DNA of 49,558 nucleotides from an uncultured Bacteroidota bacterium (GCA_903879775.1 CAIRMY010000065.1:1-49558), one strand, 5' to 3'. Numbered from the stretch's first letter, positions 1-49,558 are shown. Notes: a model not told the origin generated them from the letters alone. Made by a program: numbers and translations.

Positions 1-570
1 CTTTGAAATTTCTAATTGATGTTTACAACCGAAATTAGCAATTTCCGAAAGCAAATTAGATTTTTCTGATACTGAATTATCCAAATTATTCATAGTTGCA
101 TGATTCAAACTTGGCATTTTAGGATCGTCAAAACCTACATAATCATAATTGTAATCATCTCTTAGCTCAGAGGAGTATTCAGGAGCAATAACTTCCTTAA
201 TTGAAGGAACTTGTTTGTCGAATTTTTTTTCATTCTCCAACTCTTTTGAAGAGCCTGCCGTTTCCGCTTGCTTTTGATCATTTTGATTGAAAGTTTCAAC
301 TGACTTGTTTTCAGACAAGACTCGTTGAGCATCATTCTTATCAACAGGTATATTTAAAGCAATAAACCCGACTAAAGCAATACCAGAAACCACAATCGAC
401 GCTTTTGAAACAACACCCAATTTGGAAAACCAATTTGTATTTGATGTTGCTAAGCTTGGCGCTTGCGGAAGCTGATTTGATATATTCGCCCAAGCAGAAC
501 CCGGTGGAACATCGGTGGCATTGCCCAATGTTTCACGAAAAATTTGATCGATATTTTGATTCTGCTCCAT
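1..570 (-). CDS. Putative single-pass anti-sigma factor / membrane protein, N-terminal 190 codons (ORF runs off the left edge)
   Basis: Absent from the ORF track because it has no stop inside the window. I checked every triplet of the minus-strand frame from ATG 570-568 down to position 1 and found no tta/cta/tca. The ATG overlaps the TAA stop of the ECF sigma gene by 1 nt (TAATG). Translation is MEQNQNIDQIFRETLGNATDVPPGSAWANISNQL...SKASIVVSGIALVGFIALNIP...: a short N-terminal segment followed by one hydrophobic helix, the usual anti-sigma layout. Confidence 0.45.
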   Translation of the reverse strand, partial: MEQNQNIDQIFRETLGNATDVPPGSAWANISNQLPQAPSLATSNTNWFSKLGVVSKASIVVSGIALVGFIALNIPVDKNDAQRVLSENKSVETFNQNDQKQAETAGSSKELENEKKFDKQVPSIKEVIAPEYSSELRDDYNYDYVGFDDPKMPSLNHATMNNLDNSVSEKSNLLSEIANFGCKHQLEISK

Positions 571-1106
571 TATTTAACAATTTGATTTTGAAGCCATTTT
601 CTAGCTTTAAACATTTGAGACTTACTGGTATTTTCAGTAATATTTAGCATTGAGGCAATTTCTGCATGTGAATATCCCTCAATTGCAAATAAGTTGAATA
701 CAGTTCTGTAGCCAACAGGAAGTTTACCCAATAACTGCATTAAATTTTTCACGTTAATCTCTGAAAGGATATCGCTATCAGAGGGCAAATTTGAATGCGC
801 ATCATTCAAGCTTTCATTAAATTTAGCCTTGCTTTTCTTCAAAGCGTCGAGACACTGATTCACACAAACGCGTTTCAACCACCCTTCTAGGGATCCTTCA
901 AATCTAAAATCGGTTAGTTTTTGAAAAATTTTAATCATGGCTTCTTGAAACATATCTTTTGCGGAATCTTCATCATCTGCATACCGTTTACAAATTGCAA
1001 ATAAAATCGGCGAAAACCTTTGATAAAACTGATACTGTGCAGCTTTGTCGCCCTGTATACAGGCCGCTAACATGATCGATTCCTCTGTTGTTTCCTTTGA
1101 TGTCAT
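570..1106 (-). CDS. ECF-type RNA polymerase sigma-70 factor
   Basis: 178 aa. Region-2-like segment QGDKAAQYQFYQRFSPILFAICKRY...MFQEAMIKIF. Region-4 HTH segment PVGYRTVFNLFAIEGYSHAEIASMLNITENTSKSQMFKARKWL. Confidence 0.85.
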   Translation of the reverse strand: MTSKETTEESIMLAACIQGDKAAQYQFYQRFSPILFAICKRYADDEDSAKDMFQEAMIKIFQKLTDFRFEGSLEGWLKRVCVNQCLDALKKSKAKFNESLNDAHSNLPSDSDILSEINVKNLMQLLGKLPVGYRTVFNLFAIEGYSHAEIASMLNITENTSKSQMFKARKWLQNQIVK

Positions 1107-1174
1107 TTGCCCTTCTCATGGCTCAGATTTCTAACAAGATGCCTATGAGCATCAAAAAGTTGCCTAAGCTATAA

Positions 1175-2284
1175 TTATTTTTTCAAGTTTCTTGCAACTA
1201 CAAAAGACAAGTCTGTCAAAACCATTTTTGCATTTGCATTTCTCTCAATATTTGAGATGGCATCTTCAATGCCTAAAATTATTTTTTCGAGTTGGGATAT
1301 TGGAATATCTAAACTGCTAAATTTCTGAATAAAATCTTGCTCTTGTGCAGACCATGAACCCGCTTGCTTACGAAATCCAAAAACCATAATGCCACGAAGA
1401 ATTTCGAGTCCATACAAAAAGAAACTTTTCAATGTTTCACGTCCAATTCCCGACATTTCATCTGCCCATTTCACAGCATCTCCCATTTTTCTTGTGTAAC
1501 AAATGCTCATCCAATTACGCCACTGCTGAAAATATGGATTCTCGGTTTCCTGAGTTAAAGATTTTGCGAGATTTAAGTCACCTTGCGACATCAGTGCAAA
1601 TCGGGAACCATTCACTTCATCTACTTCAAACTCACGCATGAGATATGAGGAAATATCGTCTGTTTTTATTGGAGGGACACGTACCGGCTGGGTTCTAGAA
1701 ATAATTGTATTCAATATTCGATCCGACTTTTCTCCTACCAGCAAGAACAAGGTATTTTGAGGTGGTTCTTCAATAATTTTTAGAAGAACGTTGCCTTCTT
1801 GGCCCATGTATTCGGGAAGCCATAACACCAAGACTTTAAATTCTGATTCAAATGGCTTTAACGACAATCCACGAATGATGGACCGAAGTTCCCGAATTGG
1901 AATGTTTCCTTGCTTATTTTCGGCATCCATGTGCTGCATCCATCCCTCAAAATTCATGTAAGGATTGATTGCCAAAGCAGCACGCCATTCTTTCATATAA
2001 TCGCTGGCTAAATCATCTTTAACTTTTGTTGGATATGGAAAACTAAAATGCAAATCTGGATGCGTATATGTTTCGTACTTTCTGCAGGATGAACATTCGC
2101 CGCAACTATCGTTTTCTTGTCTTTTCAAACAAGAAACATACTGTGCATATGCCAATGCCATGGGTAAAGTTCCACTACCTGGCTTGCCTAGAAAAAGCTG
2201 CGCATGCGGTATTCTACCTGCATTCACACCATCTATTAATTGCTTTTTGAGAGACGTTTGTCCTACAACTTTATAAAACCTCAT
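1175..2284 (-). CDS. holB: DNA polymerase III delta-prime subunit
   Basis: Clamp-loader motif GRIPHAQLFLGKPGSG, Cys cluster CLKRQENDSCGECSSC, and TIISRTQPV sensor motif. The track starts at TTG 2287. ATG 2284 (MRFYKVV) is more likely and overlaps the lgt TGA stop by 1 nt. Confidence 0.8.
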   Translation of the reverse strand: MRFYKVVGQTSLKKQLIDGVNAGRIPHAQLFLGKPGSGTLPMALAYAQYVSCLKRQENDSCGECSSCRKYETYTHPDLHFSFPYPTKVKDDLASDYMKEWRAALAINPYMNFEGWMQHMDAENKQGNIPIRELRSIIRGLSLKPFESEFKVLVLWLPEYMGQEGNVLLKIIEEPPQNTLFLLVGEKSDRILNTIISRTQPVRVPPIKTDDISSYLMREFEVDEVNGSRFALMSQGDLNLAKSLTQETENPYFQQWRNWMSICYTRKMGDAVKWADEMSGIGRETLKSFFLYGLEILRGIMVFGFRKQAGSWSAQEQDFIQKFSSLDIPISQLEKIILGIEDAISNIERNANAKMVLTDLSFVVARNLKK

Positions 2285-3060
2285 CAATAACTAATTTTAT
2301 GTTTGCGCAAACGATTCACATAGACGATAAAGCAAGTTAAAATAACCAAAACCGCAATAAACTGACTATGGGTTAACACATCTTGTATGATGTAGCCCCT
2401 TGATTCATCGCCACGATAATTTTCAGTGATAAATCGCACTATTCCATATAAAATTCCATAGATTAAGAAAAGTTCTCCATTGAATTTTTTATATTGACTG
2501 TAAATATACATAAAAGCTACAATCGTTAGAATTGCCAATGAATCCCACAATTGAACTGGGTATAAAGGCACATTTAAAGGATTAGCGGCAGATTTTGGAT
2601 TGGTAAATATCACACCTAAATTGGGTGAACACGGTATTCCATGGCAACACCCTGCCATAAAGCAACCAATTTTGCCAAAGCCATGAACGAGCGCACCAGC
2701 AATTGCAATATAATCAAAACCTACAGCCACTGAAATTTTATGTTTCCTAAACCACCATACGAGTAAAGGTATGGTCACTAAAAAAGATCCGTAGAATACA
2801 AAACCTTGACCTAAATTTTTTACCATTTCCGAAGGATTCGATAAAAAATACATTGGTTTTTCTAGATAATAAAAAAGCTTCCCACCAACGAAAACCGAAG
2901 CAAAGCACCAGAGAAATAGTTCACTAATATCATCGATTGACAAATTGATTTTTTTTCTTTTAAAATAGAAGAAAAGGAATGCCATAAGAACACCGAGCAT
3001 AATAAAAAAGCCATAACTAAATACAACAAAATTACCTATGTGGAACAACTCAGGATACAT
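2284..3060 (-). CDS. lgt: Prolipoprotein diacylglyceryl transferase
   Basis: 258-aa polytopic membrane protein. N-terminus is MYPELFHIGNFVVFSYGFFIMLG and it has the Lgt-type FGKIGCFMAGCCHG motif. Confidence 0.88.
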   Translation of the reverse strand: MYPELFHIGNFVVFSYGFFIMLGVLMAFLFFYFKRKKINLSIDDISELFLWCFASVFVGGKLFYYLEKPMYFLSNPSEMVKNLGQGFVFYGSFLVTIPLLVWWFRKHKISVAVGFDYIAIAGALVHGFGKIGCFMAGCCHGIPCSPNLGVIFTNPKSAANPLNVPLYPVQLWDSLAILTIVAFMYIYSQYKKFNGELFLIYGILYGIVRFITENYRGDESRGYIIQDVLTHSQFIAVLVILTCFIVYVNRLRKHKISY

Positions 3061-3065
3061 GAATA

Positions 3066-3073
3066 CAAATGTA
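3066..3073 (-). promoter_or_regulatory. Bacteroidota -7 box (TAnnTTTG) upstream of lgt
   Basis: Plus strand caaatgta = minus strand TACATTTG, 5 nt from the lgt ATG (3060). Confidence 0.45.
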
Positions 3074-3094
3074 GACGAATTGAAGAAAGAATGG

Positions 3095-3487
3095 TTAAAT
3101 GAAAGCTTTTATTTTAGCCGCAATTTGGGCCAATTCATCTTGTGAAGGCTGAAGTTTTGCTCGGGTAAAATTCAAATCATCGGCTGAATTTATTGGCACT
3201 AAATGAATATGCGTATGAGGAACTTCCAATCCAATTACTGAGGTTCCAATACGTTTACAGGGAATTGCAGATTTTATGGCTTTGGCAACAGGCATAGCAA
3301 ATGCCCAAAGTGCTTTTAATTGATCTTCAGACATATCGAAAATGTAATCCATCTCTGCTTTTGGCAAACATAGTACATGTCCCATCACCAAAGGTGAAAT
3401 ATCTAAAAACGCAATATGCGCATCATCTTCATGAATTTTATGGCAAGGAATTTCACCAGCTATAATTTTGGAGAAGATTGTAGACAT
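3095..3487 (-). CDS. HIT-family (histidine triad) nucleotide-binding protein
   Basis: 130 aa. Histidine triad HTHIHLVP, with HVLCLPK upstream of it. Confidence 0.85.
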   Translation of the reverse strand: MSTIFSKIIAGEIPCHKIHEDDAHIAFLDISPLVMGHVLCLPKAEMDYIFDMSEDQLKALWAFAMPVAKAIKSAIPCKRIGTSVIGLEVPHTHIHLVPINSADDLNFTRAKLQPSQDELAQIAAKIKAFI

Positions 3488-3495
3488 AAAAAGAA

Positions 3496-3969
3496 TTAAA
3501 CGAAAATTTCCAGAATTTCCAATTTCACGACACCCGCAGGCACTTGAATTTCAATAACTTCACCAACTGCATGACCCAACAAACCTGCGCCAATAGCGCT
3601 TTTTACAGAAATTTTATTCTCTTTAAGATTGGCTTCTTTTTCAGATACCAACATATAAACAGCCTCTTTTCCAACGTTATGATTTCTAACTTTCACTTTG
3701 CATAGGATACTTACTTTACTGGTGTCGAGTTGAGTGGCATCAATCACACGTGCATTCGCCAACAAACTATCCATTTGAGCAATTCGATCTTCTAGGTGAC
3801 CTTGTTCTTCCTTAGCAGCATCATATTCGGCATTCTCACTTAAATCGCCTTTATCTCTCGCTTCTGCAATTGCCTGAATAATCTTAGGACGCTCAATATG
3901 CTTTAACTGATAAAGTTCTTCCTTAATTGCGTCTAGACCCTCTTGGGTAAAATATTGAATGTTGCTCAT
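3496..3969 (-). CDS. greA: Transcription elongation factor GreA
   Basis: 157 aa. N-terminal coiled-coil region with GDLSENAEYDAAKEEQ, and a C-terminal globular domain of typical GreA length. Confidence 0.95.
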   Translation of the reverse strand: MSNIQYFTQEGLDAIKEELYQLKHIERPKIIQAIAEARDKGDLSENAEYDAAKEEQGHLEDRIAQMDSLLANARVIDATQLDTSKVSILCKVKVRNHNVGKEAVYMLVSEKEANLKENKISVKSAIGAGLLGHAVGEVIEIQVPAGVVKLEILEIFV

Positions 3970-3996
3970 TTTGTTTGTTTTAAAAGCTAATTGACT

Positions 3997-4037
3997 AAAA
4001 AAAATGTTGCATCAATGCGAACATTGATGCAACATTT
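3997..4037 (-). terminator. Rho-independent terminator closing the 12881->4064 operon
   Basis: Perfect 14-bp stem atgttgcatcaatg (4004-4017) / cattgatgcaacat (4022-4035) with loop cgaa, extendable by 2 A-T pairs. On the minus strand it is followed by a run of T (plus-strand a-run 3997-4003). Confidence 0.85.
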
Positions 4038-4063
4038 ATACAAATATAATAAATTTTTAATTG

Positions 4064-5191
4064 TTATTTCGATGTACCTAAACCAATTCTAATTCCAAAA
4101 GAGTGTATTCCACCAAAAGGATTTGTAAAACGGTAACTATAGTCTAAAGAAACAACACTTTCGTTATCGTCGTCACCATCTATATGCCAATCGTAACTGA
4201 TACCAGCAAAAGGACCAGTTAATGCAGACGTTCTAGTTTCTTCATCAAATATTCCTTCCTGATAAGTATAACCGCCACGAAGCATCAACATGTTTTTATA
4301 AGCATATTCAGCCGATAATGTGGTTTGGTTAGCACTAAATGCGTTGTTGGTAAACCCAAAACCAAGTGTCAAACGATTGTCGTATTGCTTAGGGTCATTA
4401 TCCAATTTTACATCATAAGAAGCAGCAATATTTAACATTGCCGGCATTTTGATTGAAGTTGTTTTCACTTCCATGGTTTTGTCATAGCTCCCATTTTGAA
4501 TAAGCGCTTTAAAACTTAAACCATCGCCAGAGAAATCCATATCCGGACCAATATTCTTGATCGAAATACCAAACTTAAAGTCGTTCTTTTTAAGTTTACT
4601 TGCGCCAGGACTTAAAGTAGTAGCATATTGAACCCCCGCGTCTAAAACCATGCCGGTAGCAGAAGCATCTGGAATGCCTTCTGTGACCATTCTTGCAGTG
4701 ATCCCCGCTGAAATGGTTCTGCTAAAACTTTTTGAATACGACAAAGCAATATTTGTCATGTTCACTCTATAAGTTCCTATTCCGCCGTATGGATTTGTTT
4801 CTGTTGTAATTTCAATTGGGTCAATACCAAATTGCATAATTTGAACACCAATAGTACCTGCATCGTCATCTTCGCCAAGTTTTTGAGCAAATCCAACATT
4901 GTTAATGCCAATACCAGATCCAACCAACCATTCCGTACGGCTGAATATCAATTCGGTACGGTTAATCATGCGATCTAACCCCGCTACATTCATAAACATA
5001 GCTTCAACGCCCATTACAGATCCACCATTAGACCAACCCATTCCTGAACTACGACTCCAACCGTTGATGGTTAATTGCGCAGCACCAGCTTGACCTTGTC
5101 TTTCTGGGTTACCAGCAAAAGCCTTATTGCTCAGACCACCCAATATCAGAGAAAGTCCTATTGCGTATATATGATTTAATTTTAATTTCAT
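4064..5191 (-). CDS. PorV/PorQ/FadL-like outer-membrane beta-barrel protein
   Basis: Signal peptide MKLKLNHIYAIGLSLILGGLSNKAFA. N-terminal signature AAQLTINGWSRSSGMGW...VEAMFMNVAGL resembles the PorV/PorQ-type barrel signature. Alternating hydrophobic strands run to the C-terminus (HSFGIRIGLGTSK). Confidence 0.5.
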   Translation of the reverse strand: MKLKLNHIYAIGLSLILGGLSNKAFAGNPERQGQAGAAQLTINGWSRSSGMGWSNGGSVMGVEAMFMNVAGLDRMINRTELIFSRTEWLVGSGIGINNVGFAQKLGEDDDAGTIGVQIMQFGIDPIEITTETNPYGGIGTYRVNMTNIALSYSKSFSRTISAGITARMVTEGIPDASATGMVLDAGVQYATTLSPGASKLKKNDFKFGISIKNIGPDMDFSGDGLSFKALIQNGSYDKTMEVKTTSIKMPAMLNIAASYDVKLDNDPKQYDNRLTLGFGFTNNAFSANQTTLSAEYAYKNMLMLRGGYTYQEGIFDEETRTSALTGPFAGISYDWHIDGDDDNESVVSLDYSYRFTNPFGGIHSFGIRIGLGTSK

Positions 5192-5202
5192 CTTTTAAAT
5201 TA

Positions 5203-8200
5203 TTAATAGGTATCTAAATCTACAGCATGCATAATACCATACCATCTTACAATTTTCTCGCCTAAATCTTTGGCTTTTACATGTATCAAATACAAACCAC
5301 TGGAAATTGGAACATTGCTGTTATTTTTCAAATCCCACTGGTAATATGTATCCGTATCATCTTTTTTAACCTTACGAATTAAATTACCCGCCATATCAAA
5401 AATTGTGATTGTACAAGTTGGAGGCAAATTGGTAATTTTAACTCGAGAATCTACAGGGCTATTTTCATATTCGCTGTAACCTCTATATGGGTTAGGAACT
5501 ACATTTACCATATCCAAAGATTTCTTACCAGCGGCTTCTGTTAATTTAGGAGCAATCGTTGCGCCATCAAAATTATATCTAGGCAATGTGTACAAAGGCT
5601 TACCAGCTCCATCTAATTCAGCACTTGCGTAAGTTGTATAAGCTTTCTTAACACGTACTTTTATTTTCACGTCTGTTGGTGGAACACCGTTAACCATTTT
5701 ATAACCACCTGCTAAATAAGTAGGAATCACCCAATTTACTTGAGATAAAATTCTAGTCTTCTCACTCGTGCTAGGAGCACCTCCTGCAGCCGTGGCTTCT
5801 AAACCAGTTCTAAATCTTGTAAAATCTCCATCTCCTTCACCTAAGTATCTAGATCCTTGTACGTTACGAGCAATACCATGTCTGCCGGTTCCAAAAATAT
5901 AGATGAAATGCTTTCCACCAATTGCTGGGTAGTTTCCATTATCATTAAATACATTATCGGTTGGGTTCCAGATCATGTCTCTGCCATTTTCACCAGCCAA
6001 GTAACTATCTTCTCCAAAAGCAATTGCCAAACGTTCACCCGTTTCCAAGTTTATTGCATAGCCAGGGAACCAACCTAATCCTTTATTTCCAGCTATATCC
6101 AAACCGTCTTTATCTTTAGAAGTACCCCAACGCATGTTAAATTTAGCCATTTGACCTTCTGTACTGTTTTTAACCTCGTCGTCTCCCATTTCTATGACTG
6201 GACAACGTGTCCATTTACTTTTATCTTTGGTAATTACCAATTCAAAGCTATTTAACTCTGCCATCGGATTTTGCAACCATGTTGCGTTACCCGACCATGC
6301 AAATCCATAAGTATTGGCTCCCGTAGTGGCACTATACTTTTCACGTGCAGTTAAACCATAAGGTGCAATTCTACCATTCCAAATACGCTCATACGCCTGA
6401 CCTGGATCAACTGGCGTAGAACCATCTGATAAGAAAAAGTCATGCGAATATCCGTCGAAAGGAGTCGCCCCACGGCCAGCATTACCTGCTCGAATCCAAT
6501 TTGTCCAAGGATTTGAAGCTGGAGCAGCATCGTTATCAACCACGGCAGTTAACCATTGTTTGCCATTATCTTCCCATTCAATAGACCAATCAATTAAACC
6601 ATTCGATGGATCAGCAACTCCATTCTCACCTGGGTTAAAAGTTTGCGTAATTTCAATACTCAAACCCCAATCTGCCAAAGTTTCTTTGGTTCTATTGTTC
6701 GAACCTTTTTTACCCTGAACAGATTCAAAGCGGTATGCCAATGTAGTATCTGAAAAAATGGTATCGTTACCCAATGGATCGTGTTTTACCAAAATCCACT
6801 GTGTATTTTTTGTAATAGAATCTTTTAAACCAGCAGTAATTGATGCCTTATTCTCTTTCATGTACAATTCGAATTTGGCATTTGGAACTTTCAAAGGATC
6901 AACAACTTTAACATTTACAGGTCCGGCACCTCCAATATAAGTTGGAGTGTTATCAAACCCATTTTTCAAAATTGTATCAATTGTTTCTTTAGTAAATTCC
7001 AATGCATTTCCACCATTTCCTCTACCAGCGATTCGATTTAAACTTGGACCACTGCCGTATCCAGAATTTAATTCAGTACCAAAATTTTCCGGAATTGGAT
7101 CATGAGGGACAGTGGCGTAAACTTTAATATTTCTGCGACCTGCCAAGAATTGGTTTGGATCAATTTGCAAAGAGTCATCAGACAAAATTGCATAACTCAT
7201 AACCAAATAGTAGTATTTCTTGAAGTCAATTAAACGCGTATTAGAACTAGTAGAAAACAAATCATTCTTAATGCTGTACGTATGTTGTACACCTTTATCT
7301 GAACCATCAACTTTTTCTACTGGTATTAACTGAGCCAATTTTGGATCGAATACACGGTTAATGATTTGACCTCTATTGTTTTTAATGTCACATTGAAACA
7401 ACAAACGAGCTTTGTCTACATTTTCTAAATCTCCGGTATTTACAGTTGCATCTTTTAACTGATACACCAAATATCCTTCAAATTTATATGTTTTTATTTT
7501 GTTGTTCGCATCCTTATATATCTCTTTGTAATTTTCAACTTTGCTAGAATTTGTGTTCAAAAACTTCATCACCAATTCTTGGTTTAATTCCTGAATTTCA
7601 ATATCTGGTGCATTTGGACCATCCAAAATTTTGAAATTATTGTTAAACAATGTTTGAGCCTTATCTGATGCCAATTGTAATAAACGCAATGAACCTGTTC
7701 CCAAGCATGGAGCACCTGCTCCACCACTTGTGGTTCTCGCCCAAACAACACCAACTGTTATACGTTGAACTTGACCTGGACGTAACAAGAAAGGTCCGGT
7801 AGACTGGATAAAACGACGGTCACCAGGACGGTTACCAGCAGATTTTTCATCCCAACATTCTCCCACAAAACCTGGATCGGTACTACCAGGAAACATATAA
7901 TTACAAACCCTAGAGCCTCCAAAGCCATTTCCACCCCAAGTTACATTTTGTCCACCTGCCCATTTTCCCATCAGGAAGTTGTAATAAGCATTGGCATTTC
8001 TTGGATTACCAGTAACAGGGTCACTCGTATTGTTGTAATACATAAAGTGACTCAAACCCATTTGTTTTCCTGCAGTATCTGTTGGACCTTCAAAATAGTC
8101 AACTCCAATGGTTGGTGGATTCAATCCATAACCCAAAACACCCTCATCATCATCATCACCATTATAACAATATCCAAGACCACGGCCTACATCACAACCT

Positions 8201-9117
8201 ACATAGTCATCAGCATAGTTACCTAAATCGGCATCTACCCATTGTCCCATGTAACAATCATTCAACGTTGTAAAACCACGGTTGATAATTTTTGTGGTGT
8301 AGAATGTCATATTGTTCACTTCGTCATTTGTTGAAAATGCAAAAGCTGTTGTTTGACACTCAATACCAATTGCTTGGCCTGTAGTTTCAGAGTGAATATT
8401 TCCTTTATCGTTATAAACCCACCAAATAAACATATCTGGTTGACGGTCCACACCATTTTCAATTACCGGTCTACGCTCATCAATTACAGGATGTTCACCA
8501 TCCATTGGTTCGTATAGATTATTCCCGTTGATATCTTTAAATGGCGCCATAAATTCTGACTCATTGCCTACTTTCACAGAACGGTCAGCACCAGCTGGCC
8601 AATCGCGAATACCTGCACTTTGAGTTAGAAATTTACTATTCGCAAACTCTTCCAATTCATCGCGGGTTACTTTCCACATTTTGTCGTAAGACTTACAACG
8701 CAATGGGTCTGTAGCCGCTGTAGAAGTATCCAAAGGTCCTGGCCAAAAATCTGAACCATTTTGACGGTAAGTCATGGCAGCCAATTTCAAACTACCACCA
8801 TTGTCTTTACCTCCAATCCAAATAGCACCACTAAACAATGAATGTTTTCTAACCGCGTTAGGATCATTAATTTTAGGAACTTCATATTTAGGATTGTTCA
8901 AATCCCACCACATATCACCACCGTTCAATAATTTCGTACGAACGTTGTTAATATCCAAGTCAACTGATTGAGATGCAGGATCACAGGTGTTTGCAAATGA
9001 TCCAGCGCGTCTGTCAATTTTCGGTTTGATTGTTTTACCTGTTAAGTTTTCAATTGGACGAGCCGCCAACGATTGAAAAGCCAACAAACCTAAAACGTAT
9101 ATACCAATTCTTTTCAT
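5203..9117 (-). CDS. Large secreted protein of unknown function with a T9SS-CTD / FlgD-Ig-like C-terminal domain
   Basis: About 1304 aa. Signal peptide MKRIGIYVLGLLAFQSLAA; the track begins two codons earlier at TTG 9123. I found no recognisable catalytic motif. The C-terminal ~95 aa (VVPNPYRGYSEYE...ITIFDMAGNLIRKV...WDLKNNSNVPISSGLYLIHVKA) matches the pattern of type IX secretion sorting domains. Confidence 0.45.
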   Translation of the reverse strand: MKRIGIYVLGLLAFQSLAARPIENLTGKTIKPKIDRRAGSFANTCDPASQSVDLDINNVRTKLLNGGDMWWDLNNPKYEVPKINDPNAVRKHSLFSGAIWIGGKDNGGSLKLAAMTYRQNGSDFWPGPLDTSTAATDPLRCKSYDKMWKVTRDELEEFANSKFLTQSAGIRDWPAGADRSVKVGNESEFMAPFKDINGNNLYEPMDGEHPVIDERRPVIENGVDRQPDMFIWWVYNDKGNIHSETTGQAIGIECQTTAFAFSTNDEVNNMTFYTTKIINRGFTTLNDCYMGQWVDADLGNYADDYVGCDVGRGLGYCYNGDDDDEGVLGYGLNPPTIGVDYFEGPTDTAGKQMGLSHFMYYNNTSDPVTGNPRNANAYYNFLMGKWAGGQNVTWGGNGFGGSRVCNYMFPGSTDPGFVGECWDEKSAGNRPGDRRFIQSTGPFLLRPGQVQRITVGVVWARTTSGGAGAPCLGTGSLRLLQLASDKAQTLFNNNFKILDGPNAPDIEIQELNQELVMKFLNTNSSKVENYKEIYKDANNKIKTYKFEGYLVYQLKDATVNTGDLENVDKARLLFQCDIKNNRGQIINRVFDPKLAQLIPVEKVDGSDKGVQHTYSIKNDLFSTSSNTRLIDFKKYYYLVMSYAILSDDSLQIDPNQFLAGRRNIKVYATVPHDPIPENFGTELNSGYGSGPSLNRIAGRGNGGNALEFTKETIDTILKNGFDNTPTYIGGAGPVNVKVVDPLKVPNAKFELYMKENKASITAGLKDSITKNTQWILVKHDPLGNDTIFSDTTLAYRFESVQGKKGSNNRTKETLADWGLSIEITQTFNPGENGVADPSNGLIDWSIEWEDNGKQWLTAVVDNDAAPASNPWTNWIRAGNAGRGATPFDGYSHDFFLSDGSTPVDPGQAYERIWNGRIAPYGLTAREKYSATTGANTYGFAWSGNATWLQNPMAELNSFELVITKDKSKWTRCPVIEMGDDEVKNSTEGQMAKFNMRWGTSKDKDGLDIAGNKGLGWFPGYAINLETGERLAIAFGEDSYLAGENGRDMIWNPTDNVFNDNGNYPAIGGKHFIYIFGTGRHGIARNVQGSRYLGEGDGDFTRFRTGLEATAAGGAPSTSEKTRILSQVNWVIPTYLAGGYKMVNGVPPTDVKIKVRVKKAYTTYASAELDGAGKPLYTLPRYNFDGATIAPKLTEAAGKKSLDMVNVVPNPYRGYSEYENSPVDSRVKITNLPPTCTITIFDMAGNLIRKVKKDDTDTYYQWDLKNNSNVPISSGLYLIHVKAKDLGEKIVRWYGIMHAVDLDTY

Positions 9118-9140
9118 AATCAATTTTTTAATGTTTTAAA

Positions 9141-12100
9141 TTATAGTGCCAAACGTACACCCAAACGAATTGTTCTTGGTGCATTCCAGTTGTTAGTTTG
9201 AGAGTTTAATAAAATTTTATACAAGTCGATATAACTTTGAGCATCAACTTGAGTTTTCACCAACAATTCACCTTGAGGAGAGTTTAAGAAACCATCGTCA
9301 TTGGGTTGTCCAGTATAAGGGAAAACTCCAACAACATTCCAAGTGTTTAACAAATTGTTAACCCATAAGAAAGCTGTAAATCTCAACGGTGCTTTACCAT
9401 CGCGCTTCAATTCAAATGCTTTTGAAATGTTCATATCAAAGTTATATTGCCAAGGCAAACGAGCACCAAATGGTACACCTTTAATTTGCGCACGGTCAAC
9501 AGCTCCAATTTGCACGGAACGTGTGGTTGGGGTATATGGACCTCCACTGTAAGTATTGCCAATGAAGTTGAATGAAGTATTTTTGAAAATTTCTTTTCCG
9601 AATAAAATTGGACCATTGTACATGTTTTTCTTAGAAACAAGATCTCTTCCTCCACCCCAAGCCCATGTTGCTGAAACTTTTAAGTTATGACGAATATCCA
9701 ATTCCCCTAAAGGAATTACATTTCTCAAGTTTGGCTGGTTACTTGCAATTAATGCAGCTTGTGAGTTAATGTTTGAGCCCGTACCATCTGCAAATTGCAT
9801 CATATAACTTACACTCATGTTTAAAGGACCAATATCCATCATGTTTAATGTACCTCTAAATCCAGTAATTGTTGAGAAGTCAATGTTCCTGATTGTTACA
9901 TAAGTTACAGGGTAACCATTGTTAATTTGGTATTGCCCAAAATCGTTTCTAATTTCAGAATATGATGCAGATAATTCAATACCTTTATCCCCTTTTCGTC
10001 CAAATATTTGCTTAAATCCAACTTCATAGTCGGTTTTTAAACGTGAACTCAAAGAACCATTTGAAATGGTAGAACCTTGTCTAAATTTCAAATAGTATAA
10101 TTCATCAATAGTTAAAAATGATGATCCTTGATCAGGACGTTGAGCCAACATATCATAACTCACATAGAATGTTTTTCTTTTATCTAGTGGGAAAGAGAAC
10201 CATACACGAGGCAATAAATTCATAATTGGAGTGTAATCCGTTAATGAATTTTCAGATAATTCTTGTTTGTTGTAATCGACCAAATAAGGAGCAATTTTAC
10301 CATTTGAAGTTTGGTTGGCTAAGAATTCAGGATTCTTTTGCTCACTACCATCGGCATTGTACCATCTGTCGCCATTTCTATATCCAATAACTTTCGTTGG
10401 AGATTGCATATCATTCACATAAACGGCATAATCAGAACCTATGTTTGAAGGATGCGCAACACCCAAGCCATTTAATTCTTTTACTTCATTTACAGTTCTG
10501 ATAGGATACAAAGAATATGCATCTTTCAAAACAGATTGATTTGCATCATAACGTTCCATACGCAAACCCATTCGGAAAATCAAATCTTTAAATTGGAACT
10601 GATCTTCTAACCATGCAGCCAAATATACCGGTTGAAAAGCACCAATGGTTCTTTTATCTTTATTGTTTAAGAACTCACTAATCGAAGGTTTACCTGTTAC
10701 TTTATTCCCTAAATGATCGTACCCAAAGTAGCTGGCATATCCGTTTCCGTTGTTTAACAACTCATCGGCGTTGAACATGCTTAAACTGAAATCAGAAGGA
10801 CTGTATTTGTTCACATCAACAAATGTTCTTTCGTCGATTTTCTTACCATAAACATCTACGCCATTTCCATCCATCAATTTCTTTCTGAATTCTCTATCGA
10901 AGTGTGATTGCTCACCATAGTTAATCAATCTATTGTATCGCACGGTGTCTGTAAATACTCCGTTTGCATCATAGCTCAAAATAGGATTATTCACGTCCAA
11001 TTCAGCAATGTGTTTGTTCATTAACTGACGCATCAAAATCCATAGACCATTTGCATTCAATGAATAACCTCTTACCATTGATTGCTCATAATACAATCCA
11101 GCTTGTAAGTCATGCGGAGCACGCTCAATACCACCAACCGTTTTTGGTTTAATTTGCATTTGACCCATTGCAAATACAGCATATTTTTCTGATTCTGATT
11201 TAGAAAAACCAGCAGTAATTCCTCCTGGAGTTCCGTGCAATGAGTAAACATTGTTCGGGTTGTAACCGTTTAATAATCCTTGGCTCATTAAAATCGACAA
11301 AGGATTTGTTATCTTACCCCCTCTCTCATTGTAATAGTTATAAATATTTTCAGTGTATTTAGATCTAACAGGGTTTTTCGAAACTGATTTATCAAAAATT
11401 AAAGCAGTATCTATAAATCCTTGTTGTTCCCAATAGTTTCTCAATTGAACTGTGTTACCATATTGGTCTCTCACAATTTTAGGCTCTTTGTTCGGATTTT
11501 GCTGCGCATCGTAGTTCGAATAAGCAAAAAAATCAGTTGGTTTCGCTGTAAATGATCCAATATAACCATAGTCAAAAATATTGTCCATATGCACAGCATC
11601 TTTTCCACCATTTCTTGCATTTTGGTATTCAGCACGAATTGTATAGAATGCACTTTTCACCGTGCTTTCTTTGTTCACTTTGAAGTTCTGTGTGAATTGC
11701 AAATATGAACGAATTGTTTGTGATTCGTTGAATGAATTATTCTGAAAGTTCATGATAGAGTTAGATACCGCTCTTCCACCACTGTAAAAGTAACTGGCAT
11801 ACCCAGTTAAAGAAGTTAAATTAGTGGGTTTATATTCCAATTTACCAATAAAGTTTCCATTGTATTGCGAAGAATTTGGTCTAGCAGCAACAACATTAAA
11901 GTCAGATTCTCTCAAATATGATGCAGCATGGATAAAACCATTCGGCGTACTAATTAATGGATTCTCTTCTATTTGCTTCATTTTTTCGTCTTTCAACACA
12001 TATACACCTGTTCTTGTTGGCGAAGGATCAACATAATATCCAACGTTTCCGTTCAATGTATAACCCAGTTTAACCATATTCTTTGGTTTTCCATCAACTG

Positions 12101-12881
12101 TAACTCTCTTTTTCCATAATGGACCAGAAACGAACCCTTCAAATGTATTGAAACCATATGGATCTAAACCTGTTGATGTAATTCCTTCAAACATCGCTAC
12201 AACTTTTTCGGTTGCGCTTTTAGAGGTTAATGTAAATGCACCCCCTGTTAAATCACCATACATCGCACGAATACCACCAATGCTAACTGCCAACTGATCT
12301 GTACCAAGAGAAGGCAATGAACCTCCACCAATAATTGGAACACCATCAATAAATGTTTTACTTGCATCGGCACGTGAACCACGAACTGAAATCCCTTGAC
12401 GAGATTCAATAATACCCGCATTGGTTGCAATTAAAGCACCAGTTCCACGACGGCCACCGTCTAAGGTTTTACCACCATCTATTGGCGTTCCAATGCCTAT
12501 CATGTTAATTGGGGTTTTCTTTTTGGTTGTGATAATAACCTCTTTTTGACCCTTTAACATCACCACTTCGTATTCCTTGTTCAAGCCTGGCACCAACGTT
12601 AGTCCTTTCTCAGTCATGGATGAAAAACCATCCTTAAAAAAGGCCAAATCATAAGTTCCGGGACTCAATGTTTGGAACAATGCATTTCCATCGTTGTCGG
12701 TTGTGTCTGAACTTTGTTCAATTCCGTTCAAACTCATCGAAACTTTAACACCGCTAAGAGATTTTCCATCTCCGTCAACTGCCTTTACCCTAAAATCTGC
12801 AAAGGATGTCTGAGCATTCAACCAACCACAAAACAATCCAAATGTGGCTAAAAATGCTATGCGTAGTAATTTATACTTCAT
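9141..12881 (-). CDS. TonB-dependent-receptor-like outer-membrane protein with N-terminal carboxypeptidase-regulatory-like domain
   Basis: 1246 aa. Signal peptide ends ...CGWLNA-Q. CarboxypepD_reg-like segment VKAVDGDGKSLSGVKVSMSLNG...DNDGNALFQTLSPGTYDLAFFKDGF. Plug-like segment ISVRGSRADASKTFIDGVPI...GGIRAMYGDLTGGAFTLTSK. The rest is long and barrel-like, ending RTIRLGVRLAL. Confidence 0.7.
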   Translation of the reverse strand: MKYKLLRIAFLATFGLFCGWLNAQTSFADFRVKAVDGDGKSLSGVKVSMSLNGIEQSSDTTDNDGNALFQTLSPGTYDLAFFKDGFSSMTEKGLTLVPGLNKEYEVVMLKGQKEVIITTKKKTPINMIGIGTPIDGGKTLDGGRRGTGALIATNAGIIESRQGISVRGSRADASKTFIDGVPIIGGGSLPSLGTDQLAVSIGGIRAMYGDLTGGAFTLTSKSATEKVVAMFEGITSTGLDPYGFNTFEGFVSGPLWKKRVTVDGKPKNMVKLGYTLNGNVGYYVDPSPTRTGVYVLKDEKMKQIEENPLISTPNGFIHAASYLRESDFNVVAARPNSSQYNGNFIGKLEYKPTNLTSLTGYASYFYSGGRAVSNSIMNFQNNSFNESQTIRSYLQFTQNFKVNKESTVKSAFYTIRAEYQNARNGGKDAVHMDNIFDYGYIGSFTAKPTDFFAYSNYDAQQNPNKEPKIVRDQYGNTVQLRNYWEQQGFIDTALIFDKSVSKNPVRSKYTENIYNYYNERGGKITNPLSILMSQGLLNGYNPNNVYSLHGTPGGITAGFSKSESEKYAVFAMGQMQIKPKTVGGIERAPHDLQAGLYYEQSMVRGYSLNANGLWILMRQLMNKHIAELDVNNPILSYDANGVFTDTVRYNRLINYGEQSHFDREFRKKLMDGNGVDVYGKKIDERTFVDVNKYSPSDFSLSMFNADELLNNGNGYASYFGYDHLGNKVTGKPSISEFLNNKDKRTIGAFQPVYLAAWLEDQFQFKDLIFRMGLRMERYDANQSVLKDAYSLYPIRTVNEVKELNGLGVAHPSNIGSDYAVYVNDMQSPTKVIGYRNGDRWYNADGSEQKNPEFLANQTSNGKIAPYLVDYNKQELSENSLTDYTPIMNLLPRVWFSFPLDKRKTFYVSYDMLAQRPDQGSSFLTIDELYYLKFRQGSTISNGSLSSRLKTDYEVGFKQIFGRKGDKGIELSASYSEIRNDFGQYQINNGYPVTYVTIRNIDFSTITGFRGTLNMMDIGPLNMSVSYMMQFADGTGSNINSQAALIASNQPNLRNVIPLGELDIRHNLKVSATWAWGGGRDLVSKKNMYNGPILFGKEIFKNTSFNFIGNTYSGGPYTPTTRSVQIGAVDRAQIKGVPFGARLPWQYNFDMNISKAFELKRDGKAPLRFTAFLWVNNLLNTWNVVGVFPYTGQPNDDGFLNSPQGELLVKTQVDAQSYIDLYKILLNSQTNNWNAPRTIRLGVRLAL

Positions 12882-13042
12882 ATCAACTTCTTTATTCTTT
12901 TAAATTTACATTAATCGATTAACACCGACCTTTCATCGGCAAGTTTACCCAAAAAACAAGGATTTAACAAGTTTATTTTAACATAAGCCTGAGTTTTTGT
13001 AAAATTATTTTTTTTTACTTTCATCTATTTTTTTTAAAAAAA

Positions 13043-13993
13043 TTACATTATATTATTGTATTTCAATATTTTAGCCAACAAAAATTGCGAAATTCTTTCG
13101 TAGCTTTCAATTGTCCACCCTCCAATGTGTGGACTTAAAATCACATTCTTAAAATCAAATAATTTTTGTAACATTTTTCGGTCTATTTCGTTGCTCTTTG
13201 AAGGGGGTTCTGTTGGTAAAACATCAGCGCCGAATCCGATGAGTTTACCTGAATTTAAAAACTTCACAACACTTTGTATATCAACTATTTTACCTCTAGA
13301 AAGGTTCAATAATATGAATGGTTTTTTTACATTATTTATAAAATTATCATCAACCAAATTCTCTGTTTCTTTTGTCAAAGGAATATGCAACGAAATCACA
13401 TCAGATTTATCTAATAATCTGCTTAAATCAACCTCTGTCACATTTTCGTCACTAAATTTCGTTTTGTATTTATCATAGGCTAAAATTTCAACGCCAAAGC
13501 CAATCAATTTTTGAGCCACTGACATTCCAGTATTTCCGTACCCTATAATTCCAACCGTTTTTCCCTTTAACTCAAAGCCGCGATTCCCTTCTCTATCCCA
13601 TTGAAATTGAACAACTTCATTGTGAGATTTTACCAAATTCGTATGAATTGCCAACAACATCCCTAAGGTTTGTTCCCCAACAGCATCTGAATTCGCATTT
13701 TCCGAGTTCATTAAATAAACACCAGCATTTTGAGCAGCATCTTCATCTATATTATCCATGCCAGCACCAGCCCTGGCAATCCATTCTATGCTGCTACATT
13801 GTTCAAAAAAAGCTTGGTCCAAATACATTTTAGACCGGATAACAAGTCCCTCAAAACCAATAGATTGAATAAACGAAACGATTTCATTTTGATTCAAATC
13901 TGGACGGTAATGTACATCAAAGTTTTCGGCAATGAGGCCATGGACCAGACATTGGTGCACATCGTCAACAATTAAAACTTTTTGCAACAACAT
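13043..13993 (-). CDS. D-isomer-specific 2-hydroxyacid dehydrogenase (phosphoglycerate-dehydrogenase-like, no ACT domain)
   Basis: NAD fold GKTVGIIGYGNTGMSVAQKL, plus SLHIPLT, LLNLSRGKIVD and PHIGGWT motifs. The ATG overlaps the accC TAA stop by 1 nt (TAATG). Confidence 0.8.
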   Translation of the reverse strand: MLLQKVLIVDDVHQCLVHGLIAENFDVHYRPDLNQNEIVSFIQSIGFEGLVIRSKMYLDQAFFEQCSSIEWIARAGAGMDNIDEDAAQNAGVYLMNSENANSDAVGEQTLGMLLAIHTNLVKSHNEVVQFQWDREGNRGFELKGKTVGIIGYGNTGMSVAQKLIGFGVEILAYDKYKTKFSDENVTEVDLSRLLDKSDVISLHIPLTKETENLVDDNFINNVKKPFILLNLSRGKIVDIQSVVKFLNSGKLIGFGADVLPTEPPSKSNEIDRKMLQKLFDFKNVILSPHIGGWTIESYERISQFLLAKILKYNNIM

Positions 13994-15492
13994 TAATATT
14001 CTTTGCGGCTATGAAACCATTTGCTCTCAGAATGATCCGTAGCGGAAACTGCGGAAATATTTTCAGATTTATTTTGCATAAAGAATGAAACAGCAGCGCT
14101 TGCTAAAACCGATAATTCCTCGTCGGTCATCTCAACATTCTTCATCTCTTCAGGGTTAAAAAATTTTTGAATAAAATGAGTATCAAACTTCCCCGACAAA
14201 AATGCATCATGCGTGAGCACAAATTCACCAAAGCTTAAAGTGGTTTCAATACCGGTAATCACGTACTCTTTAATGGCTCTTCTCAATCGCTCAATGGCTT
14301 GTTCACGTGTACTTCCCCAAGCAATTAATTTAGCGAGCATATTGTCGTAGTAAATTGGAATTTCCATATTGGATTCCATACAATCATCTACACGAATTCC
14401 TGGTCCGTTTGGAACCAAATATTGATTTACTTTTCCAATATTGGGTAAAAATTGCTGAAATGGATCTTCGGCACAGACCCTCAATTCAATGGCATGGCCA
14501 TTGATTTTCAAGTCTTCTTGTTTGAACGATAAAGGAAGTCCATACGCAACATTAATTTGCTCGCGCACCAAATCAAGACCTGTAATCATTTCAGTCACTG
14601 GATGCTCTACTTGTAAACGGGTATTCATTTCTAGGAAATAGAAAGATTCACCATCGCCCAATAGAAACTCAACTGTACCTGCGCCAGTGTAATTACATGA
14701 GCGAGCAACATTTACAGCTGCTTCCCCCATTTTAGCCCTTAAGCTAGGCGTTAAAGCAGCACTGGGAGCTTCTTCCACTAACTTTTGGTGACGGCGCTGA
14801 ATGCTACATTCACGTTCAAATAAATGACATACATTACCAAAGTTATCGGCCATAATTTGAAACTCAATGTGACGAGGGCTGCCTACATATTTTTCAATAA
14901 ACACGCTATCATCTCCGAAGGCACTTCTAGCTTCATTTTGCGCCATTTGCAATGCGCTTAAAAACTCTTCTTTCTTTTCAACAATGCGCATTCCTTTTCC
15001 ACCACCACCAGCAGAAGCCTTCACCAGAACTGGGAAACCAACTTCAATTGCAACTTGCATGGCTGCGTTAGCATCCACAATGGCTTCATTGATTCCAGGA
15101 ACCAACGGAACACCAAATTTCTCAACAGCTTGCTTACTGGCAATTTTACTTCCCATGACTTCCATGGCTTGCGCAGTTGGCCCTATAAGAACAATGTTAT
15201 TTTCCTTTAATTTATTTGCAAAAACAGCATTTTCAGACAAAAAACCATAACCTGGATGCACTGCTTCAGCACCAGTTTCTATACATAAATCAATGATTGT
15301 GTCCATTTTCAAATAACTTTCATTTGAAGGAGCTTTACCAATGCAATATGCTTCATCGGCATAGCGAACATGACGCGCATTTGCATCAGCTTCACTGTAA
15401 ACAGCAACTGTTTGAATGCCCATTTCACGGCAAGTACGCATTACACGGATTGCAATTTCTCCGCGATTTGCAACTAATATCTTTTTAAACAT
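13993..15492 (-). CDS. accC: Biotin carboxylase (acetyl/acyl-CoA carboxylase subunit)
   Basis: Motifs MFKKILVANRGEIAIRV, GGGGKGMRIV and EMNTRLQVEHPVTE. The track start TTG 15501 adds 3 codons; ATG 15492 gives the canonical N-terminus. Confidence 0.9.
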   Translation of the reverse strand: MFKKILVANRGEIAIRVMRTCREMGIQTVAVYSEADANARHVRYADEAYCIGKAPSNESYLKMDTIIDLCIETGAEAVHPGYGFLSENAVFANKLKENNIVLIGPTAQAMEVMGSKIASKQAVEKFGVPLVPGINEAIVDANAAMQVAIEVGFPVLVKASAGGGGKGMRIVEKKEEFLSALQMAQNEARSAFGDDSVFIEKYVGSPRHIEFQIMADNFGNVCHLFERECSIQRRHQKLVEEAPSAALTPSLRAKMGEAAVNVARSCNYTGAGTVEFLLGDGESFYFLEMNTRLQVEHPVTEMITGLDLVREQINVAYGLPLSFKQEDLKINGHAIELRVCAEDPFQQFLPNIGKVNQYLVPNGPGIRVDDCMESNMEIPIYYDNMLAKLIAWGSTREQAIERLRRAIKEYVITGIETTLSFGEFVLTHDAFLSGKFDTHFIQKFFNPEEMKNVEMTDEELSVLASAAVSFFMQNKSENISAVSATDHSESKWFHSRKEY

Positions 15493-15565
15493 GTTCTTCA
15501 AATAAAATTATTGATGAAATCACAATCTCTTAATATTCTGATTTAACTTCGCAAAGTTAAAAAAG

Positions 15566-16234
15566 ATGAACAGTATTGCCAAGGTAATTTCATTAATTAA
15601 AATTGAGTGGGCTTTAGACTTCAAAAAGCCTGCAATTTTAGCGAGTGCAATCCTTCAAATGGCTGTTATGTCATTGCTTTCAATGCTATCATTAATGTCG
15701 CATGTTACAAACATGTCTCGAGCTTGGAACAGTTTATTCTGGATTACACTCATTTTCTGCACATTACAAGCAATTTCAAAAAACTTTCTCACTGTTTCAC
15801 GCAATCGTTGGATTTATTGGAACCAAGTATCAGCACCCACTCAAATACTGTGGTCCAAAATTATTTATGGCTGGAGCACAATGATTATACTCACACTCAT
15901 TAACCTCACCTTTTTTAGCTGGTTCATGGGAATGCCAGTGATTCATCTCTGGGCTTATTTCAAAATTTTAATTTTGGTAACCGGAGGAATATCTACGGTC
16001 TTTACCTTTATTGGTGCCATTGCCTCGAAAGCAAACCAAGCAGGATTTTTAGCGCCTGTTTTAAGCTTACCCGTAATCTTACCGCTGATACTTTTGGGCA
16101 TTAAAGCTTCTAACAAAGCTTTTAACCCAATTTTAATGAGCTCTGTGAATAAGGATATTTATATGCTGACAGCACTCAATGGTCTTATTTTAGTGCTATC
16201 AGGCATACTTTTCACTTCACTTTGGAAGGAATAA
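15566..16234 (+). CDS. ccmB: CcmB-like heme-exporter / ABC-type permease
   Basis: 222 aa with about six hydrophobic helices. The PVLSLPVILPLILLG segment resembles the conserved CcmB helix. No ccmA or ccmC lies beside it. Confidence 0.5.
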   Translation: MNSIAKVISLIKIEWALDFKKPAILASAILQMAVMSLLSMLSLMSHVTNMSRAWNSLFWITLIFCTLQAISKNFLTVSRNRWIYWNQVSAPTQILWSKIIYGWSTMIILTLINLTFFSWFMGMPVIHLWAYFKILILVTGGISTVFTFIGAIASKANQAGFLAPVLSLPVILPLILLGIKASNKAFNPILMSSVNKDIYMLTALNGLILVLSGILFTSLWKE

Positions 16235-16239
16235 TTAAA

Positions 16240-18336
16240 TTATTTACGCTCACTCCAATCGTACAGAATTTGGATCGATTCATCCAAACCAGCATCTTTC
16301 ATGTACCGCTTAATCCAATCAAGCTTTTGAGCCTTTTTCAACTCGTCGTTTTTCACTTCGTCTAAATCAATAGGCAATGCAAATGCAGTATCTATAACCC
16401 TTTTGTATTTGTAGTCACGGAAATACTTGTCTTGCTCTTTAATTTGCGTTTGTTGAGATTTATATCCGTCCAAATTAAGACAATATGAAAACGAATTTCG
16501 CATTTTGGCCAATTCCGTCGCTCGCTTTGAAATTAATTTGTAATATTCATTTTTCTGGGTGCGCATAATTGCTGATTTTACGATGTCAGCACGGTTTTTA
16601 TTGTTAAATAATTTATACTCAGCTGCAGGAATTTTATCATACGGCATATGATAATCCATTTCCTTTTCACCTTGCTCAATTCCATCATAAATATCTGGTA
16701 AAATTACATCTGGAACAACTCCATATAATTGAGTTGTACCCCCATTGATTCTGTAAAATTTTTGAATCGTAACTTTAACTTCTCCATAACCTTTTGGAAA
16801 AATTGGAGATTTGCCGCTTGGCAATGGCATCATTGTTTGAACAGTTCCCTTGCCAAATGTTGTATTCGTACCAACAATCACTGCACGTTGGTAATCTTGT
16901 AGCGCAGCAGCTAAAATTTCTGAAGCCGATGCACTGTAAGTATTTGTAAGGATAACCAAAGGGCCAGCATATTGAATTTCTGGATCTGGGTCTGGTGCTT
17001 GTTGAATGCGTTGACTAGGATCTTTTACTTGAACAATTGGACCTTCCTCAATAAATAAACCACTCATATCAATCGCATCTGCCAAACTTCCACCGCCATT
17101 GTTTCTTAAATCCAATACAATACCATCTACTTTTTCCATTTTCAGCTTCTCTAGTTCAATTCGAATGTCTTCAGAACTATGCCTACCACGACCTTGAGCA
17201 GCAAAATCGGCATAAAAACTTGGCAGTTGTATCAAACCAAATCGTTTCCCTTTAAAACTAACAATTGCACTACGCGCATAACTTTCTTCAATCACCACAA
17301 CTTCACGAATAATTGGAATAACCTGAATGGTGCCATCTGGTTTTTTAACCGTTAAACGAACCTCAGTGCCTTTTTTACCTCTAATCAATTGAATGGCATC
17401 ATCCAATTTCATGTCAACAATATCTACAGCGTCAGCAGCACCTTGTGCAACTTTCAAAATAAGGTCTCCGGCTTTCAATTCGCCCTGACGCGCAGAAGCG
17501 CTTCCCGGCACAATTCTTTCGACCTTTACATAACCGTCTTTTTCACTTAAAGTAGCCCCAATTCCTTCCAATTTACCTGTCATAGAAATATCAAAATTGG
17601 CTTTATCTTCAGGTGGGAAATAATTAGAATGTGGATCGTAAACCTCAGTGATACAATTTGCATAAAGACTCAATTTGTCTTTTTGGTCCATTTTTCTCCA
17701 ACGCTTAAACCAATCTTTACAAAATTTCAAGGTTTCGTTTCGCGACTTTAATTCTAATGTGTCGAATGGCAATATTTTTATCACAGCAGAATCCTTCTTC
17801 TGCTTTACATTTTCTTGATCCTCAATTTTACGATAAAGTCTATCGATTGTTTGATACTGTAACCAATTTTTCCAATCCTGCTCCAAAGCATCAATATTGG
17901 GTTTATATTTCAAAATTTTCTCAGAAACAACATAATTGCTATTGGATTTATAATTTAAAGGTTTCGAAAGCTCTTTGTCAATCATTGGCTCGATGGTATT
18001 CAAACGCACCATTAAAATTGACCAGGCGGAATCTAAAAAATCGTAACGGCCAACCTTTAATTGATCGTCGATACTCTTTTTGAAAACAGAAAGTTTATCA
18101 ATATCACCTTGTGTAAAGAAATGCTTGTCGTCATCTAAATTTTTCAAAACATTGTTGAAGACCATTTCTGAGAACTGATCGTTTAACTTGTATGGCGAAT
18201 AATGTTCAGTGCTCATTACATCTGTCAAGCGAATTAACAAAGGTTCATTCCCATTTAATTGCTTATTGCTGCAAAATACCAATACTGCCATTACCGCCGA
18301 CACACTTGTGAGCGACAACCATTTATTTATTTTCAT
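16240..18336 (-). CDS. S41-family carboxy-terminal processing (tail-specific) peptidase
   Basis: PDZ segment GIGATLSEKDGYVKVERIVPGSASARQGELKAGDLILKV. LDLRNNGGGSL motif. Catalytic-Ser region TYSASASEILAAAL and Lys region TFGKGTVQ. N-terminal signal with a possible lipobox Cys (VLVFCSN). Confidence 0.85.
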   Translation of the reverse strand: MKINKWLSLTSVSAVMAVLVFCSNKQLNGNEPLLIRLTDVMSTEHYSPYKLNDQFSEMVFNNVLKNLDDDKHFFTQGDIDKLSVFKKSIDDQLKVGRYDFLDSAWSILMVRLNTIEPMIDKELSKPLNYKSNSNYVVSEKILKYKPNIDALEQDWKNWLQYQTIDRLYRKIEDQENVKQKKDSAVIKILPFDTLELKSRNETLKFCKDWFKRWRKMDQKDKLSLYANCITEVYDPHSNYFPPEDKANFDISMTGKLEGIGATLSEKDGYVKVERIVPGSASARQGELKAGDLILKVAQGAADAVDIVDMKLDDAIQLIRGKKGTEVRLTVKKPDGTIQVIPIIREVVVIEESYARSAIVSFKGKRFGLIQLPSFYADFAAQGRGRHSSEDIRIELEKLKMEKVDGIVLDLRNNGGGSLADAIDMSGLFIEEGPIVQVKDPSQRIQQAPDPDPEIQYAGPLVILTNTYSASASEILAAALQDYQRAVIVGTNTTFGKGTVQTMMPLPSGKSPIFPKGYGEVKVTIQKFYRINGGTTQLYGVVPDVILPDIYDGIEQGEKEMDYHMPYDKIPAAEYKLFNNKNRADIVKSAIMRTQKNEYYKLISKRATELAKMRNSFSYCLNLDGYKSQQTQIKEQDKYFRDYKYKRVIDTAFALPIDLDEVKNDELKKAQKLDWIKRYMKDAGLDESIQILYDWSERK

Positions 18337-18363
18337 GAATTTTAAAACTAATTATCTCCTGAA

Positions 18364-20256
18364 TTATTTTGTTTTTTTATCAACTTTTTCTGTCTTTTTC
18401 ACAGAATCATCGTAATCAAGCAAACCAAGTGTTTCTATACCTTGATCAAAAACAATATCAAATGGTATTTTTGCTTTTGACAATTTAGCCAAATCAGAGG
18501 CCAAACTAGGCTTAATTACACCTCTATCGGCAAGCATTTTATTCACACCAGCGATATCGCCATCACCTTGTAAGTGAAGCAATTCAGCCGCTAATTTTTC
18601 AATCACCAATTTCATTGCGGACACATTTATGGTGTAACCTTTATTTCCGGAAACAATACAACCACTATTTAACAAAGTGTTGAAGGTAATCATATTGGCC
18701 TTGCCATGTGCACTTGCAGCGCCAAATCTAACCGAACGAAACACAGAGGCAACAAAAGTTACATAATAATCATCTAAAGAACCTGTTAACTCTCCCTTTT
18801 GAAAAAGCTGAGTTACCATATATAATCCCAATACATCGGCTTTACATTCTTCAATTGCAGAATATGTTGCACCCAAAGCTTCTCTAACCGTTTTGCTTTG
18901 ATCTGAAACTAAATTTTTAACACCCAATCCATGAGCAACTTCGTGAAACATAACATTTGAAAAGAACGCATCAAACTTAATATTGGCCTGTTGGGTTGGA
19001 TCAACTAATATCTTTGAAATTGGCATCACCATTTCATCGAATTTAGCTTTCATCGTATTTTTCAATTGAGATCTACGGGTTCCAAAATACTTCTGCAAGG
19101 TTTCATCATTTGGTAAGTTTACAGCAATTGTTTTGCTCCCTGAATTACAGTCTCCGCCATAATAAACAGCATCAAAAACGGCAAGCTGACTCATTGAAGC
19201 GTCGGGCTTTTGCATCGGCGGAAAATTTGGTTCATTGATCATTTCACCGGTATTCGACATTAAATTGCCGTGTTCATCGAACTTGTTCACTCCCGTGTCA
19301 TTTGCCAAAACCGGTTTATATGCCGCTTCAACTGGAATATTCGCTTGTAATTCTGGTAACAATGCAATAAACTTATCCAATTTTTTACCCCATTCCATAT
19401 CCCTAACCAAGACGTAGGCCTCATATGATGTTTTGACGCCAAGCAACTTATCTTCATAGTTTTCAATTGGCCCAATCACAATGTCTAAATGTGATTTTAA
19501 TCCCATCCATTTTATATCCGACATAATATATTCACCAGACGTTAATGCAGCCGATCTTTCTTTTAAAAATCGAGCGAAAAATTTATCTTCAGCTTCAATG
19601 GCATCAGCCGCTAGATTCATGTGATTCATCAATTCCTGTAAATCTTTCCGGTAAGCAAACCCATAATCCATAACTCCAATTTCTCTACCATTTTTCATTG
19701 GCATACGTTCAATCATCATGAGCATATCTGGTTCTTCACCTTTTTTTGGTGGCTTCGGCGGCGCAGGGGGATGCTGCTTGTCGAATTTCGGCATTTCCTG
19801 AAGAACCGTATATGGACTTAACACCCTAACTTTAGTGTGTTCATCAACCATATTGACATCAAAGTTAGCCGGATAAAATTTTGCACCTTTTGGTTTCTCG
19901 CCGTATCCCGACAAAAATGGCTTTTCGTCATTCAATCTATCCCATGGACCATAGTTAATTTCCATAAAACGACGAATTGTGTCATTCTTTATGTTTTTTA
20001 AAGCTGATTCTTTATCCATAAATGTTTGTTTCCAGAATATATCATCAGCTTTTTTTGCAGCTTTAATTAAATGAACCAAACATCTTCTTTCAGCCAAAGA
20101 CAATAAACTAGTATCTGTCTTTAAGGAAATTTTCTTGTACCCATTCAATCGCTCCGCAATTGGATATCCTTTCACAACCTTTTGACCATAAGCATTTGAC
20201 CCTGCTAAAATTGCAAATGCTATGAGACCGAATTGACTTAATTTTTTCAATGTCAT
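18364..20256 (-). CDS. Secreted zinc metallopeptidase, M49 (DPP III)-like
   Basis: Signal peptide ...GSNAYG-Q. HEVAH in MFHEVAHGLG, followed by the second zinc motif EECKADVLG. Confidence 0.55.
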   Translation of the reverse strand: MTLKKLSQFGLIAFAILAGSNAYGQKVVKGYPIAERLNGYKKISLKTDTSLLSLAERRCLVHLIKAAKKADDIFWKQTFMDKESALKNIKNDTIRRFMEINYGPWDRLNDEKPFLSGYGEKPKGAKFYPANFDVNMVDEHTKVRVLSPYTVLQEMPKFDKQHPPAPPKPPKKGEEPDMLMMIERMPMKNGREIGVMDYGFAYRKDLQELMNHMNLAADAIEAEDKFFARFLKERSAALTSGEYIMSDIKWMGLKSHLDIVIGPIENYEDKLLGVKTSYEAYVLVRDMEWGKKLDKFIALLPELQANIPVEAAYKPVLANDTGVNKFDEHGNLMSNTGEMINEPNFPPMQKPDASMSQLAVFDAVYYGGDCNSGSKTIAVNLPNDETLQKYFGTRRSQLKNTMKAKFDEMVMPISKILVDPTQQANIKFDAFFSNVMFHEVAHGLGVKNLVSDQSKTVREALGATYSAIEECKADVLGLYMVTQLFQKGELTGSLDDYYVTFVASVFRSVRFGAASAHGKANMITFNTLLNSGCIVSGNKGYTINVSAMKLVIEKLAAELLHLQGDGDIAGVNKMLADRGVIKPSLASDLAKLSKAKIPFDIVFDQGIETLGLLDYDDSVKKTEKVDKKTK

Positions 20257-20260
20257 TTTA

Positions 20261-20268
20261 CAAAAATA
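20261..20268 (-). promoter_or_regulatory. Bacteroidota -7 box upstream of the M49-like peptidase gene
   Basis: Plus strand caaaaata = minus strand TATTTTTG, 4 nt from ATG 20256. Confidence 0.5.
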
Positions 20269-20402
20269 TGGGGTTCTACACGCTAAAAAAAGCCAATTTG
20301 CGATTTACCCAAAAATAAACGACAAAAATGGCAATTCTAACGATTTAACCGTTTTTACACGTTTAAAACAAGCATCTTTGTATCCCTTCGATCATCAAAA
20401 TT

Positions 20403-21380
20403 GTGATACCTCAAATTAGCCAACAACTCACCGAAAAACTCCTCCGTTCTATGCCAAATAACAAGGGTACGATACAATTGAATGGACAAAATTTACCTAT
20501 GAGTTATATGGAACTGAGCAAGCCTACGGGCAAATATGTTTACCGTATTTTCATGAAACTTTTTAACCTCTTTAGTCGAAATGGATATATCAGGGTTGTT
20601 GGAAATACCTGCGCTCCAGGACTAATTTTTCCAAATATCCCCCAAGAGTCAAACCCTAAAGAGTTCATCCAAAAAGAAAATTCTTGCGGTGTATTGGTTG
20701 CAAATGTATTGGGAAACGAGAAATTCAAACATGCAACCACCATTCCTGCAGAACCATTCATGCTCGTTCACATTGAACCTAATCTTGAAACGTTGGAAGA
20801 TTACTTCAATCAATTCTCATCCAAATATAGAGTTCGCGCCCACAAAGTTTTAAAAAATAGCCAATCAATTGAATTCAAAACGCTCAATAATTTACCTTCC
20901 AATGATTGGATTTCACAATGTGGCAAATTGCTAAATCATTCTCTACAAAACAAAACCATTGCAATCGGCCAAAATTTATCGGAACTCATTCATTGTTACC
21001 AAAAAACTTTAAACAATCAATTTAAGGTTCATGGTTATTTTTTGGAGGGACAATTAGTCGGATTTATCAGCTTTATTGAGGAAGATAATCATATCCATGC
21101 AACCCATTTAGGCATTGATGAAAATCTGTCATTAACTTACAGTTTGTACCAAAGAATGATGTACGATTTAATTCAATACAGCATTGTCAATAAAAAGAAA
21201 ACAATTAATATTGGTAGAACTGCAACTGAAATTAAAAGCACACTTGGAGCTGTTCCTATTGAAAACAGCTTTGTACTATTCACTAAAAGTATAATTTTGC
21301 GTTTTTTACTCAATTTATATACAAATTACATCCATAAAACACAAGTCTATACACTTAGAAATCCATTCAAAACAGCGTAA
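20403..21380 (+). CDS. Hypothetical protein, possibly a GNAT/FemAB-fold acyltransferase; start codon uncertain
   Basis: 325-aa ORF from GTG 20403, with in-frame ATGs further downstream. The C-terminal part (LVGFISFIEEDNHIHATHLGID...YQRMMYDLIQYSI...INIGRTATEIKSTLGAVP) loosely resembles FemAB/BioF2-like GNAT domains. This is weak by-eye evidence only. Confidence 0.25.
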   Translation: MIPQISQQLTEKLLRSMPNNKGTIQLNGQNLPMSYMELSKPTGKYVYRIFMKLFNLFSRNGYIRVVGNTCAPGLIFPNIPQESNPKEFIQKENSCGVLVANVLGNEKFKHATTIPAEPFMLVHIEPNLETLEDYFNQFSSKYRVRAHKVLKNSQSIEFKTLNNLPSNDWISQCGKLLNHSLQNKTIAIGQNLSELIHCYQKTLNNQFKVHGYFLEGQLVGFISFIEEDNHIHATHLGIDENLSLTYSLYQRMMYDLIQYSIVNKKKTINIGRTATEIKSTLGAVPIENSFVLFTKSIILRFLLNLYTNYIHKTQVYTLRNPFKTA

Positions 21381-21400
21381 GTTCATTAACGATACTTTCA

Positions 21401-21408
21401 TATATTTG
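21401..21408 (+). promoter_or_regulatory. Bacteroidota -7 box upstream of the C1 peptidase gene
   Basis: TATATTTG, 4 nt from ATG 21413. Confidence 0.5.
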
Positions 21409-21412
21409 TAAA

Positions 21413-22597
21413 ATGAAGTATTTCGCATTTATCGTCGGAAGTTTATTCTTTTCTGCTGCAAACGCACAAACAATTTCAAACAAGCCAGGAAGTGCATACA
21501 CCTTCACAAAGGTATTTGAAACTCAAAAACCAACTGTAAAAGACCAATGTAAAACCTCTACCTGTTGGAGTTATAGCACCCTCTCTTTGGTTGAAGCTGA
21601 ACTCATGAAACAGAATAAAGGCAATTTAGATTTGTCGGAAATGTTTGTGGCTCGTTGGGCCTATATCGAAAAAGCAATCACCTATATTCGGATGAATGGA
21701 AAACATCAATTCGATCAAGGCGGTGAAGGACATGATGTTCCATTTATCATTGAAAAATATGGCATAGTGCCAGAATCTGTTTACACTGGCTTAATCAATG
21801 GCAAAACAAGACACAACCACGATGAATTAATTGATGTTCTCAAAGCTTACGTTGAAACGATTGCAAAAAAGAACCCAACAACACTTGGTAAAGATTGGAT
21901 TGCCGGAATTGAAGGTATTTTAGACGCTTACCTTGGGAAAATCCCCAATGAATTTGAGTATAATGGTAAAAAATACACCCCTATATCTTTTGCTCAAAGC
22001 TTAGGAATTAATTTTAACGATTACGTCATTCTAACCTCTTTTACCCATCACCCATATTACAAACCTTTTGCAATTGAAGTTCCAGACAATTGGGCCATGC
22101 AAACCGCCATCAATGTCCCTCTAAATGAACTTTTAGAGAACATGAAAAATGCTTTGAAAGAAGGACATTCAATTGCCTGGGCAGCCGATGTAAGCGAAAA
22201 AGGATTCTCTTTTAAAAATGGCTTGGCCATAGTTCCATTGCATGATTCTCTGATTACTAAAATTGGAACCGACAACAAAGGATTCAACGACGGCGGTGCA
22301 CACAGAGAAGGAAATGTTTTCGAAACACCTTGTAATGAACTAGAGATTAATGAAAGTATGCGTCAAGAAGCCTTTGATTTACAAAAAACCACCGACGATC
22401 ATGGCATGCACATTACAGGTTTATACAGAGAAAAATCAGGTAAAGATTTTTTTGAAGTTAAAAATTCTTGGGGAACTTCAAACCCTTGTGGCGGTTACCT
22501 TTTCGTGAGCGAACCATATACTAAATACAAAACAATTTCTGTGATGTTTCATAAAAATGGACTCTCAAAAAATACAAAAAAAGCTTTAGGTATATAG
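21413..22597 (+). CDS. Secreted C1-family cysteine peptidase (aminopeptidase C / bleomycin-hydrolase-like)
   Basis: Signal peptide ...SAANA-Q. Catalytic Cys in QCKTSTCWSYS, His in DDHGMHITG, and Asn region VKNSWG. Confidence 0.75.
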   Translation: MKYFAFIVGSLFFSAANAQTISNKPGSAYTFTKVFETQKPTVKDQCKTSTCWSYSTLSLVEAELMKQNKGNLDLSEMFVARWAYIEKAITYIRMNGKHQFDQGGEGHDVPFIIEKYGIVPESVYTGLINGKTRHNHDELIDVLKAYVETIAKKNPTTLGKDWIAGIEGILDAYLGKIPNEFEYNGKKYTPISFAQSLGINFNDYVILTSFTHHPYYKPFAIEVPDNWAMQTAINVPLNELLENMKNALKEGHSIAWAADVSEKGFSFKNGLAIVPLHDSLITKIGTDNKGFNDGGAHREGNVFETPCNELEINESMRQEAFDLQKTTDDHGMHITGLYREKSGKDFFEVKNSWGTSNPCGGYLFVSEPYTKYKTISVMFHKNGLSKNTKKALGI

Positions 22598-22623
22598 ACC
22601 TGAAGAACTTTCCAAATTGAACG

Positions 22624-22639
22624 ACCCCAAAATTGGGGT
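22624..22639 (+). terminator. Possible weak terminator hairpin after the C1 peptidase gene
   Basis: accccaa..ttggggt inverted repeat 27 nt after the stop. The loop is very small and the T-tract is poor (ttgatttat). Confidence 0.3.
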
Positions 22640-22783
22640 TGATTTATCAATGTTGTACCGAATCGTTTTCTTTGCATAAACCACCATTTAATATTTAATT
22701 AATATTAAAATCTCCTAATGACTGCGGGCATTTAACAGTATAGTCACATTGCAATAAGAAATTTGTAATGGGAAAATACTAAA

Positions 22784-23626
22784 ATGCAAAAACGAGAGAT
22801 ACAAGTAAGCGTGATCAGTGATTTACACTTAGGCACTTTTGGTTGCCATGCGAATGACATTGTTCGATACTTAAAAGAAATCAATCCAAAAATTTTAGTC
22901 CTTAATGGCGATATCATAGATATCTGGCAATTCCGTAAAAAATATTTCCCACCTGCCCATATGCAAGTGATTCGTGAAATTTTAAAAATGATGGAATCTG
23001 GTACGCTTGTTTATTATATTACAGGAAACCACGATGAAGCGCTTCGTAAATATTCAGGAACCAGGGTAGGTAATTTATTACTCGATGACAAACTTGTTTT
23101 AGAACTCGATGGAAAAAGAACTTGGATATTTCATGGAGATGTATTCGATGCAACAACAAAAGGCAGTGCGAAAATCATCGCTAAATTAGGTGGGCAGGGT
23201 TATGATTTCCTCATTTGGCTCAATCATTGGTCAAACAAATTGCTCACATTTTTCGGGAAAGAAAAAATGAGTTTCTCGAAAAAAATTAAAAATAGCGTTA
23301 AAAAAGCGGTCTCTTGGATTGCCGACTTTGAGCAAACAGCCGCAGAATTAGCCATTGAAAAAGGATTTGATTATGTAGTCTGTGGGCATATCCACCAACC
23401 TCAAATGAGAACTGTAACGAATGAAAAAGGAAGTGTTACATACTTAAATAGTGGTGATTGGATTGAGAATTTAACAGCCTTAGAATACAATGCTAGAGAA
23501 TGGAATATCCACTATTTCAAACCTCAAAAGAACCAAGTCAATTACAATGTTGATTATGAAAAAACACCTAAAATTCCAGATGTTTTAACCCAACAAGTTG
23601 CCTTCTGGATTCAAAGTGCTTTATAA
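22784..23626 (+). CDS. LpxH-family calcineurin-like metallophosphoesterase (UDP-2,3-diacylglucosamine diphosphatase-like)
   Basis: Motifs VISDLHLG, NGDIIDIW, GNHDE and CGHIHQP. Confidence 0.7.
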   Translation: MQKREIQVSVISDLHLGTFGCHANDIVRYLKEINPKILVLNGDIIDIWQFRKKYFPPAHMQVIREILKMMESGTLVYYITGNHDEALRKYSGTRVGNLLLDDKLVLELDGKRTWIFHGDVFDATTKGSAKIIAKLGGQGYDFLIWLNHWSNKLLTFFGKEKMSFSKKIKNSVKKAVSWIADFEQTAAELAIEKGFDYVVCGHIHQPQMRTVTNEKGSVTYLNSGDWIENLTALEYNAREWNIHYFKPQKNQVNYNVDYEKTPKIPDVLTQQVAFWIQSAL

Positions 23627-23629
23627 ATT

Positions 23630-24622
23630 ATGAAAATTCTTTATGCAGTTCAAGCCACAGGAAATGGACATATTTCAAGGGCCATTGAATTGATGCCTTA
23701 CCTCGAAAAATATGGTCAAATTGATGTATTTCTGAGTGGAAGCAATGCTTCGTTAAATCCGCAGTTGCCTGTAAAATTCAAAAGCAAAGGTGTAAGTTTG
23801 TTTTATAAGAAAAAAGGAAAACTCGATTATCAAAAAACACTCCGTCAAATTAATCCAGCGAGAATCATAAACGATGCCCGACAATTGCCTTTGAAGGATT
23901 ATGATTTAATTTTAAACGATTTCGAATATATCTGTTCAACGGCCTGCAAAATGACAGATACCAAAATGATTCACATTGGGCACCAGGCAAGTTTTGCCTC
24001 CAAAAACACCCCTAGACCTGAAAAAAAAGACCGTTTGGGTGAGTGGGTATTGAAAAAATATTGTCAGAGCGAACACAATATTGGATTTCATTTCGACCAA
24101 TATGAATCATGGATATTGCCCCCGGTTATTAAAACCAACCTTTGGGAATTATTGCCAACGAATCAAAAACACATCACCGTTTACCTACCGCATTATTCCG
24201 ATGAAATTCTTGAAGATACCTTTAGAGAATTCAAGAAAATAGAGTTCTATATATTCTCTAAAAATCAAAAGAAAATTCAACGAAATAAAAACATTGTTTG
24301 GCACCCTATCGACACAATTTTATTCAACGAAAGCATGACCAATTGCGAGGGAATAATTACAGGCGCTGGATTTGAAACACCTGCGGAATCGATGTTTTTG
24401 GGTAAAAAATTGATGGTCATCCCCATTAAAGGCCAATACGAACAAAAATGCAATGCGGCAGCAATGAAACCTTTTGGAGTGACAGTCATCTCAGAAATTG
24501 ATTTCAAATTCAAAAAGAATTTTGAAAAATGGCACGAAGAAAAACCCAACAATTTGCAAACGCCTAACTTCTTAAAAACAGATATTATTGTCGAAAAAGC
24601 CATGGAATTGGCTTTGAAATAG
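23630..24622 (+). CDS. GT-B glycosyltransferase (MJ1255 / GT28-C-terminal-like)
   Basis: N-terminus MKILYAVQATGNGHISRA. C-terminal nucleotide-sugar region GIITGAGFETPAESMFLGKKLMVIP. Starts 4 nt after the LpxH-like stop. Confidence 0.6.
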   Translation: MKILYAVQATGNGHISRAIELMPYLEKYGQIDVFLSGSNASLNPQLPVKFKSKGVSLFYKKKGKLDYQKTLRQINPARIINDARQLPLKDYDLILNDFEYICSTACKMTDTKMIHIGHQASFASKNTPRPEKKDRLGEWVLKKYCQSEHNIGFHFDQYESWILPPVIKTNLWELLPTNQKHITVYLPHYSDEILEDTFREFKKIEFYIFSKNQKKIQRNKNIVWHPIDTILFNESMTNCEGIITGAGFETPAESMFLGKKLMVIPIKGQYEQKCNAAAMKPFGVTVISEIDFKFKKNFEKWHEEKPNNLQTPNFLKTDIIVEKAMELALK

Positions 24623-24647
24623 TTTGATTTTGAGGGACGCGAAAGTT

Positions 24648-24673
24648 GCAAAAGATTTTCGTAGTGCTTTTGC
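24648..24673 (+). terminator. Possible weak terminator after the glycosyltransferase gene
   Basis: gcaaaag (24648-24654) / cttttgc (24667-24673) with a 12-nt loop, followed by only ttt. Confidence 0.25.
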
Positions 24674-24684
24674 TTTGCAAATCT

Positions 24685-24692
24685 TATCTTTG
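24685..24692 (+). promoter_or_regulatory. Bacteroidota -7 box upstream of ald
   Basis: TATCTTTG, 17 nt from ATG 24710. Confidence 0.55.
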
Positions 24693-24709
24693 CGGTAATT
24701 TTAACCATC

Positions 24710-25825
24710 ATGATAATTGGCATACCTAAAGAAATCAAAAACAACGAAAATCGCGTTGCTTTAACCCCTGCTGGGGCTAGTGAATTGGTCAAAAACGGTC
24801 ACACGTTGTATGTACAAGCTACTGCCGGAAACGGAAGTGGTTTCTCAGACGAAGAATATGTTAGCGCTGGCGCTAAAATGCTTCCTACCATTGAAGAAGT
24901 TTACGGCATTGCCGAAATGATCATCAAAGTAAAAGAGCCAATTGAGTCTGAATACCCGTTGATTAAGGAAAATCAATTGCTATTTACTTATTTCCACTTT
25001 GCTTCCTATGAGCCATTAACTCATGCGATGATTAAGAGCAACTCTGTTTGTTTGGCATATGAAACAGTTGAACGCCCAGACAGAAGCTTACCTCTCTTGG
25101 TTCCAATGAGTGAAGTTGCCGGTAGAATGAGTATCCAAGAAGGCGCAAAATACTTAGAAAAACCTATGGGCGGACGTGGAATCCTCTTAGGTGGCGTACC
25201 AGGCGTGAAACCAGCAAACGTAATCGTTTTAGGCGGTGGTATCGTTGGTACACAAGCTGCTAAAATGGCTGCAGGTTTAGGTGCAAACGTAACCTTAATG
25301 GATATTAGTTTACCTCGTTTACGTCAACTCGACGATACAATGCCAGCTAACGTAAACACACAATATAGCAACGAATACAACATTAGAGAAGCAATCAAAA
25401 CTGCTGATTTGGTGATTGGTGGTGTATTAATTCCAGGTGCTAAAGCTCCTAAATTAATCACACGCGATATGTTGCCAACCATGCGTAAAGGATCTGTAAT
25501 TGTTGACGTTGCAATTGACCAAGGTGGTTGCTTCGAAACATCTAAACCAACTACGCATGCTGAACCTTGCTACGAAGTTGATGGTGTTGTTCACTATTGT
25601 GTAGCGAACATGCCAGGCGCTGTACCTTATACTTCTACCCTTGCGTTAACCAACGCTACTTTGCCATATGCAATTCAATTGGCGAACAAAGGTTGGAAGA
25701 AAGCTTGCAGCGACAATAACGACCTAAAATTAGGTTTAAATGTTGTGAATGGCAAAGTAGTTTATAAAGGAGTAAGTGAAGCGTTTAACCTTCCTTACAC
25801 TCCAGTTGAAAATGTACTTAACTAA
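24710..25825 (+). CDS. ald: Alanine dehydrogenase
   Basis: MIIGIPKEIKNNENRVALTPAG and NAD fold VLGGGIVGTQAAKMAAGLGA. 371 aa. Confidence 0.95.
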   Translation: MIIGIPKEIKNNENRVALTPAGASELVKNGHTLYVQATAGNGSGFSDEEYVSAGAKMLPTIEEVYGIAEMIIKVKEPIESEYPLIKENQLLFTYFHFASYEPLTHAMIKSNSVCLAYETVERPDRSLPLLVPMSEVAGRMSIQEGAKYLEKPMGGRGILLGGVPGVKPANVIVLGGGIVGTQAAKMAAGLGANVTLMDISLPRLRQLDDTMPANVNTQYSNEYNIREAIKTADLVIGGVLIPGAKAPKLITRDMLPTMRKGSVIVDVAIDQGGCFETSKPTTHAEPCYEVDGVVHYCVANMPGAVPYTSTLALTNATLPYAIQLANKGWKKACSDNNDLKLGLNVVNGKVVYKGVSEAFNLPYTPVENVLN

Positions 25826-25846
25826 TTAATTTTTCATAATATTTCA

Positions 25847-25878
25847 GGGGAAAAGAACACCTTCTTTTCCCCTTTTTT
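25847..25878 (+). terminator. Rho-independent terminator after ald
   Basis: Stem ggggaaaagaa (25847-25857) / ttcttttcccc (25862-25872), loop cacc, then tttttt (25873-25878). Confidence 0.85.
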
Positions 25879-25888
25879 ATACCCAAAT

Positions 25889-26653
25889 ATGCTAGTTAAC
25901 TATAAAATATACGGTGCCGAAAACAAAAAAACCATCTACATTTTGCATGGTATTTTTGGAATGCTCGACAATTGGCACAACATTGCCAACCATCTCTCAA
26001 CCAATTACAGAATCGTTGCTGTCGACGCCCGAAATCATGGAAAATCATTCCACCATGAAGATTCATCCTACCTTGCAATGGCAAACGATCTTAAAAATTT
26101 AATGATCCATTTAAACACGCCTTCTGCGATTGTTCTAGGACATTCAATGGGAGGAAAAACAGCATTGTTGTTCGCCGACTTATATCCAGAAATGGTAGAC
26201 AACCTCATTTTGGTTGACATTGCGCCTAAAAAATACCACCCTGGGCATTTAGAATACTTTAGAGCCTTTAGAGAACTTGATTTTTCCAAAATCCATTCTC
26301 GTAAAGATGCCGAAGAAGCTTTCATGCCGTTTGCACCAGAAATGGGAGTTCGCCAATTTTTGCTCAAAAACTTAGAAGCGAATGCCGACGGCGGTTATAA
26401 ACTCAAGATAAACCTAAGTGCCATAGGAAATTATTACGATGAAATTATTGATGCCATTTCATTTAACAATGCCTTTGTAAAGTCAACACATTTCATCCTT
26501 GGCGAAAAAAGTGGTTACCTCAAAGAAACCGATAAGCCATACATTGAACAGTATTTCCCTACAGCAGCTTACCATACAGTGGCAAATGCAGGACATTGGG
26601 TGCACGCCGACAATCCTTCTGGTTTTCTAACAATTTTGAATCAGATTCTTTAA
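25889..26653 (+). CDS. Alpha/beta-fold hydrolase (YbfF/ABHD11-like esterase)
   Basis: ILHGIFG, nucleophile elbow GHSMGGK, and C-terminal GHWVHAD. Confidence 0.8.
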   Translation: MLVNYKIYGAENKKTIYILHGIFGMLDNWHNIANHLSTNYRIVAVDARNHGKSFHHEDSSYLAMANDLKNLMIHLNTPSAIVLGHSMGGKTALLFADLYPEMVDNLILVDIAPKKYHPGHLEYFRAFRELDFSKIHSRKDAEEAFMPFAPEMGVRQFLLKNLEANADGGYKLKINLSAIGNYYDEIIDAISFNNAFVKSTHFILGEKSGYLKETDKPYIEQYFPTAAYHTVANAGHWVHADNPSGFLTILNQIL

Positions 26654-26696
26654 TCAATCATACAATTTCACTATTTTCGAAGAAACTTCGTGAGAA

Positions 26697-27506
26697 ATGA
26701 CAAAATATAATTTGAAATATACCCTCCTTATTGCATTCATATTATGCTCACTTAAACTTTCAGCGCAAACCGCAGAAACCGATACTGGAGCGCTCAAAAT
26801 AAAAACAGCATCTCCCGAAAAACCTTCTTGGGTTACACTCGATTTAAGTGCTGGATATTTTGTAAACTTTAGCGATTTGGCAACAAGATACCCAGAATAT
26901 ACTTGCTTCCCACTTGGTGTTGGATACCAGCATAAAAACAAATGGGTTGCAAGCCTCGACTATAATTTAATCTTTGGCACAAGTGTAGATATTGCTGGCT
27001 ATTTCGATCATATTTCTAACGAAAATGGATATATGATTGACGCCAAAGGCCAACCCGCAATCATCAACACCTACATGCGCGGTTTCTCTGCTAGAGCCCA
27101 TTATTCGAAAATCATTCCCCTGTCTAAAAATCCAAATTTTAGCGATTGGAACATTCAAATTGGTGGTGGTTTAGGATACTCACAAACATATATTTTATTT
27201 CAATTCGATGAAGGAGAACTCCCACAGCTGGAAGGTTTAAACACAGGCGGTTACGACCGACTTTCTGGCGGTTTCCAAATTGCTGAAAGGTTTAGAATCC
27301 AATATTTAAATCCCAATTCGTTAAGTTTCTTTTTAGGTGTCGATTTAATACAAGGTTCAACAAAAAGTATGCGCCCTTGGAACTTTTCAACCAACACTGC
27401 CGACGATCAATCTATGACAGAAATTGCAGCTGGTGTAAATCTTGGATTGGTTATTCCAATTAAAACCAGATCTCGAAATACTGTCCCCGATTACTTTATG
27501 GAATAA
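26697..27506 (+). CDS. Hypothetical secreted protein, beta-barrel-like
   Basis: Signal peptide MTKYNLKYTLLIAFILCSLKLSA-Q. Gly/aromatic-rich alternating segments (LDLSAGYFVNF, IQIGGGLGYSQTY, FFLGVDLIQG, AAGVNLGLVIPI). Confidence 0.3.
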   Translation: MTKYNLKYTLLIAFILCSLKLSAQTAETDTGALKIKTASPEKPSWVTLDLSAGYFVNFSDLATRYPEYTCFPLGVGYQHKNKWVASLDYNLIFGTSVDIAGYFDHISNENGYMIDAKGQPAIINTYMRGFSARAHYSKIIPLSKNPNFSDWNIQIGGGLGYSQTYILFQFDEGELPQLEGLNTGGYDRLSGGFQIAERFRIQYLNPNSLSFFLGVDLIQGSTKSMRPWNFSTNTADDQSMTEIAAGVNLGLVIPIKTRSRNTVPDYFME

Positions 27507-27510
27507 CAAA

Positions 27511-28752
27511 TTGAAAAACTTTTATCTCATTATCATTCATTTTTTGGAGGGACTTTTAAAGGGCTTTGCTCTTTTCAATCCCAAGATAAATGAAATGATT
27601 CAGGGTAGAAAACAACAAAAAGCTGAAATTTTATCCCTCAAGAGTAAGAAAAGTAAAAGAATATGGATCCATGCGGCCAGCCTTGGAGAATATGAAATGG
27701 CCATCCCTCTGATTCAAAAAATGGCTCAAAAAGATGAAAATCTTGAATTTATCATTAGTTTTTTCTCGAGTTCAGGATATAAAAATGCGAAGCTTGAACC
27801 GAATTGCAAAAAATTTTATTTGCCCTTTGATACCCAATCGAATGCCAAATTTTGGTACAACCATGTTCAACCAGATGTTGTGGTTTTTGTAAAATATGAG
27901 TTTTGGCCCATTTTCATCAATTACGCGCATCATTTAAATTTACCAGTTTGGTATTGGAATTTTTCTCTGAGACAAAATCATTTCATCTTTAAAAAATGGG
28001 CAGGTTTTTGGAGCAATTCTCTGAAAAAATGTCGTGGATTTTTCTGTTCCAACGAAGAAACAGAAATATTGGCGAATCAATTGGGACTTAAAAATATAAA
28101 ACACATTGGCGATATCAGGTATTTGAGAACCAAACTCATACAAGAAAATTTGGGAGACATTCCTCTCAGTCTTGTTGAATTCACCAAAGATCAAAACACC
28201 CTCATTTTGGGTAGCAGTTGGCATCAAGAAGAATTGGCCCTTTTAAATGCGCTAACAAACAATGATTTGCCGATAAATCATAAAATCATTATTGCTCCAC
28301 ACGACATCTCAGAAGCGCATATTTCAGGCATAGAAATTCAATATAAAGATTACAATATTCAAAGATTTTCAAATTTTGAGGGACAAAAAAACACCCAAAT
28401 TGTGATCATTAACAACATAGGCTTGCTCTCAAAATTATATGCATTGGCACAAATTTCTGTAATTGGTGGCGCGTTTGGGAAAGGGCTACACAACATCATT
28501 GAATCTGCAGCCGCTGGCGTACCCGTGATATTTGGACCGAACACCTCAAAGTTTCCTGAGGCAGGCGAATTTATTGCGGCAAATATTGGATTTAAAGCTG
28601 CAAACATTGAAGAGATGTCGGAGCTTATTCAAAACCATTGGTTAAAAAAAGATTTGCAGGAAACCAAAATTATAAAATCTAAAACATCTGCATTTTTCGC
28701 GCAAAATGTCCCTCAAATAGACCAAGCAACTCAAATTATTTTGGAAAATTGA
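27511..28752 (+). CDS. waaA: 3-deoxy-D-manno-octulosonic acid (Kdo) transferase
   Basis: IWIHAASLGEYEMAIPLI and GGAFGKGLHNIIESAAAGVPVIFGP. The track start TTG 27442 would overlap the upstream ORF by 65 nt. The in-frame TTG 27511 sits just before the N-terminal hydrophobic helix (KNFYLIIIHFLEGLL) and is my preferred start. Confidence 0.85.
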   Translation: MKNFYLIIIHFLEGLLKGFALFNPKINEMIQGRKQQKAEILSLKSKKSKRIWIHAASLGEYEMAIPLIQKMAQKDENLEFIISFFSSSGYKNAKLEPNCKKFYLPFDTQSNAKFWYNHVQPDVVVFVKYEFWPIFINYAHHLNLPVWYWNFSLRQNHFIFKKWAGFWSNSLKKCRGFFCSNEETEILANQLGLKNIKHIGDIRYLRTKLIQENLGDIPLSLVEFTKDQNTLILGSSWHQEELALLNALTNNDLPINHKIIIAPHDISEAHISGIEIQYKDYNIQRFSNFEGQKNTQIVIINNIGLLSKLYALAQISVIGGAFGKGLHNIIESAAAGVPVIFGPNTSKFPEAGEFIAANIGFKAANIEEMSELIQNHWLKKDLQETKIIKSKTSAFFAQNVPQIDQATQIILEN

Positions 28753-28774
28753 TCGATTGAAGGGTGGAACAAGA

Positions 28775-28793
28775 AATGACATAATGACATAAT
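28775..28793. repeat. Tandem octamer AATGACAT x2 (+AAT) upstream of groES
   Basis: aatgacat aatgacat aat, read directly. A related gtgtcataa lies at 28827-28835. Confidence 0.7.
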
Positions 28794-28932
28794 TTCAAGT
28801 TTTAAATGAAAAAATTGGACAAAAAAGTGTCATAAAGTTCGCTAAAAACTGAAAAAAATTCATTTAAATTGCATTGGCACGCTATTGGATGAAGTAAATC
28901 TGTAAACATAAAATTTAAACAAACACAAAAAT

Positions 28933-29208
28933 ATGTCAGTAAACATTAAACCATTGGCCGACCGAGTTATGGTAGAGCCGGTAGCCGCAGAACTAAAAAC
29001 CGCTTCAGGAATCATTATCCCTGATACAGCAAAAGAAAAACCACAAAAAGGTCAGGTAATTGCTGTTGGAACTGGTAAAATTGACGAACCGATGACCGTT
29101 AAAATTGGCGACACTGTTTTATATGGTAAATATGCTGGTACCGAGATCAACGTAGAAGGAAAAGACTATTTGATCATGCGTGAAAGTGACATTTTAGCAA
29201 TTATTTAA
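28933..29208 (+). CDS. groES: Co-chaperonin GroES
   Basis: 91 aa, [12 protein letters not shown]...[15 protein letters not shown]... Confidence 0.97.
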
Positions 29209-29212
29209 TTAA

Positions 29213-30859
<1,647 letters not shown>

Positions 30860-30887
30860 TTCATCATCAACCATAGTACAACATATT

Positions 30888-30925
30888 CAAAAATGGCTCG
30901 ATTTTCGCGAGCCATTTTTGTTTTT
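30888..30925 (+). terminator. Rho-independent terminator after groEL
   Basis: Stem atggctcg (30893-30900) / cgagccat (30908-30915), extended by A-T pairs, loop attttcg, followed by ttttgttttt. Confidence 0.8.
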
Positions 30926-30940
30926 AAATCGTTTATGGTT

Positions 30941-30985
30941 TCTAACCCTTCTAAACCCTCTAATCCTGATAATCCTCTAACCCTA
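30941..30985. repeat. Five imperfect tandem copies of a 9-bp unit (consensus about TCTAAnCCT)
   Basis: Units are TCTAACCCT, TCTAAACCC, TCTAATCCT, GATAATCCT and CTAACCCTA, read directly and contiguous. They lie between the groEL terminator and the ruvX -7 box. Confidence 0.8.
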
Positions 30986-30994
30986 TTTTTTCCG

Positions 30995-31002
30995 TATCTT
31001 TG
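30995..31002 (+). promoter_or_regulatory. Bacteroidota -7 box upstream of ruvX-def
   Basis: TATCTTTG, 4 nt from ATG 31007. Confidence 0.5.
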
Positions 31003-31006
31003 CATA

Positions 31007-31420
31007 ATGGGCAGAATTATTGGCATTGACTTCGGATTAAAGCGCATTGGAATTGCAATCACTGATCCGTTGAAAATGTTTGCCCAACCACTCACCACGG
31101 TCTATGCAACAGATTTCCCAGATTGGTTAAAAATATATTCTGTACAAGAACAAATAGATGAATTTGTGGTTGGAATGCCTTCAAAACTTTCAGGAGAAGA
31201 TACCGATGCCACTCAACCCGTGAGAGATTTTATTGATTGGCTAAAAATGAATTATCCAAACATTCCAATAGCAACAATCGATGAACGCTACAGCAGCCAC
31301 GAAGCTCAAATGTTTATTAATAAATCAGTTGTAAAAAAAGACCAACGAAAAGATAAAAAATTAGTAGATACAATCTCAGCTGCATTAATTTTGCAAACTC
31401 ATTTACAAAGAATTTCATGA
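31007..31420 (+). CDS. ruvX: Holliday-junction-resolvase-like nuclease RuvX (YqgF)
   Basis: MGRIIGIDFGLKRIGIAITD and DERYSS motifs. The track start 30893 would make the groEL terminator and the 9-mer repeat coding, so I use ATG 31007. Confidence 0.9.
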   Translation: MGRIIGIDFGLKRIGIAITDPLKMFAQPLTTVYATDFPDWLKIYSVQEQIDEFVVGMPSKLSGEDTDATQPVRDFIDWLKMNYPNIPIATIDERYSSHEAQMFINKSVVKKDQRKDKKLVDTISAALILQTHLQRIS

Positions 31421-31968
31421 TTTTACCTATATACGCCTACGGACAACCTGTTCTTAGAAAAAAAGCCGAAGATATCGATCAAAATTATCCGGAGTTAGAA
31501 GATTTGCTTCGCAACATGTTCGAAACCATGTACGATAGCAATGGCATTGGTTTGGCTGCTCCACAAATTGGTTTGCCAATTAGAGTATTCATTGTAGACG
31601 GTTCCGATGTTGACAATGTTGAACCTGCTGATTTCAAGCAAGTTTTCATCAACCCTGTAATTAAAGAAGAATTTGGCAAGGAATGGGAATTTGAAGAAGG
31701 CTGTTTGAGTATTCCTGGTGTTAGAGCCAATGTTAAAAGGAAAGAAGAACTTACCATTCACTATTTCGACGAAAACTGGCAAGAACATACCAAAACCTAC
31801 GATGGTATGGCCGCAAGGATTATTCAACACGAATATGACCATATAGAAGGTATTTTGTTCACCGATCGCGTGAGTCCCCTCAAAAGAAGTATGATCAAAA
31901 AACGACTTGAAAATATTTCTAAAGGATATGTAGACATCGACTACAAAATGAAATTTCCTAAAAGGTAA
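31417..31968 (+). CDS. def: Peptide deformylase
   Basis: GIGLAAPQIG, EGCLSIPG and HEYDHIEG. 4-nt overlap with ruvX. Confidence 0.95.
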   Translation: MILPIYAYGQPVLRKKAEDIDQNYPELEDLLRNMFETMYDSNGIGLAAPQIGLPIRVFIVDGSDVDNVEPADFKQVFINPVIKEEFGKEWEFEEGCLSIPGVRANVKRKEELTIHYFDENWQEHTKTYDGMAARIIQHEYDHIEGILFTDRVSPLKRSMIKKRLENISKGYVDIDYKMKFPKR

Positions 31969-31973
31969 TTCCA

Positions 31974-32831
31974 ATGAAGTATTACTGGAAATTGATAAGG
32001 CCAATCAATTTAATTTTAACAGTGCTAACGCAAGTATTGTTTATCATTTCGGCCTCTAGAATCAACCATAGTGCTTTAAATTTAGACTATTCAAACATTC
32101 GCACACGAGAATCGATATTCACAATACTCGCTTGTATTTTCGTAGCTGCTGGTGGCTATGTAATCAACGATATCTTCGATATTGAAACCGATCGAATCAA
32201 CAAACCAGAAAAACTTGTTTTAAGCAATCATATTGGCTTAAAATCTGCAAGAATTTTTTATATCATACTCACTGCAATTGGCATTTTGTCTGGATTTATT
32301 GCGGGACTTGGCATGGGCATACTATGCTCCGTTTTAGCCGTATTGCTGTATTTCTATTCGAGTGATTTAAAGGGCGAAATACTTCAAGGGAATTTACTCA
32401 TTTCAATGATGGCAGGAATGGTAGTGTATGTTTCATCTAGAGGCGTTTACAATGTTTCAAACACCTACTTCGCCGAATACGCAAGCATCGCTTTTTTCAT
32501 TACAATGGTCAGAGAAATCATCAAAGATATTGAAGATATTGAAGGTGATAAAGCCCAAGATTACAAAACTTTCCCTATTGTAAATGGCGTTCCGAAAAGT
32601 AAAAATTTATCGCTTATTTTCCTTGCCATCACACTTGGAATCATTGCATTGCTTTATATTCAAGCATCCAATTTACTTTTTACCAGCTTTATGAGTGTTT
32701 TCATCATTCCAGCACTCATTTATGTGGCTTTCCTTATTTTTAAGGCAAAAGAAAAATCAGAATTTCGCAAAATTTCAAACTGGCTAAAAACCACCATGTT
32801 TTTAGGACTATTTTCTAGCCTTTTTTGTTAA
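31974..32831 (+). CDS. UbiA-superfamily prenyltransferase (geranylgeranylglycerol-phosphate geranylgeranyltransferase-like)
   Basis: Polytopic membrane protein. First Asp-rich motif YVINDIFDIETDRINKP; second motif KDIEDIEGD. Confidence 0.75.
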   Translation: MKYYWKLIRPINLILTVLTQVLFIISASRINHSALNLDYSNIRTRESIFTILACIFVAAGGYVINDIFDIETDRINKPEKLVLSNHIGLKSARIFYIILTAIGILSGFIAGLGMGILCSVLAVLLYFYSSDLKGEILQGNLLISMMAGMVVYVSSRGVYNVSNTYFAEYASIAFFITMVREIIKDIEDIEGDKAQDYKTFPIVNGVPKSKNLSLIFLAITLGIIALLYIQASNLLFTSFMSVFIIPALIYVAFLIFKAKEKSEFRKISNWLKTTMFLGLFSSLFC

Positions 32832-33409
32832 TTTTTATCTCTGCCAGACCAATCTTTGGCAATTTCAGACAATTCTTGATACCACTCCTCACCCATTTTA
32901 CGAATAATGGCTTCTTTCAAAAATTCATAAACTGGTACATTCATTTCATAACCAGCTTTACAAGCATCACTACAAATATCCCAATGATGGTAATTCATAG
33001 CAACGTAAGAACCATACTTTTTTGCGCGAATTGGATACAAATGACAGCTAATCGGCTTTTTAAAATCGATATCACCGGCAGCATGGGCCTTTTCTATGGC
33101 ACAAGATGCAATTCCATTGCTTTCATAAACCACAAACACACATTCACCTGAACTTCTACAAACGGTCACCAAGTCACCATCTGTATCTCTGGTTACAAAT
33201 CCATTTTCTTTGATTTCGGCAATTCCTTCAGCGCTAATATAAGGCTCAATTTTATCGTAAATATCTAAAATAATGTCTGCTTCATCTTTCAATAAGGGAG
33301 CACCTGCATCGCCTTGAACACAGCACTCACCTTTACATTTGTCGATTTGACAAGCAAATTTTTTCTCTAGGATATCTTCGGATACTAAAGCATTTCCAAC
33401 AATGATCAT
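32828..33409 (-). CDS. Cys-rich DUF3109-like protein
   Basis: 193 aa. N-terminal [23 protein letters not shown] plus further conserved Cys residues, a pattern I recall from Bacteroidota DUF3109 proteins. Confidence 0.6.
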
Positions 33410-33918
33410 TTTTGATTATTCAAATACTGTTGATAGCCAATTTCTTCAACAGATGTAGCTTTGTTCAACACTTCTTGATTCATTTCATTTTTGAAGGATA
33501 TGACTTCACTTGCAATTGCTTCATTGGTTACACCAAGAATTTGAGCAGCCAAAATTCCAGCGTTTTTAGCACCGTTTATTGCAACCGTAGCCACTGGTAC
33601 TCCTGGAGGCATTTGAACAATTGAGTATAAACTATCCAAACCGCTCATATTGCTAGATTTAACTGGTACACCAATCACAGGCAAGTGCGTAAACGATGCA
33701 ATCATCCCTGGAAGATGAGCAGCGCCACCGGCACCAGCAATAATAACACCAATGCCCCTTAAATGAGCATTTTTGCCATAATCAACCAATCTATCAGGTG
33801 TTCTATGAGCTGAAACAATGGTTAGCTCATATTCAACCTTAAATTTATCTAAAATAGATGCCGCTTCTTGCATCACTGGCAAGTCGCTATCGCTACCCAT
33901 TATTATTCCAACTTTCAT
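33406..33918 (-). CDS. purE: 5-(carboxyamino)imidazole ribonucleotide mutase
   Basis: [15 protein letters not shown] and [10 protein letters not shown]. Confidence 0.93.
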
Positions 33919-34649
33919 GATTCAGATTTTTCAGATTTTACAACTGCATTTGCAATAAATGATATTGCAATGTAAACAAAATATAACACTGCAATTCCAG
34001 CAGGACCAAAAACGATAATGCTTAAAGCTCCAAGCACTAAAATTGCAAATTTCCAAGGTGTTAAAGGATCTCCTTTTTTAAATTTTAAAGCCAACATGGG
34101 ATAATCAGAGATCATCATAAATGATGCAAATACGGGAACATAAAACCAAACATAGAAATAACTAAAGGCCCAACGAATATCTAAAAGCATCCAAAAAGAA
34201 TGGTCAATTGAGTATATCATCCAACTCCAAGATGCCAATGCAATTCCCGTAATTGGTGTTGGAACACCTAAAAACCCGGTCGATTGACGTGTATCAATAT
34301 TAAATGTTGCTAAACGGTATGCAGCACCTAAAGGAATCAATAACCAAATGTATGAATTGATGCAAAATCCTGTAGCAGAACAAAAACCTTGTGCTTCCAT
34401 ATAAAAGCGCCAAATTAAGCCTGGTAAAACACCGAACGTTACAACGTCAGCGAGGCTGTCGAGCTGCTTTCCCAACTCGCCATCTGCCTTCAATAATCGG
34501 GCAAAAAATCCATCAAAAAAGTCTAAAACTGCCCCAGCAATCATAAATAAAAAGGCAAAAAATGGATTTCCTTGCGATACCATGGTAATACCAAGTAAAC
34601 CGCAGGCCAAATTGCCGAGAGTAATTAAATTGGGAATTGATTTAATCAT
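33915..34649 (-). CDS. pssA: CDP-alcohol phosphatidyltransferase (phosphatidylserine-synthase-like)
   Basis: The exact motif D-x2-D-G-x2-A-R-x8-G-x3-D-x3-D is present in [26 protein letters not shown]. Multi-pass membrane protein. Confidence 0.8.
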
Positions 34650-34659
34650 ATTGAATCCT

Positions 34660-34667
34660 CAAAGATA
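34660..34667 (-). promoter_or_regulatory. Bacteroidota -7 box upstream of pssA-purE
   Basis: Plus strand caaagata = minus strand TATCTTTG, located in the 30-nt gap and 10 nt from ATG 34649. Confidence 0.5.
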
Positions 34668-34679
34668 CTTAATTCCTTA

Positions 34680-36584
34680 TTAATGATAGATAGAAGACCT
34701 AAAATTCACAAAAACACCAAAGTCTTTAAAAACGGCATCTGAACTTTTACCAAAATTTTGATATTCTATATGACTTTGATTAAAATTCCACTTTTCGTCA
34801 TTAGATCTGTATAAAATTTGATACTTCGCACCAATGCCAACATATTTAGAAAAATTGTAAATCAACTGAATTTGCCCACCATAAACCATTGATTGTGATT
34901 CTATTTTCACCCTATTAGTGTTCGCATTTAAGATGTCGGCACTTTCAGGAAAATTTTCAATACTCTGGTAATAATATCCCCCAATACCAAAAAAGTCCAA
35001 TTTTAATTTCCGTGTGTTCACGGCTCTAACCCCCATGCCAAAAGTTGCACCAAATAAATTATAATTCAATTTCTTTGCAGAATCACTTTGAATTTCGGCT
35101 GAATTTATGTTATAAAATATATTCGCCTGACATATAAACCAGCGGTTATTATGTTCAACATGGTGATTTATATACCAATTTGGCAAGTTAGAAATATTGG
35201 TCTTTAACGAACTTAAATGATTCGACATCATCGATAAGTTAGGGATACCATAACTTAGACCGAAAAGGTTAAAATTGAAATCTTTGCGATCTATCTGACT
35301 CCACAAGGAAAATTTGTCAGATTCCTCTTCAGATGCCTCAAGCAATACTAAACCTGTAGAATCTAAACTTGGCAATTCTAAAACATTATCAGAATTCAAC
35401 AAAACAAAATTGAATTTTTTGCGAAGCTCTGTGTAATCTCCTGTGCTATCAGACAAATCGAATAACAAAGGCCATTTTGATTTCACCTTTTTAATTTGTT
35501 CAAGCTCTGCACTAATGGTATAATTATCGTTCAATTCAACCGCCGCTAAGTTATCTTCATTGTCTCTATAACTAATTGCAATACTCACAACTTTTGTTGA
35601 ATCTCCTTTAAAATATCTTGTTTTTATTTTGTTGCAAACACTTCTGTAATTATACCATCCACAATCTCCAAATTGTTTTGATAAAGCAGAATGACAACGA
35701 CCAAATTGACCAAAAAACTTTTGTGTTGTATCGGCCGCTAAAACCTTTACAAAGTTCTTAAACATTTGTTCTTCCCGCCAAATATATTGGTGAGCCGATT
35801 CCTCTGTATTTGTCCATTTGCGAAATTCCAAAGCCCCACTATATCCCTCCTTGAAAATTTCAAAATCCTCAGGACTCATCCATTGTTTAAAGTATTCAAT
35901 ATGAGCAGTAATAGAATCAATCACTTTCACAATATTGTAATCTGATGTAGACACATCTCCTAAATCAAAATCAACTGTAGCAAATGTAGCAGCGGTATAA
36001 TCCGACAAACCAGAATGATATGTTTGTTTCACAATCTGAGGAATAATTTGCTTTGCCAAAAGGTAAATCTTTTTGTTCGGAACGGTTTTTTGAAGTTTTA
36101 ATGCATCATTCATGCGATAAAAACTCATATCGTAAAAACGTTCAATGTCTAGACCATGCACATGAATTCTTTCATTTTGAGGGACATTTTTCATCCAGGC
36201 ATTGAGGTGATCAAACAAGGTAAGAAACTTATCTGAAGCAACACTTTTTAACAAATCTCTGGCATGTGTATCGTTATAACGGATATACCTTTCCATGTAA
36301 TACGACCTAACTGGACTCATTTCTATGATAAAATTACGGTAACCACAATTTTCATACAATGAGCGCATTAACATGTATTCAGTACGGGCATTAAATTCAA
36401 TTTGAGAATGATTTTCTCCGGCAAAAATAACCCTCGCTTTGCGCGCCTTTTGATAGATGGCTTCAAAACCTGGACTCTTATTGTCAGAAATATCATTCAA
36501 ATTGAGCACTTTAGGATTCACATTACTTTGAGCGAACAACGAAGCGGTGATGATTTGAAATGCAAGTAAAAAAATCTTTTTCAT
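34680..36584 (-). CDS. Secreted ChaN/Tiki/erythromycin-esterase-like domain fused to a C-terminal beta-barrel-like domain (motif-intact paralogue)
   Basis: Signal peptide MKKIFLLAFQIITASLFA-Q; the track starts 4 codons earlier at 36596. Motifs ARVIFAGENHSQIEF (GExH), IWREEQMFKNF (RExxM) and FGQFGRCH (GxxH). The last ~200 aa are strand-like (LFGATFGMGVRAV, LDFFGIGGYYYQS, VYGGQIQLIYNF, VGIGAKYQILYRS, FGVFVNFRSSIYH). Confidence 0.4.
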   Translation of the reverse strand: MKKIFLLAFQIITASLFAQSNVNPKVLNLNDISDNKSPGFEAIYQKARKARVIFAGENHSQIEFNARTEYMLMRSLYENCGYRNFIIEMSPVRSYYMERYIRYNDTHARDLLKSVASDKFLTLFDHLNAWMKNVPQNERIHVHGLDIERFYDMSFYRMNDALKLQKTVPNKKIYLLAKQIIPQIVKQTYHSGLSDYTAATFATVDFDLGDVSTSDYNIVKVIDSITAHIEYFKQWMSPEDFEIFKEGYSGALEFRKWTNTEESAHQYIWREEQMFKNFVKVLAADTTQKFFGQFGRCHSALSKQFGDCGWYNYRSVCNKIKTRYFKGDSTKVVSIAISYRDNEDNLAAVELNDNYTISAELEQIKKVKSKWPLLFDLSDSTGDYTELRKKFNFVLLNSDNVLELPSLDSTGLVLLEASEEESDKFSLWSQIDRKDFNFNLFGLSYGIPNLSMMSNHLSSLKTNISNLPNWYINHHVEHNNRWFICQANIFYNINSAEIQSDSAKKLNYNLFGATFGMGVRAVNTRKLKLDFFGIGGYYYQSIENFPESADILNANTNRVKIESQSMVYGGQIQLIYNFSKYVGIGAKYQILYRSNDEKWNFNQSHIEYQNFGKSSDAVFKDFGVFVNFRSSIYH

Positions 36585-36585
36585 C

Positions 36586-38355
36586 TTAATATCCATAGTT
36601 TAAACCCAAACCTAGTTCAAAATAACCACCAGTTGCATTCATCTTGCCAACTGAATTAATCTGATTTCCGTGATATTTCCATCTGCTATCAGACATATCG
36701 TATTGATATCCAGCTTCTGCCCTTAAATAAATTGCACTGAGAGCTACCTTCATATTTAACCCCATTCCATATAAAAATCCATCATTTGTAACTTGATACA
36801 TTTCTGATGGGTTTGTTATAAATTGGTCAAACGGGGAACTCAAGGTTTTAGAGAGCGTAAAATTGTAATAAGAAAGATTATTTCCTAAATAAATTGTTAA
36901 AAAATTCGTTTCAAACAATTTATTTTCTATAGATATCCCAATTTGATTCGCCCACAAATTATCTATCGATTCATTTGAAAAGAGCTGATTGTAATTGATA
37001 CGATAGCGTGTATTATGCGACCTATAAGACCTTGATCCAAATATCGTTGGTCCATCTTGAATCACAAAACTGCAGCCAATTGTCGATATATGATTCATTT
37101 GATTTGCAGGATCGGCAACTTCTTTAAAAGACTTAATATCGTTATACCAACGAGAGTAAACAGATTCGAAACCAAAAGATCTAAATGCAAAAGGCTTAGA
37201 AACAAATGAGTTTTCTGATTCAGAATACCCCGCGTATTCAATGGCGGCCGCAGAATCATAGACGGCTTCAGTTGAATCAACATAAGCAATTTTAACAATG
37301 CCAACAGTATCTGTAAAAATATCATGGAACAGTATTCCATGAAGCTCAGCATTTGTCAAAATAGAATCTCTATTTTCATAAAAAAGAACCCTTTTTACTG
37401 CCACGTTGGGATATAAATCGGCAAGAATGGTTCTCAAAGAAACAACCGGAGCTTTTGAATCGAGTTCTTTGTAAAAATGTCCCTCATCAACAAATAAAAA
37501 ATAATTTTTATTTGTTGTGACAATGATTTTATCCAATTCAAGAAACAACTGATTTCGATTCTTAAATGGATCTTCACCATTGTCTACATATAAATATTTA
37601 TTGGCGAATGAAAAACCAAGCGCTTTAATTGATTGTACGTATTGAATCCAATTACCTCTTTCACTATGATCAATAAATGGTCGAATTGCGGTATCAATTT
37701 TATCGATGCTATGAATAAATTCAAATAAAGTATGGCTTACTTTAAATGAAGGACTATATGTTTCAGATAAAGATAAATCTTGATCGATGAGGGTTAAATA
37801 ATCATAAACAGCTTCATTTGCGTCAATATTTGTTTGAATATCAATATCTAAGCCTTTGATTTTCTCTGTGAAATAGTGAATCAAGAAAATGTTTGAATTC
37901 ATTTCATTTTGAAATTGGTCAACGGTAAAAAAGCTTTCAAATTTTATCAATTTCTTTTGATCTATTGTTAGCGCAGATTTCCAAGTACGTAAATCATCTA
38001 AATATAAATCGAGTTTTAATTTTTTCTCGGCATCAGCTTGATAAATATTTAAAGCAGGAATTCGCTTGAGATATGTTTCAAAAATCGAATCTTTTTCTTC
38101 TTCAGCATGGAACCAAGAATTTAAAAAAAACATTGACGCCCAAGAATATCCTTCCAGTAAAATTACATTGGTATCGGATTCACTTAGGAGCTGAGTTAAT
38201 TGTTTTAATTCTATAAGTGCACCTCCGTAAGTATTTTCAGTAAAATTGATGAGATTCAGTTTGGCGGGACTGTGTTTCTTGAATGAATCTACATTTTGAG
38301 AAAACGCAGAAACACCAATAAATATGATCGTTAACAAAAGAAATAATTTCTTCAT
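36586..38355 (-). CDS. Secreted paralogue of the downstream gene with degenerate ChaN/Tiki-like motifs and a C-terminal beta-barrel-like domain
   Basis: Signal peptide MKKLFLLLTIIFIGVSAFS-Q. LLEGYSW stands where the partner has GENH, NRNQLF where it has REEQMF, and FVDEGHF where it has GRCH. C-terminal strands are FLTIYLGNNLSYYNF, FLYGMGLNMKVAL, IYLRAEAGYQYDM and GGYFELGLGLNYGY, ending in an aromatic residue. Confidence 0.35.
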   Translation of the reverse strand: MKKLFLLLTIIFIGVSAFSQNVDSFKKHSPAKLNLINFTENTYGGALIELKQLTQLLSESDTNVILLEGYSWASMFFLNSWFHAEEEKDSIFETYLKRIPALNIYQADAEKKLKLDLYLDDLRTWKSALTIDQKKLIKFESFFTVDQFQNEMNSNIFLIHYFTEKIKGLDIDIQTNIDANEAVYDYLTLIDQDLSLSETYSPSFKVSHTLFEFIHSIDKIDTAIRPFIDHSERGNWIQYVQSIKALGFSFANKYLYVDNGEDPFKNRNQLFLELDKIIVTTNKNYFLFVDEGHFYKELDSKAPVVSLRTILADLYPNVAVKRVLFYENRDSILTNAELHGILFHDIFTDTVGIVKIAYVDSTEAVYDSAAAIEYAGYSESENSFVSKPFAFRSFGFESVYSRWYNDIKSFKEVADPANQMNHISTIGCSFVIQDGPTIFGSRSYRSHNTRYRINYNQLFSNESIDNLWANQIGISIENKLFETNFLTIYLGNNLSYYNFTLSKTLSSPFDQFITNPSEMYQVTNDGFLYGMGLNMKVALSAIYLRAEAGYQYDMSDSRWKYHGNQINSVGKMNATGGYFELGLGLNYGY

Positions 38356-38380
38356 TTACAGTTGATTACATTTGTTTTAT

Positions 38381-39268
38381 CTATGCTAAATTCAATACTT
38401 GCTCTTTAATTTGCTCAAGCTTTTCTTTCATTTGAACAACCGCTTGTTGCATTGGGAAATAATTACTTTTAACACCCATCGTATTCATTTCACGGCCCAT
38501 TTCTTGAGCAATAAAGTTCAATTTTCTACCTTTAGGCTCAGTTTTTAGGGTATTGATAAAGTAATTGACGTGTTGTGTGAGTCGTTGTTTTTCTTCGGCA
38601 ATGTCCCATTTATCTAAATAAATCAAAATTTCTTGTTCCATTCTATTTTGATCAATTAAATTTTCTTGGATATGTTCTCTCAAATTACCATAAATACGTT
38701 CTTTCAATGCTTCTTTTCGAGAGTCTTCTTCATTTTCAACAACAATTAAATCTTGAGAAATGCTTTGCACCAATTGCATCAAATTTTGCCCTGTAGCCAA
38801 ACCTTCCGTTTCTCGAAATTGAATTAAATTATTGGCCGCAATTTCTGTCAATTCAAAGACGTATTTTTTGATTTCATCAGAAATTTCTCTATCGGCAGTT
38901 CCGATCACTTCCGGAACCTTAATAATTTCTCGGAATGGATCTTTGAAATCGATATTTAAACTTTGGCTTAAAGTTTGTAAAGCCGTCAAATATTTTTTTG
39001 CAAGGACCTCATTGATTTGAATTTCTTGAGATGCATTTTGCTCATCAACAAGTTTGATGTTGTAAACACAGGTTATTGTTCCACGCTCTAATTTCTCCGA
39101 TAACATTCTGCGAATGCTCGCATCGATCTCGTATAAAAACTTCGGCAAGCGAATATCTGCTTCAAAATATCTACCGTTTAAGGCCTTAATCTCACACGTT
39201 GCTTTGATATGCTCATTCTCAATGACAGCTCTTCCAAAGCCAGTCATACTTTGTATTTTATTTGACAT
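38381..39268 (-). CDS. yicC: YicC-family stress-induced protein
   Basis: N-terminal SMTGFGRA and C-terminal FIAQEMGREMNTMGVKSN. 295 aa. Confidence 0.85.
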   Translation of the reverse strand: MSNKIQSMTGFGRAVIENEHIKATCEIKALNGRYFEADIRLPKFLYEIDASIRRMLSEKLERGTITCVYNIKLVDEQNASQEIQINEVLAKKYLTALQTLSQSLNIDFKDPFREIIKVPEVIGTADREISDEIKKYVFELTEIAANNLIQFRETEGLATGQNLMQLVQSISQDLIVVENEEDSRKEALKERIYGNLREHIQENLIDQNRMEQEILIYLDKWDIAEEKQRLTQHVNYFINTLKTEPKGRKLNFIAQEMGREMNTMGVKSNYFPMQQAVVQMKEKLEQIKEQVLNLA

Positions 39269-39335
39269 GTTTATACAAGCGAAAATAGATAAATTAATAT
39301 GAAAATGAACATTTAAACGTTTCGATATAATAAAC

Positions 39336-39343
39336 TACATTTG
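39336..39343 (+). promoter_or_regulatory. Bacteroidota -7 box upstream of the glutaminyl cyclase gene
   Basis: TACATTTG, 15 nt from ATG 39359. Confidence 0.5.
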
Positions 39344-39358
39344 TAATACAAATATTGT

Positions 39359-40351
39359 ATGCGCTTAAAAACTATTTTTATTGTTTCTGCCGTTTATTCA
39401 ATCACATGCTTCACAAGCAGTTGCGGAACCAAATCCACTGAATCAGACAATGACGATGAAATTGTAAAATTGATTGAAAAACCCGTTTCTAATTTCTCAC
39501 AAGATTCAGCTTACGCTTTTATCGAAAAACAACTCAGTTTTGGTTTCCGTGTTTCAGGAACACCTGAGCACCTGAAATGTGCAAATTGGTTGTATCAGAA
39601 ACTAAATAGTTATACCGATACCTCTTACTTCCAAAAAGGAAGCGCCACCACTTACAACAAAAAGCAAATTCCTGTTTACAATATCATTGGAAGCTTTAAT
39701 CCCTCCGCTAAGAAACGAATTTTATTGGCATCTCACTGGGATTCTCGACCATGGGCCGATGCTGATGACGTGAACACCGACAAACCTATTTTAGCAGCAA
39801 ATGATGGTGCAAGTGGAGTCGCAGTTTTACTCGAACTTGCAAGAAACCTCAGCAAGAACAAACCCAATGTTGGAATCGATATTATTTTCTTCGATGCAGA
39901 AGATTATGGCAAAAGCGAATTTGAAAATTCATTTTGCCTAGGTAGTCAATATTGGGCTAAAAACTTACATACCCCAAATTATACAGCACATTTCGGAATT
40001 TTGTTAGACATGGTAGGCGGCAAAAATGCTCAATTTATGTGGGAAGCTGGAAGTAATTCATGGGCAAATTTCGCACTTGTACATACGTGGGCTGTGGCTG
40101 CTGAATTAGGACATGGATCATATTTCGTAAGTACTCAAATTGGTGAAATTATTGACGATCATAAGTACGTTTATGAAAAAACAAAAATTCCGATGATCGA
40201 CATTATCCAATATGATCCTCAAAACGGATTTGCCCCTTATTGGCATACCCATGATGATAATTTGGGAAGCATCGATAAAAATACGCTGTTTGCCGTTGGA
40301 CATACCCTTGAAAACGTTATTTTCACACCTCCACCTAGCTTGGAATACTAA
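39359..40351 (+). CDS. M28-fold glutaminyl-peptide cyclotransferase (glutaminyl cyclase), probable lipoprotein
   Basis: Possible lipobox CFTSSC-G. Motifs ASHWDSRPWAD, ANDGASGVAVLLE, FFDAEDYG and WHTHDD. Confidence 0.75.
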   Translation: MRLKTIFIVSAVYSITCFTSSCGTKSTESDNDDEIVKLIEKPVSNFSQDSAYAFIEKQLSFGFRVSGTPEHLKCANWLYQKLNSYTDTSYFQKGSATTYNKKQIPVYNIIGSFNPSAKKRILLASHWDSRPWADADDVNTDKPILAANDGASGVAVLLELARNLSKNKPNVGIDIIFFDAEDYGKSEFENSFCLGSQYWAKNLHTPNYTAHFGILLDMVGGKNAQFMWEAGSNSWANFALVHTWAVAAELGHGSYFVSTQIGEIIDDHKYVYEKTKIPMIDIIQYDPQNGFAPYWHTHDDNLGSIDKNTLFAVGHTLENVIFTPPPSLEY

Positions 40352-41073
40352 TGAAAGTTGATATCCTAGCCATAGCAGCACACCCAGACGACGTTGAATT
40401 GGCGTGTTCTGGAACCGTTATCAAACACATCGAAATGGGTTATACGGTTGGCATTGTAGATCTCACCCAAGGCGAACTTGGCTCTAGAGGTTCAGCTGAA
40501 ATCAGAAGTCAAGAATCTGCGGAAAGCGCAAAAATTCTTGGAATTAATTTTCGCAAAAACCTCAAATTGGCAGATGGTTTCTTTGAACAAAATGAAGCTT
40601 CACTCATGGCATTGATCACCGAAATTAGAGAAGCTCAACCCAAAATTGTTTTTGCAAATGCCCCGAAAGACCGTCACCCCGACCACGGCAGAGCGTCGGC
40701 CTTAATTTCCAGAGCTTGTTTTTTGGCAGGTTTGCCTAAAATTGAAACTAGCCTGAATAATGTCCCTCAAAAAGCACATAGACCCAAATCAATTTATTTC
40801 TATATCCAAGATTACAATATTGGACCCGATTTTATCGTTGATATAACAAAACAATACAATCAAAAATTGGAAAGTATTTTGGCCTTCAAAAGTCAATTTT
40901 ATAACCCAGTATCAAATAGCAATGAACCATCGACTCCAATAAGTTCAAAAGAATTTATGGATTTCTTGGAGGGACGTGCGTTGGAATATGGACGATTAAT
41001 TGGGGTGAAATACGGCGAAGGGTTTAAAATAGAACGACCAATTGGCATCGAAAATTTAATGGAAACACTTTGA
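40351..41073 (+). CDS. bshB1: Bacillithiol biosynthesis deacetylase BshB1 (LmbE/PIG-L family)
   Basis: AAHPDDVELACSGT and DRHPDHGRA. The ATG overlaps the upstream TAA stop by 1 nt. Confidence 0.8.
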   Translation: MKVDILAIAAHPDDVELACSGTVIKHIEMGYTVGIVDLTQGELGSRGSAEIRSQESAESAKILGINFRKNLKLADGFFEQNEASLMALITEIREAQPKIVFANAPKDRHPDHGRASALISRACFLAGLPKIETSLNNVPQKAHRPKSIYFYIQDYNIGPDFIVDITKQYNQKLESILAFKSQFYNPVSNSNEPSTPISSKEFMDFLEGRALEYGRLIGVKYGEGFKIERPIGIENLMETL

Positions 41074-42428
41074 GAATATTAGGCTTCATATTGATCTTTC
41101 TTTCTTCCTATTTAGGCAATCAGGTGAATGCGCAGGCCAATATTGACCGCCTAATGAAAATCAATCCAACTCAAATTGGAACTCATCCGTTTGCAAAAGA
41201 CAGTGATATCTTGTACATGCCAATGGATTTTTCATCATCTGAGTTTGTTAAAAATTATACAAATTACAAATTCCCTAAAGACCGATTTGTAATCACCATT
41301 CATTTGGTTTACACCAAGTACAGGGAAGTCGATACATTTAACCAACCACTTTTGAATCGAAACCGATTCGAAAATTTAAAAACCGTTTGGCCCGAACTCT
41401 TTTCTACGAAAGGAATTCAATTTAAAGTTTTTGAGCAAAACAGTGCAAAAACAGAAGATGCCGCAAAAAAATTATACCATGGATTTATCATTTTCTTCAA
41501 GGCCAAAGTCACTCAAAAGGTAAAAGAGGAAAAAGGCATTATTGGTTATACAATCAGCACTTACAGAGATTCTATGGTATGGACAGCCGAGAAAATTATT
41601 TACAAAAAGAGAAAACGATACGTTGAAACAGGCTATTATTTGGCCAATGATCCTGAAAAAAGAAAAGAAGGTTTTAAATACAAAACGCCTTCTATTTGGT
41701 TTAGGGAAAAAGAAACTAAATTAGTTATAGATAGTGTTATTGCCCGAAAAATTAAGTCGAAAAAGGTGAAGGTAGGTAGATTCGACAAACGATTCTTACA
41801 AAATACCAATGAATATGATGCGTTGGTGAACAAAACTTGGAAAGGAAAATGGGGCATTGTAACCGATGTTACTGGGAGTATGGGCCCTTATTCTGCTCAA
41901 GTTTTACTTTTTTTAAAATACAATTCCGAAGTACTTAAAAACAGTAGATTTACCTTTTTTAATGATGGGAATGGCGCTCCAGAATTGATCAAACGCATTG
42001 GATCATCGGGGGGTGTTTACAACGTAAATAGTAACAATTTTGATACCATTTACCAAACTATTTTAACCGCCATGGAAAATGGAAATGGTGGCGATATCCC
42101 TGAAAACAATATTGAAGCCATCATTAGTTGCGCTAAAAAATGGACCGATATAGATACGATTCTCATGATTGCCGATGCCGGCGCTCCTATCAAAGATATT
42201 GTGCTGCTGAAGCAATTGAAAAAACCAGTTTCGATTGTTTTGTGTGGGAATGTTGATGGAAATATCCCTTTCGACTATTTTATGCTTGCAAGAGAAACAG
42301 GTGGAACCATCATTCAAACCAACGATGAAATTAGAAACCTTAGAAAATTTAAAAAAGGTGATGTTGTAGAAGTTGGCGAAAGAACCTACCGATTATCGGA
42401 GTTTGGTTTGCTAAGAACCGACGAATAA
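41070..42428 (+). CDS. Secreted protein with a C-terminal von Willebrand factor A-like domain
   Basis: TTG start overlapping the bshB1 stop (TTGA). Signal peptide MRILGFILIFLSSYLGNQVNA-Q. MIDAS-like DVTGSMG, followed by FFNDGNG and MIADAGAP segments. The N-terminal half is not recognisable. Confidence 0.45.
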   Translation: MRILGFILIFLSSYLGNQVNAQANIDRLMKINPTQIGTHPFAKDSDILYMPMDFSSSEFVKNYTNYKFPKDRFVITIHLVYTKYREVDTFNQPLLNRNRFENLKTVWPELFSTKGIQFKVFEQNSAKTEDAAKKLYHGFIIFFKAKVTQKVKEEKGIIGYTISTYRDSMVWTAEKIIYKKRKRYVETGYYLANDPEKRKEGFKYKTPSIWFREKETKLVIDSVIARKIKSKKVKVGRFDKRFLQNTNEYDALVNKTWKGKWGIVTDVTGSMGPYSAQVLLFLKYNSEVLKNSRFTFFNDGNGAPELIKRIGSSGGVYNVNSNNFDTIYQTILTAMENGNGGDIPENNIEAIISCAKKWTDIDTILMIADAGAPIKDIVLLKQLKKPVSIVLCGNVDGNIPFDYFMLARETGGTIIQTNDEIRNLRKFKKGDVVEVGERTYRLSEFGLLRTDE

Positions 42429-42495
42429 TCGTTTTTCGTGATACATTTTTCGCAATTAACTAACTTTGTTCAATCATGTTTATGCTGAGTATCTT

Positions 42496-42503
42496 TATCT
42501 TTG
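42496..42503 (+). promoter_or_regulatory. Bacteroidota -7 box upstream of the ferredoxin-NADP reductase gene
   Basis: TATCTTTG, 7 nt from ATG 42511. It is immediately preceded by a near-copy, TATCTTTA. Confidence 0.55.
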
Positions 42504-42510
42504 TTGCAAG

Positions 42511-43518
42511 ATGATTAGAACCGATATTATCATCATTGGCGCAGGCCCTGTTGGTTTATTTACCGTTTTTGAAGCTGGTTTACTAAAACTTCGTTGTCAT
42601 TTAATTGATGTTTTACCTCAAGTTGGTGGGCAATTGACCGAAATTTATCCAAAAAAACCAATTTACGACATACCTGGTTTTCCAAGTATTTTAGCAGGGG
42701 ATCTCATCGATAATTTAATGGAGCAAATTGCACCTTTTAAGCCTGGGTTTACCCTTGGTGAAAAGGCTATTTCAATTGAAGAGACTTCCGATAACCAATT
42801 CATTGTAACCACAAATCAAGGAACTCAGCACATAGCACCAAATATCGCAATTGCGGGAGGACTTGGGTGTTTTGAGCCGAGAAAGCCGCCAATTGCCAAC
42901 ATTGCCGATTTTGAAGGAAAAGGGGTTGATTATATGATTAAGGATCCAGAAAAGTATCGCAATAAAAAAGTTGTCATTGCCGGTGGTGGTGATAGCGCTT
43001 TAGATTGGGCTTTATTTTTGAAGGACGTTGCCTCTGAAGTAATCTTAGTCCATAGAAGCACTGAATTCCGTGGCCACTTAGATAGCGTTCAAAAAGTGAT
43101 GGATTTAAGTGAATCGGGACATATGAAATTGATGTTGAATTCAGAGATTACCCATTTAGATGGAAACGGAAACTTAAATAAAGTGGGTGCCACCATCAAA
43201 GGTGAAACAGAGTTGCAATGGGTTGATGCTGACTGCTTTTTACCCTTATTTGGATTGTCGCCAAAATTAGGCCCAGTTGCCAATTGGGGACTTAACATCA
43301 ATAAAATTGCAATTGAGGTTAACACTTTAGATTACAGCACTAACGTACCTGGAATTTATGCCATTGGCGACATCAATACTTATGAAGGGAAATTAAAACT
43401 TATTTTATGCGGATTCCACGAAGCCACCATTATGGTACAAAGTGCTTTCAAGCGAATTTATCCGAATAAGAACTTAGTCTTAAAGTACACCACAGTAAAC
43501 GGAATACAAGGCTTTTAG
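42511..43518 (+). CDS. Ferredoxin-NADP+ reductase, thioredoxin-reductase-like type (YumC-like)
   Basis: IIIIGAGPVGLF (FAD), GGQLTEIYPKKPIYDIPGFP, and VVIAGGGDSALDWA (NADPH). I chose ATG 42511 because a TATCTTTG box sits 7 nt upstream. The track TTG 42466 adds 15 unconserved residues. Confidence 0.85.
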   Translation: MIRTDIIIIGAGPVGLFTVFEAGLLKLRCHLIDVLPQVGGQLTEIYPKKPIYDIPGFPSILAGDLIDNLMEQIAPFKPGFTLGEKAISIEETSDNQFIVTTNQGTQHIAPNIAIAGGLGCFEPRKPPIANIADFEGKGVDYMIKDPEKYRNKKVVIAGGGDSALDWALFLKDVASEVILVHRSTEFRGHLDSVQKVMDLSESGHMKLMLNSEITHLDGNGNLNKVGATIKGETELQWVDADCFLPLFGLSPKLGPVANWGLNINKIAIEVNTLDYSTNVPGIYAIGDINTYEGKLKLILCGFHEATIMVQSAFKRIYPNKNLVLKYTTVNGIQGF

Positions 43519-43540
43519 TATTTTTTACATATTATTGAGT

Positions 43541-44200
43541 ATGTTTTCATTTTTTGTATTTAGGAAGTTTTTAAAATATGCGTTTATCGCATGGCTCATC
43601 TCCATTGTTCCCGTTTTACTCTATATTTTTATAAACCCACCTTTTACACTGATTCAAAACTCTCAAAGTGAGCTCAGGGGTGAAAAAGGCCGTTGGATGC
43701 CAATAGAAGAAATTCCCAAACACTTTCAACTTGCAGCATTGGCTGGTGAAGATCAGATTTTTTTCGATCATTGGGGATTCGATTTTGGTGCCATTGAAAA
43801 GGCCATTGAACACAATGCAAAAAGCAAAAAAACAAGAGGCGCAAGCACAATCTCACAACAAACTGCAAAAAATGTTTTCTGCTGGGAAGGTCGAAGTTGG
43901 ATTCGTAAAGGCATAGAAACTTATTATACCTGCATGATAGAGATTTTTTGGAGCAAAAAAAGAATTCTAGAAGTCTATTTAAATGTAATTGAAATGGGTC
44001 GTGGTGCATTTGGCGTAGATGAAGCCGCACAGTATTATTTTAAAATCCCCGCTGAAAAACTATCTCGTTCACAAAGCATTAAAATCATTTCCATGTTACC
44101 TTGCCCTCGAACATGCGGTTTAAATAGTCCTTTGGCTAGAAATCGTCAATATCTAATTAACTACGCTATGCTGCGTTATGGTCTAAAGTTAAAATATTAA
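43541..44200 (+). CDS. mtgA: Monofunctional peptidoglycan transglycosylase
   Basis: EDQIFFDHWGFD and GASTISQQTAKN with an N-terminal membrane anchor. The track start is TTG 43535; ATG 43541 lies two codons in. Confidence 0.9.
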   Translation: MFSFFVFRKFLKYAFIAWLISIVPVLLYIFINPPFTLIQNSQSELRGEKGRWMPIEEIPKHFQLAALAGEDQIFFDHWGFDFGAIEKAIEHNAKSKKTRGASTISQQTAKNVFCWEGRSWIRKGIETYYTCMIEIFWSKKRILEVYLNVIEMGRGAFGVDEAAQYYFKIPAEKLSRSQSIKIISMLPCPRTCGLNSPLARNRQYLINYAMLRYGLKLKY

Positions 44201-44258
44201 GGCTCGCACAACTTCAAATTGAAAATCAGGAGTACATCCTTCATTTAAAAAAAAATCC

Positions 44259-44266
44259 TACCTTTG
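44259..44266 (+). promoter_or_regulatory. Bacteroidota -7 box upstream of efp
   Basis: TACCTTTG, 7 nt from ATG 44274. Confidence 0.55.
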
Positions 44267-44273
44267 CAATCGT

Positions 44274-44837
44274 ATGGCAACTACTCAAGACGTTTCAAAC
44301 GGTAATTTTATTCGTTATAATGGCGAATTATGCCACATCATTGAATGGCAACACAGAACTCCAGGTAATTTACGTGCCTTTTATCAAGCAAAAATGCGCC
44401 GAGTAAAAGACGGCAAATTGGCCGAAAATCGCTTTCGTAGTGGTGAAACAGTTGAAATTGTGCGTGTAGAAACAAGAGAACTCCAATATCTTTACGAAGA
44501 AGGTGATGCTTATGTTTGCATGGACAACGATACTTACGATCAAATTCCTGTTCAAAAGCATTTATTTAGTGATGGTGCTAAATTCATGAAAGAAGGTGAC
44601 ACCGTAATCATTGCGTTTGAAGGTGGTGAAATTCCTATTTCTGCTGAACCGCCGCATACTGCCGTTGTTGAAATTACTTATACTGAGCCAGGTTTGAAAG
44701 GCGATACTGCCACAAACACGCTTAAACCAGCAACCGTTGAAACCGGTGCAACTGTTTTCATTCCTTTGTTTATTGATATTGGAACAAAAATTAAAGTTGA
44801 TACCCGTACTGGTGAATATATGGAGCGTGTAAAGTAA
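44274..44837 (+). CDS. efp: Translation elongation factor P
   Basis: 187 aa. GNFIRYNGELCHIIEWQH...PATVETGATVFIPLFI pattern. Confidence 0.96.
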   Translation: MATTQDVSNGNFIRYNGELCHIIEWQHRTPGNLRAFYQAKMRRVKDGKLAENRFRSGETVEIVRVETRELQYLYEEGDAYVCMDNDTYDQIPVQKHLFSDGAKFMKEGDTVIIAFEGGEIPISAEPPHTAVVEITYTEPGLKGDTATNTLKPATVETGATVFIPLFIDIGTKIKVDTRTGEYMERVK

Positions 44838-44843
44838 TTCAAA

Positions 44844-45737
44844 ATGAAAGTTTTACCTGCTGAAGAAGGCTTTTTAGCCCTACCCGATGCTGAATTAACA
44901 ACCCTTGAAAATGCAAAGGTTGTCATTCAACAAATCCCATACGAATACACAAGTAGTTATATTGCTGGCTCCGACAAAGGACCTAAAGCCATGGTTGATG
45001 CCTCTCATTTCGTAGAATTCTACGATGAAGAAATTGACCAAGAAACCTATAAAAATATTGGGATTGCAACATTAGATTCTTTAGATTTTGAAGGAAAAGT
45101 GGATGAAGATGCAATGGTTCTCATTGCCAATCAAACACGTGAACTTCTAAACAAAGACAAATTTGTAGTTTCTTTGGGCGCTGAACACACCGTAACTAAC
45201 GGTTTTATTCGTGCTTACAAAGAAAAATATCCCTCAATATCTGTGTTGCAAATTGATGCACACTCAGATTTACGTCAGGAATACAACGGGAATCCCTACT
45301 CACACGCGAGCGTGATGGCTAGAATTAACGATATGGGCGTAAATTTGGTTCAAGTAGGCATCCGCGCGCAGTGCATTGAAGAATCACAACTCATTAAATC
45401 TTCACCAATTATCAATACCTGGTATGCCCATATGCTCGATAAAGACGACCAATGGATTGATGCATGTATCGATAAATTAGGCGATGTGGTTTATGTTTCT
45501 ATTGATGCTGATGGCTTCGACCCATCGATTGTTCCAGCGGTTGGAACTGCCGAACCAGGCGGATTGTCTTGGCAACAAGGCACAAAACTATTAAAAAGAC
45601 TTTGCGAAAGAAAAAAAGTGGTTGGATTCGATATCGTTGAAATTGCACCGCGTGAAGTTGACATTATCACAGAATTCACAATGGCTAAACTTTGTTATAA
45701 GTTTATGGGCTATTTAAATATTAATAAACATATTTAA
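44844..45737 (+). CDS. speB: Agmatinase / arginase-family ureohydrolase
   Basis: Mn-binding motifs QIDAHSDLR, SIDADGFDPS and DIVEIAP. Confidence 0.8.
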   Translation: MKVLPAEEGFLALPDAELTTLENAKVVIQQIPYEYTSSYIAGSDKGPKAMVDASHFVEFYDEEIDQETYKNIGIATLDSLDFEGKVDEDAMVLIANQTRELLNKDKFVVSLGAEHTVTNGFIRAYKEKYPSISVLQIDAHSDLRQEYNGNPYSHASVMARINDMGVNLVQVGIRAQCIEESQLIKSSPIINTWYAHMLDKDDQWIDACIDKLGDVVYVSIDADGFDPSIVPAVGTAEPGGLSWQQGTKLLKRLCERKKVVGFDIVEIAPREVDIITEFTMAKLCYKFMGYLNINKHI

Positions 45738-46873
45738 TGAACAATTTAACTGAAAGAATTTACTTAGACAACGCAGCAACCACTCCAATGGATCCTGAAG
45801 TTGTTGACGCCATGGTTCCAATGATGCGCGAACATTTTGGAAACCCAAGTTCATCACATGGACATGGTAGAAAAGTAAAAAATGTAATTGAAGAATCTCG
45901 TGGCAAAGTTGCCTCTTTATTAAAATGCTCTCCAGGAGAAATCTTCTTTACTTCAGGTGGAACCGAAGCCGACAACCTTGCACTTAGAGGTTCGGTGGCT
46001 AGTTTAGGCGTTAAAACCATCATTTCTTCTCCAATTGAACATCATGCTGTGTTACATACAGCTGAAGACCTTCATAAAACTGCAAATATCAATTTACAAA
46101 TGGTCAATATCTTGCCGAATGGACATGTTGACACAACCCATTTGTATGAATTGCTCAATAAATATCCCAATGCAATTGTGAGTTTAATGCATGCCAATAA
46201 TGAAATTGGCAACATGCTCAACATTGAAGAAGTTGGAAACAACATTCATCAAGCAAATGCCCTTTTCCATTGTGACACAGTGCAAACCATGGGTCATTTT
46301 AATTTTGACTTAAGCAAAGGATATGTAGATTTCCTTTGTGGTGCAGGACATAAATTCAACGGTCCAAAAGGAATTGGATTTTTGTACATGAATAAGAAAA
46401 ACCGTGTGACTCCAGAAATTACTGGCGGTGCGCAAGAAAGAGAAATTCGCGGTGGAACTGAAAATGTATATGGAATTGTTGGTTTAGCGAAGGCACTTGA
46501 AATCAGTTATCGTGATTTAGAACACAAACATACCCATATCAGCAAACTCAAGTCTGAAATGATTCAGGCGTTAAAAGAGAATATTGCGGGTATTGAATTC
46601 AATGGCGACCCTGAAGGAAATAGCTTGTACACCGTATTGAGCGTTTCTTTTCCGAGTTCTGATGCCGGCAACATGTTATTGTTCAACTTAGACATTAACG
46701 GAATCTCTGCAAGTGGAGGAAGTGCTTGCTCTAGCGGTGCAACGGGTGGAAGCCATGTGATCAATTGTATTAAACCTGGAACTGACAGAACAACCATTCG
46801 ATTTAGCTTTGGAAAATACAATACAATCGAGGATATTAAAACAACCATAGAAAAACTGAAAACTTGGTATTAA
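45737..46873 (+). CDS. Cysteine desulfurase (class V aminotransferase, NifS/IscS-like)
   Basis: PLP-Lys region GAGHKFNGPKGIGFLY and active-site Cys loop SGGSACSSG. Confidence 0.9.
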   Translation: MNNLTERIYLDNAATTPMDPEVVDAMVPMMREHFGNPSSSHGHGRKVKNVIEESRGKVASLLKCSPGEIFFTSGGTEADNLALRGSVASLGVKTIISSPIEHHAVLHTAEDLHKTANINLQMVNILPNGHVDTTHLYELLNKYPNAIVSLMHANNEIGNMLNIEEVGNNIHQANALFHCDTVQTMGHFNFDLSKGYVDFLCGAGHKFNGPKGIGFLYMNKKNRVTPEITGGAQEREIRGGTENVYGIVGLAKALEISYRDLEHKHTHISKLKSEMIQALKENIAGIEFNGDPEGNSLYTVLSVSFPSSDAGNMLLFNLDINGISASGGSACSSGATGGSHVINCIKPGTDRTTIRFSFGKYNTIEDIKTTIEKLKTWY

Positions 46874-46888
46874 GCCAAATTTTAGATT

Positions 46889-46896
46889 TAATTTTG
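46889..46896 (+). promoter_or_regulatory. Bacteroidota -7 box upstream of the queD-family gene
   Basis: TAATTTTG, 8 nt from ATG 46905. Confidence 0.5.
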
Positions 46897-46904
46897 TACC
46901 CGAA

Positions 46905-47321
46905 ATGCCCCTACTCTACATTACTCGCAAAGAACATTTTAACGCTGCTCACCAGCTTTGGAATTTAAATTGGTCTGATGATAAGAACTTTGAAGTGTTT
47001 GGCAAATGCGCCAATCCTCATTTCCATGGTCACAATTTCGATCTCTACGTTTGTGTAAAAGGGCAACCAAATCCAGATACCGGTTGTGTGATGGATTTGA
47101 AGAAACTAAAAGTCATCATTCGTGAGGAAGTCATATACCATTTAGACCATCAAAATTTAAATTTAGATGTTCCTTGGTTGGAGGGAAAAATGCCTTCGAT
47201 AGAAAATATTTCAGTTGCCGTTTGGCATAGAATTGCTGCAAAGCTTCCGGAAGGTGTTCATTTGCACAAAATTACACTTTGGGAAACCCAAAATAATTTT
47301 GTTGAGTATTTCGGCGAGTAA
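46905..47321 (+). CDS. queD: 6-pyruvoyl-tetrahydropterin / 6-carboxytetrahydropterin synthase family protein
   Basis: HFNAAHQLWN...FGKCANPHFHGHNFDL gives zinc-binding histidines plus a Cys further on (DTGCVMD). 138 aa. Confidence 0.8.
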   Translation: MPLLYITRKEHFNAAHQLWNLNWSDDKNFEVFGKCANPHFHGHNFDLYVCVKGQPNPDTGCVMDLKKLKVIIREEVIYHLDHQNLNLDVPWLEGKMPSIENISVAVWHRIAAKLPEGVHLHKITLWETQNNFVEYFGE

Positions 47322-47333
47322 TCTAAAATTACA

Positions 47334-49175
47334 TTACCACAAAACCCTGTACACTGGGTAACGCTTGTGCGATTTTTCGTAATACTCAGAATGCTTGTAA
47401 ATATAATCTAACTGAGCACCAGCATCTTTTGCAAAATCGGGATCTTGTTGTTGTTTCATCAACAATGATGCTTTTAAGTTATGATTCTTAGATAAAATTT
47501 CAACCGCTTTATCTTCAAAGACATAAGCACTATAGCCCTCTTTTTGTTGCAATATGCCATCAAAAAAGTTCCAACAGAAATAACTATCTGGCGATTTAGG
47601 TTCTAACGTTGCCGACAAAAAATCGCTGTTCTCAGGTGTTACAAAAATCAGCATATCTCCAGCATAAACTTTTATCTTCATCATTGTATCCCTCATTTTC
47701 ACTTGAGAATGCAAATAATGTCCCTCATAAGGATCTTTAACGGTTTTATAGTCCAATATATAACTTACATTGCAAAGCATGCTCGTATCGGCTTTAGACG
47801 CTTTCATTTCAATTCCGTTTAACTTCAATCGATCTATCACTTCCTTGTAAGCAAATGGCACAACATAAGCTTTAGGCATCTTAACCGAATCGGTGGCAAC
47901 ATAATGATTGTAATATTTAAGGCGAATGGTTTTGGGTTTATTGCGATCGTAATACAATCTTGGCAAACCTGATACACCACTTGGCTTATATCCAAATTCG
48001 TAACCCAGAAAATCCATCCATTCATAACTGCCAAGGTCTAACTTAAAATGATTGTATTTTGCAACATTCAAATTAGAATTTAAACGAAAACGCAGTTGAT
48101 CACTTTTCTTTTGCGCCATAATTTTATCGCTTGCAACACAATTTAAGAAGTTTTCTAAAAAATCTCTGGTTGCATCAACCCTCGTATGGAAAGGCTTCAA
48201 CATATGTGTTTCAACAGTAAATCCTATCGTATGTTTCAGCGAAGCCCAACCAGTTGCATATCGTGGAGATTCGTAAAATCCAACCAATCCGCTATCTGGA
48301 ACCTCTTGCATGGTATTCACATAAGGCGAAGTTGGCCAACCTGCATTTAACAACGAACTTTTCAGTAATGTATCTACCATCAACGTCGTTTTTACCAAAT
48401 ACGAAGGCAATTTCTCAATTCTTGTATGAAAATACGTCAACGTGTATTGATAATCAGCACCATTAGATGTGTGATTGTCGACAAAGTAATCGAATTTTTC
48501 TTTGGCCATAAATGAAACCAAAGTTTGGGTATTCCTGCTATCGAGTTTTACAAAATCACGATTCAAATCTAAATTTTTCGCATTCCCCCTGAATCCATAT
48601 TCATCTGGTCCGTCTTGATTTGCACGGGAGGTTGAACTTCGATTTAAAGTTCCATCTACATTGAATTGTAAAATGATGAAAACATCTAAATGCTCGAACA
48701 TTCTTCGGAATCGATTTCCGTTGACAAGCATATCTTTCACCAACAACATACAAGCATCAGTACCTTCTGGTTCCCCAGGGTGTATGTTGTTATTTATTAA
48801 AACTTTAAAGTTGTTTTTATTGAATTTATTTTTAGCTTCTCCAACCGTTGCTTGACCTTTTTTTTGAGTTTCAACCAATGGCCTCCCCCCTATTTTGAAA
48901 CAATACATAGGTAAACCAATATCGGTGGTTCCAATTTCAAACAAAGATGTTCTCTGAGGAAAAGCCTTTTGAATTTTTTGATACCATTCAAACGTTTCTG
49001 CATATGTAGCAGTTTTGGTATAATTTCCCTTTTCGTAAGGCGTCAGAAAAATATCTTCGGAAGTCTTTGCTTCAGAGAAAGCTTTCTGTTTTTGAGGGAC
49101 ATTTGACTTTGCGCTCTGTGAGTGTCCCTCCGAAAAAGAAGAGACCAATAAAATAATTAGAAAGGCAAATCTCAT
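47334..49175 (-). CDS. Secreted M14-family zinc carboxypeptidase
   Basis: Signal peptide ...SEGHS-Q. Zinc motif HxxE in NNIHPGEPEG. 613 aa. Confidence 0.75.
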   Translation of the reverse strand: MRFAFLIILLVSSFSEGHSQSAKSNVPQKQKAFSEAKTSEDIFLTPYEKGNYTKTATYAETFEWYQKIQKAFPQRTSLFEIGTTDIGLPMYCFKIGGRPLVETQKKGQATVGEAKNKFNKNNFKVLINNNIHPGEPEGTDACMLLVKDMLVNGNRFRRMFEHLDVFIILQFNVDGTLNRSSTSRANQDGPDEYGFRGNAKNLDLNRDFVKLDSRNTQTLVSFMAKEKFDYFVDNHTSNGADYQYTLTYFHTRIEKLPSYLVKTTLMVDTLLKSSLLNAGWPTSPYVNTMQEVPDSGLVGFYESPRYATGWASLKHTIGFTVETHMLKPFHTRVDATRDFLENFLNCVASDKIMAQKKSDQLRFRLNSNLNVAKYNHFKLDLGSYEWMDFLGYEFGYKPSGVSGLPRLYYDRNKPKTIRLKYYNHYVATDSVKMPKAYVVPFAYKEVIDRLKLNGIEMKASKADTSMLCNVSYILDYKTVKDPYEGHYLHSQVKMRDTMMKIKVYAGDMLIFVTPENSDFLSATLEPKSPDSYFCWNFFDGILQQKEGYSAYVFEDKAVEILSKNHNLKASLLMKQQQDPDFAKDAGAQLDYIYKHSEYYEKSHKRYPVYRVLW

Positions 49176-49558
49176 CGAATTCTATCCATGCTTTGGACCA
49201 ATTTTTCATCGGAACGAATGCCAACTAAAGCCAAAATTGCAAACACAACCATCAATACCGGCCACAATATTTGAAAACCTAAAGTATTGATTGATATGAG
49301 TGATGTAAATTGTTTCTTTGTAAGATAAAAATCGACCAATAAAACAACCAAGAATGCAAAATTTAAAAGTAAAAGGGACTTAGAAATTTTCAATTGCAAT
49401 TTCCGATTTTTAAATAAGAAAATGGCATAAATAGCTCCAATTGCAATTACAACCATTAAAATTAAATTTAAAAATTTATAACTAAAAATAGGACATTCTA
49501 AATTTACATAAAATGATACCTGATTCCAAAATTGCATCAAAACTGAAGTTGGATCTAA
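49172..49558 (-). CDS. DUF4293-like small membrane protein (probably truncated at the right window edge)
   Basis: Hydrophobic helices and the FKNRKLQ motif I associate with DUF4293. The frame stays open upstream of the track start (TTG 49540) to the window end. The TGA stop overlaps the M14 ATG (ATGA). Confidence 0.45.
   Translation of the reverse strand, partial: LDPTSVLMQFWNQVSFYVNLECPIFSYKFLNLILMVVIAIGAIYAIFLFKNRKLQLKISKSLLLLNFAFLVVLLVDFYLTKKQFTSLISINTLGFQILWPVLMVVFAILALVGIRSDEKLVQSMDRIR

Follow-up and report, generated by a model that had tools for sequence, protein, structure and literature searches.

The question raised by this locus is whether two adjacent genes of an uncultured Bacteroidota bacterium encode an exported hydrolase and its catalytically degenerate paralogue, each carrying its own outer-membrane β-barrel. 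The pair was noticed in a first-pass annotation of a DNA stretch of 49,558 nucleotides (the window), which proposed that both proteins joined a ChaN/Tiki-like domain to a barrel-like C-terminal region, with the motifs intact in one and degenerate in the other. All features described here lie on the minus strand, with coordinates counted along the window. The same adjacent open reading frames, of 589 and about 634 aa, were recovered. Gene A (36586..38355) is the upstream, catalytically degenerate paralogue, a 589-aa ORF composed of signal peptide, soluble domain and 8-stranded barrel. Gene B (34680..36596), the motif-intact downstream paralogue, encodes 638 aa from the ATG at 36596 or 634 aa from the likelier ATG at 36584. 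The junction (TAAgATG, 36582..36588) reads ...AAC TAT GGA TAT TAA g ATG AAA AAG, in which the stop codon of A, a single base and the MKK start of B follow one another, and the alternative ATG of B (MDIKM) generates an overlap of 11 nt with A; both arrangements had been reported and both were read in the sequence. Since the consensus of the B family begins with MKK, the 634-aa form is favoured; residue numbers below follow the 638-aa form. The motifs quoted earlier were also located, namely ARVIFAGENHSQIEF, IWREEQMFKNF and FGQFGRCH in B, and LLEGYSW, NRNQLF and FVDEGHF in A.

Both proteins had been described as carrying signal peptides ending in S/A-Q, and both N-termini are SPI-like when judged by eye. 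The signal peptide of A (aa 1-19, MKKLFLLLTIIFIGVSAFS, 38299..38355) is predicted to be cleaved by the SPI pathway between SAFS and the invariant Q20, and that of B between SLFA and Q23. The Gln following the predicted cleavage site (+1) is invariant within the A family alignment and within that of B, which fits the 'Q-rule' as outlined for Bacteroidetes signal peptides (PMC5837995).

The soluble domain of B (aa ~23-430, 35307..36530) displayed an erythromycin-esterase-family fold by PDB profile comparison, by Foldseek and by Pfam matches in its relatives, of which 65 were found by sequence search. The B-family profile matched Bcr135 (2rad) in the PDB with an E-value of 1e-7. Foldseek comparison of the B model (AF2, pLDDT 88.8) with the PDB returned 2rad (Bcr135, E 3e-13), 2qgm (Bcr136, E 3.4e-12) and EreC 6xcq (E 3.9e-11), with a target TM of 0.53-0.60 against Ere structures and an identity to Ere proteins of 11-15%. 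PF05139 was matched by 24 of 40 full-length B relatives (best E 3.3e-8), and the B protein of the window, taken alone, reached 13.5 bits (E 0.058) against a cut-off of 26.4 bits. In the same Pfam search A did not match PF05139, and neither A nor B matched the TraB or Cofac_haem_bdg/ChaN families at E <= 10. On these matches the soluble domain of B is assigned, within the TIKI/ChaN superfamily, to the branch of the erythromycin esterases (Ere, PF05139), and the initial placement in the ChaN/Ere/Tiki superfamily can be narrowed to the Ere family.

The catalytic residues of EreC are E47, H50, E78, R261 and H289, in which R261 participates in transition-state stabilisation (PMC7979712). The GENH motif of B (G60-E61-N62-H63, 36408..36419), aligned to 'GEAtH' of Bcr135, would provide a catalytic Glu/His pair equivalent to E47/H50 of EreC; three of its residues (G60, E61 and H63) are invariant, and N62 hardly varies. 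The invariant E92 (IIEMS, 36321..36323), aligned with 'LEE' of Bcr135, would be the second catalytic Glu (EreC E78), and the invariant R274-E275 (WREEQM, 35772..35777) would be, from its spacing, the positional counterpart of EreC R261. The invariant GQFGRCH (G296 to H302, 35691..35711) contains the putative catalytic His (EreC H289), and the 28 residues from R274 to H302 equal those from R261 to H289. Among 40 aligned B relatives, E61, H63, E92, R274, E275 and H302 were invariant, as were C301 in GQFGRCH and the nearby C312; beside H302, these two cysteines would fit an oxidising compartment. The first motif is E-x-H in B and E-x-x-H in Ere enzymes, whereas the spacing in RRSP (E3900/H3902) equals that of B. 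The hallmark of the TIKI superfamily, which covers TIKI/TraB/PrgY/ChaN/RRSP and includes the Tiki Wnt proteases and MARTX RRSP, is a parallel β-sheet core with a 2His/2Glu constellation (PMC6254334). The α/β core is common to B, in which the 2His/2Glu set is represented by E61/H63, E92 and H302.

The soluble domain of A (aa ~20-390, 37186..38298), about 45 aa shorter than that of B, appears to be a diverged Ere-like domain devoid of the ExH motif and of the terminal His. Only seven close relatives of A were found by sequence search, and its AF2 model (pLDDT 71.2) was built from 19 sequences; Foldseek with this pLDDT 71 model retrieved no Ere structure at E <= 0.001. BLASTP of A against B revealed nothing, but hhalign of the two families aligned the barrels with 97.6% probability (E 3.5e-12) and the soluble domains alone with 95.0% probability (E 3.5e-8, 140 columns). 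In the models, the order of secondary-structure elements in the soluble domain of A parallels that of B. The suspected paralogy was therefore borne out, and A and B are, on family profiles, shown to be homologous, a relation visible at that level only. Neither in the sequence of A nor in its family alignment were the catalytic His residues of the Ere set present or conserved. LLEGYSW had been taken as the equivalent of GENH, but hhalign pairs it with the B strand of the second Glu, 'IIEMSPV', and one β-α unit seems to be missing from A, so that the earlier motif-to-motif mapping is uncertain. The loss of the ExH motif stands despite this uncertainty. Identities within the soluble domain are 25-33% for A where B shows 48-54%, and those of the barrels are similar between A and B; by this measure, the soluble domain of A is evolving about twice as fast as that of B.

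The C-terminal region of A (aa ~391-589, 36589..37185), which ends in GLGLNYGY as first read, and the homologous region of B (aa 438-638, 34683..35285) were both modelled as 8-stranded barrels. By Foldseek, the barrel of A matched OmpA 1bxw (E 7.4e-8) and NspA 1p4t (E 4.3e-7), and that of B matched OmpA 9fzd (E 3.5e-7), Ail 3qra (E 2.4e-6) and OmpX 1qj9 (TM 0.73); the best barrel matches were all 8-stranded (OmpA, Ail, OmpX, NspA, OmpW), with a target TM of 0.6-0.73. The barrel-like ending proposed for both proteins was thus recovered, the models showing the last ~200 residues of each as predicted 8-stranded barrels of the OmpA/OmpX/NspA type. Pfam OMP_b-brl (PF13505) matched neither A nor B and was found weakly in 2 of 40 B relatives (E ~0.003). 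The A protein terminates in ...NYGY, and the last strand of B ends in ...FVNF, followed by RSSIYH; A-type barrels carry their own invariant loop motif, D-x-x-D-x-R-W. A type V autotransporter barrel was rejected on the DSSP pattern and on the best matches, both of which correspond to eight strands.

According to DSSP, the connections in the modelled B barrel comprise 2-4 residues after strands 2, 4 and 6, and 12-25 residues after strands 1, 3, 5 and 7. This alternation is common to the A and B models and to the known 8-stranded barrels (OmpA N-domain, OmpX, Ail, NspA, OmpW). Since, in such barrels, short turns canonically face the periplasm and long loops the exterior, the N-terminal domain of B would be placed in the periplasm. 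Together with the gene fusions described below, the barrel topology, read from the B model and the general rule, suggests a periplasmic location for both soluble domains. Whereas OmpA begins with its barrel and continues into a periplasmic domain, A and B carry the barrel at the C-terminal end, preceded by a presumed periplasmic part with an enzyme fold.

The conservation of the pair was evaluated in 80 related loci, all from Bacteroidota MAGs, of which 76 were assessable for an upstream partner. A degenerate partner abutted or was fused to an intact B in 61 of the 76 (52 full, 6 truncated and 3 fused); the remaining 15 had no partner and corresponded to the most distant B relatives, indicating that B-type proteins can work alone. 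In 52 species-level genomes the A-type partner was a full-length ORF without interruption (556-831 aa), with B divergence reaching down to ~27% identity. Every complete B carried both GENH and GQFGRCH, the latter being missing in two loci with a truncated B ORF, and neither motif occurred in any upstream partner ORF of the loci compared. In 13 loci the upstream partner matched the B family over its full length (E 1e-99 to 1e-37); in these alignable partners the ExH His was always replaced, and H302 was replaced in 11. Moreover, in three species-level MAGs A and B formed one protein of ~1500 aa, ordered as signal peptide, dead domain, barrel, a ~90-aa linker without a second signal peptide, intact domain and barrel. 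Such fusions would require that both soluble domains lie on the side of the membrane where the barrels begin and end, and they argue for joint action. The putative enzyme/pseudoenzyme pairing recurs in many uncultured Bacteroidota, and the contrast between intact and degenerate members raised by the first-pass annotation is real, being conserved across lineages as a property of the pair. No published description of this architecture was found in the literature.

The explanation favoured here, with moderate confidence, is that A and B are tandem duplicates, an active B and a pseudoenzyme A, anchored by their barrels to the outer membrane and forming a probable heterodimer on its periplasmic side. 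The two genes would derive from an old tandem duplication of a single gene, whose product would have been Sec-exported, with an N-terminal Ere-family hydrolase domain and a C-terminal 8-stranded OmpA-like barrel. Presumably, BAM inserts the barrels in their usual orientation, so that their termini lie in the periplasm and the soluble domains are suspended beneath the outer membrane, at its inner face. B would be the active subunit, a predicted hydrolase in which His63, held by Glu61, would act as general base, Glu92 and His302 would position the water, and Arg274 would serve the transition state. In this way, B may act on a component of the envelope, cleaving either an ester or a peptide bond; for freshwater MAGs, macrolide hydrolysis would be an improbable native role. 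A would be the pseudoenzyme, in which the catalytic His residues are gone and one β-α unit seems to be missing, but whose ORF is nevertheless maintained intact immediately upstream of B, and within the probable A/B heterodimer it could be a scaffold, a substrate binder or a regulator. The Ere group (EreA/B/C, Bcr135/Bcr136; 6xcq, 2rad/3b55, 2qgm; PF05139) has the soluble fold and the E, H, E, R and H catalytic residues in common with B. However, Ere proteins are described as soluble enzymes of ~400 aa, with no signal peptide or barrel mentioned, whereas B is exported, fused to a barrel and accompanied by a dead paralogue. Likewise, unlike A and B, none of the TIKI superfamily members, as described in the literature, has a β-barrel anchor.

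A different role for the barrel is known from Pseudomonas EstA, whose GDSL passenger is held on the surface by a 12-stranded translocator with a pore helix; translocators of type V are built from 12 or more strands, with a helix inside the pore. By analogy, the barrel of B would be an autotransporter-like translocator and its Ere-like domain a surface exo-esterase or peptidase. The parts follow the same order in one polypeptide, with an N-terminal esterase-type domain, a short helix (aa 413-426 in B) and a C-terminal barrel, and EstA (3kvn) was among the Foldseek matches (E 3.6e-4). However, that match is structurally poor (TM 0.16, rmsd 30 Å), other autotransporter matches are also weak (TM 0.16-0.30), the enzyme folds differ (GDSL versus Ere), and the helix between the enzyme domain and the barrel of B has a pLDDT of 43-57. 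Surface display is made quite unlikely by the 8-stranded nature of the best barrel matches, which leaves no pore for a translocator helix, and by the fused A-B protein, in which a complete barrel is followed by another soluble domain, an order hard to square with passenger export. Even less probable is that B binds instead of catalysing, its conserved residues being contacts for haem or another cofactor taken up in a ChaN-like manner. ChaN is an outer-membrane-associated protein, and its structure 2g5g was significant in Foldseek (E 9.5e-5), yet B is nearer to the Ere branch, which is matched far better (E 3e-13, target TM 0.56-0.60 versus 0.44 for ChaN). In addition, B possesses the complete Ere catalytic set with the identical Arg-to-His spacing, and the pair is flanked by yicC and pssA and not by a TonB-dependent receptor.

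The downstream neighbour, a pssA-like CDP-alcohol phosphatidyltransferase (33915..34649; PF01066; best NCBIfam match TIGR00473 pssA at 91.9 bits, below the cut-off of 107), bears on a specific version of the favoured explanation, in which B, with A, is functionally tied to this phosphatidylserine-synthase-like gene and would act on a lipid at the inner face of the outer membrane, for instance on the acyl esters of phospholipids or of lysolipids. This gene immediately followed B in 71 of the 80 loci, four more being contig ends, and did so even in distant singleton loci of B in which no yicC, purE or DUF3109 was found. The gap from the B stop to the pssA start had a median of 15 nt, with overlap in 10 of 68 cases, and Ere enzymes are carboxylic-ester hydrolases (PMC7979712). 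The lipid role is nevertheless considered unlikely, since the adjacency may be inherited gene order (purE and DUF3109 are also retained in 61-64 loci), other superfamily members include proteases, and pssA has in the window its own -7-box-like motif of the Bacteroidota type (TATCTTTG, 34660..34667, 10 nt before the pssA ATG), a consensus match only. The A gene could also be a decaying, functionless relic of the duplication, with B working alone, as would fit the lost catalytic residues, the fast-evolving soluble domain and the absence of a partner in some lineages. However, this is highly improbable given the full-length, uninterrupted A-type ORFs of 52 species-level genomes, the invariant residues retained in their barrels, the in-frame A-B fusion in three genomes and the single nucleotide between the A stop and the B start in the window.

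In the gene string yicC, A, B, pssA, purE and DUF3109, the four neighbours of the pair were identified by Pfam and NCBIfam as they had been annotated. As also noted at first, a -7 box precedes pssA and none separates yicC from A, the 25-nt spacer between the latter containing no minus-strand TAnnTTTG. However, the window holds 83 matches to this pattern against 72 +/- 7 expected, an enrichment so slight that presence or absence carries little weight. The A/T richness perceived by eye proved real but mild: among 34 ORFs of 200 aa or longer, A has the lowest GC content (0.318) and B the third lowest (0.334), against a window mean of 0.365. Since the GC3 of A and B resembles that of their neighbours, the low GC results from amino-acid composition and not from foreign origin, and the synteny of the whole gene string across the lineage likewise argues against foreign DNA.

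Genes A (36586-38355, minus strand, an ORF of 589 aa) and B (34680-36596, minus strand, 638 aa, or 634 aa if translated from the MKK start at 36584), each encoding a signal peptide, a soluble domain and a C-terminal barrel, abut one another, with a junction reading TAT TAA g ATG AAA AAG, which bears out the TAAgATG proposed in the first-pass annotation. Every peptide motif quoted there for the two proteins was found in the ORF translations, and the neighbours were those it had named: a YicC-family endoribonuclease gene upstream and, downstream, genes for a CDP-alcohol phosphatidyltransferase (pssA as best match), purE and DUF3109. Its overall interpretation was supported, with the corrections discussed below, and the observation itself was confirmed.

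Antibiotic esterases, signalling proteases and toxins all occur in the TIKI/Ere/ChaN superfamily, as does a haem binder; of its many bacterial members, most are uncharacterised. Taken alone, B barely grazed the Pfam erythromycin-esterase model (13.5 bits, E 0.058), and its NCBIfam scan was empty. Among its 65 full-length relatives, many have a precomputed PF05139 match, and NCBI labels one of them 'erythromycin esterase family protein'. When 40 aligned relatives were scanned singly, 24 matched PF05139 (best E 3.3e-8). The B-family profile retrieved from the PDB the Ere-like structural-genomics proteins Bcr135/136 (E 1e-7), in an alignment placing the GE-N-H of B on GEAtH and its IIE on LEE. 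The AlphaFold model of B (pLDDT 88.8) comprised two modules. In Foldseek, residues ~28-400 matched Bcr135, Bcr136 and EreC (E 3e-13 to 4e-11) and, more weakly, ChaN (9.5e-5), which agrees with the superfamily assigned earlier and specifies it as Ere; residues 438-635 matched the 8-stranded barrels OmpA, Ail, OmpX, NspA and OmpW (E from 3.5e-7, target TM <= 0.73).

In the alignment of the 40 relatives, E61, H63, E92, R274, E275, C301, H302 and C312 were invariant. These invariant residues include counterparts of the set assigned to catalysis in EreC (E47, H50, E78, R261 and H289), with an Arg-to-His spacing of 28 residues in both proteins (PMC7979712), and of the 2His/2Glu set of the TIKI superfamily (PMC6254334). 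This correspondence makes it very likely that B is an active hydrolase, and its fold together with its catalytic residues places it with the erythromycin-esterase family within the TIKI/ChaN superfamily; a ChaN-type binding function is disfavoured, since the catalytic set of B is intact. The invariant C301 and C312 (window 35661-35696, minus strand) flank the catalytic His302 and may form a periplasmic disulfide; B-like partners lying upstream of B in other loci retain the pair, which is missing from A.

The paralogy of A and B, also claimed earlier, had to be established by profile comparison, because BLASTP detected no significant similarity between them outside the signal peptides. A had no match in Pfam or NCBIfam, and its profile likewise retrieved nothing from PDB sequences. 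A word-indexed search yielded 7 close relatives of A, a second one with the A alignment gave no further relatives, and an exhaustive search of representatives, run with the A profile, returned 15 matches, 7 of them barrel-only. An iterative HMM search with full-length sequences was discarded as evidence of soluble-domain homology, since it converged on both families via the shared barrel; restricted to the soluble domain, the iteration stalled at 8 ORFs, and group-wise hhalign was used in its place. The C-terminal ~100 residues of the two families aligned with 97.6% probability (E 3.5e-12), and the soluble domains of the A and B groups, with barrels removed, with 95.0% probability (E 3.5e-8, 140 columns), which demonstrated the paralogy. 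The AlphaFold model of A presented the same order of secondary-structure elements as B; Foldseek retrieved barrel matches only, including OmpA 1bxw (E 7.4e-8), and found no Ere structures for the soluble domain (model pLDDT 71.2) at E <= 0.001. The anticipated C-terminal barrels were 8-stranded in both models and group with OmpA-like small barrels, a strand number on which an autotransporter reading fails.

The annotation had also regarded LLEGYSW, NRNQLF and FVDEGHF of A as equivalents of the B motifs. The loss of ExH stood, as it is absent from A under either mapping, but the equivalence itself is uncertain: hhalign placed LLEGYSWAS of A on IIEMSPVRS of B, in the second-Glu strand and not at GENH, where LLEGYSW would instead be put by its spacing from the N-terminal P-x-x-LNL element. 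This region of A is ~45 residues shorter than in B, which points to the loss of one beta-alpha unit and makes the motif mapping ambiguous. The His of FVDEGHF and the Arg of NRNQLF vary even among the close relatives of A. A-type barrels share invariant N515-P516 and Y550…D553…D556…R558-W559 (A ~515-559; window 36589-36750, minus strand), residues that fall in long, presumably extracellular, loops of the model; the aligned place in B (~599-603) reads NDEKW. This conserved loop motif suggests that the A-type barrel is more than a mere anchor.

When a pattern scan was applied to a single genome from each GTDB species, B relatives emerged in 204 genomes, the best 80 of which, all Bacteroidota MAGs and many from lakes or rivers, provided the loci whose ORFs were called and searched with HMMs of the A and B families. 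A full-length partner, that is, a degenerate A-type ORF, ended at the start of B in 52/80 loci; it was truncated in 6, at a contig end or through a broken ORF, fused with B in a single ORF in 3, lacking in 15 and not assessable in 4. Where found, the partner was always upstream of B and always degenerate: GENH and GQFGRCH occurred in none of the upstream ORFs and both in the complete B ORFs of pairs, and the contrast first noticed in one contig thus recurs across related loci. The partners in 13 loci were themselves unmistakable B-family proteins over their full length (E 1e-99 to 1e-37), with the ExH His substituted in all 13 (GEDYS, GQNSE, GINRA and others) and H302 in 11; these B-like partners link A to B. 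Measured against the window sequences, the soluble domain of A was 25-33% identical where that of B was 48-54% identical, and the barrels of both diverged at similar rates, a sequence pattern such as would be expected of a retained pseudoenzyme.

The B relatives in the 15 partner-less loci were the most distant ones, and several of these loci have the order yicC-B-pssA. Such an isolated B was seen in L060, L062, L065, L071 and L072 (also L061), in which GEDH replaces GENH; this order may correspond to the arrangement before duplication or to secondary loss. Seven loci (L001, L002, L003, L008, L010, L028 and L056) carry record labels such as 'Chitinophaga pinensis', 'uncultured Rhizobium sp.', 'uncultured Bifidobacterium sp.' or 'Sphingomonadales bacterium', which, on MAGs with the Bacteroidota gene string, look like placeholder or wrong taxonomy.

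In the fused loci (L019, L020 and L067, the last with an ORF running beyond the locus end), one protein, of ~1500 aa in complete ORFs, begins with a signal peptide, followed by the dead domain and a barrel whose C-terminus reads GYKFGLF; a ~90-aa linker, devoid of a further signal peptide, then leads to the intact domain and a second barrel. The intact domain carries GENH and, where the ORF is complete, WREETM and GQFGRCH. Short periplasmic turns and long extracellular loops are the standard pattern of outer-membrane barrels; in the B model, strands 2, 4 and 6 are each followed by 2-4 connecting residues and strands 1, 3, 5 and 7 by 12-25, from which the barrel N-terminus, and hence the enzyme domain, would be predicted to lie in the periplasm. 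This placement is also what the fusions would require, and they argue for joint action of the A-type and B halves.

The gene string was kept across the 80 loci, with pssA in 72, purE in 64, DUF3109 in 61 and yicC in 59. The tightest link was that of B to pssA, which lay immediately 3′ of B in 71 loci (4 more end at a contig edge), including distant singleton loci where other neighbours were not detected; the median distance from B stop to pssA start was 15 nt, with overlap in 10/68 cases. Co-transcription and a function related to lipids could account for this adjacency, but so could inherited gene order by itself. A hitherto unrecognised outer-membrane machinery of Bacteroidota, in which active and dead Ere/TIKI subunits, each anchored to the periplasmic face by its 8-stranded barrel, form a heterodimer that is co-transcribed with phosphatidylserine synthase and has envelope lipids as its target, perhaps hydrolysing acyl esters to maintain lipid homeostasis in the outer membrane, is, taken as a whole, a speculative and rather improbable reading.

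The -7-like box attributed to pssA, TATCTTTG, was indeed found, in a window where TAnnTTTG is barely above chance (83 matches against 72 +/- 7 expected). Another match, TAGGTTTG, in the 3′ end of A (36607-36614, minus strand), 23 nt before the MKK start codon of B, could serve as an internal B promoter, although the pattern is hardly enriched in the window. Sigma-70 promoter and terminator sites were no commoner than in shuffled sequence, and a hairpin followed by a T-run within A (37322-37342, minus strand) is probably a chance occurrence; scanning the window for Rfam families and tRNAs gave no matches. The A/T-richness judged by eye was confirmed, A (GC 0.318) and B (0.334) ranking first and third among 34 ORFs of at least 200 aa (window mean 0.365). 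Their third-position GC resembles that of neighbouring genes, so the low GC derives from amino-acid composition, and a foreign origin was rejected on the basis of this normal GC3 and the conserved synteny.

In A and B, a small barrel in the same polypeptide tethers the TIKI/Ere/ChaN fold to the outer membrane, a new deployment of this fold and the reverse of the OmpA layout. In full-text literature with partial journal coverage, no account was found of an Ere/TIKI fold fused to a C-terminal barrel, of a dead paralogue or of a conserved position before pssA, and a search for Ere-like domains with barrels, Ere pseudoenzymes or PF05139, with the same partial coverage, returned nothing relevant. 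The locus would offer a natural enzyme/pseudoenzyme pair kept across deep divergence and fused in some genomes, and its near-invariant place before a phosphatidylserine-synthase-like gene is a possible, testable lead into the lipid biology of the envelope in uncultured Bacteroidota that are abundant in fresh water. Moreover, the automatic annotation of some relatives as 'erythromycin esterase family protein' could inflate resistance-gene counts in resistome surveys.

Near the pair, a 452-aa ORF (41070-42428, plus strand) matched nothing in Pfam or NCBIfam. Its N-terminus resembles a signal peptide (…NQVNAQ/A, the slash marking the putative cleavage point), its DVTGSMGPY resembles, by eye, a vWA MIDAS motif, and it is conserved close to A and B in 45/80 related loci.
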